Position numbers and translations under genes: made by a program | NCBI GenBank assembly: GCA_965197905.1 | Contig: CBDAOB010000003.1 | Coordinates: 448,001 to 512,000 of the forward strand | Length of the DNA: 64,000 nt | Reading direction: 5' to 3' | From: Candidatus Latescibacterota bacterium | GTDB taxonomy: Bacteria > Latescibacterota > UBA2968 > UBA8231 | Shown here: one piece after another, positions 1-64,000 of the stretch | How positions within the stretch are numbered: position 1 is the stretch's first letter | Layout: each line of letters starts with the position of its first letter | The notes under the pieces: generated by a model | What the model saw: the letters and a program-made list of their open reading frames with translations, nothing else | What the model was told of the DNA's origin: nothing | Databases searched by the model: none

Positions 1-312
1 GACCACCAGGCGCCCGTCGCTGATCTGATCGAGCACCGCAAGGTCCTCGAGCATGCGTAGCGGTTCGTACAGGGGCGCAACGATCACCGCAGGGCCGAGC
101 TTGATGCTCGAGGTCTGGCCGGCCATGTAGGTTGCCATCGTCAGCGGCGAGGGGCACAGGCCGTAGTTCGAAAAATGATGTTCGGCGAACCAGGCTATCT
201 CGAACCCGCATGCCTCGGCTAGCTGAACCTGCTCGCGCATATCCGCATAGACCTCGCGGGTCGGCTTGTCCGGGCTGCGATTCGACATCAGGTTGAAGAG
301 TCCGAGGTGCAT
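1..312 (-). CDS. Luciferase-like (LLM class) flavin-dependent oxidoreductase, N-terminal part; runs off the left edge
   Basis: Not in the ORF track. Manual minus-strand translation from ATG at 312: MHLGLFNLMS...AEACGFEIAWFAEHHFSNYGLCPSP...IKLGPAVIVAPLYEPLRMLEDLAVLDQISDGRL. Shows the LLM W-x-AEHH and LD-x-SDGR motifs. Confidence 0.88.
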   Translation of the reverse strand, partial: MHLGLFNLMSNRSPDKPTREVYADMREQVQLAEACGFEIAWFAEHHFSNYGLCPSPLTMATYMAGQTSSIKLGPAVIVAPLYEPLRMLEDLAVLDQISDGRLVV

Positions 313-473
313 GGCGGTCTCCCGGTGAACGTCTTGGCGGGGTCGGGCGGTCCCGACGTCGATCGGGACAGTACCGTCAACCCCGTCGACTGATCATAGC
401 CTATGTTTTGAGCAGAGGGGCGTCAACACGGAATTCGCAGCGCCTGAGCCCGAAATCACCGTCCAGACTCGCG

Positions 474-1430
474 TCAGATGGCAGGCAACCCGTGCTCTTG
501 CCTTACGCTGTTGATCGTCTCCTTGATCCCCCGTTCCATCGACCACTCGGAGCGATAGCCGATCTCCTCCTCCACGGGGCCGGTGTCCAACTTAACGGGG
601 TCTCCGGTAAAGCTGCCGGGCAGCAACGTGATCGCAGCGTCGGGAATGATCTCTCTCACGTAGTCGGCGACCTCTTTCAGAGTGCGGGGATCCCCCATGA
701 TGGAAAAATTTCTCGTCTTTGTCCTGTGCACCGTGCTGGCCAGCACGGTCGCTCGAGCCGGATCATCCACATAGCTCCAGCCGATGAGGGCGTCGTCATA
801 AGGAACTCGACCGGGCTTGCCCATTGCCGGATTCAAGACGAGCTCCCGGACCACGGCGCCGAATACTCCCCGGCTCTGGCCGACACCGTAGACCGTCTGA
901 TACCTGATCCCCGTGATGTCCACGCCATACTGATCAAAGTAATAGTTCGATGCGGATTCACCGAAAGATTTGGTCGCCGCGTAGATATTCGATGGATCAT
1001 GCATGGCATCGTTCGGAATGAACTTCTGAGGATACTTCTCGGGCGGGCCAAAGACGGAGTTCGAGCTCGACCATACCACCTTTTTCAGCCCGAGAATCCT
1101 GGCGGCTTCGAACACGCAGATGGTCCCTTCACAGTTGACCTTCAGGGCCATGGGAGGGTTTGCATTCGCTTCCAGGGTCAGCAGAGAGGCCGTGTGAATG
1201 ATCCTCTCGATACGGTGTTTCGTAATCGTGCGGATGAGATGAGGCAGGTCAGTGACATCACCCTGGACGATAGTGACCATGCTTTCTACTTCGCGGTCAT
1301 TGAGAACCCGCTCCAGAAACGGTATAGACGGTTGCCAGTCATAAACGACCACTTGCCGACCTTCGCGAACCAGGTCGCGAACGATGCGTGATCCAATGAG
1401 ACCCGTGCCACCCGTAACCAGGTAAGTCAT
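474..1430 (-). CDS. NAD-dependent epimerase/dehydratase (extended SDR)
   Basis: LVTGGTGLIG Rossmann motif, HTAS, SSS and YAATK catalytic motif. Start trimmed to MTYLVTGG. Confidence 0.9.
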   Translation of the reverse strand: MTYLVTGGTGLIGSRIVRDLVREGRQVVVYDWQPSIPFLERVLNDREVESMVTIVQGDVTDLPHLIRTITKHRIERIIHTASLLTLEANANPPMALKVNCEGTICVFEAARILGLKKVVWSSSNSVFGPPEKYPQKFIPNDAMHDPSNIYAATKSFGESASNYYFDQYGVDITGIRYQTVYGVGQSRGVFGAVVRELVLNPAMGKPGRVPYDDALIGWSYVDDPARATVLASTVHRTKTRNFSIMGDPRTLKEVADYVREIIPDAAITLLPGSFTGDPVKLDTGPVEEEIGYRSEWSMERGIKETINSVRQEHGLPAI

Positions 1431-1696
1431 GACCGATGCCCCTTTTCCGGAGTTCCCCGGATGAGATAGATTCGCCAGAGTTGAGCTGAGCTGTTTCGAT
1501 CTAAGACAGCGTCTCAAGGCGGAGGGGTGGTGCGTACGATTCGAGGAATTCGTCCCCACCAGGCCATGGGACGCAGGCGTAGCCTACATCACATCCTCGA
1601 CACAGCCCGATCCCCGCTCGATACTATCCATTCGTAGTACGATTACGAGCCTTATGCCGATTTTGATCGGGAACGTTTAAAGAATAACGGCGGACA

Positions 1697-2824
1697 ATGA
1701 AACTAAACACTAGGCTTAAAAGAGTTTTATGTGGACTTGGATTGTTGGTCTCAATCGTTGTGGTGGGAATAGGACTGATTTTAAATAGCGCCCCTTTTGG
1801 TGGTAAAATCTCAGGTATACGCTTAGAACGGATCAAGGCAAACCCACACTATGAAAAGGGCGAATTCGTCAATGTAGAGCCTCAGACCCCGATGGAAGTT
1901 ACCTGGGATTCCGTTAAAGAGCAATTTTTCGGTGACCCGCTTCGAACGCCACAAGCACCCATTCCAGTCATCGAGATCGAACCTGAAACACTAGAAACCC
2001 CTCCCAAGCAAGGTTTGAGGGCGATGTGGATTGGTCATGCCGGTGTCCTCATCGAAATTGATGGTCACCGCTTTCTAATTGATCCTGTATTCTCAGAATA
2101 CGCCTCTCCTTTTGATTATATTGGGCCTAAGCGTTTCCATCCTCCGCCCGTTGCTCTAAAGGACTTAATCAATATTGATGCGGTCATGATTTCTCACGAC
2201 CACTATGATCACCTAGATATGTCCACTATAGAGCATCTGTCCCCACAGGGAACTCTATTTTTTGTGCCTCTAGGAATTGGAGCCCATTTAGAGAGGTGGG
2301 ATGTTCCTGATTCTCAGATTTTCGAACTTGAATGGTGGGAAGTCCAAAAATTGGGAAGCTTAACAATTGTATGTACGCCCAATCGTCATTATTCTGGCCG
2401 AGGCCTGTTCGATTATAAGGCTACGTTATGGTCTTCTTGGTCAGTGCTTGGCCCTGAGCACCGATTTTTCTTCAGCGGGGATACAGGCTACTCTAAGCTC
2501 TTTCAAGAAATTGGTGATAAATTCGGCCCATTTGATTTAAGCATCATCAAGGTCGGAGCTTACGGCCCAGGTGCCTCGTGGTTGGACATCCACATGACCC
2601 CCGAAGATGCCATCAAGGTCCACTTGGAAATTCGAGGAAAGCGCATGCTGCCGGTTCATTGGGCTACATTCGACATGGCCCTTCACCCTTGGGACGAACC
2701 AATTAAACGAGCCCTAGTTGCTGCAGAAGAAAACAATGTCGAATTGGTGACGCCTCGTATTGGAGACGTGGTTGCAACAGGACAGCCTTTTAGTTCCACC
2801 AATTGGTGGGAGCGCGTGAAATAG
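1697..2824 (+). CDS. MBL-fold metallo-hydrolase (NAPE-PLD/RomA-like) with N-terminal membrane anchor
   Basis: WIGHA, IDPVFS, SHDHYDHLD (HxHxDH), GDTGY and PVHWATF motifs; hydrophobic N-terminus. Confidence 0.9.
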   Translation: MKLNTRLKRVLCGLGLLVSIVVVGIGLILNSAPFGGKISGIRLERIKANPHYEKGEFVNVEPQTPMEVTWDSVKEQFFGDPLRTPQAPIPVIEIEPETLETPPKQGLRAMWIGHAGVLIEIDGHRFLIDPVFSEYASPFDYIGPKRFHPPPVALKDLINIDAVMISHDHYDHLDMSTIEHLSPQGTLFFVPLGIGAHLERWDVPDSQIFELEWWEVQKLGSLTIVCTPNRHYSGRGLFDYKATLWSSWSVLGPEHRFFFSGDTGYSKLFQEIGDKFGPFDLSIIKVGAYGPGASWLDIHMTPEDAIKVHLEIRGKRMLPVHWATFDMALHPWDEPIKRALVAAEENNVELVTPRIGDVVATGQPFSSTNWWERVK

Positions 2825-2991
2825 ATTAATGTAACGAAATTCACACCTAGGCATTCGGCTTTCCGAAGAGACATCGCAGGCTCGAGCGCTCGCCGAAATA
2901 TTGGCTCGAATCAAACGTTTACGTTATTACTTACTAAAGAATTCCGGTGAACACCGTTGGCATCTTGATCCCACTCTTCTAGTCCCTTGAT

Positions 2992-3920
2992 ATGAATGCT
3001 CTCTTTTTTCACGAACACGGCGACGCCGATGTACTGATGTACGGAGACGTGCCCGAGCCGCAAGCGGCTGCCCTGGAGTGTGTCGTTCGATTGCGGGCGG
3101 CCGCCTTAAACCATCTGGACGTATGGGTGCGACGAGGATGGCCTGGCCTCAAGCTCGCCCTGCCCCACATCGGTGGAGCGGATGGCGCGGGTGAGATCGT
3201 AGCCGTCGGTACAGAGGTGGAGGAGTTCCGCGAGGGCATGCGGGTAGCCATCTGTCCCGGTTTTGCCACCGGCGACGATGAATTCACCCGGCGCGACGAG
3301 GCCCCCCTGAGTCCGTCGTACCGCATTTTGGGCGAGCACACGACAGGCACCTTTGCCGAATGTTGGTGACCCAGGCCGGCCTTAAGCGGGGGGAGACCGT
3401 GCTGCTTGTTGGCACGGGTGGCGGGGTAAACACAGCAGCACTTCAGATTGCGAAACAAATAGATGCTAGCGTGATCGCTTTGACTAGCTCAGACCGCAAA
3501 ATGAATCAGGCCCGCGAGTTGGGGGCCAATCACGTCCTTGACTACAATGCCGGCGACTGGGTGAAAAGAATCAAGGAACTAACCAATCGTCGAGGAGCTG
3601 ATATTGTAGTGGACAATGTTGGGCAAGCCACTCTACAAAAGAGTTTGGAAGCAGCCTGCCGCGGCGGGCGCATCGTAATTGTAGGAAACACGACGGGGCC
3701 AAAGGCCGAGATTGATATTCGCTACATCTTCTCTAAGCAGCTACGCGTAATTGGGTCGACCATGGGTACCTTGCACGAGTTCCGCAGTGTGATGCAATTG
3801 GTATGGAGGGGTGAGCTTCAGCCAATCATAGACCGGGTGCTCCCTCTCAGCGATGGGGGAGAGGCACACAAGGTGATGGAACGAGGAGAACAGTTTGGCA
3901 AAATTGTATTATCTGTTTGA
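2992..3920 (+). pseudogene. MDR-family (zinc-binding alcohol dehydrogenase / quinone reductase-like) oxidoreductase, split by an internal deletion plus frameshift at about 3360
   Basis: ORF 2992-3369 is the GroES-like half (ALNHLD, PHIGGADGAG, GEHTTGTFAE). ORF 3360-3920 is the Rossmann half (GTGGGV, DNVG, GSTMG, QFGKIVL). The linker normally between them (about YVVVP...AAA.P..F.TAWR) is missing. Confidence 0.75.
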
Positions 3921-3988
3921 ACGTGAAATATGGATAGAGAAGTCGTTCTGGTGACGTTGCCGCTTATATCGTGAAGCCGAATACACCG

Positions 3989-4906
3989 ATGGCAAACCCG
4001 GAAACCGAACGCGTTGAAAAAATGCTGCGGGAGCACGACTACGTCGCTGATCCCGCCATCTCCATGTCCATCCACCTGGCCCGGTTGCTGAACAAACCGC
4101 TCCTGGTCGAAGGGCCTGCCGGTGTCGGCAAGACCGAGATAGCCAAGGTGATGGCGCGCGCACTCGGGACGGACCTGATCCGACTGCAGTGCTACGAAGG
4201 CCTGGACACGAGCACGGCGCTGTACGAATGGAACTACCAGCGCCAACTGCTACAGATCCGCCTCGAAGAAGGTGGCGACCGCTCCGTCGACGAGCGTCAG
4301 TCGCACATTTTCAGCGAGTCGTTTCTGCTCAAGCGGCCGTTGCTCGAGGCGATCACGAAGCAGCGGTCACCGGTGCTGCTCATTGACGAACTGGATCGCG
4401 CCGACGAGGAGTTCGAGAGCTTCTTGCTCGAACTGCTGTCCGACTGGCAGATCACCATCCCCGAGATCGGTACCATCGCGGCGACGTGCGTCCCCCACGT
4501 GGTCATCACCTCGAATCGCACCCGCGAGCTCTCGGACGCCATTCGCCGACGCTGCCTCTATCTGTGGATCGATTATCCCGATTTCGACAAAGAGCTGGCA
4601 ATCGTTCGCAGCAAGGTCGACGGTCTCGATGCACAGTTGGGCGAGCAGATCTGTCGCTTCATGGAGTCCGTCCGACACCAGAAGCTGGAGAAGGTGCCGG
4701 GTATCGCGGAGACGCTCGACTGGGCCAAGGCCCTCGTCGCCCTGCACCGCAACCATCTCGATGCAGACGTCGTGGAAGAAACCCTCGGCGTCGTCTTCAA
4801 AGACTGGACCGACGTGCGTCAGATGAAGACCTCCCTCGCCGAATTCCTCGAGGGGCTGGGCATCCGACCCAAAAGCGCACTAGCAGAAGCCGCAGATGGA
4901 GAATAA
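3989..4906 (+). CDS. coxD: MoxR-family AAA+ ATPase, CoxD-like
   Basis: Walker A GPAGVGKT, IRLQCYEGLD, Walker B LLIDELDRAD and RRRC; located in a cox cluster. Confidence 0.85.
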   Translation: MANPETERVEKMLREHDYVADPAISMSIHLARLLNKPLLVEGPAGVGKTEIAKVMARALGTDLIRLQCYEGLDTSTALYEWNYQRQLLQIRLEEGGDRSVDERQSHIFSESFLLKRPLLEAITKQRSPVLLIDELDRADEEFESFLLELLSDWQITIPEIGTIAATCVPHVVITSNRTRELSDAIRRRCLYLWIDYPDFDKELAIVRSKVDGLDAQLGEQICRFMESVRHQKLEKVPGIAETLDWAKALVALHRNHLDADVVEETLGVVFKDWTDVRQMKTSLAEFLEGLGIRPKSALAEAADGE

Positions 4907-6269
4907 CTGGTCTCAGAACCTGGCAGGGGCCGACGATCTGGCCTTTCGCGGGGAATTGAGCTCGAATGTCGTTGGTTTTTGCCGGCTGCTGCGTCGAGAA
5001 GGGTCTGGCGTGGGTTCGGCTGAAGCGGCAGATGCATTGCGGGCGTTGGAGACCGTTGATCTGGGTGAGGAGAGCCAGTTCTGCGCGGCGATGCGCGCCT
5101 GCCTCGCCAAGAGTCAGCGCGAGCTGGAGATATTCGACGCCCGTTTCAGCTCGTATTGGAAGGTGTGGCATCGTGCCGGTGAGCTCTTGCGCGGAGAAGC
5201 CCAAACAGAGGAAAATGCGAACACAGAGATGCCGCCCCCCTTGGCTCCGCAGCGACAACCTGCGCTCAAGTCCGTGACCGCCTGGCTCAAGGGTGAGAAG
5301 AACACCGAAGAGGAGGAGACGGCAGGCTACAGCCCGTTCGAAGTCCTGACACAGCGGGACTTCTCCGGCTTTCGCGCCGACGAGCTGGACGAGATCGCGC
5401 GCCTCGTCATGCTCATAGCCAGACAACTGGCCAAACGCTTCAACCGGCGCTATCGCGACAGCGCTCGCGGCGACAAGCTTGATGTCAGACGGACACTGAG
5501 GCGCAATCTGCGGCGCGGGGGCGAGTTGATCGACTTGAGCTTTCGCCGTCGCCGCCGCCGCAAGCTCAAGCTTGTGTTGCTGTGTGACGTCAGCCGCTCG
5601 ATGGACCTCTACAGCAGTTTCCTGATCCAATTCGTCTACGCCTTCCAGCTCGCCTATCGACGCGTTGAGACCTTCGCTTTCAGCACCTCGCTGCGCTGCA
5701 TTTCGGACACCCTCGACGGCGAGGATCTCGACGATGTGCTGGCGGCTCTTTCCCGCGACGTTCCACAGTGGTCGGGCGGTACGCGGATCGGCGTCTCGTT
5801 GCAGTCGTTTCTCGATGAGTACGGCGATTCGCTGCTCGATAACCAGACCGCCGTCATCGTGCTCAGTGACGGCTGGGACACGGGAGACATCGAGATTCTG
5901 CGCGATGCAATGCGCGATATCCATAGGCGGTCGCTTGCCGTCGTGTGGTTAAATCCGCTCCTCGGCTCCGAGGACTATCGGCCGGATACGAGAGGGATGC
6001 AGGCGGCGCTGCCGCACGTGGACGTCTTTGCACCGGCGCACAACGCCGCGAGCTTGAAAGAGCTGGCCACCATCATCGGACGCATTCACACCGGCAGGGT
6101 GCCGGAGCGTTTCGGCCTGTACGATCGCGAGGACCTGACGTTGGGCGAGGTGGTGAGTGTCGAAGAAACCCCCAGGCGACCGACCTCCGCCGACAATCTG
6201 AAAGCGCTGGCAAGGCAAAGGCAGGAGCAACGGGAGATTGCCGGCCGCGGAGGGCACGCTTCGCTCTGA
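4896..6269 (+). CDS. coxE: CoxE-like VWA-domain protein
   Basis: MIDAS DVSRSM, WSGGTRIG, LSDGWDTG and WLNPL motifs; overlaps coxD. Confidence 0.85.
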   Translation: MENNWSQNLAGADDLAFRGELSSNVVGFCRLLRREGSGVGSAEAADALRALETVDLGEESQFCAAMRACLAKSQRELEIFDARFSSYWKVWHRAGELLRGEAQTEENANTEMPPPLAPQRQPALKSVTAWLKGEKNTEEEETAGYSPFEVLTQRDFSGFRADELDEIARLVMLIARQLAKRFNRRYRDSARGDKLDVRRTLRRNLRRGGELIDLSFRRRRRRKLKLVLLCDVSRSMDLYSSFLIQFVYAFQLAYRRVETFAFSTSLRCISDTLDGEDLDDVLAALSRDVPQWSGGTRIGVSLQSFLDEYGDSLLDNQTAVIVLSDGWDTGDIEILRDAMRDIHRRSLAVVWLNPLLGSEDYRPDTRGMQAALPHVDVFAPAHNAASLKELATIIGRIHTGRVPERFGLYDREDLTLGEVVSVEETPRRPTSADNLKALARQRQEQREIAGRGGHASL

Positions 6270-6335
6270 CGCCCGTGGTTTTCGATTTGAATCCGTTTTG
6301 GACCCAGGCTCAATTCTACTGATGTGTTGTTGCGA

Positions 6336-6935
6336 TTACGGCCTGAGGTCGCGGTATGTCTGTGGCGTGTCGACGTCGGTCAGGATTCCAGCGTTGTCAG
6401 CACCTACCTCGACGACCCACTTTGGGTGAGCGTCAATGACCGGCCTGGCGCCGCGGTCACCCGATAACGACAACAACTCATCGCGAAGACCTCTTCCGAA
6501 CAACACCGGATGACCTCGCTGGCCATCCTTCACCGGGAGGACGATAGTTTCGGGACCCGCTTCGACCATGCGTTCGCAGAGGCCAGTGACTGTCTTCTCG
6601 TCGATCTCGGGCATGTCGCCGAGAGCGACGAGATAGCCGCTTACAGTCGTAGCACAGGTTTCGATGCCGCGGCGCAGCGACGATGCCATGCCCTTGTCGA
6701 ACCGCTCGTTGACCACTGCGTGGACGGGATAGCCGCGTAGCGCCGTTTCCACTTGTTCGCTCTGGTGTCCCACGACCACGACCACCTCGTGCAGCGACGC
6801 GGCAACCAGGGTCTCGACGACCGTTTCGATAATGCGCTTGCCCCGCCAGGGCAGCAACAGCTTGTTCTCCGCTCCCATGCGGCTCGAGCGACCGGCGGCG
6901 AGAACGACAGCTGAGATCTGATATGATTCTGACAA
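6336..6935 (-). CDS. mocA: Molybdenum cofactor cytidylyltransferase (MocA-like)
   Basis: LAAGRSSRMG-x-NKLL, GMASSL, LGDMP, GHPVLF, GDRGAR and DVDTP motifs; cox context. Confidence 0.85.
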   Translation of the reverse strand: MSESYQISAVVLAAGRSSRMGAENKLLLPWRGKRIIETVVETLVAASLHEVVVVVGHQSEQVETALRGYPVHAVVNERFDKGMASSLRRGIETCATTVSGYLVALGDMPEIDEKTVTGLCERMVEAGPETIVLPVKDGQRGHPVLFGRGLRDELLSLSGDRGARPVIDAHPKWVVEVGADNAGILTDVDTPQTYRDLRP

Positions 6936-6943
6936 AAGCGGAG

Positions 6944-7987
6944 TTATGTAGAACCTGAGCGCCTCACGGCGATCACTTCAGCCATGATGCTGAGCGCGAT
7001 CTCTGCCGGGGTCTCGGCGCCGATGTCGAGGCCGACAGGCCCTTTGATGAGGTCGATTGCGTCATCTGAAAACCCCGCTTCCTGCAGCCGAACGCGACGC
7101 TTGGTGTGGGATTTGCGACCCCCCAGCGCGCCTATGTAGGCCACCGGCGCTTTGAGGAAGAAGTGCAGGGCTTCATCGTCGATTTTGGGGTCGTGACTGA
7201 GAACGATGCAGTAGCTGTCTTCGTTGAGGTCCCATTCCGACAGGACCGCCCGCGGCCATTTCGGGTGCAGTTGCGTCGGCTGCACCGGAAACCGCTCGGG
7301 CTTGGCAAACACCTCGCGGGGATCGATGACAACGGTGTCCAGATTGAGGAGATGCGCGTATTGCACCAGTGGTAGAGCGATGTGCCCCGCCCCTATGATG
7401 AGCAGTTGCCCGCGCCGCGGAAACACATGCGCGAAGACCGCCTCCCCCTCCAACTGGGTTACCTCGCTCTCACGCCGCTCGTACGCGGCGACCGCCGCCG
7501 ACTTCGCGCTCTCCGTGGCGGCACCCCAGTCTCCGATGACTTTACCGTCGGGCGATACGAGCAGGTGTGGTGTCGCTGCCGCGCCCAACCGGGTCAGGAG
7601 TATCGCCGGTCGATTGGACTCGACCCGCGCTCGCAACGCCTCCCAGACCTTGCCGCTGGTGTACCCACTCGATTGCGGGAGGTGTCTCTCGACGAACACC
7701 GAGACCTCTCCTCCGCACGTCAGGCCTACGGACCACGCCGCCTCGTCGTCTACACCGTAGGACAGCTTCTTCGGAATCCCCGTCGCCAGCACTTGCAGCG
7801 CTTCTTCGATCACCGCTCCCTCGATGCAGCCGCCACTGACCGAGCCGGCAATTCGCATGGAGTCATCGACGATCATGGCCGACCCCACGGCTTGTGGTGA
7901 CGAGCCCCAGGTCTCGACGACACGCGCCAGGGCAAACGGCCTTCCATCCCCGTTCCACTCGATCAGCTCGCTCCAGATGTCTCGCAT
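6944..7987 (-). CDS. xdhC: XdhC/CoxI-CoxF family Moco insertion chaperone
   Basis: TWGSSP, GSVSGGCIEG, GLTCGG, HDPKIDD, YIGALG and GPVGLDIGAETPAEIALSI motifs. Start trimmed to MRDIWSE. Confidence 0.88.
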   Translation of the reverse strand: MRDIWSELIEWNGDGRPFALARVVETWGSSPQAVGSAMIVDDSMRIAGSVSGGCIEGAVIEEALQVLATGIPKKLSYGVDDEAAWSVGLTCGGEVSVFVERHLPQSSGYTSGKVWEALRARVESNRPAILLTRLGAAATPHLLVSPDGKVIGDWGAATESAKSAAVAAYERRESEVTQLEGEAVFAHVFPRRGQLLIIGAGHIALPLVQYAHLLNLDTVVIDPREVFAKPERFPVQPTQLHPKWPRAVLSEWDLNEDSYCIVLSHDPKIDDEALHFFLKAPVAYIGALGGRKSHTKRRVRLQEAGFSDDAIDLIKGPVGLDIGAETPAEIALSIMAEVIAVRRSGST

Positions 7988-8058
7988 CACGAATCTCTGC
8001 TTTTCACTTCTATTTGCGTCGATTAAGAGTCGAACGAATATACGCCCGCCACCCGCGA

Positions 8059-8087
8059 TTGACATACCCATATAACATTTATATAGT
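8059..8087 (+). promoter_or_regulatory. Sigma70-type promoter for coxG-S-L-M
   Basis: TTGACA (8059-8064), 17-bp spacer, TATAGT (8082-8087), in the AT-rich divergent intergenic region. Confidence 0.7.
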
Positions 8088-8165
8088 AGCCCCCTCGCAA
8101 CGTCCGCGGCTTCGGCCCCCTCAAGACCGTCGGCGCGAGGACGCTTCACGACAAGGACAGGCGGA

Positions 8166-8600
8166 TTGCATTTCGAAGGCAGCCACAAGCTCGAAGCAGA
8201 CGCAGAGTCGATCTGGAAGCTCCTCACCGATCCCGACGTAATCAGCCGCTGCACGCCGGGCGTCAAGGAGCTTAAGCCCCTTCAAGAGGACAAGTTCCAG
8301 GCCGTCTTCGACATCAAGATGGGTCCGATTAACAGCAGCTTCGACGGCACCATGGAAATGGCCGACAAAGTGCCGCCACAGCGGTACCGCTTGATCGTCA
8401 ACGTGAACGGCAAGATTGGAACCGTGGCGGCCGAAGGTACCTTCGATCTGGAAGCCCAAAACGGCGCAACGATCGTCTCCTTCGTTGGTGATGGCCAACT
8501 GACGGGTGTGCTCGCCCGCATGGGACAGCGCGTCTTGTCCGGCGTTGCCCGTTTGTTTACAAACCAGTTTTTCAAAGCACTCGAAGACGAGATTCCTTAA
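8166..8600 (+). CDS. coxG: CoxG / SRPBCC family protein
   Basis: W.LLTDP.VI.RC.PG and G.LA.MGQR patterns; size and position immediately before coxS. Confidence 0.85.
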
Positions 8601-8643
8601 CCGGCTCCGGTTGGCACCGGAGTTCCCACGGGAGGTACACTCA

Positions 8644-9105
8644 ATGGCCGTACCGATTGAAGTAACCGTTAACGGGCAGACCCACCAACACGAGGTGGAG
8701 CCCCGAACCTTGCTCGTCAGCTACCTGCGTGAAATACTGGGACTCACCGGAACGCATGTAGGCTGCGATACCAGTAGCTGTGGCGCCTGCACCATCGTCG
8801 TCGATGGGCGGGCGGTAAAATCCTGCACTATGCTCGCGGTGCAAGCCGATGGCGCCGAGATCACCACGATCGAGGGGCTGGCCACCAACGGCGATCTCCA
8901 CCCGATCCAGCAGGGGTTCCGCGAGGAGCACGGCTTACAATGCGGATTCTGCACTCCGGGCATGATCATGACCGCGTGGCAGATTCTCGAGGATAATCCC
9001 AAACCGTCCGACGATGAAATCCGGCACGGGCTCGAAGGCAACTTCTGCCGCTGCACGGGTTACGACAACATTGTCCGCGCCGTTCAGCACGCGGCCAAGA
9101 GCTAG
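8644..9105 (+). CDS. coxS: [2Fe-2S] small subunit of a xanthine-oxidase-family enzyme (CoxS)
   Basis: [10 protein letters not shown]...KSC and QCGFCTPG...CRCTGY cluster ligands. Start trimmed to MAVPIEV. Confidence 0.92.
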
Positions 9106-9114
9106 GAGGAAGCC

Positions 9115-11481
9115 ATGAGCGTACTCGGACAATCCGTCAAACGCGTAGAAGATCGGAAGTTCATCACGGGTAAGGGCCGCTACACAGACGACATCGTTCT
9201 GCCGCGGATGACCTTCGCCGCTATCGTGCGATCTCCCCACGCGCACGCTGAGATCAAGAGCATCGACGCGTCCGCCGCCGTCGCTGCCGACGGCGTCGTC
9301 GCTGTCTTCAATGGCGAGGAGATGGCCGCAGACGGCGTCGGCGGACTCCCGGTGGGCTGGCAGGTCGATTTCAAGAACGGCGACACCATGCAAGAGCCGC
9401 CGCATCCGCCGCTGGCAGTCGGCAAAGTCCGCCACGTTGGCGACGCAGTCGTTGTCGTCGTCGCCGAGACGCGGGAGCAGGCCAAAGATGCCGCGGAGCT
9501 CGTCAAGGTCGACTACAAACCTCTCGACGCGGTGGCCGACGTCGTCGCGGCGACCAAATCGGGGGCGCCTCAGGTCCACGACGGCGTCGCCAACAACATC
9601 CCCTTCGACTGGGAACTGGGCGACAAAGAAGCCGCCGACAAGGCCATCGAGGGAGCGGCTCACGTCACCTCACTGGAATACGCCAACCAGCGGCTGATTG
9701 CGAATGCCATCGAGCCGCGCTGCGCCATCGGCGACTACGACGACACTCGCGATCACTACACCCTGTACACCTCGTCCCAGAACCCGCACGTCATCCGCCT
9801 GTTGATGTCGGCTTTCGTGATGGGCCTTCCCGAGCACAAGGTACGCGTGGTCTCACCCGATGTCGGCGGCGGTTTCGGCAGCAAAATTTTTCATTACGCG
9901 GAGGAAGTCATCGCCATGTGGTCGTCCAAACGTATCTGTCGCCCGGTGAAGTGGACCGCCGAGCGCAGCGAGAGCTTCGTCACCGATGCCCATGGCCGCG
10001 ACCATTTCACCAAGGCCGAAATGGGCTTCGACAGCGACGGCAACGTCGTTGGCCTGCGCATCGACACGCATGCCAACATGGGGGCCTACTTATCGACCTT
10101 CGGCCCCTGTGTTCCGACCTATCTCTACGGCACCCTGATGCAGGGTCTCTACACGACGCCGGCCGTTCACGTCAACGTCACGGCCGCCTTTACCAACACC
10201 GTTCCGGTGGATGCCCTGCGTGGCGCCGGGCGCCCCGAAGCCACCTACTGTATCGAGCGCCTGATGGATCAGGCGGCGCACGAAATGGGCAAAGACCCGG
10301 CTGAGCTGCGCCGCCAGAACCTCATTCCGGCGTTTGACGGCGTCGAGCAACCCGGGTACGAGACCCAGGTGGCCCTGGTCTACGACAGCGGCAACTATGA
10401 AGCCGTGCTCGACAAGGCCCTCGAGAATTCCGATTACGCCGGTCTTCGCAAGGAGCAGACATCGGCACGTGCAGAAGGTCGCTTGATGGGTATTGGTTTG
10501 TCGACCTACATCGAGGCCTGCGGCATCGCGCCCTCCGCCGTCGTCGGCGCCCTGGGTGCCCGCGCCGGACTTTACGAGAGCGGCACCGTGCGGGTGCAGC
10601 CCACCGGCAAGGTGTCGGTCTTCACCGGCAGCCACTCCCAGGGGCAGGGTCACGACACCACCTTCTCGCAGCTAGTTTCCGACAGCCTAGGTATCCCGAT
10701 GGAAGACATAGAGATCATCCACGGCGACACCGACCAGGTGCCGTTCGGTATGGGCACCTACGGCTCGCGCTCGCTGGCTGTGGGCGGTATGGCGATCACC
10801 ACCAGTCTGGAGAAGGTTAAGGAGAAGGGCGCCAAGATCGCCGCCCACCTGCTCGAAGCGTCCGCAGACGACCTCGAGTACGCCGATGCAGCCTGGACGG
10901 TGAAGGGCACGAACAAGTCAGTCGGCTTCGGGGACGTCGCCCTGACGGCGTACGTGCCACACAACTATCCCGAGGGCCTCGAACCAGGTCTCGAGTTCAC
11001 CAGTTTCTACGATCCGGCGAACTTCACCTTTCCCTACGGCGCTCACATCGCAGTCGTTGAGATCTGTCCCGACACCGGAAAGGTGCAGCTGAAACGCTAT
11101 GTCGCCGTCGACGACGTGGGCAATGTGGTAAACCCGATGATTGTCGATGGACAGCTTCACGGCGGCATTACCCACGGTGTAGGTCAAGCCCTGCTCGAGG
11201 GCGCCCTCTACGACGACAGCGGTCAATTGACCAACGGCTCGTACATGGATTACGCCATGCCTCGCGCCGATGACGTGCCCCGATTTGAGACCGATCGCAC
11301 CGTCACTCCGTGCCCCCACAACACCCTCGGCGTCAAGGGTGTCGGAGAGGCCGGCACTATCGGTTCCACGGCGGCCGTCGTCAACGCCGTCGTCGATGCT
11401 CTTTGGCACCTAGGCGTCCGCGATATTCAGATGCCCTTGACGTCGCAGCGCGTGTGGCAGGCCATTCAGGCAGCGGTATAG
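9115..11481 (+). CDS. coxL: Molybdopterin-binding large subunit, form-II CoxL-like / xanthine dehydrogenase family
   Basis: KRVED, GGGFGSK, ALRGAGRPEA, QGQGH, GTYGSRS, GQLHGG and KGVGEAG motifs. No form-I AYxCSFR. Confidence 0.88.
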   Translation: MSVLGQSVKRVEDRKFITGKGRYTDDIVLPRMTFAAIVRSPHAHAEIKSIDASAAVAADGVVAVFNGEEMAADGVGGLPVGWQVDFKNGDTMQEPPHPPLAVGKVRHVGDAVVVVVAETREQAKDAAELVKVDYKPLDAVADVVAATKSGAPQVHDGVANNIPFDWELGDKEAADKAIEGAAHVTSLEYANQRLIANAIEPRCAIGDYDDTRDHYTLYTSSQNPHVIRLLMSAFVMGLPEHKVRVVSPDVGGGFGSKIFHYAEEVIAMWSSKRICRPVKWTAERSESFVTDAHGRDHFTKAEMGFDSDGNVVGLRIDTHANMGAYLSTFGPCVPTYLYGTLMQGLYTTPAVHVNVTAAFTNTVPVDALRGAGRPEATYCIERLMDQAAHEMGKDPAELRRQNLIPAFDGVEQPGYETQVALVYDSGNYEAVLDKALENSDYAGLRKEQTSARAEGRLMGIGLSTYIEACGIAPSAVVGALGARAGLYESGTVRVQPTGKVSVFTGSHSQGQGHDTTFSQLVSDSLGIPMEDIEIIHGDTDQVPFGMGTYGSRSLAVGGMAITTSLEKVKEKGAKIAAHLLEASADDLEYADAAWTVKGTNKSVGFGDVALTAYVPHNYPEGLEPGLEFTSFYDPANFTFPYGAHIAVVEICPDTGKVQLKRYVAVDDVGNVVNPMIVDGQLHGGITHGVGQALLEGALYDDSGQLTNGSYMDYAMPRADDVPRFETDRTVTPCPHNTLGVKGVGEAGTIGSTAAVVNAVVDALWHLGVRDIQMPLTSQRVWQAIQAAV

Positions 11482-11493
11482 GAGGATACACAG

Positions 11494-12354
11494 ATGATAC
11501 CTGAAGCATTTGAATACCATCGTCCGTCCACAGTCGACGAAGCGCTGTCTCTGCTCAGTGAGCACGGCGATGACGCCAAGCTGTTGGCCGGCGGCCACAG
11601 TCTACTGCCAGCAATGAAACTGCGTCTCTCGTCACCCGGCCACGTCATCGACATCGGCCGGATCCGCGAACTGCAGCAAATTTCGACTGATGGAGACGAC
11701 GTGGTCATCGGCAGCAGCGCCACCCATCACGACATTGAGTCTTCTGACGTTGTGCAGAGCAATGCCCCCGTTTTTGCCAAAGCGGCCGCGTCGATCGGCG
11801 ACGTGCAGGTCCGGAATATGGGCACTATAGGCGGCAGCCTCGCGCACGCCGATCCGGCGGCCGACTATCCGGCGGCAGTACTGGCGGCAGACGCCCGGAT
11901 TCGCGTCAAGGGTCCTGGTGGCGAGCGTACAATCGCGAGTTCCGACTTTTTCCTCGAGCTTTTCATGACCAGTTTAGCTCCCGATGAGATCGTCGTCGAT
12001 GTCCGCGTTCCGTCCCAAGGCTCGGGAACCGGCTCGGCATATGTGAAGTTTCCCCACCCCGCCTCGCGGTTTGCCGTGTGCGGGTGCGCCGCGTCTGTCA
12101 CCATGAGCGGGGGCAGCTGCAGCGATGTCCGGGTCGGCTTTACCGGCATCGCCAACGCTGCTTTCAGGGATGCAGGAGTAGAAGCCGCCATGAACGGTAG
12201 TCCCGGCGATGCCGCGGCGATCGAGGCGGCAGTAGCCAACGCCGCCGATGGCGCCGAGTTATTGAGTGATTCATTCGCCGGCGAGGACTATCGACGGCAC
12301 CTGGCCAAGGTATTTGCCAGGCATGCTCTGACTGCCGCGGTGGAAGCGGCGTAG
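11494..12354 (+). CDS. coxM: FAD-binding medium subunit (CoxM)
   Basis: AGGHSLLPAMKLR and VRNMGTIGGSLAHADPAAD motifs. Confidence 0.92.
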   Translation: MIPEAFEYHRPSTVDEALSLLSEHGDDAKLLAGGHSLLPAMKLRLSSPGHVIDIGRIRELQQISTDGDDVVIGSSATHHDIESSDVVQSNAPVFAKAAASIGDVQVRNMGTIGGSLAHADPAADYPAAVLAADARIRVKGPGGERTIASSDFFLELFMTSLAPDEIVVDVRVPSQGSGTGSAYVKFPHPASRFAVCGCAASVTMSGGSCSDVRVGFTGIANAAFRDAGVEAAMNGSPGDAAAIEAAVANAADGAELLSDSFAGEDYRRHLAKVFARHALTAAVEAA

Positions 12355-12434
12355 AGCATTCGCCAAACCGCGAACACACCGCAGCGGGCGCAGGCGATTT
12401 GCGGTACGACGTCCGCGACTTTGAGCATCAAACT

Positions 12435-13298
12435 ATGAGGTTAGGTATCGTCGGCATGCTGCCGGGCGACTTTCGGAGCTTTGTGCCGCAGCAGATGGAA
12501 GCGATCCGCGCACAGGGATTCACCGGCTTCGGCTTTCACCTCGCCGGCGACGACCTGTTCGACATAACCGACGATGATTGCGCCGGCTATCGCCGCTTCA
12601 TGGCCGGCGAGGACCTCGATCTTGCCCAGTTTGCCGTCACTTATGACGAGTGTCTCTTCGACACCGACCCGAGCCCGCGCCAGGCCGTATCGGCCAAGAT
12701 CGATCGCGGAACAGAGCTGGCGGCCCGACTGGAAGCGCAGGCCTTTCTGCTGCGGCCGGGCAGCGTCAATCCCGACGGTCCCTGGACACCCCACCGCGAC
12801 AACCACCTACCCGAGCAGGTCGACGGGCTGGTCGACACCCTGCGGCCGTTAGCGCGCAAAGCGGAAACAGAGGGTGTGATCCTGGCCATGGAAACCCACG
12901 CTATCTCCATTATGGATCCCCCGGAAAAGTGCCGGGACATCGTCGAGGCCGTCGGGTCGGATCACCTCCGGCTGATCATGGATGCGGTCAACCACTTCCA
13001 GTGCCTGCAGCAGGTCTACCACAGCAGCGATTGGGTCAACCACATCTTCGACGAGATGGGGCCTATCGCGCCGCTGGCCCATATCAAGGACTTAAAGGTC
13101 TCCAACGGCCTCGTTATGCATATCGATCAGGAAGTACCCGGCGACGGAGAGCTGGATCTCGCTCTGGTGCTCAAACGCTTCGAGGCGCTCCACCCCAACG
13201 GCTACGGGCTGATCGAACACCTCCGCGCCGATCAGATTCCAAGGGCTGCCGCCAATGTGCGGCGCATTGCAGCGGAAAATGGTGTAACTATCCACTAA
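12435..13298 (+). CDS. Sugar phosphate isomerase/epimerase (xylose-isomerase-like TIM barrel)
   Basis: Metal-ligand pattern METH, MDAVN, HIKD, PGDGELD and IEH. Confidence 0.75.
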   Translation: MRLGIVGMLPGDFRSFVPQQMEAIRAQGFTGFGFHLAGDDLFDITDDDCAGYRRFMAGEDLDLAQFAVTYDECLFDTDPSPRQAVSAKIDRGTELAARLEAQAFLLRPGSVNPDGPWTPHRDNHLPEQVDGLVDTLRPLARKAETEGVILAMETHAISIMDPPEKCRDIVEAVGSDHLRLIMDAVNHFQCLQQVYHSSDWVNHIFDEMGPIAPLAHIKDLKVSNGLVMHIDQEVPGDGELDLALVLKRFEALHPNGYGLIEHLRADQIPRAAANVRRIAAENGVTIH

Positions 13299-13321
13299 AG
13301 CCAGCGCCCGGGTTCCGAATG

Positions 13322-15177
13322 TCACGCGTCGAGAACATCGCGCACGGTGCGCGCCAGATTCGCAAACCTATAGGGCTTTCGCACAATTGCCTGAACGTCG
13401 ACCGTTCGTGATTCGTCGACAGAATATCCAGTGACAAGAACCACCCGTATCTCGGGATCGAGGCCACGGACGATCGGCAGAAACTCGTAGCCAGACATCT
13501 TTGGCATGGAAAGATCGAGTAGGATAAGCGCAATCTCATCGCGGCTTCGCCGGAACACTTCCAAGCCGTCGGTGCCATCCGATCCTTGGAGCACCTTGTA
13601 ACCATAGCTTGTCAACTGCGTAGCTACCGTACTCCGAATAGCGTCTTCGTCGTCGATAACCAATAGTGTTTCGGTGCCACCTGAAACGGCAGATTCGATT
13701 TCGTCATTCGGCACGGAGGCCTCTGCAAGACAGGCAGTCGGCAAGCAAACGGTAAAACGGGTTCCCTTTCCGAGATGACTCTCACATGTTATCCATCCTT
13801 CGTGCTGTTGTATTACCGCGTATGCGGTAGCCAGCCCCAGTCCCGTGCCTTTCCCCATTTCTTTGGTGGTAAAGAACGGCTCGAAGACGCGTTCCTGGAC
13901 CTCGGAGTTCATGCCTATCCCGTTGTCCGAAAATATCGCGCGAAGATACTCTCCGGGGCGCGCTTCGGGATGGGCCTTCACGGCCTCCTCGTGGGAAATT
14001 TCATCCACCGTTATTTCGACCCGGGGGTTGTCACTGTCTGTTTCTTCCAGTGCGTCACGCGCGTTCAGACAGAAGTTAAGGAAGGCTTGTTGCAGCTGAC
14101 TTTCATTTCCCTTGATGGCGAGCGGATGTTCGGGCGGGCTGAAGGCAATTTGATTCTTCGGTCAAACGTCTTTCGACATATGCGGACCGTATCGTCTAGC
14201 AACGTCTGCACATCGATCCGACTGTACTGGTCGGAGCTGGACCTTTGCCCAAATAACATGAGTTGCTCAACCACACCCGCTGCTCTTTCCGCGGCTGACA
14301 TCGCCTCGATCAGACCCGGTCGTTGGGACTCAGATGCATTTTGCAGTGCCAGCTCTATGTCGCCTATTACGATCATGAGCATATTGTTGAAATTATGGGC
14401 AACGCCAGAAGAGAGTTTCCCGATAGCCTCCATTTTTTGGGCCTGGCGTAAACTCTCTTCCAACTGTTGACGTTCGATGGACCGAGCTCGGAGTTGCGCG
14501 ATCATGGCGCTGAAGGCGTCTATAAGCTGGCCGACTTCATCAGTACCTGCCTTTTGAATTTCCTTTTCATAATCCTCCGCCCTTCCTATCTCGCCGATGG
14601 TTTCGACCAGGCGGGAAAGCGGGGTGGTAATGAGTCTGCTCAAGTAGATGGAGAGCAAGACTCCAGACACCAGTATCGCGAAGCTGACGACGAAGCCGGT
14701 TGCACGAATCGACTCAATGGCCCGATCCCTTTCGCGCAATGAGAATCCGACTATCAAATCACTCTCAATAGCCGATATCTGAAGCGGCGATCTCGCATGT
14801 AACCTTCCGACTTTCTCGACAGTATCTCCAGCGCTGAATAAATCGATTGACGGTAAATCTATATCCTGCGGATTGAAAGAGAACGTAGCTTTTCCGTCCT
14901 CTCCAAAGATGGCGATATATAGAATGCTTTCATCTTCCTTTGCTTGTTTGAAAAGCTCATCAATAAACGCGAAATCGCCCTCCTCAAGAGCTAGTGATAC
15001 TCCGGCGGCAAGCATTTGCGTAATACTTTCAGCCCTGTCCGTCATAGCCTGGGTAACCTGCTGCTTCTGTTTCCAGGGGAAATAGCCGAAATTGAGAAAA
15101 ACAGCCAGCAGGAGTACGAGCACGAAGACACTGAGTATCTTTGTGCGGATCGACAAATTTCTGAATAGTTGAATCAA
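13322..15177 (-). CDS. Membrane hybrid histidine kinase (TM-periplasmic-TM-HAMP-HisKA-HATPase-REC), frameshifted at about 14150
   Basis: QAQKMEAIGKLSSGVAHNFNN H-box in ORF 14065-15243. Adding one A at 14149-14151 restores IKIAFS...ESQLQQAFLNFCLNARDA and joins DNGIGM, FEPFFTTK, GTGLGL and the REC domain (IDDE, DLSMP, KP) of ORF 13322-14008. Confidence 0.8.
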
Positions 15178-15178
15178 A

Positions 15179-15685
15179 CTACTTGGCGGGGATTTCCCGC
15201 GATTGGAGAGGATATTTGCTGTCCGAGATCTCTTTGCCGTCAACCTTGATCACCTTGACGGAATCCAAGGAAGGATCGAAGTCAGATATATGGATGAACC
15301 CGATGGCAAAAGGGTTAGTGGCGATGTAATCTAGCATCTTTCTCTCAGAGTCCATACTCACAGGCAAATTCTGAAATTCTCCATTCAGTATCATGCTGAG
15401 CCACTTCATCCGAATTCTTATTGACGATATGCCCGCTACGGTCCGATAGAATTTCTCGGCAACCTCTTTTTTGCCCTTGTAGTCAATCAAATTGATGTGT
15501 CCACTCGTTCCACGCCCAGACACCCACGTTAACCTCTCGCCCAGGAAGATCCGTTTCAACTCAGCCATGCGAAGGGATTCTACCGGGTTCGTGCCGTTCA
15601 CGACTACTGCGATCTGAGCACGAGCGTCTGTGCTGAGCAGAAGGCAGGTCCCCCCGACAAGCAGCAAAGTTCTCGCTATGCTCAT
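15179..15685 (-). CDS. Small secreted protein resembling one lobe of a phosphate-binding (PstS-like) periplasmic binding protein
   Basis: Signal peptide, then IAVVVN..NPVESL...ELKRIFLG..LTW and YIA.NP.AIGFI...VKVIKVDG. Confidence 0.7.
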   Translation of the reverse strand: MSIARTLLLVGGTCLLLSTDARAQIAVVVNGTNPVESLRMAELKRIFLGERLTWVSGRGTSGHINLIDYKGKKEVAEKFYRTVAGISSIRIRMKWLSMILNGEFQNLPVSMDSERKMLDYIATNPFAIGFIHISDFDPSLDSVKVIKVDGKEISDSKYPLQSREIPAK

Positions 15686-15724
15686 GCGCGACCCCAACGG
15701 TGCCGAATCCGCATTCGGTCTCCT

Positions 15725-16750
15725 CTAAAAGCCGATGGCAAGCTGAGTAGAGAATCTATTCGAATTGTCGGCACCATCGACGGACTGATAGCGATATTGC
15801 GTCTTCACGACGGCGAGATGAGACAGACGGTAATTCAAGCCAAGTGATATCGCCCTGGTATCAAGCGGTTCAAAGAATGGATCATCCTCGATGTCTATGA
15901 AATCCAGCCTTGCAAAGGGTACGTACTGTCCCAGGGCATACGACCCCAACAGGTAACCTCCCTTACTCCAGTTGTTCCCGGAGCTTTTTCCATCGTTGTT
16001 GGCAAAGGCCAACTCCGCCAGCAACTCAGCGCCACGCTTTTCTATGACGCAGCTTGCAACCAGGACCGACATGTCTACATCCTCGGCGAGTGAATCGAAG
16101 TGTGCCAGGTGCGGTGTCCCGGACTCATCCATGCCCTCCTTCGATGCGCGATCGCGATAGTAGGAAAAACCGAAATCAAAACCATCAACCGCCTTGGAAT
16201 GGATATCGAAAATCACGGACTTGGTATCGTCATTGTCTTCCACGGGACTGGAGCCGATTCCATTGCCAATCATCAACCCGTAATAAAATCGGCCCGAGCC
16301 GATTTCCCTTCCCGTGACATAGACTCCGAGAGTATGAATGGGAATCATCTCCTGGAAGAAAGGTTTGTCGACCGAGGTGTAGAGGAGAACTCCGTGGTGA
16401 AAGGCGCGATTCCAGTATCCGAGGGGTGTATGAAATTTCCCCACGGAAACTCGCAGGTAGTCATTGAAGGTGTATCTAACCCACAGACGCCTTAAACTTA
16501 TGATCCATTCTTCTCTATATTCATAGGTTACCTCACTCAAAAATGAGGTCCCCGGTGCCAGAGTACCGGTTATATAGGTATCGTACTCGCCAATCCGGAA
16601 GCGGGAATTGCTCGAATCATCATCATCAATCTCGAAGTTCAGGTCAGCGAACCCTCGAATGGTCCTGCTACTGGTTTCTGAACCTTCGACAGATTCGATC
16701 GCCAAATGACAAAGTGAAACGAGGAGTACCGCGATAACACGTAACATCAT
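15725..16750 (-). CDS. Outer-membrane beta-barrel (porin-like) protein
   Basis: Signal peptide, amphipathic strands, SVGKFHTPLGYWN motif and C-terminal aromatic signature QLAIGF. Confidence 0.75.
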   Translation of the reverse strand: MMLRVIAVLLVSLCHLAIESVEGSETSSRTIRGFADLNFEIDDDDSSNSRFRIGEYDTYITGTLAPGTSFLSEVTYEYREEWIISLRRLWVRYTFNDYLRVSVGKFHTPLGYWNRAFHHGVLLYTSVDKPFFQEMIPIHTLGVYVTGREIGSGRFYYGLMIGNGIGSSPVEDNDDTKSVIFDIHSKAVDGFDFGFSYYRDRASKEGMDESGTPHLAHFDSLAEDVDMSVLVASCVIEKRGAELLAELAFANNDGKSSGNNWSKGGYLLGSYALGQYVPFARLDFIDIEDDPFFEPLDTRAISLGLNYRLSHLAVVKTQYRYQSVDGADNSNRFSTQLAIGF

Positions 16751-16990
16751 TCGATCCCCATCGTGACCAGATCCTGCTTGTTGCCTGTAAGAAACCCAAA
16801 GAATATCAAGATTTACATATTTCTATGGTGTTTGGCTTTTTTCAAACCTAGCAATATAGCACTCAGGCGTCACCAGATAAAACGTATACGGCTCGGCACA
16901 GGATGGCTTTTCTTCGGCCGTTAAACGACCCAAGGAAATTCTCGGGTCCTATTGTTTTTGTTGTGAGTTACTACCGAGCCGCAGAAGCCT

Positions 16991-18682
16991 TCAAACGTAT
17001 CGGCGGATCAGTCCCGCCATCCGATCGTTCCCCCGTTTTTCCACCCACGCAAGAGGCGTCGACCAGGCGGCGCCGGACCGTTCAGGATCGGCGCCGTTCT
17101 CCAGATACAGCTCGGCAAGCTCGTAGCGATCCCAGCGAACCGACCACCCAAGCGGAGTCGACTGCAGAAGATCGTCGAGCACGTTCAGGTCGGCACCATA
17201 CTCGATCAGGATCCGGCCAAAGGCGATTCGGTCACTCTCTAGCATGACCACGTGGCGGCCCCACACCTTTCCCTTCGCTGCGAGGTGATGGGCCAGCCGG
17301 TAACCGTATCTGCCCACCACGTTGGGACTAGCGCCGTGTTCGAGAATCATGCGAAATATCTCGGGATAGACTCTGCGGTCGATGTCCTTGAAATTGCGGT
17401 GCGGGTGCAGGCGCCATAACCGGAGCGGCTGCTCCAACACGTCCATCCAGCGGTTGTCCTCGCTCTCCCAATTCAGCTGGCGCAGACAAAGGCCGGCCAG
17501 ATTGATATCCCCTCCGCAGCCCGCGGCCCTGAGCAGTTTCTCAGCCAGGTCAGGGTCCCTGTGAAGGTACACCGCAGCAGCCGCGGTCTCACCCTCGACC
17601 CCTGCGGAGGTAGGTTCGAGGACGCCACCATACCGATAAAGCAGTCCTTTCATCCGATCATCGCGGTTGTTGTACGCGTAGCCGACAGGGTTGCCGCTGG
17701 CGTACGGTCCCTTGTTCGGGTCCGCGCCGGCTTCGAGGAGAATCTGAGCGATCTCGTATTGCCCTGAGCCCGCCGCCCTTGTCAATGGCTCCCCGCCGCT
17801 CTTGGGCCGATTCTCATACTCGGTAAGTTCGTGCTCGTCATCCGGGTGACAGCCCAGTTCCAACAGTAGCTTGATCATTTCAACGTTGTCGGCCTCGACC
17901 GCCCGTTGGAGCAGCCCGAGTCGTTTGACCCCGTCGTTGAGGAAACGCTCGGGACGGTCTGCCGCCGCCTGCCGGACGTGAGGCATGTCTCCGAGAGCTA
18001 CGGCGGTTTCGAGACTGACATCGCAACCGGCCTGGAGCAGGAGGCCCGTTGCGATCAGACAACCCTCGTTGAGCGGGAGAGCTCGCGGGTGGGCACTCTG
18101 GACCGCGCCGTCCAGGGGCGAAGCGCCCGCGGGCGTGAGATGGCGATAGTCCGCCCCGCGCTCGAGAAGCTGGTGCACCAGGTTGTACAGACCTGCACAA
18201 GCGGCGGCATACAGAACGCTACCACCGTTCCGATGACACGCGTTCAGCAGTTCCGGCTGCGCGTCGAGGAGTCGGAGCGCCTCGACCTCGTCCTTCTCCG
18301 TAACCGCCTCGAAGAGTGCATCGTTTGCGGGGCTGATCTCGATGTTCTCGCAGGCCGCCAACTTTAGTTTTTCGTCCTCGTCACGAATGATTTCGACGAT
18401 GCTGCCGAGCCCCCGTTCCTGCGCTATGGTCAGCGCGCCTGTCGCCTCCCGATGCGGGAAGATCCCTTCGTCGACCTTGGCACCACGCTGAACGAGCAGA
18501 CGAACCGCTTCGTCATGACCATTCATCACGGCGAAGTGAATCGCGCGGTGCACGTTTCTTTCGGCTACCATTACGTTGACCAGGTCGGGCTGCCGATCCA
18601 AAATCAGACCAATGCGCGAGACATCGCCATCGGCCGCCGCATCGCAGAGGTCTGCGATCTTTGTCGGGCCATTTAGTGTCAT
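16991..18682 (-). CDS. Ankyrin-repeat protein
   Basis: Repeats AIHFAVMNGHDEAVRLLVQRGAKVD, LYAAACAG...LLERGAD, PLTRAAGSGQYEIAQILLEAGADPN and TPLGWSVRW. Confidence 0.88.
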   Translation of the reverse strand: MTLNGPTKIADLCDAAADGDVSRIGLILDRQPDLVNVMVAERNVHRAIHFAVMNGHDEAVRLLVQRGAKVDEGIFPHREATGALTIAQERGLGSIVEIIRDEDEKLKLAACENIEISPANDALFEAVTEKDEVEALRLLDAQPELLNACHRNGGSVLYAAACAGLYNLVHQLLERGADYRHLTPAGASPLDGAVQSAHPRALPLNEGCLIATGLLLQAGCDVSLETAVALGDMPHVRQAAADRPERFLNDGVKRLGLLQRAVEADNVEMIKLLLELGCHPDDEHELTEYENRPKSGGEPLTRAAGSGQYEIAQILLEAGADPNKGPYASGNPVGYAYNNRDDRMKGLLYRYGGVLEPTSAGVEGETAAAAVYLHRDPDLAEKLLRAAGCGGDINLAGLCLRQLNWESEDNRWMDVLEQPLRLWRLHPHRNFKDIDRRVYPEIFRMILEHGASPNVVGRYGYRLAHHLAAKGKVWGRHVVMLESDRIAFGRILIEYGADLNVLDDLLQSTPLGWSVRWDRYELAELYLENGADPERSGAAWSTPLAWVEKRGNDRMAGLIRRYV

Positions 18683-18836
18683 TCAGAACCTCGGGAGTCA
18701 AGATCTGTTCGGGGTTGTGGCTATAGTACGAAGATATAAAGGAGGATCCAATACCTCGAGGTCCGTTAACACCGTAGCCGCCCATCTCCCGGCTAGATCC
18801 GATTCTGCAAGCTAAGGGATGAAAGCTGCCTGCCGA

Positions 18837-19754
18837 TCATCCAACTAACAGCTGAGCAATCAGGAGAAGGTGATTTGTCCAGCTCACCTCCGGGTTGGTT
18901 TCGCTCATTTGCGAACATAGACACGATGCGATGTCGATCGTTCCGCAGGCCCGGATTCGCTCTTCGCTGTGGCCGAGTTCCCGGCTGAATATTTGGACTG
19001 GCTGATCCAGCAACCTTTGCTTCTCATCTCGGGATATCTCATCCGGTAACCCGTTATGCAAGAATCGGCCCACCTCCAGACACGGGACACCGACCACCCC
19101 TTTCGGATCTATCGCTAACCACCCGACCTGCTCATCGAGGAGGATCTTCTGATGGTGCAAATCGCCATGCAACAAGACATCCTGCGCTTTCGTGCTCTGG
19201 ATCTCCTTGAACAGATGCGTAGCCGTGTCGATCAACTCCGCCGGAAATGGGGCCCCGTCTCTAGCGCAAATGGGCTTTGACCTGTGAAACCTGCGTTCTA
19301 CTTGCTCCGCATAGATTGGCAGGCAGTGAACCGACGGCACGGCAACCTGAAGATTTTTCATTACGCCGGCCGCCAGGAGCGACTCTTCTGCGTTGTTCCG
19401 GAGTTCGTTCAGCTTGGTTCCCGGTCGAATGCGCTCTAGCAGTAGTGCCCCGAGTTCGGGGTCGCTATCTACGTATCTGACGATCCCGCGTCCCTGGTAG
19501 ATACGCAATGCTTCCATTTCCGTAACGAGATCGTGGTGAGGCACCCCCACTTTGAGCACCAGTTCGTCGCCGGAGTCATTACAGGCGAATGTCAGGTAGT
19601 TAGCCTTGAGATCTTCGACAGCGGGGCCGAGATCCAGCTTCCAGCGGGTTGCCAGTTCTGTCAGGAGCTCCGGTAATTGGACAAGCCAGGCCTTGCCGGC
19701 GCCACCGAATACACGGCAGATCGATTGCTGAAAATATTCGGGGAAGGGTTCCAT
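18837..19754 (-). CDS. Aminoglycoside/hydroxyurea-resistance kinase family (APH(6)-like) protein
   Basis: GKAWL..LPELL...RW, VLKV, ALLLERIRPG, LLHGDLHH and WLAIDPKG motifs. Confidence 0.8.
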   Translation of the reverse strand: MEPFPEYFQQSICRVFGGAGKAWLVQLPELLTELATRWKLDLGPAVEDLKANYLTFACNDSGDELVLKVGVPHHDLVTEMEALRIYQGRGIVRYVDSDPELGALLLERIRPGTKLNELRNNAEESLLAAGVMKNLQVAVPSVHCLPIYAEQVERRFHRSKPICARDGAPFPAELIDTATHLFKEIQSTKAQDVLLHGDLHHQKILLDEQVGWLAIDPKGVVGVPCLEVGRFLHNGLPDEISRDEKQRLLDQPVQIFSRELGHSEERIRACGTIDIASCLCSQMSETNPEVSWTNHLLLIAQLLVG

Positions 19755-19804
19755 CGGTATCTAGCAAGGTGCGCGAGGGGTTGCCGAGGCCTTGGCGCGT
19801 ACCA

Positions 19805-20938
19805 TCACTCAGGTGCACCGACCTGGCGCAGTCTTTCTATCTCGCGAGCCGTTGTCAGTCGAGGAACTGGCAGCTGCTTCGGGTAGAAGTCCGATCGGGC
19901 AAGTGCGTAACCTAGCGGCGTGAATTCGCGAATCCTGCCATCGTGATTCATGCTAGCGCGCACGGTCAAATCAGGCCCCTTAGCAAGGAGACAATCGAAT
20001 GTATCGTAACACGAACCACGAGGCGTGCCAATCGTGTGATAGAGCGGCGTCTGCCCTCCCGATCCGTCTTGTAGCATTTGCGCCTTTGCATTGATGTCAG
20101 CGCCGTGTTGAATAAGAAGCTCCGCACACTTGCTTTCATTGTGCGAAGCCGCGATGTGGAGCAATGTGTACCCCATAACCGTTTTGTCCACTATTTTGTA
20201 ATTGAAGAAGCCAGTAACCAGCGACGGATCACGGACAATTCTGACTTCGAGCGCGTCGTGGCGACCTCGGTGGATGTCCATCACAGGCCCATCCTCACAG
20301 ACAGCTCCAGCTTCAATCAAGGTATTGATACATTCGTGACGTAGGCCGACATCGAAGACCCACGAGGACCCAATCGCCGCCCCCATGACGCCAGCCCTGT
20401 TTGGATCGACGCCGAGTGACAACAATCTCCTGATTTGTGCGAGGTCCAGGTTGTAGGCATTGCACCAAAGCATGTGGCCAAGAAACCGCGAATCCGCTCC
20501 GGCTCTTTTCAGGATCTCCATGCTTCCCAACGAACTTCGCATGTGTGCATACCTGAAGGGCGTAATGAACCTGGGACGTCTCTTGCGGTCAGTCCACTCG
20601 AATTTCGCCTGAACGAGAGCCGGATGTTCACTGAGCAACCTGCTCAACCTGGCGCCGTCATCCCGCTCAATTGCGTCTCTTACGAGGCCCGGCCTATCCT
20701 CCCTCTCCTCGACAGCCTCGACGCACCTTTGCCAGCTGAGAAATCCGTATTCGATGGCGACGACGAGCTGCGCATCTTCAAGCGTGAACTCTGCGCTAAG
20801 AATATCAGCAGTTCCAGATGTCGAAAAACTCGGATGAGACTGCTTGATGCGTGACATGGCTTCCGCTTTAAGGGCATGGTAATCCCTAAGCAACCCGTCG
20901 GCTTGCTTCCGGTGATTCTCAATAGTGGGAGAGCGCAC
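19805..20938 (-). CDS. Ankyrin-repeat protein with a small N-terminal helical domain (RKQA..LL...LEDAQLVVAIEYGFLSW)
   Basis: TLLHIAASHN...LLIQHGADIN, TPLYH and TPLGYA ankyrin motifs plus the distinct N-terminal module. Confidence 0.82.
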   Translation of the reverse strand: MRSPTIENHRKQADGLLRDYHALKAEAMSRIKQSHPSFSTSGTADILSAEFTLEDAQLVVAIEYGFLSWQRCVEAVEEREDRPGLVRDAIERDDGARLSRLLSEHPALVQAKFEWTDRKRRPRFITPFRYAHMRSSLGSMEILKRAGADSRFLGHMLWCNAYNLDLAQIRRLLSLGVDPNRAGVMGAAIGSSWVFDVGLRHECINTLIEAGAVCEDGPVMDIHRGRHDALEVRIVRDPSLVTGFFNYKIVDKTVMGYTLLHIAASHNESKCAELLIQHGADINAKAQMLQDGSGGQTPLYHTIGTPRGSCYDTFDCLLAKGPDLTVRASMNHDGRIREFTPLGYALARSDFYPKQLPVPRLTTAREIERLRQVGAPE

Positions 20939-20967
20939 GGGAATTCGCCTTTTTGCTTACAAATGTT

Positions 20968-21040
20968 TTCGTGCTTCCGTAACCGCCCAACGTTGTCCGC
21001 CTCCAGGAAGATGCAACCGACCTAAAACCTCCACAACGGC
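20968..21040 (-). ncRNA. Putative structured 5' leader (candidate cis-regulatory RNA) of the ankyrin gene
   Basis: Minus strand reads GCCGTTGTGGAGGTTTTAGGTCGGTTGCATCTTCCTGGAGGCGGACAACGTTGGGCGGTTACGGAAGCACGAA. Nested complementarities: TCTTCC/GGCGGA hairpin, GTTG/CAAC, CGTTGT/ACAACG, CCGT/ACGG. Not matched to a named family. Confidence 0.4.
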
Positions 21041-21266
21041 TATGTGTAGTTCTTGGTCGAAGAGCACACAGTATGAGCCCGGCCGATCCCGATAGCCGTT
21101 CCCCTCAAGTGCCTGGCCGAATATCTGCATTCAGTTGACCGCGGGGCGCATCGGTCCAGGTGGACACGCGTATCGCTGACTCTGGATCTCGGTACCAGGG
21201 ATCCTGCTGCCGGATAGTGGGTATATTGAATTCCAATTGAAACCTCTGTTTATATGCGATGCGTGA

Positions 21267-22151
21267 TCAGCTGTCTTTTCCCGCTTTCGAGGAACCCCCA
21301 GGATAAGAACTCGATGGCCGCGGATTGCGCTGCTCGAAAAGGTCTTCATAACGCATGCGGACCCTCCCTTCCAGCTCCGGATGCGGCCGAATCCAGAACC
21401 TCCCGTCAATGATGGCAGCAAAAACATGATCCGCCAGCTCTTTGGGAGACATGCCCACCCGGATCGCTCGACGAAAAGCCTCGACCGTCGCATCATCCGC
21501 GCCAATCGCATCGTCTTGTTCAGATTCATCTCTCAATGCCGACGGACGATTTCGTGCTGAATCCATAATTTCGGTGTTCACAAAACTTGGACACAAGACA
21601 GAGACTCCTATCTGTGCGTGTCGCTGCGACAACTCATGGTAGAGCTGCTCCGAGAGTGCGATGACGGCATGTTTGGTCATTCCGTAACTTGCGGAGGGAT
21701 GAGGAGAAATCAGTCCTGCAATAGAAGCCGTGTTCACGATATGACACTCGGTATTCTGCTCAAGCATAATCGGAACAAACGTCCGCAAGCCATGAATGAT
21801 GCCCCAAAGGTTCACCCCCATCGCCCATTTCCAATCATTCAGGGTACTTTCCCAGATAGAACCATCGGTACGGACACCAGCGTTGTTGCAGAGCAGGTGT
21901 ACTGCCCCGAAATAATCAATCGACCTCTCGGCCAGTCGCTCGACATCCACGGGATCGGACACATCAGTCGGTATCGACCGGACATCTGCTCCCATTGCTT
22001 CCATTGCTGATCTGGTTTTAGACAGGGCTTCTCGCTCGATGTCGGCAAGAACAACCTTCATACCCTCGGCTATACAACGCTCAGCCATCCCGCACCCGAT
22101 TCCGCTGGCTGCTCCGGTGATGACAGCTACCTTACCTTTGAGATTCTTCAT
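21267..22151 (-). CDS. SDR family oxidoreductase
   Basis: TGAASGIG, NNAGV, NTASIAG and YGMTK motifs. Start trimmed to MKNLKGK. Confidence 0.9.
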   Translation of the reverse strand: MKNLKGKVAVITGAASGIGCGMAERCIAEGMKVVLADIEREALSKTRSAMEAMGADVRSIPTDVSDPVDVERLAERSIDYFGAVHLLCNNAGVRTDGSIWESTLNDWKWAMGVNLWGIIHGLRTFVPIMLEQNTECHIVNTASIAGLISPHPSASYGMTKHAVIALSEQLYHELSQRHAQIGVSVLCPSFVNTEIMDSARNRPSALRDESEQDDAIGADDATVEAFRRAIRVGMSPKELADHVFAAIIDGRFWIRPHPELEGRVRMRYEDLFEQRNPRPSSSYPGGSSKAGKDS

Positions 22152-22162
22152 CCGTGAAAATG

Positions 22163-22309
22163 CTACGACTTGACCGCTTCGATGATGCACACGGGCGATT
22201 GTGTCGGTAGGATGCGGGACAGCTTCAGATCCGCCTTTGCTAACAGCGCTTCAAACTCTTCCTCGGTTCGTTGGCGATCTCCAGTAGTGGCGGGAGGATT
22301 GGCATGCAT
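22163..22309 (-). pseudogene. C-terminal remnant of a SAM-dependent O-methyltransferase
   Basis: Manual translation MHANPPATTGDRQRTEEEFEALLAKADLKLSRILPTQSPVCIIEAVKS* matches the G.ERT.EEF..LL..AG..L.RI.PT..P..IIEA tail of class I O-methyltransferases. No SAM-binding domain upstream. Confidence 0.65.
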
Positions 22310-22402
22310 ATAGTGCTCTCCCTCAAAGTTGATTCAAAGGGAAGTTTCTAAACTGCATCAATGCCACAAGGCGGGCAATATCAATGTTTAGCGACGAACA
22401 TC

Positions 22403-25214
22403 TCACAGCTTCTTGACCAAGTATCGATATAGCTCCTCGTCATGATGGGAATTTCCATCGGGATCCGCATAGGTGTATCCGGAGAGAAATTCGCCGTATC
22501 CACTATCTTCAAACCCCAATGTCTCGTAGAGTACGCGGGCGGCCTTCTGCTTTGGACTATGCGATGTTACCCGAAGCCCGACGAGACTGATGCCTCTTGC
22601 TCGGACAAGGGCTTCGGCCACTTCCATTAGCTGGCGACCAATCCCCCGACCACGGGCAATCTCCGTAACTCTGAGGTCGCCGACTTCCGCGCAATGTAAC
22701 TCCTCAGCCATGTTTGTACGCTGGCACTTTCCCCCCGGCCAGCTTACAAATACGTACCCAACGGGCTCGGTATCGTCCCACGCTGCTAGGCAAGTAACCT
22801 CACCTGCCTGCTGACCTTCAAATCTTTCGACGTGACGATTGATTGGCGCACCCGCCTCCTCCGGATATGTTGCCACCAAATATCGCACGTCCCTTCCACA
22901 TGAAATCTTTTGCAACTCTGTAACGTGCTCTGCAAATCCAATGAACTGATCGTCCGCTCTCAATTCGGCAGCTCGGTTTTCGATACCAAGCATGTTTCCA
23001 GATGTAGCAAGGTCCAGAAACACCGCCAGTTCGGACGCCGGCGGCGCTACTACTACCCGATCAGCTTCTCCCAATGCTTGAGACTGCGGCTCGGCATATT
23101 CCGAGGTTAGTTGCAATCGCTCTGCGAGGAGTCTCGTCAGGTGGTCTTGTCGAACGGGTATTGCAACAAACTCGTCCGCGCCTGCATCCGCGCTCTCTTT
23201 CCTGTCAGCCTCGAAGGCACTGGCAGTAACAGCCACTAAGACAACCTGGCTTCCCCCAGGTTTCGATTTAATCTCCTTCATCGCGTCATTGCCGTCCATC
23301 ACTGGCATTCGCAAATCCATAAACACAAGGTCAGGATGCCATGTCAGCGTCTTGTCCACGGCGGCGCGCCCGTCCTCAACCTCTTCCACCAGAAATCCCA
23401 GGGGGATCAGCATGTCTACGAGCACCCTGCGATTCTCCTCTTGATCGTCTGCTACCAAGACTTTCCGCGGGTCGCCTTGATAACCGGTAATCTGCTTTGC
23501 CTCCTGAGCAACAGAAGGCGTGTAGTTTGGGAGTTCCTCGACCTCGAGCTCGAACCAGAAGCTGCTGCCCTTTGACAACTCGCTTTGAACCTGCAATTCG
23601 CCTCCCATCAACTCGACCAGGCGGGCACTGATCGGCAGTCCCAGACCTGTCCCCTCTATGGCATCGCTTTGAGCGCCCACTTGCTTGAAACCTTCAAAAA
23701 TCGCCCCAAGCGACTCTTTGGCAATACCGATGCCAGTGTCATCCACTTGAAATCGCAGACGTTTGCCTCCGGACTGGCTGATTCTGAGACTAACATTCCC
23801 ATGTTTGGTGAATTTGATCGCATTGCCAAGTAGATTGGTCAGGATCTGCCGGAGTTTCTTTTCATCCATGCAGACACCCACCGGCACGTCGGTAAATTCG
23901 CAGCTGAACGAGAGACCCCGCTGCTGAGCGCGGATCTTGAAAACGGTTTCTAGATTCTCGATAAGCTCTCGCAAAGAGAATTCGTTCTTCTCGAGCTCCA
24001 TTCGACCGGCTTCCACCTTGGCCATGTCGAGAATGTCGTTGATCAATGAAAGGAGATGCTCACCACTCCGGCGTATTACCTCGACACCCTCATGCTGCTG
24101 CTGGTTCAAGGAGCGATCTCTGCCCAAAATCTGTGCGTAACCGAAGATTCCGTTTAGCGGTGTGCGAAGTTCGTGGCTCATATTGGCCAGAAATGTACTC
24201 TTGGCGCGACTGGCAGCTTCCGCATCTTCTTTGGCTCGACGCAGCTCGGTCTCCGTTCGCCGCTGCACGGAGATACTGTCGTGCAGAGCCCGCTCGGTGC
24301 GTTCGTGTTCGGCGATCTCCCTGGAGAGTTTGCGGTTCGAATGGAATATAGAGGCCGCCACCAGCGCGATTACGAGGAACGGGACACCAGCCCACAGGCC
24401 CACCATTTTCCAGTCGGTTTGACGTTCTACACGCAGATTTACCCATTTCTCCTTTATCAGCTTCTTCTCCTGCTCCGTAAAGCGGGCGAGGGTTTTGTTC
24501 AGAATGGGTACCAACGGCGCCAGGTCCTTGCGGACGCCTATCGATATATCGATATCGTACGGCGTGAGCGCCGCTACTCGCAGATTGGTCAAGCCGAGTT
24601 TTCTCTCGAAGAACTCGATTACCGCCAATTCGCCAACGGTTGCGTCGGCGTCCCCCTTGGCGACTACAAGCATTGCTTCATCCATCCGGTCTACCAGCAT
24701 CAGCTCCAATTCAGGATGGTCGCGTTCGATCCAATACTGCGTGACGTATCCTTTAACAATGGCGACCGATTTTCCTTTGAAATCCCCCAATCCTTCAACG
24801 TGCGGGAAGTCCTTGCGGGAGACGATGACGGTGGGTAACCGCAAATACGGTTCGGTAAAGCTCAGATACTCCGACCGCTTCTGTGTTCATGATGGCTGTG
24901 ATGACATCGATATCGCCACTCCGGGCTCTATTCAGAATCGCATCCCAGGTAAGGCCGTACACCGCCGCCATCTCCAGGTTCAACTGCTCATTGAGAATGC
25001 GGACATAATCCGAGGTTATGCCGGCGTGCTTCTTCTCATCGTCAAAAAATTCAAAGGGTGCCCAGGCCGGCGCAACGCCCACACGAAGGCTGCGATGCGC
25101 TATCAGCCATTTGCGCTCCTCCGGCGTACGCTCGTCCGCCCAAACGTGGAAAACTCCCATCAACACAGCCAACACGGCGATGGGGAATGGGGCGATCGTG
25201 TGGCAGTCCTTCAT
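22403..25214 (-). pseudogene. Hybrid histidine kinase (periplasmic binding domain-TM-HisKA-HATPase-REC), frameshifted at about 24880 and fused in frame to a GNAT acetyltransferase
   Basis: ORF 24795-25256 has WAPFEF...GITSDY. A frame change restores ...RSEYLSFTEPYLRLPTVIV. Then [26 protein letters not shown] and REC (ADD, MDLRMP). The C-terminus has the GNAT motif LRVTEIARGRGIGRQL...LYETLGF. Confidence 0.7.
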
Positions 25215-25352
25215 ACCGATTTTGTCCCAGATTTGTGGCAATCGAAACGCATCCACCTCAGAGTCTCCGTACTAAGAAAGTATTATGCCATTCCCAAAAC
25301 AAGATCTATCACCTAATATTCGCTGGAGTTTACGTCCCATTTTCCTGATGGA

Positions 25353-25748
25353 GTGCCGGTGGGCGCCAGTGGCCCCAAATCCCCCCAGTCAGACGTCCTG
25401 ATCGTCGATGACACCGTGGCTAACCTTCGTGTGCTTTCGACCATGCTGAGCAGTCAGGGGTATAAGGTCCGTGGAGTAACCTCCGGTCCCATGGCCCTCA
25501 CCGCCGCGAGGGCGGCGCCACCGGCGCTGATTCTTCTTGATATCAAAATGCCCGAGATGGACGGATACGAGGTCTGTCGAGAGCTGAAAGGCGATGAGCA
25601 AACCCGCGCTATTCCGGTCATTTTCATAAGTGCAATCTACGAAGATGTGGATAGGGCCAAGGCATCTGACGCGGGAGGTGCGGATTTCTTGACCAAGCCC
25701 TTTGATATGGACAAGGTCTTGGCATGTGTGGAGAAGCATTTGGCCTGA
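25353..25748 (+). CDS. Single-domain response regulator (REC)
   Basis: IVDD, LLDIKMPEMDG, FISA and TKPF motifs. Confidence 0.9.
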   Translation: MPVGASGPKSPQSDVLIVDDTVANLRVLSTMLSSQGYKVRGVTSGPMALTAARAAPPALILLDIKMPEMDGYEVCRELKGDEQTRAIPVIFISAIYEDVDRAKASDAGGADFLTKPFDMDKVLACVEKHLA

Positions 25749-25835
25749 GCGTGACAACAATCTCGTTGTTCGCCCTGCCCTTTCGCGAAGCGAAGCAAAT
25801 GAACATGCTGCTGCAAAGTAGGAGGGTCTAAACAA

Positions 25836-26426
25836 ATGCTGTTCACAGCCAACATCCTGAAGCACATTCCAACGGGCGAAGTTACCCTCGCGTTTCGCCG
25901 CTGGCGTCGCCCGTCGGTCAAGACGAACGGCACGATGAAGACTGGAATAGGTGTGCTTGCGATCGAGAGTGTGGAGAAGATATCTGAGGATGAGATAGCG
26001 GAAGCGGACGCCGTGAACGCGGGATATGCCGACCGTCGCACGCTCCTCGAAGAGCTCCAGGGCAGTGAGGGAGAGCTTTATCGAATTGCATTCTCCTATC
26101 GTGGAGAAGACCCGCGAATCCAGCTCCGGGAGGACGACGCGCTCACCGATTCAGATTTCACAGAGATCTGCGCTCGTCTCAAACGTTTCGACGTAGCGTC
26201 ACGGCAGGGAGCATGGACCCGACAGATTCTCGATGTTATTCGCAAACATCCGGGAGTCGTATCCGGCGAACTATCCAGGATGACCGGCCACGAACAGAAA
26301 TGGTTCAAGGCCCAAGTGCGGAAGTTGAAAAACCTCGGACTGACCATAAGTCTCGAAGTGGGGTACAAACTCTCTCCCCGAGGTACCGCTTTCTTAGACC
26401 GATTGGGTCGAACTGGCTGTGCATGA
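25836..26426 (+). CDS. ASCH/PUA-like domain protein with C-terminal winged helix
   Basis: GEVTLAFRRWRRP, ADAVNAGY, and FKAQVRKLKNLGLTISLEVGYKLSPRG. Confidence 0.65.
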   Translation: MLFTANILKHIPTGEVTLAFRRWRRPSVKTNGTMKTGIGVLAIESVEKISEDEIAEADAVNAGYADRRTLLEELQGSEGELYRIAFSYRGEDPRIQLREDDALTDSDFTEICARLKRFDVASRQGAWTRQILDVIRKHPGVVSGELSRMTGHEQKWFKAQVRKLKNLGLTISLEVGYKLSPRGTAFLDRLGRTGCA

Positions 26427-26539
26427 TCGCGCACGCATGCAATAGCCTTGCCGCAAGCAGTTCACCGAGCGCGGGCGCTTTGTGAAGGTGAGGCAGGCCG
26501 ACAGCGGCGGCGCCCACGACGCAACCTTAGGAGATAGGG

Positions 26540-27391
26540 ATGATCAACTTTGTTGGTTCCAATTTTACCTGGAAATCGCACCCTTGGACCCCCGATCCGT
26601 ATTACAAATGGGCCGGTGGTTTTGTTGGCGAGCCCGGACAGATCTATCATGTGCGCTTCAATTTGGAAGGCCACTGTCAGATTCGCGACCCTGCCGCTGG
26701 TGGCGGCGGCACGGAGATATTTCTAGGTGCTCCTTGTCGCTCTGAGTACACCATTGCCCGGCGCAACCTCTTTCAGGTGCCCAGCGCCGAATGGCGCATG
26801 GCTTTCAGCAGAGATCGAAAGGTGGCCATCGCCAGACGGCCCAGCTGGGAAAAGGAAGAAAGCGCCGAAAGATTGCTGAAAGAAGCCCACCAAGACCACC
26901 GCATCGATTTAAGGCGATATTCCGTATACGACGGCCTGGAGGATGCCGGCCAGATCGTCGAGGCGACTTTGGCCAACGACATATTGGGAGCACAGAGCAC
27001 CTATGAGGACCGTGGGTTGGAAGTGACGGTCGAATATCCCGTCAATTTGATCAACATAAACGAAGCCGACAGCGAGTTTCAGATCTGTACCGGACCGGTA
27101 ATTGTGCCCGATTTACAAACCTGGGACGGCAGCCAGGTGAGTCGCGTTTTCCTCGCCCACGCGGCTGTGACCCAGTTCGATCACGTCGAGTTCATTCTGC
27201 AGCGCGAGGTCGACGCGACGCCAGAGGACCGCCAGTGGCTCGACCAACCACAGGGCCGCGACCGGCTGGAGTTGCTCGATCCGAACAACAAACCGCCTGG
27301 CTATCCACCGCCACGCCCGCGCCCGACGGTCTACAACGAAGTGTGGGAATTCGCCGCACGCAACCAGGTCTGGCGCGCCGACAATAATTGA
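26540..27391 (+). CDS. Hypothetical protein
   Basis: 283-aa ORF with RBS-like AGGAGA/GGG upstream and plausible codon usage. No family recognised. Confidence 0.7.
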   Translation: MINFVGSNFTWKSHPWTPDPYYKWAGGFVGEPGQIYHVRFNLEGHCQIRDPAAGGGGTEIFLGAPCRSEYTIARRNLFQVPSAEWRMAFSRDRKVAIARRPSWEKEESAERLLKEAHQDHRIDLRRYSVYDGLEDAGQIVEATLANDILGAQSTYEDRGLEVTVEYPVNLININEADSEFQICTGPVIVPDLQTWDGSQVSRVFLAHAAVTQFDHVEFILQREVDATPEDRQWLDQPQGRDRLELLDPNNKPPGYPPPRPRPTVYNEVWEFAARNQVWRADNN

Positions 27392-27472
27392 CGGCGGTAG
27401 GGTGGTGTATGGCGCCACCGGCCGAAAAGCGAGCAGCGCCGCGCTTTCAAGCAGCTGGGGCCACTCTGTTCG

Positions 27473-27877
27473 TTACGCGTGGTACTGGGTATGGGTAGTT
27501 GCTGAGACGCGCCGGCCGAGGCGGCGGCGAACTTCGCGTTTGAGGAACAGCTTGATCAAGTAGCGGCTCCCCGGTACCAGGGCGGCCAGCCCAACGATGT
27601 CAGTCATGAAGCCGGGGGTAAGAAGCAGAATGCCACCAACCAGAATGATGAAACCGTCGAAGATCTCTTCCGCGGGAAACGCAGCCGTTGCGAGCTCCCG
27701 CTGCAGGCGGCGCAACGCCAGCATCCCCTGGGAACGAGCCAGCCAGGCACCGGAAAATCCCGTGGCAAGCACGATGCCCACGGTGGGCAGAACCCCAAAG
27801 GAATCGCCCGCCTGAATCAGCAGGGCTAGCTCGATGACGGGTACGACGGTGAATAGAAGGAGGAGTTTGACAAACAC
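27473..27877 (-). CDS. fxsA: FxsA family membrane protein
   Basis: PVIELALLI, GAWLARSQG and GGILLLTPGFMTDIVG motifs. Confidence 0.88.
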   Translation of the reverse strand: MFVKLLLLFTVVPVIELALLIQAGDSFGVLPTVGIVLATGFSGAWLARSQGMLALRRLQRELATAAFPAEEIFDGFIILVGGILLLTPGFMTDIVGLAALVPGSRYLIKLFLKREVRRRLGRRVSATTHTQYHA

Positions 27878-28114
27878 AAAGCGAATATAGATGAGCCGGA
27901 TGTGGACGGCAAAAGGAGTGTTGTCGGATCGCAGCGTACGAGATCACCACACGGCTCGCGCTACGACCTCTTCCAATTCCTCTTCCCGTCGCGGCACCCG
28001 CTTCCACGCAGAGGGGCGCGAATTCACGGGGTCAGCTTGGAACCGATGCGAGGGCCACACCGGAGAACTAACTACTCTCGGTTGAGAATCGATGCTGAAG
28101 CACGTTTGCCGCTG

Positions 28115-29461
28115 CTAACCCAGACACAACTCGACCACGTTCTTGATCTCCGGGACCATGGTCTCAGTAAAGGTTTCTTTGATCTTGTCCACGTCTTCCA
28201 TCTTGAGCTCGAGCTTGGCCAACAGCTCGTCGGTGTAGACCCCCTTCTCGTCTGGAAGGTATCCGAGGCCCAGATCCTTACTGAGGTTGTTAACCAGGTA
28301 AAGCAGCGCGGTCAGAACGGTGGACGATTCCGTGACTGTATGGTGTGAGCTCACCGCTTCCACCAGCTCTTTTCTAACGTTGGATTTTATGAGCAGCATT
28401 TGCCCCACACGCTCATGGTGTGCCGCCTCTCCGATTCCCGATTCTGCTTCCCGGAAAGAAGCCAAATCGTCACGCCCCTCGGCCATTTGAGTGACCACGT
28501 TTTGAAAGTGATCCCAAAAGAAGAAACCGAGAATCATCTTGCCGATGTCGTGGAGGATGGAGCTGATCCAGTAGGTATCGAAAGGAATTTCCTCTTTCAG
28601 CGGCACCAGCTTGTCGTTGCATATCTTTTCGAAACACATGGCGCAGCCAATGGAGTGCTCCCAGAACCGCCTTAAATCGAAGGAGCTGTCTTCGGGTTTG
28701 ATGAAGGTATTCATCTTCTTGACCTGTTGGGCGATGGCGCCCGCCTTCTTCAGACCAAGACGAACGATAGCTTCCTTGAGATTCCACTTTCCCGTCTTGG
28801 CAGCCCCCGCAAAAGACGGGGCGCTTACCACCTGCAGCAGTTTCTGGACAATGGCAGGATCGTTGAGCAGGAGCTGCTCCAGCGCCTCTATGTTGGCATT
28901 GGGATCATTCACCATGCGCATGATTCGCAGCACGATCTCGGGAATCGCGGGGAGGGTCTGCAATCCTTTTACCCTGATCTCTACCCGCTTCTGCAGCTCC
29001 TCGTAGGGGATCTCCTCCTCATTGTTGATCAGCTCCTCGAGACTGCCCTTCAGGTTCTTGGCGATTACCACGCGTAGAGAGTCTGGAGCGTTCTGAAACG
29101 ACCTTTCCCAGGAGCAGACGAAGACGTTTTCGAGACCTTTGCAGACGATCTTGAGCGAACTTTCCGTTGCCAACGGGCAGAGGATGAAGACTGGAATCTT
29201 GCCCTGAAGGCTCAACGCATACACGAACATTTTGTTGGTGATCTTTTCGTTCTGGACAATAAAAACGCTGCGCACGGTAGTTCCATGACCACGAAGTAAT
29301 CCCGCAGCTTCCTTGAGATCCTCGGCGAGAACTACCTGCTGGGCGTACTGATAGTTCAGGGTCAGAACAATGTATTTGAACAGCGTCTGTTGAACCTTGC
29401 CCTCTTGTTTGACGACGAGACCGTAACTCTCATCAGCGTCCAGTAATGACCTGTTTGTCAT
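28115..29461 (-). CDS. HDOD domain protein with an N-terminal degenerate receiver-like region
   Basis: LPAIPEIVLRI, DPAIVQKLL, EAIVRLG, FWEHS, LHDIGK, HERVG and HH motifs. Confidence 0.88.
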   Translation of the reverse strand: MTNRSLLDADESYGLVVKQEGKVQQTLFKYIVLTLNYQYAQQVVLAEDLKEAAGLLRGHGTTVRSVFIVQNEKITNKMFVYALSLQGKIPVFILCPLATESSLKIVCKGLENVFVCSWERSFQNAPDSLRVVIAKNLKGSLEELINNEEEIPYEELQKRVEIRVKGLQTLPAIPEIVLRIMRMVNDPNANIEALEQLLLNDPAIVQKLLQVVSAPSFAGAAKTGKWNLKEAIVRLGLKKAGAIAQQVKKMNTFIKPEDSSFDLRRFWEHSIGCAMCFEKICNDKLVPLKEEIPFDTYWISSILHDIGKMILGFFFWDHFQNVVTQMAEGRDDLASFREAESGIGEAAHHERVGQMLLIKSNVRKELVEAVSSHHTVTESSTVLTALLYLVNNLSKDLGLGYLPDEKGVYTDELLAKLELKMEDVDKIKETFTETMVPEIKNVVELCLG

Positions 29462-29507
29462 TGGGAAAAACTCATTCGGGGAGATTCAAGCACGGATAGG
29501 ACGTTGT

Positions 29508-29777
29508 TCACGAATTCGGCTCGAGAAAGCGAAGACCCATTCCGGGAGGAGTCCCGTCGACCTGGCGGACGACTTCAAACTCGCCCACGATGCCCAACTC
29601 ACCACCGGTTTCGGGCATCACTTCCACCTCACAAACCGTCCCGGGTGGAAACACCTCGATGCAGCGGGCAAACAAGCCGGACAGCGAAATATCGTTGGTA
29701 AATCCCTTAATAGTCTTGCCGGCACATCGGATGGTTACGGTGACGTCGAACGGAAGACGTGAATCTCTGGGCTTCAA
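29508..29777 (-). CDS. PilZ-domain protein (C-terminus possibly frameshifted)
   Basis: R..R, NDISLSGLF and GEFEVVR...GMGLRF motifs. Confidence 0.72.
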   Translation of the reverse strand: MKPRDSRLPFDVTVTIRCAGKTIKGFTNDISLSGLFARCIEVFPPGTVCEVEVMPETGGELGIVGEFEVVRQVDGTPPGMGLRFLEPNS

Positions 29778-29965
29778 TCGTTAGGTATCCGCTTCGTGAA
29801 TACTGGAAGACGCTGCGAAACAAACTTGGGCGCAGAAGAAATCTGCGATAAATGTAGAGGATTCGGCGTGAGAAGGCTACTCAAGAGGATCGGGCAACAT
29901 TGACCCGTCGGTGCGGATGCCAGAAACCGAAGGCTCCGTTCAGCGGCGGCGGCGGTCCGCACGGC

Positions 29966-31453
29966 TCAGCGGTCCAGGTAGTCCATGCCGCTGAGCAACG
30001 ACCAGCGGTACCGGTCCGGCGGCTGCACCCGGTTTCCCCAGGCCTTGAGAATCTTCTGGTCCTCTCGCTGCGCTCCCATCTGCGCCATCACCCACTCGGG
30101 ATCCCAGTCGTGCAACACCCTGTCGAGCAAACGATCACGAATCTCGAAGCATTTGGGATCTTCGGCACGATCCTCCATCTCCCGCGGGTCTTCGTCCAAG
30201 TTGAATAGCTGACACGGCAGGCCATGGTAATAATTGAGCTTCCAGTCGCCACTACGAACCATCCGTTGAAACACCCCAACCTCCGGATACGACCCACCCT
30301 CACCCTCCCCATCCTGGCAAAACTCCGAAAACGCAATGTCCTCCCACTCGGCAGCTGGATTTCGCAGAATCTCCAGCAGACTGCGCCCGCGCGCCCGCGG
30401 CAAGACAGGAGCCACGAGGGCATCGAGCATAGTGGCGTTGAGGTCGAGCGAACTGATCACTCGTTCACACCGTTCTCCGGCAGGGAGTTGGCCCGGCCAC
30501 GACAAAATGGCGGGCACCTTTGCCGAATCTTCGTAGAAGGTCTGCTTCCACCACAGCCCGTGCTCGCCAACCTGCTCGCCATGGTCGGACATATAGAGAA
30601 TGAGGGTGTTGTCGGCCAGCCCGTTGCGGTGCAGAGCTTCGAGAATCTGCCCGATCATGGTGTCCATGCGCGTCACCAGCGCCCAATACGCCGTACGGGC
30701 GCGGAGCACCTCTTCATCCCCAACTACAACCGTATCGGTAGCCTGCCGCCACTCGGCGATGTGAGGGTGTAGTGTTTCGGAAAACGGTTCCGGCGTGCGC
30801 GGCATCGTCATCCTGCCCTGGTAGATCTCGTAATCCTCCTGCCGCGCCACGAACGGCTGGTGCGGTAACATAAATCCGACGGAGATCGAAAATGGCTCGT
30901 AACCACTGGAACGTTTCTTGGCACCGAGGCGGTTCAGGCAGTCGATGGTTGCCGTTGTCACCTCCTCATCATGGACCTGGTAGGAGCTCTGCCCTGGTCC
31001 CGAGTTGGTCAGACTGATGCGCGCTGGCCCGGCGCACCCGTTCAAATCGCCACGATCGGCGACCGGTTTTCCGCCCGGGTGGTTTGGAGAGTGGTCTCCC
31101 ACCAGACGCTCGGCGTAACCGTGCAGCTGGTCTGGCCCCAGAGAATGCATACGCCCGATGAGCACCGGCCGGTAGCCGGCGGCACCCATTGCATGAGCGA
31201 ACGTCGGGATACCCGAGCTCAGGATGTGGCTGTTGGTCCAAACGTGATTTTCATACGGATACCGTCCGCTGAGCATCGACATGCGCGAGGGCACGCAGAT
31301 CGGCGACGGACAATAGACGTTGTCGAGAACCACACCATTGGCGGCGAGAGCGTCGAGATGTGGGGTCTGCACCAGCGCGTCGCCGTAGCAGCCAGCCACG
31401 AACGGACTGTGTTGATCCGAATGAATGTAGAGAAGGTTGGGTCGCTCACGCAT
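29966..31453 (-). CDS. Formylglycine-dependent (Cys-type) sulfatase, choline-sulfatase-like
   Basis: PNLLYIHSDQH, TPHLD, CVPSR (CxPxR), GRMH, PH and SDHGE..GEHGLWWK motifs. Confidence 0.92.
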   Translation of the reverse strand: MRERPNLLYIHSDQHSPFVAGCYGDALVQTPHLDALAANGVVLDNVYCPSPICVPSRMSMLSGRYPYENHVWTNSHILSSGIPTFAHAMGAAGYRPVLIGRMHSLGPDQLHGYAERLVGDHSPNHPGGKPVADRGDLNGCAGPARISLTNSGPGQSSYQVHDEEVTTATIDCLNRLGAKKRSSGYEPFSISVGFMLPHQPFVARQEDYEIYQGRMTMPRTPEPFSETLHPHIAEWRQATDTVVVGDEEVLRARTAYWALVTRMDTMIGQILEALHRNGLADNTLILYMSDHGEQVGEHGLWWKQTFYEDSAKVPAILSWPGQLPAGERCERVISSLDLNATMLDALVAPVLPRARGRSLLEILRNPAAEWEDIAFSEFCQDGEGEGGSYPEVGVFQRMVRSGDWKLNYYHGLPCQLFNLDEDPREMEDRAEDPKCFEIRDRLLDRVLHDWDPEWVMAQMGAQREDQKILKAWGNRVQPPDRYRWSLLSGMDYLDR

Positions 31454-31578
31454 CTTGGGCTGTAAGGTTGCTCAGAAAATGCCACAAGGATGGGTGGCCG
31501 GCTTGGGCAGCGGCCGCCCGTCGCGATTGCATATAACTCTACTGTTAAATATGTTGGCCGTCCAGGTGACAACGGACC

Positions 31579-32691
31579 ATGACCTCCATAGAACCGAAAG
31601 CTATCACCTACGGCATGTTCATCATGCCCTTTCATCCGCCAGACAAACCCCTGTCCCGGTGTTTCGACGAGGACATTGAACTGGTTGTTCGAGCGGAGGA
31701 GCTCGGCTTCGACGAGTTCTGGATCGGGGAGCACCACACTATGAGGTACGAGCCGATCGTCGTGCCGGAGGTCTTCATCGGCAGGCTGCTCGGCGAGACC
31801 GAGCGCATTCGCCTTGGACCGGCTCCGGTCTGTCTCAACCAACACCACCCGGCGTACGTAGCCACTCGACTGGCATTCCTCGACCACCTCTCGAAGGGAC
31901 GGTTGAATCTTTGTTTCGGTCCCGGAAGCGTTACTGCCGACCAGGAGCTGTACGGACTGGACCCCAAGCTTGGGGGCGCCATGACCCTTGAAGCGATCGA
32001 CGTTATTCTCGATCTGTGGTCCTCGGATCCACCTTATCGCCATGAGGGTGAATTCTGGCAGTTCTCGCTCGAGCAGTTCGTCGACCGGGAAACCCAGATC
32101 GGGTTCATTCACAAACCTCTGCAACAACCACATCCCCCTATCGCCTTACCGGGCATGAGTCGCAACTCCCACAGCTTGAAAGTGGCCGGCCAGCGCGGTT
32201 TTTCACCGTTCTCCACCGCCCTGGTCGCCGGCAATGTGCTGGCGGACAACTGGGAGACCTATGTCACCGCCGCGACGGCAGCAGGCCGCGAACCGGACCG
32301 GAACGACTGGCGCGTCTCACGTGCCATCTTTCTTGCGGATTCCACCGAAGAAGCTCTAAGGCTGGCGCGGTCCAACTCGGTGGGCAAGAACTACGAGTAC
32401 ATCGCTACCTTGATGGATAAGGGCTTGGGACGACAGATCCCCAAGCGCGATCCGGATATGCCCGACACCGACTGCAATATGGACTATTGGCTCACCGAGC
32501 AGATCATCGCCGGCGATGTGGACGAGGTGTTGCGCCGACTCCTGCTTCTCATCGACGAGTGTGGCCGCTTCGGAACCCTCGTCTTGATGGGGTTCGACTG
32601 GGACGACAAAGCAGCGTGGCTGCGCAACCTCGACCTTTTCGCCAACGAGCTGATGCCGGCGTTGAACCGCGCAGTTCGCGTCAGCAGCTGA
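31579..32691 (+). CDS. LLM class flavin-dependent oxidoreductase
   Basis: GMFIMPFHP, WIGEHH, LDHLSKGR and KPLQQPHPPI motifs. Confidence 0.9.
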   Translation: MTSIEPKAITYGMFIMPFHPPDKPLSRCFDEDIELVVRAEELGFDEFWIGEHHTMRYEPIVVPEVFIGRLLGETERIRLGPAPVCLNQHHPAYVATRLAFLDHLSKGRLNLCFGPGSVTADQELYGLDPKLGGAMTLEAIDVILDLWSSDPPYRHEGEFWQFSLEQFVDRETQIGFIHKPLQQPHPPIALPGMSRNSHSLKVAGQRGFSPFSTALVAGNVLADNWETYVTAATAAGREPDRNDWRVSRAIFLADSTEEALRLARSNSVGKNYEYIATLMDKGLGRQIPKRDPDMPDTDCNMDYWLTEQIIAGDVDEVLRRLLLLIDECGRFGTLVLMGFDWDDKAAWLRNLDLFANELMPALNRAVRVSS

Positions 32692-32734
32692 CCTCTCTTT
32701 GGGACGGCGGTCAACTGCGTCGACGTAGCGGCCG

Positions 32735-34233
32735 CTATCCCGCCGCGACCTTCGGGAATAACTGCACGACCGGTTCGAACTCGACCCCCTCGTCGAGCGG
32801 GAACATCGGCCGACGACAGATCCGATGTCCCAGCGTCTTGAGGTCGGCGCTGGTGGACCCGGGGGCGTTCACATTGAAATAAGCCGCCGCCCAGGAATTG
32901 AAGAAGTGCTCCTGACAATGGGGGGATTTCACCACCACGAGATCGAACTGCCGCGGATCACAGCCGTGTGCCAGAAATAGAGAACGGTCGAACAGATTTA
33001 CCGGCTTTGTTGTCGTGATGATGGTCATCCTCCCGGCCTCGAGAACGGCTACGTTGCCGCCATCCTCCGTGCTCCCCCAGGATTCGAAATGATAAGGACC
33101 GGTTGCCAGCATCTTGACCGAAGCCTCCAGATCCAGCGGTATGTAGCGCGCATCGACCGTTCCGCCCAGCGAAAAACGATCCACCTTGCCCACACCTACG
33201 GCGAAAGCTTGCTCCACCGCCGGCGCATCCACGAGAGGTGCCAGCGCCCTGCCGACATAACCCGCCTTCACCAGCGCTGCCAGCACAGCATTGCTGTCGC
33301 CGCTGGCCCCCGAACTGGTGGCATCGGCAGCATCCGCGAAGATCACCGTTCCCTCCACACCCTTGGCCTCGTCGATTGCCTGATCCAGATCTACCAGCGG
33401 CGCTTGCATTTGGGCGCGTTGGTGCCAGAACTCCTCGGCCATCTCCAGGGCAGCACGCTTGGCCGCCTCTGCATCATCGTCGGTGATCACGACGGCCTGG
33501 GAGCAGAGCTCGGGAACGTCTGTAAAGGGGTTGCCGATCATCATGGCGGCGGCGAGAGCCGTATTCGTTTCTTCCAGCCGCTGAGCTCGACGGATCGATT
33601 TCCCGAAAACCCCCGTAGCGGTTATCAGCTCGTCCCCGCGCACCAGAGCCGGAATCGTTACCCGCGCAATCACCGGTCGCACTTCCCCATCCAGAATCCC
33701 CAGCAAAAGTCTGGCGGCGCGTTTTCCGGTATCGGTGAAATCGACGTGGGGATAGGTGTGGAAAACGGTCAGCGCATCGCAGTTTTCCAGCATCCGTGGT
33801 GTTAGAATGCCGTGCATATCGAGGGAATGACCAGCGGGATTTCCGCGCCAAGAATCCGCCTCGCCTCCTGCAGCAGGAACCCCTCCGGGTCCAGCTCCTC
33901 CGTCGCGGCCATGGCACCATGCATGCTGAAGTAGAAACCGTCGACCTTCCCCGATTCAGCTTCCAACGCTTCGATAAACTCCGCGGCCAAACGCTCGAAA
34001 TCCGCCTGGGTGAGTGGCCCGGAGGAATTGGCGGAGGCTCCCATAAGTGGCACCAGCTCCACGTCGCTACGTCCCCCGAAGACCTTGCGCGCGCCGTTGA
34101 TCGAGGACTCGACGTCGAGGTTGGCGGCGAAAAGCTCCTCGCCGCGGACGATGTTGTAGTCGTCGTACCGGGTTTCCTTTGGGTTGAATGACGAGACTTC
34201 CTGCCGGCAATCACCCACGAGGATTCTGAACAT
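32735..34233 (-). CDS. MlrC-like (M81) metallopeptidase, frameshifted at about 33826
   Basis: QEVSSFNP, MHGAM and DPEG in ORF 33802-34269. Adding one T gives VISLDMHG, which continues to TYPHVD, GGSGD-like SGASGD and VVKS in ORF 32735-33817. Confidence 0.82.
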
Positions 34234-34300
34234 GAAATTTTCCTTTAGGGGAGGGTTGTGCTTGAACACTGCTGGAAATCGAACAAACTAGGTCATTGTA

Positions 34301-34338
34301 TGGTCTGATCAACATTGGGCAGCTGGTTGTCTTACAAC
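34301..34338. promoter_or_regulatory. Two candidate GntR/FadR-type operator palindromes
   Basis: TGGTCTGATCA (34301-34311) and GTTGTCTTACAAC (34326-34338) in the divergent intergenic region. Confidence 0.4.
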
Positions 34339-34476
34339 GTCCACACAGGCTCCCTTCGCCTTTTTTGCCCTTTTCGTTATCACAAACAGAATTAGATTAG
34401 GCAATTGCCTGCGAATAACCCCAAAACATGGTGCTGGGTTGTCAGAGCCATGCTCTTTTTGCGGAGGTGAATTGTA

Positions 34477-35424
34477 TTGAAAAGAATCACAAGAATCTGT
34501 GTGTTCGCGTTCATCTTGTCTCTTGCATCCGACACGGAAGCGTCCGACGACGAGTTGCTGATATTCTTCGGCAGTTTTCGGCCCGAGGCCATAGCCGTGT
34601 CGCGTGAGGACGGGGATCTGGCGCGACGGATGGACGATGGGTACTCCCGCGTCGGCGTGCGTGGCCAAACCGATCTGGGTACTTGGACCGGATTCTATCG
34701 CTACGAACGCCGCGTGTCGGCCAACGATGGAGAGTCCGATGGTGCCGCCAGGCCGGATCGCAACGAGCTGCGACAGGTCCACGTCGGCGTCAAGGGCGCA
34801 CCCGGATCCCTATCTATCGGCCGCCATTACGGCCTCTACTACGACTTTATTGACGACGAGCTCGACCGCCACCGCAGTCATTACAGCGACGCCATAGTGT
34901 TCGGCGACCTGTTCGTCTCCAACGCAGCGGTATACCGATCCCCCGATCTGCCACAAGGTAACTTTGGAATCCTGGTCGAACTGAATGACGCAAACGCCAA
35001 TGGGGACGCAGTAGAGGAACGGGTCGAGCTTGCCGGCACCTTCCGGTTGGGGGAAACGTCACTCCACCTAGGATATGTCCACTCTCCGAATCATGACGGC
35101 CTTTTCGGTGCCGTCCTCTCCTATCCGATCGGAGCACTAAACGTTGCCGCCGTGTTTCAGCAACGCGACCAGGGGGCCGCGGATGAACGCCTGTTCAGCT
35201 TGGCGGTAGACGCGAAGATCAGCGAGTCGCGTACGGCTCGAGTTGCCGTTACCCAGCGGAGCGATAGTCCGGATGCAGACCTCGACGACCTCTACCTGAT
35301 CGCGGGAGCCGATCAACGCCTCTCGCAGCACCTACTCGCCTTCCTCGAGGGTTTCGTCCGTGCCGCCGATGGCGCGGGCGCAGACGAAACGGCCCTCGTC
35401 GCGGGGTTTCGCTTCGACTTCTGA
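34477..35424 (+). CDS. Gram-negative porin
   Basis: Signal peptide, [32 protein letters not shown] and C-terminal GFRFDF. Confidence 0.85.
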
Positions 35425-35434
35425 GGTCTACGCA

Positions 35435-37546
35435 ATGCCGGACGGTGCATATGTCAGCATTAGCCGACGCTTCAGTCGAGCCTTGATCGGCGTTGTTACT
35501 CTCGTGCTGCTGATCTTCGCCGCTGCAGGTACCTGGTGGAACGCTAGTCGTGCCGCGCAAGAGCTGGAAGCTCGGTTGGCGAGTACTATGGAAATCGCCG
35601 AAACGAGCCTTGCCGAACCCCTGTGGAACTTCGACCGTGAAACCGTGGCCAGCGTTCTTGAGGCGTTGTTGCTGGAAGAATCGATCGTCTACGCGGATGT
35701 CCTTGAGCCAGGAAGCCAAACTCGCGATCCGGCGTTGACTCGACATAGCGAGACTGTTGCCGGGGTCGAGTTCGAAGACCTCGCGAGCGACGACCGCTTT
35801 GCCGTCATGTCCTCGGTGTTGCAGCGCCAAGGCCACGACGTCGGCACGATCCGCGTTGCTCTGTCGAAGTCGGCTATGCGTCGCGACTTGCTTCTCAACA
35901 TCTGGCTAACTCTTGCATTGACCGTTGTCGTAATCGCTTCCATTGCGATTACCTCCGTAGTCATAACCCGGCGCTATGTATCGCAACCCTTGCAGGCTTT
36001 ACAGACATCGGCGGCAGCGATCGAAGGAGGAAACCTTGGAACGGTGACCGACGCCCATGGCAATGACGAGATCGGCCACCTGGCCAGCAACCTGTCATCC
36101 ATGAGAGACTCCATAGGCCACCTTATCGGTCAGCTCGAGATGGCAAACCGGGACCTCGAGCGCAAGGTGGATGAACGCACAGCCGAACTTGCCAAATCTA
36201 AAGAAGAAGCTGAGGGTGCGAACCGTGCCAAGAGCGCGTTCCTTGCCAACATGAGCCACGAATTGCGTACGCCGCTCAACGCAATTCTCGGCTTCACTCA
36301 ACTCCTCAGCCGAGCCGAAGACCTGCGTGAGGAGCAGCGAGACAACCTGCGTATCATCAGTCGCAGCGGCCAGCATCTTCTCGGTCTCATTAACGACGTC
36401 CTCGAGATTTCCAAGATCGAGGCAGGGCGTACGGCGCTGCAACTGGAGAGTTTCGACCTGCATCAGCTCGTTGCCGATCTACGTGAGCTGTTTCAGGTGA
36501 GGGCCAATGAAGCTAGTCTCGTGTTCAGCTGCTCCGTCGCCCCCGAGGTTCCGCACTTCCTACACGCGGATCATGGTAAACTCCGCCAGATCCTTATTAA
36601 TCTCCTCGCCAATGCCCTCAAGTTCACCAAGGCTGGAAGGGTGGAACTACGCGTGACAGGTCGATCGCCTATACGCTTCGCAGTGGAAGACACCGGGGTC
36701 GGAATCGACGCGGGCGACGTCGCCAATCTGTTCGACGCTTTTGTGCAGACGGGAGAGTCCCGGCAGCAAACGGACGGTACCGGCCTGGGTCTGGCTATAA
36801 GTCAGCACTTCGCGCAGACGCTGGGCACCTCTATCACGGTAGAATCGCAGCCTGGAGTGGGCTCGACTTTCGCCTTTTCCCTCGACGCCCGTGAGGCCGA
36901 CCCGGATGACATATCACGGCCGGAACCCGTGCGGACGGTCAAGGGATTGGCTCCCGACCAAGGCCGGCCACGCTTACTGGTTGTCGACGATATCGAGGAG
37001 AATCGTCTCGTTCTCAGGCGTCAGTTGAAACCTCTGGGTTTCGAGATCGTGGAGGCCGCCGACGGCCGCGAGAGTATCGACATGGTTAGGACTCAACAAC
37101 CGCAACTGGTATGGATGGATATGCGGATGCCCGTCATGGACGGATACGAAGCGACACGCCGTATCAAAAGCGAGTTTAGCGAACCGCCGGTCGTCGTCGC
37201 CATCACTGCCTCAGCCTTTGAAGAGGATCGTCACCGGGTAGAGGCTGCTGGATGCGACGTCTTCATTCGCAAGCCATGCGGCGAGCATGAGATCATAGGG
37301 GCCCTGGAAAACACGCTGGGGTTGCGCTTTGTCTACGCTGACGATGATTCGGCGACCAAAACTGCTCCGACAGCCGAGATACCCACAGAGCTGCGGACCC
37401 AACTCTACGATGCCGCCTCCCGTGCTGACGAAGTTGCAGTGGCAGCTCTTCTCGAGCAGCTCGATGGGGATCTCAAACGGGAGTTGGGAGATCTGCTGCG
37501 AGATTTCCAATTCGATCACATCATGACCATGGCCTCACCGGCGTGA
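35435..37546 (+). CDS. Membrane hybrid histidine kinase (periplasmic sensor-HAMP-HisKA-HATPase-REC)
   Basis: Two TM segments, [36 protein letters not shown] and MDMRMP. Start trimmed to MPDGAY. Confidence 0.92.
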
Positions 37547-37598
37547 ATACGTTCGAAAGAGCCGGATCTGGTGATCGTAAACGGTTGTTGGAGGCTTT

Positions 37599-39413
37599 AT
37601 GAACGACGAGAATGAAGCCAGGGGAACCGTCCTAATCGTGGACGACACCCTCACTAATATGCGATTGCTCACCCAAATGCTCCGCGATGAGGGTTTCGGC
37701 GTGCGTGGCGCACCGAACGGCGAAATTGCGCTGAACGCTGTGCGTTCGGCGCCGCCGGATGTGATCCTGTTGGATATCAACATGCCTGGCCTCAATGGCT
37801 ACGAGGTTTGTCGAGAATTGAAGGCCGACGCGAATACTCAAAACATCCCGATAATTTTTCTAAGCGCACTGGACGAACCGCTCGACAAAGTCAGGGCTTT
37901 TGACGTTGGCGGAGCCGATTACGTCTCAAAACCCTTCCACATTGAGGAAGTAATCGCGCGCGTGGAACACCAACTGCAATTGCAACATTTACAGCGGGAC
38001 CTCGTCGAGGCACGCATCGCTGCTGAAGCCGCAAACCAGGCCAAAAGCGCGTTCCTGGCCAATATGAGCCACGAGATTCGCACCCCTATGAATGCGATAT
38101 TGGGCTACGCCCAAATCATGTCCGGCGACTCAGACTTGAGTGAGCTGCATCGCCGAGCGGTAGAAACGATAGGGACCAGTGGCCAGCATCTCCTCGATCT
38201 CATAAATGACATTCTCGACCTGTCCAAGATCGAAGCCGGGCGTGAGGAACTCAGCGAGGGGGATTTCGAATTATCAGAGCTCATCGCCGAACTGTCCGCC
38301 TTGTTCGACATGCGATGTGCCCAGAAGGGTTTGGCCTGGCGCCTTGACAGCCGCATCGATTCAACCCGGGTCCGCGGTGACGCCAAGAAGCTGCGTCAAG
38401 CGCTTATCAACCTCCTGGGGAACGCAACGAAATTCACCGAGACGGGAGAAGTGGCACTGGTTCTGCAAGCCGAAGGCGACGACCGTTACCGCTTCGAGGT
38501 TCGCGATACCGGCCCCGGGATTCCCGCTGACCGACAACAGCAGATCTTCGAGCCCTTTCAGCAGGAGGAATCGGGATTGAAGTTCGGAGGTACCGGTCTG
38601 GGACTCGCCATCTCCCGGCGTCACGTCGAACTCATGGGTGGCACCATCGGCGTGCAATCCACGGAAGGCGAGGGCGCGCGATTCAGCATCACTCTTCCCT
38701 TGCCGAAGGGCGAAGACGACGTAGCAACGCCGTCAAAATCTGAATCGATCTGGACGCAGCCTTGTCGGCTTGTTCCGGCTTGCTCTGTACGCGCCCTGGT
38801 CGTCGACGACATTAAAACAAACCGCGAGGTCTTGGATCACCTGCTTGTCGGATTGGGAGTTGAGGTATCCGTGGCGGCCGACGGCAAGAGCGCCCTCCGC
38901 TTCGCCGGGAGAGGTCTAGATATTGCTTTCATCGACATTCGCATGCCCGGGATGGATGGCCTGGAGCTCCTGCATGAGATACGCAAGCATGCCGGCCAAG
39001 GGGCGCCCAAGGCTGTCGCCGTTTCAGCCTCGGCGCTGGAACATCAGAAGCGCGAGTTCCTCGAGGCCGGTTTCGACGCCTTTGTTGGAAAACCCTTCTG
39101 GCGTGGCGAGGTCTGCGGCTGTCTTGTGGATCTTCTCGGCGTTAGCTTCGAGCCGATTTCGGGCGAAGCCGATCCCAAAACCGACATGCAGGAAGACTCC
39201 CGTAGCCCCGGAGGCGAACCTTCGCTATCGGCAGATCGGCTGTCAGCGCTTCGTGACGCCGTCGCACAGCAGAATATTTCTGGTCTACTTCGATGTCTTG
39301 AGGAGCTCGAAAAGGAAGGCTTCGATTCGATCGTTTCCCGGCTTCGTCCGTTGAGTAAAAGCTATGACTTCGAGGCGGTTCGAATCGTGTTGGAAGAAAT
39401 TGCGGAGAGGTGA
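37599..39413 (+). CDS. Cytoplasmic hybrid kinase REC-HisKA-HATPase-REC
   Basis: IVDD / DINMP / [25 protein letters not shown], then a second VVDD / DIRMP / KP. Confidence 0.92.
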
Positions 39414-39417
39414 TGCC

Positions 39418-40017
39418 GTGTTTATCAAGCCCGATGATCCCGAAGCGCCCCCCGGGCTTCTAAATAGTTGTGACGTACCCCGCTCAATTTTTTGGATAAC
39501 GAGCTTGAGTCAGGACGGCATCCGCAATGCGTCGCCGTGGAGTTTCTCCGGAGCCGTGGCCTACAAGCCACCGCAGGTCTTCTTCGCGGTGACCGGGTCG
39601 CGCACGGATGGGCGCCCGAAGGACACCCTTCGGAATGTTCGAGATACGGGCGAGTTCGTGGTGAATTTTCCCACCCGCGACACACGGGAGCAGATGAACA
39701 TCACCTGTGCCTACGTGGAGCCGGAAGTGGACGAGATCGAGCTGGCGAATCTCGAAACGGTTCCGTCCACCCTCGTAGACCCACCGGGACTCGAGTGTTC
39801 GCCGATCCGGTTGGAATGCCGGCTCTTCAAAACCTTGCCCTTGTTGGGAGAGCAGAACACCTTGGTCATCGGAGAAGTGCTGGGATACCACTTCAAGGAG
39901 GAGCTGTTTGTCGACGGCGAGGTGGACTGGCTGGCTTACAAGCCCCTCGCGCGGCTGGGGCGCGCGGATGCGTATTGTGTGGTCGACAACGCCTTCTACA
40001 TGGAGCGGCCGAGGTAA
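39418..40017 (+). CDS. Flavin reductase-like (FMN-binding split barrel) protein
   Basis: PRSIFWITS, NASPWSF, KDTLRNV..TGEFVVN, LECRL and LARLG motifs. GTG start. Confidence 0.85.
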   Translation: MFIKPDDPEAPPGLLNSCDVPRSIFWITSLSQDGIRNASPWSFSGAVAYKPPQVFFAVTGSRTDGRPKDTLRNVRDTGEFVVNFPTRDTREQMNITCAYVEPEVDEIELANLETVPSTLVDPPGLECSPIRLECRLFKTLPLLGEQNTLVIGEVLGYHFKEELFVDGEVDWLAYKPLARLGRADAYCVVDNAFYMERPR

Positions 40018-40053
40018 TAGCGCCGCTCCCGTTCCTCGACTTCACCCTCGTTT

Positions 40054-41415
40054 CTACCCCACCCAGATCGTTTTGATGTTGACGAATTCCCGTATGCCGT
40101 AGTGGCTCAGTTCCCTTCCATATCCCGATTTCTTGATGCCCCCGAAAGGCAGCCGCGGGTCAGATTTGGTGATGCCATTGACGAAAACCGCCCCCGACTC
40201 TACTTGCCGGGCGACCCGCTCGCCCCGTTTCGCGTCCTTTGTCCAGACGCTTCCCCCAAGACCGAATCGCGAGCCGTTCGCGACGGCAATCGCCTCTGAT
40301 TCATCGGCAACCCTGATTACGCTTGCCACCGGGCCGAAGGCCTCTTCCTCGTAGAGACGCATCCCCCTGGACACCTTGTCCACGATCGTCGGTAGCAGGA
40401 ACGACCCTGGCCCGTCCGGGCGGCTACCGCCCGTAACGATCGCTGCACCCTTCTTGCGAGCATCCTCAATAAGCTCAACCAAATCTCCGACAAATTCCTC
40501 CTTTGCCAGCGGGCCTACGGTCGTCTTTTCGTCCAGCGGATCGCCTATCACCTGGTTCTCCATCGCAGCGCGAAACTTCTCGACAAAATGGTCGGCCACT
40601 TTCTCCACCACGATGAAGCGCTTGGCGGAGATGCAGCTCTGTCCGGCGTTCGACATGCGACCGTTCACCGCTTGCACCGCGCAGGTATCCACATTCACAT
40701 CATCTAGTACGATGAACGGATCACTTCCTCCCAGTTCCAACACCGCTTTCTTGACGATCTTTGCCGCGGTGCTCGCCACGTGGGTCCCCGCCGGCTCGCT
40801 GCCAGTGAGCGTCACCGCTTTAACGATATCCGACTCGATGACCGCATCGACCTGCCGGGCCCCGATCATCAAGGTTCGAAAGACGTTCTCAGGGAAACCC
40901 GCCTCGCGAAAGACCTCCTCGATAGCCAGTGCCGATCCGGGGACGTTGGATGCATGTTTCAACACGCCGGCATTGCCTGCCATCAAGCTGGGAGCAGCGA
41001 ACCGAAAGACTTGCCACATAGGGTAGTTCCACGGCATCACCGCAAGAATTACACCCAAGGGCTGAAATGCAACATAGGCCTTGCTGCCGTCCGATTCCGC
41101 AGGTTCGTCTGCCAGCATCGATTCTGCATTGTCGGCGTAGTAGTTGCAAACCCAGATGCACTTATCGACCTCGCCCGCCGCCTGGGTGATCGGCTTGCCC
41201 ATCTCCAGGCTCATGAGCTTGGCGTACCTAGTTTTGTTACTCTCCAGGACGCCAGCCGCTTTCTTCATGAGCGCGGAACGGTGCGAGAAGTCGGTGTCGC
41301 GCCAGGACTCAAAAGCAGACTGAGCTTGCTCGAGAATCTCCTGAACCTCTTGATCGGAATGGCTGAGGTAGTCCTGGATCACCTCTCCCGTCGCTGGATT
41401 AATCGCTTTCATCAT
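40054..41415 (-). CDS. NAD(P)-dependent aldehyde dehydrogenase, succinate-semialdehyde dehydrogenase (Sad/GabD1)-like
   Basis: MPWNYP, LKHAS, TGSE, LELGGSDP, GQSCIS, EEAFGP and PFGGIKKSGYGREL motifs. Confidence 0.92.
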   Translation of the reverse strand: MMKAINPATGEVIQDYLSHSDQEVQEILEQAQSAFESWRDTDFSHRSALMKKAAGVLESNKTRYAKLMSLEMGKPITQAAGEVDKCIWVCNYYADNAESMLADEPAESDGSKAYVAFQPLGVILAVMPWNYPMWQVFRFAAPSLMAGNAGVLKHASNVPGSALAIEEVFREAGFPENVFRTLMIGARQVDAVIESDIVKAVTLTGSEPAGTHVASTAAKIVKKAVLELGGSDPFIVLDDVNVDTCAVQAVNGRMSNAGQSCISAKRFIVVEKVADHFVEKFRAAMENQVIGDPLDEKTTVGPLAKEEFVGDLVELIEDARKKGAAIVTGGSRPDGPGSFLLPTIVDKVSRGMRLYEEEAFGPVASVIRVADESEAIAVANGSRFGLGGSVWTKDAKRGERVARQVESGAVFVNGITKSDPRLPFGGIKKSGYGRELSHYGIREFVNIKTIWVG

Positions 41416-41424
41416 CGCTCCTGG

Positions 41425-43641
41425 TTAGGTAGGATCGGTCTCTTTCTTAAGGGGACGCCACTTGATATCGCCACCCGCTACATGGAACTCCGCGCCGACC
41501 ACGTCCGCATCCACGAGACTGGACTCCTCGCCAAACCCTATCTGAACATCCGTGAACACAGTTCCCGTCACGGTGATCCGGCCCTTGGAAACTATATCCG
41601 AAATCCCACTCTCCAGCTTCTCTAGTTCGGTTTGCGCCGTCTTCTGTTGGCGAAAAAACTCGGCAAGCTTTTTGGCGTCGTCGGCCACCTCGTCCATCCT
41701 TCTGCGGGGCACTTGGTCGAGATGCTCCTTCAACGCCGTCACATCGGGTCTAGTGAGACCGACCGTCCTCATCAAAGCCGGGATCTCTGCTTTGCATTCA
41801 TCAAGGGTCGATTCAAGCCGTTTCAGCTCCGCGGCCTGCTCGAAAGTGGGACCGATCTCGGCGATGGTCCGATCGGTGTCTGCCGAACCTATCATTTTGG
41901 CATGAATGCCTACAGTGGCCGTTACTTCACCGCCGACGATGGTTCCGGCACCTTGACCGCCCCCTTCCTGCACCACCACCTCTCCATCGGCCTTGACGAT
42001 TCCGTTGATGATGTACGCACCCACGTTCACATTCCCAAGGGCTTGAACGGTGCTGTTCTGGATGAATTTGGTTTCGACGTTCTGCTTGGCGAAAACGGTG
42101 GAATCCTCGCCGAAGATGCCCTTGGCGACGACGACATCGCCGGTGGCAGTTACCGAAGCTCCGTTTTCAACCGTTCCGCCCACCACAACGCTTCCCGCCG
42201 CTTTGACCGAAAAGCCGGATTGAACCGAGCCGGATATTTCGACGTTCATCGGTAAATCTATGTTACCCGTATCATACCCAACGTCGCCACTTATGCTCAT
42301 CACCGGTTGAACCTCGAGAGCATCGCCGGCGACAGCCGCCGCACCATCGATCTCGGCGACGAACTTATCTCCCTGGAGACGCACATTCTGCCCTGCCGAG
42401 AAGCTTTTCTCCTCACCATCCTTTGCCGGTAACTGCTCTCCCTTGAGATTGACTCCGGGAGTTCCTTGCTCGGCGGGAATGACCGTTCCCAACTCCTGAT
42501 CCTTTGCTACCCCGAGGTTCTGGTTGCGCTCGCGGTAGTCGATCGTGCCATCCTCAAGAACCTTTCCGGCGCGCTTTTCGGGATCGAACGCATATTTTAC
42601 ATACGAATCTTTGCCGGCGATCGGTGCCTTGCCCTTAGCCACCAGCAGGCTCTGTTTTTCTGTAGCTCCGAAAGTTTCCTTCGAAAGGCGTTCGATGGCG
42701 GTATCTTTGATGCCCGTGGTAACACCCGCCATCTTTATCGCCTGCAGAAGCCAGTCCTTCTGCGGCACTTTTTCGGCAGCTGCCTGCGGGAGGTGTAGTA
42801 GATAGGCTTCATCCCAGTCAGGGTTTATCCAAATGGGTGGCCTCACCGAAATCTCATCCTTGAGCCAGCAGACGTAACCGTATATCTCTGAGACGCACGT
42901 ACCCCCCTCCATCTTCACGTTTTCTCCACCCGAGAGCTTCGCATCTGCGCCGGCTTGAGGCGTTTGGTTTCCGCAAACGTCGACGGCGGGTTTTCCTTCG
43001 GTGGGCGGCGTCAAGCTCGCGAGCTTCTGACCGGGATAGACCAGCAAGCTCAAGACGTCGAGTTCGAGCGCAGCCTCCAGTTCCGTCGCCTGTAGAGCCT
43101 GGTTGAGCTCAGAAAATGAGAGTTTGGTGTCCTCGCCGAGACCCTCCTGAAATTCGAGTTTGACACTGGCGTCTTTGCCTGGAGTTGCCGCGGTGGCCTC
43201 GGCGACAACGAAATTCCCTCGCACCACGTCCTCTTTCCTGGCTTGGGAGATCAACTCCTTGAGTGCCTGCTTTTTCAGGCCATGGACCAGCTTGAACTGG
43301 TCGCGCAAGGCGTCGACGAACAGTTGGGCTTTTACCTTTTTGTCGCCGAAATGCAAGGCTGTGACCGCAGCCTGTTGGTTGTGTTCTGCGATCTCGACTG
43401 CGACCCAACCCGCATCGTTCGGCCCGAACGTCTTGGATCCCTCCTCCGGTTCGATTTTCTCCACCCGGTCCGGCTCTTCAGGCTCTTTCTCGGTGGACTC
43501 GGGGATAGGTCTTGCTTCCGGTTCCGACGCTTCGGCCTCGGCGTTCTTCGTCGCCTCCACGTACTCCTCGTCCAACTGTACCGTGGATTCAACCCGGGAC
43601 CGGCGCCGGCGCTGCGACTTATTCCGTTCTCTTTTCGCCAT
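41425..43641 (-). CDS. DUF342 / FapA family protein with a duplicated N-terminal module
   Basis: AKG..P..GKD, G.IDYRE, G.PG..L.G, GDVGYDTGNID and beta-helix repeats (GSVQSGFSVKAAGSVVVGG). Start trimmed to MAKRERN. Confidence 0.85.
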   Translation of the reverse strand: MAKRERNKSQRRRRSRVESTVQLDEEYVEATKNAEAEASEPEARPIPESTEKEPEEPDRVEKIEPEEGSKTFGPNDAGWVAVEIAEHNQQAAVTALHFGDKKVKAQLFVDALRDQFKLVHGLKKQALKELISQARKEDVVRGNFVVAEATAATPGKDASVKLEFQEGLGEDTKLSFSELNQALQATELEAALELDVLSLLVYPGQKLASLTPPTEGKPAVDVCGNQTPQAGADAKLSGGENVKMEGGTCVSEIYGYVCWLKDEISVRPPIWINPDWDEAYLLHLPQAAAEKVPQKDWLLQAIKMAGVTTGIKDTAIERLSKETFGATEKQSLLVAKGKAPIAGKDSYVKYAFDPEKRAGKVLEDGTIDYRERNQNLGVAKDQELGTVIPAEQGTPGVNLKGEQLPAKDGEEKSFSAGQNVRLQGDKFVAEIDGAAAVAGDALEVQPVMSISGDVGYDTGNIDLPMNVEISGSVQSGFSVKAAGSVVVGGTVENGASVTATGDVVVAKGIFGEDSTVFAKQNVETKFIQNSTVQALGNVNVGAYIINGIVKADGEVVVQEGGGQGAGTIVGGEVTATVGIHAKMIGSADTDRTIAEIGPTFEQAAELKRLESTLDECKAEIPALMRTVGLTRPDVTALKEHLDQVPRRRMDEVADDAKKLAEFFRQQKTAQTELEKLESGISDIVSKGRITVTGTVFTDVQIGFGEESSLVDADVVGAEFHVAGGDIKWRPLKKETDPT

Positions 43642-43959
43642 AGATACGACCTCGTGCAACGGGCGGCTCAACTGAGCGCTCACCCGTAGAACCACCGCAT
43701 ACTGAAATATAACGAGGAATCAGGAAACCGCAGGAGGCGCCTGCCTGGATTAACCTGGAGCTGGTGCTATTCTACTCGACGCTTGACGCGCAAATACCAG
43801 CGCTGACAATCGCGCTAGCGCTCGTTTTCTACGCGCCAACAAGCTGTCCGATCTCTATCACCGACTGCGACACCAGACGCCAGTTCCTGGCGTGCAACTC
43901 GTTGGCGTATTTGACCTTAAGCCTCTCGGGTGCGTCGGATCGGGCACTCCTCCTGGAAG

Positions 43960-43975
43960 AGGTACAGGTATTGCT
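43960..43975 (+). promoter_or_regulatory. Candidate sigma54 (-24/-12) promoter for the PepSY gene
   Basis: AGGTACAGGTATTGCT: GG-N10-GC spacing with TTGCT at -12, about 60 nt before the ATG at 44034. Confidence 0.4.
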
Positions 43976-44033
43976 ACATCCGAAAGCAGAAGATACAACC
44001 GAAGCTTTGTTGGCCCACACAAAAGGAGGCCAT

Positions 44034-44357
44034 ATGAAACGCCTATCCCACCTTGCTCAGATCGCCATTGCAGTAGGACTGTTGATGCTCGGTTCAAGTT
44101 TTGCCGGCGACGAAGAGAAAGTCCCGGTAGATGAGTTACCTCAAGCGGTCCTCGATGCCGTGGAAAACGCCGTGCCCGGTGGTAACATCCAGGAAGCAGA
44201 GAAAGAAACCGAAAAGGGCAAGGTAGTCTACGAAGTTGAAGTGCTGAAAGACGGTAAAGAGTACGAAGTCGAGGTAAGCGAGTCAGGCAGCGTACTCGAA
44301 GTAGAAGAAGAGGGAGCGGACGAGAATGACGATGATGATGAGGACGATGGCGATTGA
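44034..44357 (+). CDS. Secreted PepSY-like (BLIP-like) domain protein with acidic tail
   Basis: AGGAGG RBS, signal peptide, LPQAVLDAV...PGG.I.EAEKE...VYEVE...G.VL. Confidence 0.8.
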   Translation: MKRLSHLAQIAIAVGLLMLGSSFAGDEEKVPVDELPQAVLDAVENAVPGGNIQEAEKETEKGKVVYEVEVLKDGKEYEVEVSESGSVLEVEEEGADENDDDDEDDGD

Positions 44358-45214
44358 TGACTCGATCTGTGATGTGGAATCTGCTCTTGGGGCTCACTCT
44401 ATGCGCGGTGGCGTTGGGTACCGTTTGGACGACGCCATCCGCCGCAGTGGCCTTTGAAGACAAGAGCACCGATCTCATAGAGTACGGCACATTGAAGGCC
44501 GATCACCTTCGAGATCAACTCTACCACATCACAGGTACCCTGCAACAGAGTCTACGCCTCAACGGACTGGCGCTTCATGCAACCTCGTCTGGTTTGAGAG
44601 CCACCGTGCCCCTCCACTATTCGATCGGGATCTCGGATGGGTGGAGTCTTCGAATAAGACCTGTCATCCGTGCCACCCTTGGTCTACCCACTCAGCGGCC
44701 GTTGAGTGGGTCCGCCGGCATGAACGGGGGATTCTATCGGCTGCTGCGAGGTGAAGGCAGATTCGCTCCCGCCATGACCTTTGCAGCCTCCTCCAACGTT
44801 TTGACCGGCCGGAAAGATCGCTGGGGAAGCGGCAAGGGCAAGTACGGCGGTCGTCTGGTCGCCACCAAACAGAAGGGCCGTCTCGGTCTGTTTGCCAGCA
44901 CCTCATACAGCTTCTCCAGCCATTTCTCAGGGTCCCGAATGGATCGGATCCTTCAAAGCCTCAATGGATCGGTCGGCGGACAATACCTAACGCAGGGGCG
45001 GTTCGAGGTGCTGGCTCAAGTGAATGGCAAACACACGTCGAAGCGTACCCGATTGCGGGCCGAGGACTATCTCAGGCAGCAGCAAGAAGTCGTCGTCGCC
45101 GGCAAACTGCGGGGAGGCGCTTATTTGCGCAAGAACGTATTCGCATATATGGGGTTGGGTTACGACACCCGGGGGGCGATCAGATTTAGCCCGGGAATCA
45201 GCGCTCAGTTCTAG
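44357..45214 (+). CDS. Hypothetical exported protein, possibly an outer-membrane beta-barrel
   Basis: Signal peptide, alternating hydrophobic strands and C-terminal Phe (GISAQF). TGATG overlap with the PepSY gene. Confidence 0.6.
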   Translation: MTRSVMWNLLLGLTLCAVALGTVWTTPSAAVAFEDKSTDLIEYGTLKADHLRDQLYHITGTLQQSLRLNGLALHATSSGLRATVPLHYSIGISDGWSLRIRPVIRATLGLPTQRPLSGSAGMNGGFYRLLRGEGRFAPAMTFAASSNVLTGRKDRWGSGKGKYGGRLVATKQKGRLGLFASTSYSFSSHFSGSRMDRILQSLNGSVGGQYLTQGRFEVLAQVNGKHTSKRTRLRAEDYLRQQQEVVVAGKLRGGAYLRKNVFAYMGLGYDTRGAIRFSPGISAQF

Positions 45215-45240
45215 CGCCTGCGCGCGAGCCCGAGCAGGCG
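45215..45240. terminator. Hairpin between convergent genes, possible bidirectional terminator
   Basis: CGCCTGC...GCAGGCG inverted repeat; no clear U-tract. Confidence 0.3.
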
Positions 45241-45277
45241 GGTCAATCATTTAACAGCGCCGAGTACGTTCTACAGG

Positions 45278-47455
45278 TTATTCATCGGTCTGTATCAGCA
45301 CCACCTCGTGGAGATCTATCTGTGGCACGTTGACAACCGGGGGGGCTCCCGTAATCTCCAGTTCCTGGTCGTGCAAGGGCAGTTTGGCTGACTTGATGGC
45401 GATCTGATTGAATCGAATCTGCACATTCCTGATCGGTGTCACTTCGGCGTTGGCGAGATACATTCCGGTGAGCTCAGTAGTAGCTACATCCCAAGGCAGC
45501 ACTGGAGTAGGGTTGTTGAGTAGATGCACCATCAGTTCCCCCGAATTTCGTCGCGCCGCGACAAATTCGATCGCCTCCGGGGCCTCGACGGCAATAGGCG
45601 GCGGCTCGGTACCGCTTACTAAGCTTGCCACAAACCGTTTCAATGGCGGATAGGGACTGTTGAGGTACGCTTCTCCCACGTCGCCTCCGAAATAGACTGC
45701 CTGGCCTTGCCCAAACGAATTTCTGGTGACCGCCGGCAGGCCAGTGCGATAATCCCGGGTCGGATCGAAGCTGCCCAAGGCCCCAACCCTCTCCGCACTG
45801 CTGCGCTCACAGAGCACTTCGGTGCCTGCTCGGGCGGACACTGCCGATTCCACCCCGAAAAAGAAGATCAGATCGCCGAATTCACCGCGAAGTTCCGGAT
45901 TGCATGGCACCATGATGCACCCGCTGCCTTCAGCCGCTTCCGCTGGGCCTTGGTATTCGACACCCAAAACATCAGCCAGCCCGAACTGACCTCGTTCCTG
46001 TCCCCATTCATCCAACAGCGAAGTCTGGTAAGTAGCGATGAGTGTGCCCCCATTCTCCACGAAACCTCGGATAGCCTCGCAGTGATCGTCGGACAGACAG
46101 GCGCTATTGGAGAGGAATAGCACCGAGTACCGTCCGAGCTTACTGGGTTCCAGGTGTTCGTCCAGTGCGATGTCCAGGGGAAGATGAGATCGGTTTAACA
46201 GTTCGTAGGCGCCGATGGCATCGGGAACGCAGAACGCGTGCCCATGGGTTTGTCCGGTGTTCTTGGCGCGTTCCGAGGGCCGGAAGTCTCGATTGATCTG
46301 GGAGAAATGGAGCGCCAGATATGGTATTGTGTCGCCGATGACATATTCGTCCCGTTTTTTGTACTCGGCGAATACCCGTTTGTTCGCCTCCCGGTTGATC
46401 GTCGAAGGGTCGTCGAAGGGTCCGCCACACGGAGCACCGCCGTTGATCATGGTCGCCAGGCCGGCAATTGCGGTGGCATTTCCGGACGGATAGGGGGCTT
46501 GGCCGAAACCGCGCAGCTGCTCGTCGGTCAGACGAAAGTGACCGAACGCCGTTCCGGTGGACCGCATGATCTTCGCTACCAGCCCTACCTCCCGCAATGA
46601 GCGAAAGGTCTCGGTGAAGTAGACCGCGTCCACTTCCTGCAACCGAAAGGAAGCGAGCGGATGTCCGAAGGTCCAATTGGTGGTAGAGGTGACGTAAGAG
46701 TTGAAATCGAGGATCGCGTCGGGATGTCTGGCTTTGATCCGGCGAGAAAGATGGTGCATGAACTCTATGAGCCGGTCGTAGCGCCAGCTGACGAAACGCC
46801 GAAACGTGGCCGAGTCGAAGTCGACCTTTCGTGGAATATCCTCTCCCGCGTGATCGCGAAAGAGTTTTTCGCAGTACTCGCAACAGCATGACGGGAACCA
46901 GGGCGTGCCATCTTGATGCGAGCCGTAGTTGGTGTCGTCGAAATAGAGGCCATCCAGATCGAGGTTATCAAGCCATTCGATCATGTAATCGGACACCCAA
47001 TCGCGGTACGGCGAATTGAGACAAAACCAGCCGTCGTTCTCGATCTGTGGGCGGCCGTCGTCGAGAAACTGCATCAGCCATTCGGGATGCAGCGGTTTCA
47101 GTGGTCTGGTGTAAATCGCCGGATAGTAGGACAGAACGATGATTCCGCGCTCATGGGCGAGCTCGAGGAACAGCGGCAAACGCTCGCTCTCCACATCGGC
47201 GTGGGGCGAGATCATCTTTGAATGGAAACGCGGCGTGCCCCGATTCAGCTCCCCATCGACGATCTGCACCTCCAGGCCAAGGTCGTCGATGAAGTCCACC
47301 CATTCCTCCACTGACTTGCCCTCATAGGTCGCGCCGGGTTTGACGCAGCTGGGATAGCACTCTGTGCGGCACATACGCTGGCGATAAGGTTTCCGCGCCA
47401 GTCGCTCGGCCGTGCTCCCGACCCGCTTCACCATGGAACTACCGTTGTCGCTCAT
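45278..47455 (-). CDS. Glycoside-hydrolase-like protein (GHL6/GH151-type TIM barrel + GH42 trimerisation domain), paralogue 1
   Basis: HERGI.V..YY, HPEW, CLNSPYRD, DGLYFDD, CCCEYC, LSNSACLSD and FVENGGTLIAT..TSL.DE.G motifs. Confidence 0.78.
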   Translation of the reverse strand: MSDNGSSMVKRVGSTAERLARKPYRQRMCRTECYPSCVKPGATYEGKSVEEWVDFIDDLGLEVQIVDGELNRGTPRFHSKMISPHADVESERLPLFLELAHERGIIVLSYYPAIYTRPLKPLHPEWLMQFLDDGRPQIENDGWFCLNSPYRDWVSDYMIEWLDNLDLDGLYFDDTNYGSHQDGTPWFPSCCCEYCEKLFRDHAGEDIPRKVDFDSATFRRFVSWRYDRLIEFMHHLSRRIKARHPDAILDFNSYVTSTTNWTFGHPLASFRLQEVDAVYFTETFRSLREVGLVAKIMRSTGTAFGHFRLTDEQLRGFGQAPYPSGNATAIAGLATMINGGAPCGGPFDDPSTINREANKRVFAEYKKRDEYVIGDTIPYLALHFSQINRDFRPSERAKNTGQTHGHAFCVPDAIGAYELLNRSHLPLDIALDEHLEPSKLGRYSVLFLSNSACLSDDHCEAIRGFVENGGTLIATYQTSLLDEWGQERGQFGLADVLGVEYQGPAEAAEGSGCIMVPCNPELRGEFGDLIFFFGVESAVSARAGTEVLCERSSAERVGALGSFDPTRDYRTGLPAVTRNSFGQGQAVYFGGDVGEAYLNSPYPPLKRFVASLVSGTEPPPIAVEAPEAIEFVAARRNSGELMVHLLNNPTPVLPWDVATTELTGMYLANAEVTPIRNVQIRFNQIAIKSAKLPLHDQELEITGAPPVVNVPQIDLHEVVLIQTDE

Positions 47456-47491
47456 TTGCAATCGTCCTTCGCTAGCTGCTGTGCCACGATC

Positions 47492-49666
47492 CTAACCCAG
47501 TTCGACCAGAACAACCTCGTGCAAGTCCACCTGGGGCACGGTGATCTCCGCAGGATCCCCGGTGACATCAAGCTTCTGGTTTTGCAGCGGAAGCCAGGCC
47601 GACTTGACCTTGTAACCATTCAGCGTGATCCGAACATCGCGGATGGGATTGATCTCGTAGAGCGCGTGGTAGGTGGTGTGCAGCTCGTCGTACTCGTTTC
47701 GATCCTTGACCTTCCACGGAAGCAGCGGCGTCGGGTTGTTTACCAGGTGGATCATCAACTCGCCGGAGGGGCGCAGTGCTGCCGTCATCTCGATCTGTTC
47801 CGGCGCCTCCATGACCAATGGTGACTGGCTCCCGCCGACGAGCTCGGCTATCAATCGCCGCAGTGGCGGGTACGGGCTGTTCATATAAGCCCCACCCACG
47901 TCGCCGGCGATGTAGATGGCTTGTCCCTTGCCGAACGAGTTCGAGGTGATCGCAGGCTGACCGGAGTCGTGCTCGGTCTCAGCACTGAAGGTATTGAGTG
48001 CCTTCGGTTCCTCTATGGTGCTCCTGGTGCAGAGGATGTCAGTATTGCTGGCGGCGGTGACTAACGCATCTTGGCCATGGAAGCAAAGAATCTCGCCCAG
48101 CTTCGCGGTCAGTTGTTCGTCGTGAGGGATGTAGATGATGGGATGGTCTTCGCCGCCAGCGGTTACTCCCTGGTACTCGACTCCCATGACATCTCCCAGG
48201 GCGAACCCGCCTCGCTCCTGGCCCCATTCGTCCAGCAGCGAGGTCTCGTGCGTAGCGATCAGGGTGCCGCCCCGGTCCACGAAGTTTCGAATCGCGTCGC
48301 AGTGGGCTTCCGCCAGGCAGACGCTGTTGGCGAGGAAGAGAACCCGGTACCGGGACAACCGCTCCCTCGTGAGGTGCTCGTCGAGCGCCATGTCCAGCAC
48401 CACGTGGGCTCTGTTGAGCATCTCGTAAACACCGTACATATCCGGCTGGCCTAGCTGGTGGAAATGCACCTTGCCGGTGTTCTTGGGGAGTTCGGACGGT
48501 TTGAAGTCGCGGTTCATCTGCGAGTAGTGCAGCGCAACATCTTTAACCGTATCTCCCTCGATGTAATCTGCCCGCTTCTTGAGCTCGGTGAACAACTGCT
48601 TGATGGTATCCTTCCGAAAGTGGGTGACATCTCCCAAGGGTGCACCGCATTGCGTACCGCCATTTGCCACGGAGGCGAAGCAGCAGACCGCAGCCGAGTA
48701 GATCTCGGCCTGCGGCGCGATACCGAACCCCTTGAGCGATTGAGTAACGTTGCGAAAGATGGAGAATGGGGTCCCGGTTGAGCGCAGCACTTTGGCGACG
48801 AATCCGGGCTCCCGCAGCGAACGAAAGGTCTCCACGAAGAAATGACCGCCCACTTCTTCCAATCGATACGAGCTTATCGGGTGCCCGTCGGACCAGTCGG
48901 TTTGGGGACGCACGTAGGAATTCAGATCCATTATGGCATCCGGGTATTTCACGTGAACCGACGAATACAGGTGATGCATGAAGTCGATCATCTTCTCGTA
49001 GCGCCAGTTGATGAAGCGGCGGAAGGTCATGGAGTCGAAATCGACCTTGCGTGGAATTTCCAGTCCGGTCTCGCTGCGGAACTGTTCTTCGCAGTAGGAG
49101 CAGCGGCACGACGGAGTCCAAGGTCGGTCCTCGTGGGTTCCGTAGTTGGTGTCGTCGAAGTAGAATCCATCCAGGTCCAGATTGTCCATGTACTCGATCA
49201 GGTACTCCGGCAGCCAATCCCGGTAGGGTGAGTTGAAACAGAACCAGCCGAGATTCTCGGGCTCGGGACGACCATCATCGAGGAACTTCATCTGCCACTC
49301 CGGATGCAGAGGCAGCAACGGCTTGGTATATATGATCGGGTAGTAGGTCAAGACGATGATCCCCTTCTCGTGAGCAACTTCGAGAAAACGGGGCAGCTTG
49401 TCGTTGTCGACGTTCGGATGAGGCGTAAGGATCTTGGAGCGATAACGTGGAGTGCCGCGGTTGAACTCTCCGCTGACGATACACACCTCGTAGCCGGCCT
49501 CGCTTATGCAATCGACATACTCCTCAACCGGCAGGTTGAGGTCGGGTTCTCCTGGCATGTAGGGGCGCGGGAAGTGTGCTTCCACTCGACAGACCCGTCG
49601 TTCGTACGGCAGCTCCGCCAGACGCTGGGCGGTGCTACCCACTCTTTTCAAGATTTGTTCGCTCAT
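47492..49666 (-). CDS. Glycoside-hydrolase-like protein (GHL6 + GH42M type), paralogue 2
   Basis: Same motifs: CFNSPYRD, DGFYFDD, CRCSYC and FVDRGGTLIATHETSL. Confidence 0.8.
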   Translation of the reverse strand: MSEQILKRVGSTAQRLAELPYERRVCRVEAHFPRPYMPGEPDLNLPVEEYVDCISEAGYEVCIVSGEFNRGTPRYRSKILTPHPNVDNDKLPRFLEVAHEKGIIVLTYYPIIYTKPLLPLHPEWQMKFLDDGRPEPENLGWFCFNSPYRDWLPEYLIEYMDNLDLDGFYFDDTNYGTHEDRPWTPSCRCSYCEEQFRSETGLEIPRKVDFDSMTFRRFINWRYEKMIDFMHHLYSSVHVKYPDAIMDLNSYVRPQTDWSDGHPISSYRLEEVGGHFFVETFRSLREPGFVAKVLRSTGTPFSIFRNVTQSLKGFGIAPQAEIYSAAVCCFASVANGGTQCGAPLGDVTHFRKDTIKQLFTELKKRADYIEGDTVKDVALHYSQMNRDFKPSELPKNTGKVHFHQLGQPDMYGVYEMLNRAHVVLDMALDEHLTRERLSRYRVLFLANSVCLAEAHCDAIRNFVDRGGTLIATHETSLLDEWGQERGGFALGDVMGVEYQGVTAGGEDHPIIYIPHDEQLTAKLGEILCFHGQDALVTAASNTDILCTRSTIEEPKALNTFSAETEHDSGQPAITSNSFGKGQAIYIAGDVGGAYMNSPYPPLRRLIAELVGGSQSPLVMEAPEQIEMTAALRPSGELMIHLVNNPTPLLPWKVKDRNEYDELHTTYHALYEINPIRDVRITLNGYKVKSAWLPLQNQKLDVTGDPAEITVPQVDLHEVVLVELG

Positions 49667-49784
49667 CTTCGAGCTCCCGTTTTAGTATTGGACACTGCTA
49701 TGGCTGGGCGTGTTATAGCCGAGCGAACTGTTGTCGAATATCCCGGGGAACCAGTAAGGCGCCCCCGGTGGGCGTCGCAATCCT

Positions 49785-51963
49785 TCACGGTCCCAATTCC
49801 ACCAAAACCACCTCGTGAACATCCACCTGAGGCACGATGATCTCTGGGGGATCTCCGGACACCTGCAGTTCCACATTCTGCAGCGGCAACCTTGCCGATT
49901 CGGCCTTGTAGCCATTCAGCTGAATGCGCACATCGTAGATCGGATTTATTTCGTAGAGGGCGTGGTAGGTGGTTTGCAACTGATCGTAATCATCCCGCTC
50001 GTCCACATGCCATGGAAGCAGCGGCGTGGGATTGTTGAGCAGGTGGATCATCAGCTCACAGGAGGGACGCAATGCCGCCGTCATCTCGATCTGCTCCGGG
50101 GCCTCCACCTCTAGCGGTGGTTGGCTGCCGTGCGGCCAGAGCGGCCACGAATCTTCTGAGGGGCGGGTACGGGCTGTTCATGTACGCTCTCCCCACGTCG
50201 CCGGCGATGTAGATCGCCCGCCCCTCTCCGAAGGCGTGGGATGTCACCGTCGGTTGGGATGAATCATGCCTGGGGTCCGCATTGAGGTCGAACACGCCGG
50301 GATCATCGGCATTGCTGCGGGTACAGAGTATGTCGGTGTCGGAACCGGATGCGACCGCAGATTCCCGACCGCAGAAGCAGATGATTTGGTTCAGCTGTCG
50401 TTGCAGTTGCTCGTCGTGGAGTAGGTAGATGATCGGATGATCCTCGGGGCCGTCGGCCTCGCCCCCATATTCGACGCCCAAAACGTCCGCCAATCCGAAC
50501 TGCCCGCGCTCCTGGCCCCATTCGTCCAACAGCGAGGTCTGGTGGGTGGCGATCAAAGTTCCGCCCTGGTCCACGTAGCGACGAATGGCATCGCACTGCC
50601 TGTCCCCTAAACAGGCACTGTTTGCAAGAACTAGAACCCGATACTGCGACAGTCTATCGTCGGTGAGATGTTCGTCCAGGGCGATGTCCATCACCACATG
50701 GGACCGGTTCAGCATCTCGTAGGCCCCGTACACGTCGGGCTGACCCAACTGGTGATAATGAACCTGGCCGGTGTTCTTGGGAATCTCCGACGGTTTGAAG
50801 TCGCGGTTCATCTGCGAGTAGTGCAGCGCCAGATACTTGACCGTATCTCCCTCGATGTAATCGACCCGTCGTTTGAGCTCGAGGAACAGCTTCTTGATTG
50901 TGCCCTTGTGAACGAGGTTGGCATCTCCGAGAGGCGCACCGCACTGAGTGCCGCCATTGGCCAGCGCTGCCATGCAGCTGACCGCAGCTGAGTGCGATTC
51001 GGAGTAGGGGGCCGCGCCGAACCCCTTTAGACTCTGAGTAGTATTGCGAAACACGGAGAACGGCGTCCCGGTGGAGCGCAGAACCTTGGCGACGAAGCCC
51101 GGCTCCCGCAGGGTGCGAAAGGTCTCCACGAAGAAATGACCCCCGACTTCCTCTAGTCGCAATGAGCTCAACGGGTGCCCGTCAGACCAATCGGTTTGTG
51201 GGCGGAGGTAGGAATTCAAATCGAGGATGGCATCTGGGTGTTTCTCGTGGACGGCCGCGAACAGATGATGCATGAAGTCGATCATCTTCTCGTAGCGCCA
51301 GTTGACGAAACGCCGGAAAGTCATGGAGTCGAAGTCCACCTTGCGCGGGATCTCCAATCCTGTTTCGTTGCGGAAGAGCTCTTCACAGTAAGAACAGCAG
51401 CAGGAGGGCGTCCACGGCCGGTCAGCGTGAGTACCGAAGTTGGTGTCGTCGAAGTAGAAACCGTCCAGATCCAGGTTGTCCATGAATTCGATTAGATACG
51501 CCGGCAGCCAGTCCCGGTAGGGCGAGTTAAAGCAGAACCAGCCGAGGTTCTCCGGCTCTGGCCGGCCATCATCGATGAACCTCATCTGCCACTCGGGATG
51601 CAGCGGCAACAGAGGTTTTGTATAGATGATCGGATAGTAGCTTAGGGCGATGATCCCCTTCTCGTGAACGCGCTCGAGAAAGCGCGGCAGGAGATCGTTG
51701 TCCACATTCGGGTGTGGAGGCAGCATCTTCGAGTGGAAGCGCGGGGTCCCGCGGTTGAACTCACCACCGACGATACAGACTTCGAAGCCGGCGTCACTTA
51801 TGTTATCCACGTACTCATCAACCGTTGGGTCAGGAAACAACTGGCCCGGCATCGAGGGTTCCGGATAGTTCATCCAGAACCTCTTGCCTGCTTCCACGCG
51901 ACATACTCGTCGCTCGTACGGTAGTTCGGCCAACCTCTGGGCCGTACTTCCCACCCGTTTCAT
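49785..51963 (-). CDS. Glycoside-hydrolase-like protein (GHL6 + GH42M type), paralogue 3, frameshifted at about 50130
   Basis: ORF 50056-52020 follows paralogue 2 up to ...FVAALAA. A frame change gives GSQPPLEVEAPEQIEM..., which is ORF 49785-50108 and matches the paralogue 2 C-terminus. Confidence 0.78.
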
Positions 51964-52066
51964 TCCTGGTTCCCTCTCTTGCGCTCGGTTTCGGTAGCTG
52001 GCAACTGGCAGCGAATCCAATCTGGCTTTGTTGGGTGCAATCCCCGTCTACGGCAAACCAGGCGCA

Positions 52067-53068
52067 TCACGTTTGCGGAACCTCTACCAACTCCGATGCA
52101 GACATTCCGAAGTTGTGCATGTACAACTCGTGCAAGCGGTCGACATCTGAATCCGACAGAGGTGGAAGCTCGGCGGCACCTGCCAACTCTTCTATCTCGG
52201 CCACGTTCTTCGCCCCGCCGACAATTGTGTGCAGCTCGTCATTCATGAGGCAGAACAACATGGCCGCCTTCGTGGTGGTATCGACGGCATCGTGCAGCAG
52301 AAAATCGAGCTTCTTTACACTTTCCACCTCTAGAGCCGCTCTCGATCTAGGTTTTACAGTTCGATCCACGCTCGGCGTCAATCTGCCGCCTGCCAGCGGT
52401 TGGACAGATATGACGCCCAGGTTCATGGAGCGGATCAACGACAACAATTGACCGTAGTCGTGATACGGAAACCCGGACGGGGGCGGATCCTGCAGCGTCT
52501 GGTTCAACAGGTGGTACAGCGGCATGATCACATCGAATTCACCGCTTTCCAATATTCGCTTGACACTTGAGACCTGACGGAAAACGCTGGGAATGCCAAT
52601 GAAGCGTACCTTGCCGATCTCTTGGACCGTGCGAAAAGCAGCCAGCACCGGACCCAGCACATCCTCGACGGTGAGCGAATACGGCTCCTGGTCGCGAATC
52701 GCCGTGAACTGGTTGTGGATCAGCAGGACGTCGATGACCTCGGTGTGCAATCGCTGCAGAGAAGCGTCCACCCAACCGCTCACGAAGCCGTCGATATCTT
52801 CGAGATCAAATGGCCGAAAATCTACCTTTGAGCAGATGATGGCTTCGTCCCGGCGCCCTTCGAGAGCAAGTCCCAGCACGGTCTCGGCTTCCCCGTCGCC
52901 ATAGCAATAACAGGCGTCGAAGAAATTGATGCCGAGATCGAGAGCGCGTTGCACAGTCCTGATGGCTTCAGGCCTGGTAGTGTGACCGAACATCTGGGCT
53001 ATACCTCCACCGCCGAGCCCGATTCTCGAAACTCTCAGTCCGGTGCGGCCGAGCGTCGCATATTTCAT
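52067..53068 (-). CDS. Aldo/keto reductase
   Basis: LGRTGLRVSRIGLG, GINFFD.A..YG.G.AE, SK, SLQRL...ID...IH, GKVRFIG and PLAGG motifs. Confidence 0.9.
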   Translation of the reverse strand: MKYATLGRTGLRVSRIGLGGGGIAQMFGHTTRPEAIRTVQRALDLGINFFDACYCYGDGEAETVLGLALEGRRDEAIICSKVDFRPFDLEDIDGFVSGWVDASLQRLHTEVIDVLLIHNQFTAIRDQEPYSLTVEDVLGPVLAAFRTVQEIGKVRFIGIPSVFRQVSSVKRILESGEFDVIMPLYHLLNQTLQDPPPSGFPYHDYGQLLSLIRSMNLGVISVQPLAGGRLTPSVDRTVKPRSRAALEVESVKKLDFLLHDAVDTTTKAAMLFCLMNDELHTIVGGAKNVAEIEELAGAAELPPLSDSDVDRLHELYMHNFGMSASELVEVPQT

Positions 53069-53266
53069 CTGCGCTCCTCTGCGCTTGTCAGCACCGACGT
53101 GAACCCGGCGTGACGGCTCCCCCGGAAGCTAACAATTGTGCAGGGCGGCCGAAACGGCTCGCCGGGTTGATTGCCTGCCGATGCGTGGCACATTTGAACC
53201 TCGATGCGATGACGGTCGGAGTCTGAGAAGGTTGCGTGGATCAAGACCTCCAACATTGTCAGGAGG

Positions 53267-54037
53267 ATGGAAGTGCATCGATTTGCGGACAAGTACATTC
53301 TTGTGACCGGCGGCGCTATGGGGATAGGCAGAGCCACCGCTGAAAGGCTTTCCGTTGAAGGAGCCTCAGTTCTGATTGCCGACATAAACGAGATCGTCGG
53401 AGCACAGACGGTTGCCGCAATTAACGCCAAAGGTGCCAACGCCCAGTTTTTTCAGGTCGATCTCTCTCGAGAAGAGTCCATAGTCGCGCTTGGAAAAGCG
53501 GTTCACGATCGCACTCCTAATCTTCATGGCCTGGTAAACTGCGCAGGGATATACCGCACTGGCTCGATCGCCGACACCGGCGACGCCGACTGGCAGCGGC
53601 AGATCGATATCAATCTGCGGGCCCCGGCATTGTGCATCCGGGAACTGCTGCCTCTGCTGAAGGGGGGACCCGGCCACATCGTCAATCTCTCTTCCGAAGG
53701 TGCATTTCGTCCTTACGGGGAGCGCTGGGTCTACGATGCCACCAAGGCGGGCATCATAGCGTTGACTCGAAATTGTGCCTCCGAGCTGGTGGAGTTCGGC
53801 ATTCGTGCCAACGCGGTTGCTCCGGGCTGGACGGTGACCGAGATGCATTTCGGCGATGCACCTGATCCAGCTGCCCGAAAGAAGGAGCTGGAGGAGTACG
53901 ACATGAAGGGGGCCGTCATGCGCCGCCTGGGAAGACCGGAGGAGATCGCTGCGGCGATCGTTTTTCTCCTCAGTGACGATGCCTCGTATATTACCGCCAC
54001 CACCTTGCATGTTGATGGCGGCAGGGTCGCCCATTGA
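53267..54037 (+). CDS. SDR family oxidoreductase
   Basis: TGGAMGIG, NCAG, YDATK, NAVAPG, RLGRPEEIA and VDGG motifs. Confidence 0.92.
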   Translation: MEVHRFADKYILVTGGAMGIGRATAERLSVEGASVLIADINEIVGAQTVAAINAKGANAQFFQVDLSREESIVALGKAVHDRTPNLHGLVNCAGIYRTGSIADTGDADWQRQIDINLRAPALCIRELLPLLKGGPGHIVNLSSEGAFRPYGERWVYDATKAGIIALTRNCASELVEFGIRANAVAPGWTVTEMHFGDAPDPAARKKELEEYDMKGAVMRRLGRPEEIAAAIVFLLSDDASYITATTLHVDGGRVAH

Positions 54038-54061
54038 TTCCACAGATTTGGAGGAATTTTG

Positions 54062-55168
54062 ATGTCCAAGGTTGCAGGTTTGAAACATGGCATGTTCGTC
54101 ATGCCGATTCACGATCCCAGCAAACCGATGGCTCAGTGCTTCGACGAAGACCTGGAACTTGCGGTCCAATGCGAACAACTTGGATTCAGCGATTTCTGGG
54201 TTGGAGAACACCACTCATCGAGCTATGAGAACATCGTCATGCCCGAGATCTTTCTCGGCAAAGTCCTGGGCATCACCGATTCGATTCGCGTAGGTCCGGC
54301 GCCGGTCTGTTTGCAGTATCACAATCCGGTACACGTGGCCGGGCGTCTCGCATTCCTGGACCACCTCTCCCATGGCCGTTTGAATGTCTGTTTCGGTCCG
54401 GGAGCCGTGCCGACGGATATGGAGGTGTACGGTGTCGATCCCAAGGAAACCGGTGCCCGCATCGGCGAAGCGATCGACATGATCATGAAGATCTGGTCCA
54501 GCGATCCTCCCTACGACATCGACGGCAGGTTCTGGCAGGTGCACCTGAGCAAGACCGTGGATGCTGAAATGGGCATTGGCGGATTGCAGAAACCGTTGCA
54601 ACAGCCGCATCCGCCGATCTACGTGCCCAGCATCAGTCGCGCCTCGAAGGGACTAGAGGCGGCCGCCGCTAGTGGTTTTATGCCCATCAGCCATCACATG
54701 GTTCACACCGAGGTGCTCGCGGATCAGTGGAAGACCTATTCGAATGCAGCGGAATCCGCCGGCCGCGAAGCGGACCCCTCCACCTGGAGCGTCGCGCGCA
54801 ATATATACGTTGCCGATACCACGGAGGAAGCAAAGAAGAGGGCACGCGGCAACTCGCTCGGTGCTTGTATCCAATACATCCTAGACTTGACCGGACGCGC
54901 TTCCCCGATCGGGATCAGCATGTGGAAACCTTGGGAAGACATGACCGACGACGGCTGCAACCTGGACTATTTCATGGACGAGGTTGTGATCGCCGGCGAC
55001 CCGGAGACGGTCACCCGCGAGATCATCGAGTTGCGGGAGCAGATCGGCCCTTTTGGCACTCTGGTCCACGTCGCGCACGACTGGGACGATCGCGAAGGGT
55101 GGCTGCGAAGCCTCCAGTTGTTCGCGGACGAGGTTGCGCCGGCGGTGGACCGCGCCATCGCCGCTTGA
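54062..55168 (+). CDS. LLM class flavin-dependent oxidoreductase (paralogue of 31579-32691)
   Basis: GMFVMPIH, WVGEHH, LDHLSHGR and KPLQQPHPPI motifs. Confidence 0.9.
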   Translation: MSKVAGLKHGMFVMPIHDPSKPMAQCFDEDLELAVQCEQLGFSDFWVGEHHSSSYENIVMPEIFLGKVLGITDSIRVGPAPVCLQYHNPVHVAGRLAFLDHLSHGRLNVCFGPGAVPTDMEVYGVDPKETGARIGEAIDMIMKIWSSDPPYDIDGRFWQVHLSKTVDAEMGIGGLQKPLQQPHPPIYVPSISRASKGLEAAAASGFMPISHHMVHTEVLADQWKTYSNAAESAGREADPSTWSVARNIYVADTTEEAKKRARGNSLGACIQYILDLTGRASPIGISMWKPWEDMTDDGCNLDYFMDEVVIAGDPETVTREIIELREQIGPFGTLVHVAHDWDDREGWLRSLQLFADEVAPAVDRAIAA

Positions 55169-55296
55169 CGGAGGGTGGCTTCTAGGGATGACCAAATTGG
55201 GCCGCAGCTAACCTGGAAACCAACCTTTGGTGCGCTGGCAGATCCGCACCAGCATCACATCACCGGCACCTCGAGGGAAGACCCTATTCCTCTTTT

Positions 55297-56793
55297 TCAC
55301 CGGAACTGGAACGAAAAGACATCTGCGTCCTTCAATTCGAACTTCAGCCGTACTGGCTGGCCTGCCAGAGCGCTGACATCCGCGCCTCCCGCCCACGATA
55401 CGGTACGCTCCAACTGGTCGCCGTACTGGAGATGGCAATCCTCGAGGGAGAAGCCGGGGATTGCCTGTCCCCGCTCGTTCTGGATCTCGACTCGAACGCG
55501 GCCACCGGCCGAGCTGGAAAAGTTGATGTTCAGCTGCCGGCCGCTGAAGGTGAGCAGCCGGGTCACAACCGATCCGCCGGAAAGCGGTGCGTAGATCGAG
55601 CCAAAGCCGTCGAGCCTCAAGGTGTAACGACGCAGACTGCCAGGGCCGTCTCGATGCTCAGCCTCAGTGATGTAGAATGACAGCTCGGGCGGTGCACTCT
55701 CGTACCGCGACGCGGTTTCCACCAGCCCCCATGCGTTCCACGTATCGCCGTAATACCAACTCCCGGGACGTTGGATACCGGGGCGTACGAACGCGTGCGG
55801 CCACACGAAGAATCTCCGACCGTTGCGACTGGCCATGAACAGCACGTCGGTAACCACCGTGCCCTCCCGCGTTGGTCGTCCCCCCTTTACATCGAGATCG
55901 GCCAATTCCCGTCGACGCCCCCGATCCGGCAGCACGTCAGTGGAGGCGGTCCATCCGCGATCGACATAGCGATGCGGAAACCCCAGCAGCAGATGGGGCG
56001 CCCGATGGTAGGCGAGTACGCCATTGCAATAGACCTGATGGTGGTCCCCGGTAGGATCGTCGGTTTGATCCAGCTCCGGCGAACCGCTGCGGCTGGGGTC
56101 GTAGTCAATCCATTCCGGCTCACTCCAATCGATGAAATTCTCCGAGACCGAGGTACGCACATCACGTCCCTCGGGAATCTTCGGATCGTCCCGGCGGTGA
56201 GCCCGCCAGTAGGCGCGGTACACCCCGCTGAATTCATCCCAGAAAATTAGATTCTGCGAATCGAAGTTTCCCGGGAAAGCCAACGGCTTTTCTCCGAGCT
56301 TCTCCCAGTGAATCCCGTCGGGTGAGACAAGCGCCCACAACCCCTCGCTTTTCCACTTCACGCCCCCGACTGCCTTGTAGCGTTGATCGCCTTTGCAGTC
56401 TGGATGCTCGTCCAGAAATGGGGTCAGATTATGAGAGATCACGCCGCGATAGAGGATGTTGTTTGCCTTTGAGCCTTCGTACTCGATCAAGCACAGTTCC
56501 GGCTTGTGCCAATGGATTCCGTCGTCGCTTTCGGCATAACAGGTGACCTGACGCTCATCGGCGTCTTCGGTGCCACCCAGTGGCATCGCACGATAGTACA
56601 TGCGGTAGCGGTCGCCGTCCTGAAAGACCGTGGGATACCCCGGTGCGTGCCCTTCCCAGGAGGCATCGCAGTGCACCGCTGTCTCTTGCGGTTGCGGCTG
56701 ATGCAACGACAGCTGCGCATCTTCCAAGCGATCGATCAAGGTGGGATCGACGAACAGTTCGCGGCGATCTGCGATGGCCAAAATCTCACTCAT
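55297..56793 (-). CDS. Hypothetical beta-propeller glycoside-hydrolase-like protein (Asp-box repeats)
   Basis: RELFVD, YRMYY, Asp-boxes ESDDGIHW / SPDGIHW / SRNGRRF, FDSQN and LRLDGF...FSFQF. Start trimmed to MSEILAI. Confidence 0.7.
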   Translation of the reverse strand: MSEILAIADRRELFVDPTLIDRLEDAQLSLHQPQPQETAVHCDASWEGHAPGYPTVFQDGDRYRMYYRAMPLGGTEDADERQVTCYAESDDGIHWHKPELCLIEYEGSKANNILYRGVISHNLTPFLDEHPDCKGDQRYKAVGGVKWKSEGLWALVSPDGIHWEKLGEKPLAFPGNFDSQNLIFWDEFSGVYRAYWRAHRRDDPKIPEGRDVRTSVSENFIDWSEPEWIDYDPSRSGSPELDQTDDPTGDHHQVYCNGVLAYHRAPHLLLGFPHRYVDRGWTASTDVLPDRGRRRELADLDVKGGRPTREGTVVTDVLFMASRNGRRFFVWPHAFVRPGIQRPGSWYYGDTWNAWGLVETASRYESAPPELSFYITEAEHRDGPGSLRRYTLRLDGFGSIYAPLSGGSVVTRLLTFSGRQLNINFSSSAGGRVRVEIQNERGQAIPGFSLEDCHLQYGDQLERTVSWAGGADVSALAGQPVRLKFELKDADVFSFQFR

Positions 56794-56807
56794 AGGTTCT
56801 CCCCTCT

Positions 56808-58592
56808 TCATCCTATCCATATCGGTGAGGACCAGGCCGATTCCCGGTCCACTTGAACCACCCGGACATAATAGTAGGCCCCCGTCTCCCCCGGTGATTC
56901 CGGATCTTTCCACTGCAGCGAATAATCGCGTTCACCGTGGGCAAAATCGGTAACCACCGTTCGTCCGTTCTTGGCAATGCGGACATGATCGATACCGTTG
57001 GTGCCGCGGCATTCTATCTCCAGTTCCGGCTTGCGGTCCGCTTGAAAAGCCCTCAGTTCCGAGCCCATCTCTTCGCCGTCCAGGTTGAATCTCAGAGCAA
57101 TCGGTACACCGGTAGTGCCGTAACACCGTCGGTCTCGCAGAGCCGTGAATACGGCGTCTCGCGTGAGCTCCGTCGCCATCACCGCCGCCCGACCACTTCC
57201 GAGCAAGTGGAACACATATTGATGCCGGTCGATCCGCCCCTGCGCATTCCCCGGATGCCCGTCGTGCCCGTCCGACGAAGCGATCATGCCCAAACGCAAC
57301 CCTCGGTCGAGGGCCTCCCGCACGTACAGTGAGGGAAAGCGATCGGCCAGACCGCGGGGCACGTCGCCGTAATATTCGCTCGATCCCCATCCGGAATACA
57401 CCTCCACTAGACGGTCGTACTTCGGATTGTAGGTGTCCCAATTGAAGGGGTGCGTCGCCGCTGAGGTGTGATGGGGCACCGAGATGAACTCGGTACCGTT
57501 CGCCTCGAGTGCGCTCCAGAGTTCTTCCGGTGTATGGGTCTTTGCTGGATCGAGCGTCAAACGTCCCCATGGTTTGATACAGTTGAAAACGCTGCCCGAG
57601 GATTCGCGAAAGTGAATGTTACGGTGACCAAAGTTTAGATTGGTGAACTCGTAGCCGGGAATGCAGACGAAATCTCCGGGCTCCTCGTATTCGTCGGAAA
57701 GGGACAGATACTCTTCGATCCGTCCGGGATCCAGCTGCCATTCGTGCTCCGTCAACCCGTAGAAGTCAAGCGCTCCCGCGCCACGGGCGTACTCGAAGTT
57801 GCTTCGCCGCGTACCGCCGCCGCAACCCTCATCACCTTCCACCGCCAGCACCTGCGCCGAATGGGTGTGGATATCGCCAAGGTAGATATTGTGTCCCCCG
57901 ATGCGAGTGACGCCGCCGGAAGCAAGCAGCTCGACGGCACGGTAGAGATCGGTGTACATCAGGTCGGGACCCGTACCCAGCTGAAACCATCTCGTCGAGT
58001 CGTATTCACCTTTCGCCTCGACCCTGAGGATCGCTGGAGATCCGTTCGTCGTCCACGATCTCGGCACGGAAAGCAACGCCGGTCCGAAGGTAGCGACGCT
58101 TTCGTCTCTTATGATCGAGCTGATGGTCATGGAACAGTACGGTGGAGCCGCACAGATGCGGTTGGCCGAAAACGCCAACTGGCACTCGCCGGTCCGCCAG
58201 AGCTGGTCGTGGTTGACCACCCGGATCGACAGGGCGAAGCGGTCGTTGCAGTAGACATCCCAACGGCCCGTCGCCTGCGGCAACGGCGAACCGTTACCGA
58301 ATCCGATGGACAGGAGGAACGCCACCCGGTCGCACTGGCCGTCGATGACAGGGTCGGTCTTCCAGGTCACTCCCCGGTGGGCGTTGATCCCCAACTTCCA
58401 CTCCCCGAACCCGTAGTCTTCCATGAATCCGGAGGTGCGAACGCCGGCGCCTTCTAAATCTCCGGGATCGACCATCTCACCGAATCCGGCTACTAGGTCG
58501 CTATCGCTGCGCTTGGCGACGTAACTCCGAAGTTGCTCAGCAGTTACGCGGTGTCCCGGCCCCTGATGATAAGCATCGCGGTGTACGGTCAT
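56808..58592 (-). CDS. PHP-fold metallohydrolase (DUF3604 / CehA-McbA-like)
   Basis: GDIHTHS, LDFYGLTEH, GYE...GHRN, PHH, EVYS.WG, ASSDGHDGHPG and YYYVRV.Q...AWSSPIW motifs. Confidence 0.8.
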   Translation of the reverse strand: MTVHRDAYHQGPGHRVTAEQLRSYVAKRSDSDLVAGFGEMVDPGDLEGAGVRTSGFMEDYGFGEWKLGINAHRGVTWKTDPVIDGQCDRVAFLLSIGFGNGSPLPQATGRWDVYCNDRFALSIRVVNHDQLWRTGECQLAFSANRICAAPPYCSMTISSIIRDESVATFGPALLSVPRSWTTNGSPAILRVEAKGEYDSTRWFQLGTGPDLMYTDLYRAVELLASGGVTRIGGHNIYLGDIHTHSAQVLAVEGDEGCGGGTRRSNFEYARGAGALDFYGLTEHEWQLDPGRIEEYLSLSDEYEEPGDFVCIPGYEFTNLNFGHRNIHFRESSGSVFNCIKPWGRLTLDPAKTHTPEELWSALEANGTEFISVPHHTSAATHPFNWDTYNPKYDRLVEVYSGWGSSEYYGDVPRGLADRFPSLYVREALDRGLRLGMIASSDGHDGHPGNAQGRIDRHQYVFHLLGSGRAAVMATELTRDAVFTALRDRRCYGTTGVPIALRFNLDGEEMGSELRAFQADRKPELEIECRGTNGIDHVRIAKNGRTVVTDFAHGERDYSLQWKDPESPGETGAYYYVRVVQVDRESAWSSPIWIG

Positions 58593-58724
58593 ATAGGTCT
58601 ATCGGGCTTGGCGTGGACATTATGTCCAGTGGCTAATATAGGCGGCTATTATCTAGGGTATAGCGACCCATTGAGATCGGAGTTCACCGAACCGCGATTG
58701 GCCAAGAAAACCTTTGCTTCCCTG

Positions 58725-58777
58725 TTGACACCCTTCGCATATGTGCTATATTATCAGTGTACTCATTACGTAGTACA
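58725..58777 (+). promoter_or_regulatory. Sigma70 promoter plus YtrA-type GntR operator
   Basis: TTGACA (58725-58730), extended -10 TGcTATATT (58744-58752), and palindrome TGTACT-N8-AGTACA (58758-58777). Confidence 0.75.
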
Positions 58778-58806
58778 GTAGGTCACTCAGATACAGGGAA
58801 GAGGAA

Positions 58807-59643
58807 ATGATCTGCATCGATCAACTCAATTTTGGCTACGGGGGGGCGCACCTATTCGACCGGCTGAGCTTGAACCTGAAGCCCGGAACCATCTATGGGC
58901 TACTTGGCAAGAATGGAGCCGGCAAGACCACCCTCCTCAAGATCATCGCCGGCCTGCTAACTCCAAGGGCAGGCACCGTTTCGGTCTTTGGCCAGGACGC
59001 ACGGAAGCGTCATTCTGACCTCCTGGCCGATCTCTTTCTCGTGCCAGAGGAGTTCTACACTCCGGCTCTGACCGTGCAACAATATCAAAAGGTTTGGGGC
59101 GGCTTTTATCCGCGTTTCGACAGACAGGCCTTCGACCGCCAACTCGATGAATTCCAGATCGACCAGAAGTCCAGCTTGCCCAGTATGAGCTACGGTCAAA
59201 AGAAGAAAGCGCTGCTGGCTTTCGCGATCGCGACAAACTGCCGGCTGGTGCTCCTGGATGAACCGACCAACGGTCTGGACATCCCGGCAAAACGGCAGTT
59301 CCGCCGTTTGGTCGCCGGCGCGGTCGACGAGCAGCGGACGTTTGTCGTGTCCACTCACCAGGTGCGTGACATGGAAGGTTTGATCGACCCGGTCGTGATC
59401 ATCGATGGAGGACGTATTGTGCTCGATGCGGGGCTCGACCAATTGGCAAGGTCGATACGCATAGACACCGGCGTCGACGTTCCCCCGCCGGATGCGATCT
59501 ATGTGGAAGAAGGTATTTCCGGACACACTGTAGTGCTGCCCAACAACAGCGAAGCGGAAGGACATGTCGATCTCGAAGTGTTGTTCAACGCGGCAACCAC
59601 CAATTCCGGGGGTCTGGCCGCACAGATCGGGGAGGTGAAATAA
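58807..59643 (+). CDS. ABC transporter ATP-binding protein (YtrB-like)
   Basis: GKNGAGKTT, MSYGQKK, LLDEPTNGLD and STH motifs. Confidence 0.93.
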   Translation: MICIDQLNFGYGGAHLFDRLSLNLKPGTIYGLLGKNGAGKTTLLKIIAGLLTPRAGTVSVFGQDARKRHSDLLADLFLVPEEFYTPALTVQQYQKVWGGFYPRFDRQAFDRQLDEFQIDQKSSLPSMSYGQKKKALLAFAIATNCRLVLLDEPTNGLDIPAKRQFRRLVAGAVDEQRTFVVSTHQVRDMEGLIDPVVIIDGGRIVLDAGLDQLARSIRIDTGVDVPPPDAIYVEEGISGHTVVLPNNSEAEGHVDLEVLFNAATTNSGGLAAQIGEVK

Positions 59644-60446
59644 TGAGCATCGCGACTGTTTCCGACCGCCCTTTCTTCGAACGACACTTCTCGCCAGGCC
59701 GATGGATGAAGCTTCTCCGCGCCGATCTCGTCCAGTACAAGAGCAGCATGTCTATCGCCGCAATGGCGGTTTTTGGTGCCGCCCTGTTGATGCTGGTCGC
59801 ACTGGCACCGACAGCGGGACGTTGGCAGCCACATGAGATATTCATCCCTGCTATCCTTTACCTAGGGGGATTGGTTGTAATCAGCTACAGCTTCGTCGAG
59901 CTCGGCGATCCGGTGCGACGCTCGGCTTACCTGCTCGTGCCTGCTTCTGCCCTCGAAAAAGTAACGGCGCGACTGGCGCTGACCCTGGTGGCGTTTCCAG
60001 TAGCGGGACTGACGCTCTATTGGGCCACTTCGCTCGTTGGAGCCGGACTCGGCGGTTTGATTTGGGACGAATCATTTGGTGTCTACAACCCCTTCACCGA
60101 AGAGACCTGGCAACTGCTGGCTGTATACCCGATGGTGCATTCTGTGTTCTTTCTGGGGGCGGTCTGGTTTCGAAAAGCTACAGTCTCAAAAACCATCCTG
60201 GCCGTCGTCCTGGCACAGATTGGGCTCGCCATCGTCACCGCGCTCATCTTTCGCGTAGTCTTCTTCGACTTCTTCCACGGGTTGAGTTTTGAGCCCTCGA
60301 AGGAATTCCGGCTGAACGTCACCGATGCCGGTTGGCTGACGTCAGACCTTTCTGCCCAGATCGGCAAGGTCTTCACCCATCTCCTGTTTGGCCCGTGGTT
60401 GTGGGTAATCGCCTACCTCCGTCTTGCAGATACGGAGAGCCGCTGA
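59643..60446 (+). CDS. ABC-2-type permease-like membrane protein
   Basis: About six TM segments, LLVPASALEK; translationally coupled to the ATPase. Confidence 0.8.
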   Translation: MSIATVSDRPFFERHFSPGRWMKLLRADLVQYKSSMSIAAMAVFGAALLMLVALAPTAGRWQPHEIFIPAILYLGGLVVISYSFVELGDPVRRSAYLLVPASALEKVTARLALTLVAFPVAGLTLYWATSLVGAGLGGLIWDESFGVYNPFTEETWQLLAVYPMVHSVFFLGAVWFRKATVSKTILAVVLAQIGLAIVTALIFRVVFFDFFHGLSFEPSKEFRLNVTDAGWLTSDLSAQIGKVFTHLLFGPWLWVIAYLRLADTESR

Positions 60447-60823
60447 TGCAGTTTCGAAACCAGGACGCGATCTATCTGCAGATCGCCAATTACATAATCG
60501 AGAATATCCTTCGGCAGAGATGGAAGCCGGGAGACCGGGTGCCCTCGATAAGGGAGCTGGCCATGGACGTTGAGGTCAATCCGAACACGGTGACCCGCAC
60601 CTACGCATGGTTGCAGGAGCGGGATGTTATCGACAACCGGCGCGGCCTCGGCTACTTCGTTGCCGATGACGGGCTCGCAAGGACCCGCCAGCTCAAAATG
60701 ACGGAATTCGTCGAGCGGGATATTCCCGCTTTGTCCACGACCATGGAGCTGCTGGGACTCGAGGTGGGGGATCTGGAGTCCCGGCTGTTGGCATACCGCG
60801 AAAAACAGGGAGCTGAGACATGA
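60446..60823 (+). CDS. GntR family (YtrA subfamily) transcriptional regulator
   Basis: AIYLQIA, PSIRELA...VNPNTV.R.Y and RRGLGYFV; short C-terminal domain. Start trimmed to MQFRNQ. Confidence 0.92.
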   Translation: MQFRNQDAIYLQIANYIIENILRQRWKPGDRVPSIRELAMDVEVNPNTVTRTYAWLQERDVIDNRRGLGYFVADDGLARTRQLKMTEFVERDIPALSTTMELLGLEVGDLESRLLAYREKQGAET

Positions 60824-61515
60824 AAACGAGCAGCAAGGTTTTGTTGGGGACCGCCATTGCAGTGATCGGTCTCATCTTCGTTGGGTCCGTCGCAGCCCGG
60901 ATATCGGTGGGTTCGATCCTCGAAGAGGTGGCGGACATTGCGGAACCTGGACCGACTGTCGAGCGAAGTTTCTCCATCGAGGGTTTTACTGCCCTCGACG
61001 TCTCAGGCGTCTGGGAAGTGACCATCGCCAAAGGTGATTACGCTGTCTCGGTGCATGCGCCCGAGAACCTCTTCGAACACTTAGGGGTGGAGAGCAGGGG
61101 CGCCGTCCTGCATCTCGATCCCAGGCGCGTGGATTCGAACATCAAGCTTCGAGCCAGCGTCTCGATGCCAGCTCTCGAAGCTCTGGACATATCTGGCGTA
61201 ACGAAGGTGGAGTTGAGCGACATGGAGACCGAAAGATTCATTGTTGACCTGTCCGGTGCCAGCAAGATTGTGAGCAGGGGGGGAAGGATTGGAACCTTGG
61301 AACTCGACCTTTCGGGGGTCAGCAAGGTCAACTTTTCGGAAACCCCGACCACACACGCTTCGGTGGACCTGTCGGGAGCCTCGCACACCGAACTGTGGAT
61401 GCAGGGCGGCCGCCTCGAGGGAGATATCTCAGGGGCATCCTCTATCACATATCGTGGGCATGTCTCCTCCGAGACCGTCAACATATCTGGAGTATCGAAA
61501 GTGACTCAACGTTAG
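60820..61515 (+). CDS. DUF2807 / GIN-domain beta-helix protein
   Basis: N-terminal TM anchor, FTALDVSG and repeated (D/N)(L/I)SG(A/V)S(K/H) units. Confidence 0.82.
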   Translation: MKTSSKVLLGTAIAVIGLIFVGSVAARISVGSILEEVADIAEPGPTVERSFSIEGFTALDVSGVWEVTIAKGDYAVSVHAPENLFEHLGVESRGAVLHLDPRRVDSNIKLRASVSMPALEALDISGVTKVELSDMETERFIVDLSGASKIVSRGGRIGTLELDLSGVSKVNFSETPTTHASVDLSGASHTELWMQGGRLEGDISGASSITYRGHVSSETVNISGVSKVTQR

Positions 61516-61552
61516 CCGCTGGCAGCCCGTCCGCTGCGACAAGGTTTGTTTC

Positions 61553-62263
61553 TTATTGTGCAACTGCCTCAAACTGCGTCGCCAGCTTGGGACCCAAACC
61601 TTCCTCCTCATGTTTGAAGAATACGAAGGCGCGGTCCCAGGTTTCGGATTTGATCTTATCTGCGAATTTGCTCAACTCTGCCTCGTCGTACCCGCTGCCG
61701 CGCAAACGGAGGTACCCCCATGAAGCGGTTGCGGCAAATCTACGCTCTACATCTTCGGCGCTATCTTCGTCTTCGTGAGCGAAACAAAGCGCGATGTTCT
61801 TGGACTGCAGACAGTCCCTGACCTCGTCGTCGAACCAACTGTCGTGACGGAATTCCATGGCTGCCGGCATTCCGTCTGGGAGCTGATCGACGAAGGCCTG
61901 TAGACGTTCCATCTCCTTCTTGAGATATGGAGGTAACTGAAAAAGAACGGCCCCGAGACGATCTCCCAGGTTGGAGGCGATCTCGGCGAAGTATGCGGTC
62001 TCCTCCTCGACGTTCTTCAATCTCTTTTGGTGCGTAATCCTCCTCGTCGCTTTCATCGAAAACCGAAACTCCTCAGGGACTTGTTCAGCCCACGCTTTCA
62101 CCACATCCGGTTTCGGCACGTGGTAGAAGGAGTTGTTGATCTCGACGCTCTTGAAATGCTGACCGTAAAACTCCAGCATATCCTTGTCGGCAAACTTCTC
62201 CTGATAGAAGGGACCTTTCCACCCTTTGTAGTTATAGCCACTGGTGCCGATATAGAACTCCAT
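61553..62263 (-). CDS. DUF72 (YecE-like) protein
   Basis: IGTSGY.Y..W.G.FY, VEINNSFY, RITH, LFQLPP, EFRH.SW and YLRLR motifs. Confidence 0.92.
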   Translation of the reverse strand: MEFYIGTSGYNYKGWKGPFYQEKFADKDMLEFYGQHFKSVEINNSFYHVPKPDVVKAWAEQVPEEFRFSMKATRRITHQKRLKNVEEETAYFAEIASNLGDRLGAVLFQLPPYLKKEMERLQAFVDQLPDGMPAAMEFRHDSWFDDEVRDCLQSKNIALCFAHEDEDSAEDVERRFAATASWGYLRLRGSGYDEAELSKFADKIKSETWDRAFVFFKHEEEGLGPKLATQFEAVAQ

Positions 62264-62389
62264 CCGTACCTCCGTGTGAAACGTAAATCTTTAATCTACC
62301 AAAAATCCGACGATGAAACACTTGTCGAGGGGCGCCTGTAGCATCGCAATATTCTGGTAAAATCGGGAAAATCGTTGTAGTCTCCTCCC

Positions 62390-62890
62390 ATGCCCACCGA
62401 GGAAAACGCCTACATCGACGAGAAGGGACGAACTCGCTGGCGCCAGAACGATGCCCTCGCTGACAAGCTGGCCGAACTTCACGACTTCCTGGTCGTCGGC
62501 GGCTATCCTGAAACCCACGCGGCGCGTTACCGGCAGCTTGCCCGCTTCATTTCCCGACATCCGGAAAGGATCGACCTCATCCATTCCGAGGGACGACTTG
62601 CGGATATTTCCGGTATAGGGGCCAGCGTCGCCGTCATCATCGGCGAGTATATCGACACTGGCACCTCGACGAAATTCGAGCAGTTCGCGGCAACGACGCC
62701 GCCTTCAGTCCTGGAGCTTTTGCTGGTTCCCGGTATCGGCGTGAAGACGGCTCGGGCGCTTTACCGCGATCACGGACTCGACAGTTTGGCCAAGCTGCAG
62801 GCGGGCCTGGAGGAAGGCCGCCTGCAGGGAGTCAAGGGAATGGGGCCCAAGACACTCGAGGCCATCAAGAACACCACAGTGTCGCCATGA
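62390..62890 (+). CDS. Stand-alone helix-hairpin-helix protein resembling the N-terminal (8-kDa + fingers) part of PolX
   Basis: ISGIGASVA..I.E...TG, LLLVPGIGVKTA..LY and VKGMGPKT. No palm or PHP domain. Confidence 0.8.
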   Translation: MPTEENAYIDEKGRTRWRQNDALADKLAELHDFLVVGGYPETHAARYRQLARFISRHPERIDLIHSEGRLADISGIGASVAVIIGEYIDTGTSTKFEQFAATTPPSVLELLLVPGIGVKTARALYRDHGLDSLAKLQAGLEEGRLQGVKGMGPKTLEAIKNTTVSP

Positions 62891-64000
62891 GCGAAGCATC
62901 GCGAGCACGGGCGAAGGTCATGGCCACCGGTCTGTATCCGCACCAGATCGAGGGTGTTGCTTTCCTTCTGGGCCGGCAACGGTCGATTCTCGCCGACGAC
63001 ATGGGACTCGGGAAGACGCGGCAGTCAGCGATTGCCATGGCGGAAGCGCGTCCCGACGGTCCCTATCTTGTCGTTTGCCCTGCCGCCGTCAAAACGAACT
63101 GGTCTCGCGAGCTCGTGCTCGCCCTGCCCGATACGGAGACCCGTATCGTCGGACCGCAACCGCCGCCGGCACGGGGATTCGACGGCTGGGCGATTATCAA
63201 CTATGACATCCTCGGCAAACATCTCGAGTCGCTGAAGGCCCACAACTGGAACGGCCTCGTTTTCGACGAAGCCCACTACCTGAAGAACCACCGTTCCAAA
63301 CGGCATCGCTTCGCCGTCGACCTGGCAGAGCACGCCGGTGATGGCACGGTTATCCATCTACTGACCGGCACCCCGCTGACGAATCGACCCCGCGACCTCT
63401 TCCCCCTGCTGCAGCTGGTGCGGCACTCCCTGGGTCGCAGCTTCCTCACCTTCGCCAAGCGATATTGCGACGCCTTCAAGGGAGATTTCGGCTGGGTCAC
63501 CGAGGGCGCCAGCAACATCGAAGAGTTGACCGTCCAACTCCACGGCGTGATGTTGCGGCGCACCAAAAACGAAACCCTGGATCTGCCGCCCAAACTGCGG
63601 ACCTGGCTCGAGGTAGAGGTGGGTCCGGGGGCTGCGCGCAGAATGAGCGAGGTTGTGCTCGAACTGATGAAGACAGTTTCGCGCAGGGGGGAGTTGCTCA
63701 ACTCCGAGTCGGACAGCGATCCAGGCGGAGCAGCCGTTGAAGAAAAGACTACCCGTCGAAGGCGGGGGAACGTGCTGGGCAAGCTGCAGAAAGCGCGGGA
63801 GCGGCTGGCCGCAGCAAAGGTCCGCTCCACGATTCCGTTCGTCGAGAACGCGATCGAGCAGGGCGAAAAGGTGCTGCTTTTTTCGTGTTTCGCCATACCT
63901 CTGGCGAGAATTCACAGACACTTCGGCGAATCTGCGGTGGGCATCAGCGGTGAAATGCCGATGCGGCAACGACAGATATCGATCGATCGGTTTCAGAACG
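62887..64000 (+). CDS. SNF2-family (HARP/SMARCAL1-like) DEAH helicase, truncated by the window edge
   Basis: Not in the ORF track (no stop in the window). Manual translation: MSEASR...LYPHQIEGV...ILADDMGLGKT...LVVCPAAVKTNW..E...INYDIL...FDEAHYLKN...LTGTPLTNRP...MLRRTK...EKVLLFS. Confidence 0.9.
   Translation, partial: MSEASRARAKVMATGLYPHQIEGVAFLLGRQRSILADDMGLGKTRQSAIAMAEARPDGPYLVVCPAAVKTNWSRELVLALPDTETRIVGPQPPPARGFDGWAIINYDILGKHLESLKAHNWNGLVFDEAHYLKNHRSKRHRFAVDLAEHAGDGTVIHLLTGTPLTNRPRDLFPLLQLVRHSLGRSFLTFAKRYCDAFKGDFGWVTEGASNIEELTVQLHGVMLRRTKNETLDLPPKLRTWLEVEVGPGAARRMSEVVLELMKTVSRRGELLNSESDSDPGGAAVEEKTTRRRRGNVLGKLQKARERLAAAKVRSTIPFVENAIEQGEKVLLFSCFAIPLARIHRHFGESAVGISGEMPMRQRQISIDRFQN

Follow-up and report, generated by a model that had tools for sequence, protein, structure and literature searches.

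A conserved kissing-loop leader upstream of genes sharing an N-terminal module, and a decayed former member of the family in a Latescibacterota genome

We analyzed a stretch of 64,000 nucleotides from a contig of a Candidatus Latescibacterota bacterium (hereafter the window), in which an ankyrin gene had been described as following a structured leader RNA that its own N-terminal domain might bind. The segment taken for the leader is almost certainly the scar of a deletion in a NUDIX hydrolase gene, and the ankyrin gene has, with equal confidence, lost the family leader and its original start. The N-terminal domain (hereafter the module) belongs to a large family, whose genes normally carry, in all likelihood, a conserved 5′ UTR of about 125 nt with kissing loops and a buried Shine-Dalgarno (SD) sequence. 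The window ankyrin gene is a decayed ex-member of this module-leader family. The proposed pairing of leader and module stood for the family, with its tight coupling and its covarying, Rfam-negative leader, and fell for the flagged segment, since the family leader is a different RNA that has been lost here.

Part of the preliminary description was confirmed directly. The bases quoted there lie on the minus strand at 20952-21024, upstream of an ankyrin-repeat gene encoding 377 aa from a GTG (19805-20938, minus strand). Its protein begins with the RKQA..LL / DAQ..VA.EYGF.SW module, and the neighboring ankyrin gene (16991-18682, minus strand) has neither module nor leader. The properties attributed to the segment itself did not survive. 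Described as GC-rich, 20960-21025 (minus strand) has 53% GC, compared with 58% for the genome; described as holding nested pairings, it has an MFE of -10.9 kcal/mol and a folding z of +1.5, with 485 of 500 dinucleotide shuffles folding at least as well. For 20940-21040, z was +1.1 and 175 of 200 shuffles were at least as good. A folded RNA at this position was consequently ruled out, as the shuffled sequences fold better. A motif that the preliminary description places before module genes in other bacteria was searched with exact patterns, which bear on its exact form only, a looser class being possible; it occurred at two loci in metagenome contigs (one sequence, found twice, with no module) and, within a single phylum (401 genomes), at seven positions, each of which lies on a long open frame and has no module beside it.

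When 61 related genomes were searched at the DNA level, the flagged region was matched in one of them, G002, in three separated pieces. At the same place upstream, G002 carries an intact NUDIX gene of 143 codons (PF00293, E 5e-14, 142 codons searched), some of whose codons are orthologous to the flagged segment. The window retains a remnant of 57 codons (20957-21130, minus strand), the first 45 and the last 12, from which an in-frame deletion has removed 258 nt (86 codons, including the Nudix box); a Pfam search of the remnant gave no match. The deletion junction (20996/20995, minus strand) falls midway in the supposed RNA, and the GCGGAC hexamer seen there spans it. On the evidence of the folding, of the G002 alignment and of the negative search with the family covariance model R1 (see below), the supposed leader at 20960-21025 is a coding remnant lying across this junction and no RNA element. 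Conservation was at the amino-acid level instead of at the level of RNA structure, an outcome that the preliminary description had named as refuting its proposal: relative to G002, 12 codons differ, 8 of them synonymously, and third positions account for 9 of the 14 base changes. Further downstream, the NUDIX stop and a fixed codon pair (IE) are 177 nt apart in G002 and 33 nt apart in the window, which, together with a loose contig end at 20953, places a second junction with a net loss of 144 nt within 20924-20956 (minus strand). With this second deletion the ankyrin gene evidently lost its original start, its SD and a 3′ leader hairpin that was already degenerate.

Public contigs from four runs of three studies contain several alleles of the locus. 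The deleted allele is bridged by contigs in runs X1 (possibly the source data), X2 (with 13 other letters) and X8. Loose ends of the intact allele were found at 20996 and 20999 in X1 and X2, in addition to the one at 20953, and a third allele, in X5, has 22 more bases at junction 20995, the center of the supposed structure. Because these contigs show the deleted allele, the intact loose ends and the third allele, the deletions are genuine, and there is no conservation of the segment as RNA. An assembly artefact, considered as another source of the deletions, was ruled out by the bridging contigs in X1, X2 and X8 and by the variant allele in X5. Run X5 also has 286 additional bases at window position 21130-21131, just upstream of the NUDIX start, and so further indel alleles exist in the region.

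The RNA that does accompany the module was found in the upstream regions of the best ~90 of ~145 module matches by E-value, where a motif of about 125 nt recurs. It begins with hairpin P1, which has a G-rich loop, continues with a short P2 that displays GUCCGC, with P3 and with a strand complementary to the P1 loop, and then passes through a variable linker to a 3′ hairpin. The loop of this hairpin presents GCGGAC, and at its base a U/C-rich anti-SD strand pairs with the SD. The two loops, GUCCGC and GCGGAC, form a kissing helix, which with the P1-loop pairing gives the leader two pseudoknots.

The structure was assessed in a MAFFT alignment of 78 leaders (from 145, dereplicated) that was not fitted to it. 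The kissing helix is paired in 99.8% of cases, with four of its six pairs changed on both sides; P3 reaches 97.4%, the 3′ hairpin 96.7%, the first pseudoknot 89.7% and P2 80.4%. P1, whose register shifts among the 78 leaders, is paired at 49-56% by column, and a P1 hairpin of at least 4 bp is present in 75 of them (70% of shuffles), or of at least 5 bp in 59 (32% of shuffles). The structure totals were reached by none of 500 shuffles, a control that ignores kinship, and slid controls gave 37-47%; RNAalifold recovered P3 and the 3′ hairpin without guidance. Some of the changes keep G-U pairs, which points to RNA as the conserved entity. A covarying upstream motif among module homologues, as the preliminary description had anticipated, is therefore present. 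The P1 loop was also considered as a "dual anti-SD" switch. As this loop covaries with the strand after P3 (three of three pairs changed on both sides), we read the pairing as a fixed pseudoknot and regard a switch as the less likely alternative. Computed positions and folds place the RNA in the 5′ UTR and over the SD: a -10-like hexamer lies just upstream of the leader (119 loci; 96 occurrences at six offsets, 19 at the remaining 59), and every one of the 78 leader folds has the SD paired (median 0.99), compared with 63 of 78 (median 0.61) in a lenient control.

This leader is real and is uncatalogued in the sources checked, namely Rfam 15 and the literature searched. At the gathering threshold, Rfam 15 gave no matches in the whole window, a scan proposed in the preliminary description, and none in 17 leader loci; at E up to 1, ten leader loci returned a group II intron piece and one chance match, neither of them on the leader. 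Our literature search found no description of it, unnamed candidates in some survey supplements falling outside its coverage. Solibacter-1 and Soil-1 are reportedly multi-copy motifs of soil bacteria from a comparable screen. As candidates for the family leader they were rejected, since the alignment rows in the part of PMC2864571 consulted are unlike it, and six leader 13-mers were absent from eight supplement files of that paper. One supplement file of PMC8632094 likewise contained no description of the leader.

The module profile, built from three sequences, retrieved 6430 clusters at 50% identity, and the module occurs in 28 of the 61 related genomes, in up to 18 copies per genome. Almost all of the 150 best matches have it at the N-terminus, as do 94 of 102 domains in a second set. 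For the module of the intact paralogue, AlphaFold2 predicted a compact arrangement of five helices (pLDDT 89.5). A Foldseek search gave no match at E 0.001 or better, and the best VIA Z was 3.8, which is not proof of a new fold. A sequence search of the PDB returned only matches at E 0.8 or worse, and an Atlas search yielded three unnamed clusters at 0.83-0.85, to be taken as leads only. Matches to OST-HTH in 3 of 67 module proteins were weak (E 0.03 or weaker). Glyoxalase_8 (PF20066) was matched weakly by 16 of 67 module proteins (best E 0.0025) and the PRK05973 family (NF004629) by 3 of 67 (best E 0.0002), which offers a lead to possible distant kinship only; five genomes examined for each provided no usable gene for leader inspection. 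The domains carried behind the module vary widely: among 77 module proteins, nearly all leader-linked, we counted ankyrin repeats (33), FliG_C (9), sigma-54 activator (5), FliM (3), bifunctional nuclease (2), APH (2) and single others, with TPR, methyltransferase and kinase among the types.

To what extent RNA and module occur together can be read from either side. A search that started from the RNA, with a pattern for the 5′ half of the leader alone, found at least 120 loci, which among the matches listed span Verrucomicrobia, Acidobacteria, Actinomycetes, Burkholderiales, Planctomycetes, Armatimonadota and others. Again among the matches listed, a module lies within 400 nt of the leader at 118 of 120 loci and GCGGAC within 130 nt at 116. 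Starting from the protein, 94 first modules have a full leader adjacent in 67 cases, a partial one in 4, one further upstream in 7 and none in 16. Per genome (n = 61), the RNA model was found in 27, the module in 28 and both in 26, the model being partly built from the same genomes. Of 25 RNA matches examined for want of a clearly adjacent module, many lie in front of module starts that are frameshifted or shortened, and a few stand before other ORFs; leaders before module-less ORFs were seen at loci L265, L268 and L277. Much of this coupling can be put down to linkage alone, given that leader and module are neighbors on the DNA. Two variants of the arrangement were also noted. A leader subfamily (L277:106-528, L268:71-217, L065, L067, L071, L076 and L081) precedes a stand-alone gene for a 96-aa FliG_C-like protein, and the gene after it usually carries two tandem modules; L268 and L277 have a doubly changed kiss, GCUCGC/GCGAGC. 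At L272 and L273 (genome G028), the leader 5′ domain stands directly before the start codon and the 3′ hairpin is missing.

Against this background, the window gene can be placed. Its protein, 70% identical to the G015 orthologue, has its best-scoring ankyrin repeats at residues 249-327 (19958-20194, minus strand; Pfam Ank_2, E 1e-8). At the N-terminus, the module profile identifies a degenerate copy of the unnamed, ~80-residue five-helix module (20699-20938, minus strand), in which the consensus L-K-K-Q-A-K reads H-R-K-Q-A-D; a Pfam search of the first 80 residues gave no family. Compared with orthologues that have the original start (P0004 and P0005, 383 aa), the N-terminus is about six residues short, and this short start is common to the database proteins P0001 and P0002. 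Covariance model R1 scored 98.5 and 89.8 bits at the two paralogues of the window genome; the orthologue in G015 reached 23.4 and that in G002 9.5, and a search of the window at E up to 10 gave no match. Within 20940-21130, the GUCCGC-loop 5′ domain, P3, the anti-SD strand and a strong SD are all absent, whether removed or never present.

Damage is also apparent in the relatives of this gene. An ankyrin paralogue with an intact leader in the window genome (G000:C3:919048-919187; L002:4049-4188) is broken after ~390 codons, and the break holds a group II intron piece (RF02003, 106.8 bits). A second paralogue, with a module and a sigma-54 activator domain (L001, G000:C3:336046-336600), ends after ~185 codons in the middle of the activator domain; all three module genes of this genome thus look damaged. 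The G002 orthologue of the window gene (L004, G002:C1, ~2369750 and below) is split after ~88 codons by unrelated sequence, which we read as a candidate insertion element.

The neighboring ankyrin gene at 16991-18682 gives a second case of loss. Its protein is 31-37% identical (E down to 2e-65) to ankyrin proteins that have both module and leader elsewhere, and the alignments begin at its residue 7-15, opposite the residues directly C-terminal to the module in these homologues; R1 found no match at this gene. Because it is homologous to module-plus-leader proteins and starts where their module ends, we conclude that it lost both.

We then asked how modules change where the leader is missing. 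Two basic positions in helix 1 are both kept in 64 of 67 leader-adjacent modules and in 9 of 15 leaderless ones (Fisher p 0.0009), a contrast to be read with the knowledge that these two columns were picked after viewing 36 module columns and that kin are not independent. A per-column test over the 36 columns gave none significant after correction (best p ~0.02). An acidic residue at the second position was found in none of 67 leader-adjacent and in 3 of 15 leaderless modules; at four core positions, leaderless modules are intact throughout (14 of 14). Second modules of tandem pairs keep both basic positions in one of eight cases and retain the core, and the RNA-first set has both in 94 of 97 parsed modules (of 120 loci, among the matches listed). 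Along the orthologue series, the lysine of QAK is K in G015 (23 bits), T in G002 (9.5 bits) and D in the window, which has no R1 match. Rates of change were mixed. The ratio of dN in the module to that in the rest of the protein was 0.19-1.35 in 19 intact pairs; of seven informative leader-loss pairs, three lay above this range (1.45, 2.14 and 2.41) and four did not (0.59-0.94), the pairs being hand-picked and two further ones having too few codons. Taken together, these sequences suggest that lineages losing the leader tend to lose the two basic helix-1 residues or the whole module. Such co-decay supports, indirectly and without proving it, binding of the leader by the module.

We hypothesize, with somewhat better than even confidence, that the module is an RNA-binding domain that acts on its own leader. 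The basic face of helix 1 would contact the kissed leader fold and clamp it, so that the SD would stay buried and the protein would repress its own translation, whatever the cargo; leader and module together would form a portable negative-feedback cassette on unrelated cargo domains. In the window gene, where the leader is gone and the helix-1 lysine has become aspartate, expression presumably occurs through upstream read-through. The retention of both basic residues in 9 of 15 leaderless modules speaks against this model, as does the module having no clear match to solved folds. Leaders in front of module-less ORFs, the four loss pairs whose modules change no faster and the low by-column pairing of P1 weigh on the same side. 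The kissing fold itself could serve a different master, since two-domain kissing folds are typical of small-molecule riboswitches: a ligand or ion would stabilize the kiss and bury the SD, and the module would hitchhike or do another job. The two domains with their variable linker, the near-invariant unpaired adenosines and invariant kiss positions, the start of the RNA right after the -10-like hexamer and the paired SD in 78 of 78 folds would all suit a riboswitch. We nevertheless consider it unlikely, as the cargo domains (ankyrin, FliG_C, sigma-54 activator, FliM, nuclease, kinase, TPR and methyltransferase) share no common pathway, the constant partner is the module, and its basic residues decay where the leader is lost.

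Adjacency, the frequent broken copies behind intact leaders and the four of seven loss pairs with no faster module change could also mean that promoter, leader and first 80 codons simply move as a DNA block, with the RNA as a constitutive or temperature-sensitive translation brake and the module as a protein-interaction domain. This is still less likely in our judgment: the neighboring ankyrin gene lost the module exactly and kept its cargo, second tandem modules keep the core and lose the basic pair in all but one of eight cases, and a two-pseudoknot fold conserved across phyla exceeds the needs of a plain brake. The N-terminal position of the module would fit action in cis as a nascent peptide that feeds back on the leader fold from the translating ribosome, which is very improbable given a predicted compact five-helix domain too large for the exit tunnel and seven cases in which the module sits in a later gene of the unit. 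That GTCCGC and GCGGAC are reverse complements, and that the module is small, helical and basic, might suggest inverted operator half-sites in DNA for a module dimer; the spacing of the hexamers varies by tens of bases, each lies in the loop of a covarying stem, and G-U-keeping changes occur, which leaves this reading with slighter credit again. Least credible of all is that the segment at 20960-21025 serves as a conserved leader in its own right, or that the NUDIX scar has been recruited as a new one. The deleted allele is genuine, occurs in contigs of more than one study and has a GCGGAC hexamer across its junction, but the segment folds worse than shuffles, changes as coding sequence, varies in length between alleles, has no R1 match and belongs to no family that we found.

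Returning to self-binding by the module, a broader form of the hypothesis, toward which we are slightly more doubtful than convinced, is that an RNA-binding fold and a double-pseudoknot leader, both undescribed, make up a portable, self-contained feedback cassette on thousands of unrelated proteins in many phyla. Cargo would tune how much free module is able to clamp the RNA, and the window would be a natural knockout in which both halves are decaying together.

Cobalamin and ZTP riboswitches use a regulatory kissing loop or long-range pseudoknot. Like them, the family leader bridges a variable linker by a loop-loop helix that connects its 5′ domain to a 3′ hairpin close to the SD; it differs in having no Rfam match (E up to 1, ten loci), and its downstream genes share a domain and not a pathway. 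Ribosomal-protein leaders are autogenous translational leaders, and those of S15 and L20 have pseudoknots. By analogy, the module-family leader would work most like autogenous leaders. The part of PMC11109978 consulted defines "protein-binding candidates", leaders of the autogenous type, with which the family leader shares a structured 5′ UTR that extends over the ribosome-binding site, the gene immediately behind it encoding a putative nucleic-acid-binding domain. In contrast to autogenous leaders, it has no Rfam match, and its partner, whose binding is putative, is a portable N-terminal module with many cargos and up to 18 copies per genome.

For the window, these results mean that the flagged element is to be dropped, which spares the probing of a pseudogene scar. 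What stands behind it is a widespread, highly structured leader, absent from Rfam 15 and from the literature searched, and a partner domain with no Pfam family or clear solved fold. The window locus adds loss-of-function evidence and names the helix-1 residues to mutate, and the binding hypothesis is directly testable; if true, the pair would be a compact autoregulatory part for synthetic biology and a new mode of RNA-protein recognition.

The ankyrin gene lies between a gene for an APH_6_hur-family kinase (18837-19754, minus strand; E 1e-24) and, beyond the NUDIX remnant, a short-chain dehydrogenase gene (21267-22190, minus strand), whose 3′ end is also found upstream of the NUDIX gene in G002. 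A promoter scan over 18600-22400 gave results at chance level. Two further genes in the window appear interrupted. At 22403-25256 (minus strand), what we take to be a hybrid sensor kinase is, as read from the translations, apparently split into two ORFs, its C-terminus running into presumably GNAT-like sequence, and a sensor histidine kinase/receiver gene at 13322-15243 (minus strand) is apparently split by a frameshift near 14010-14065.
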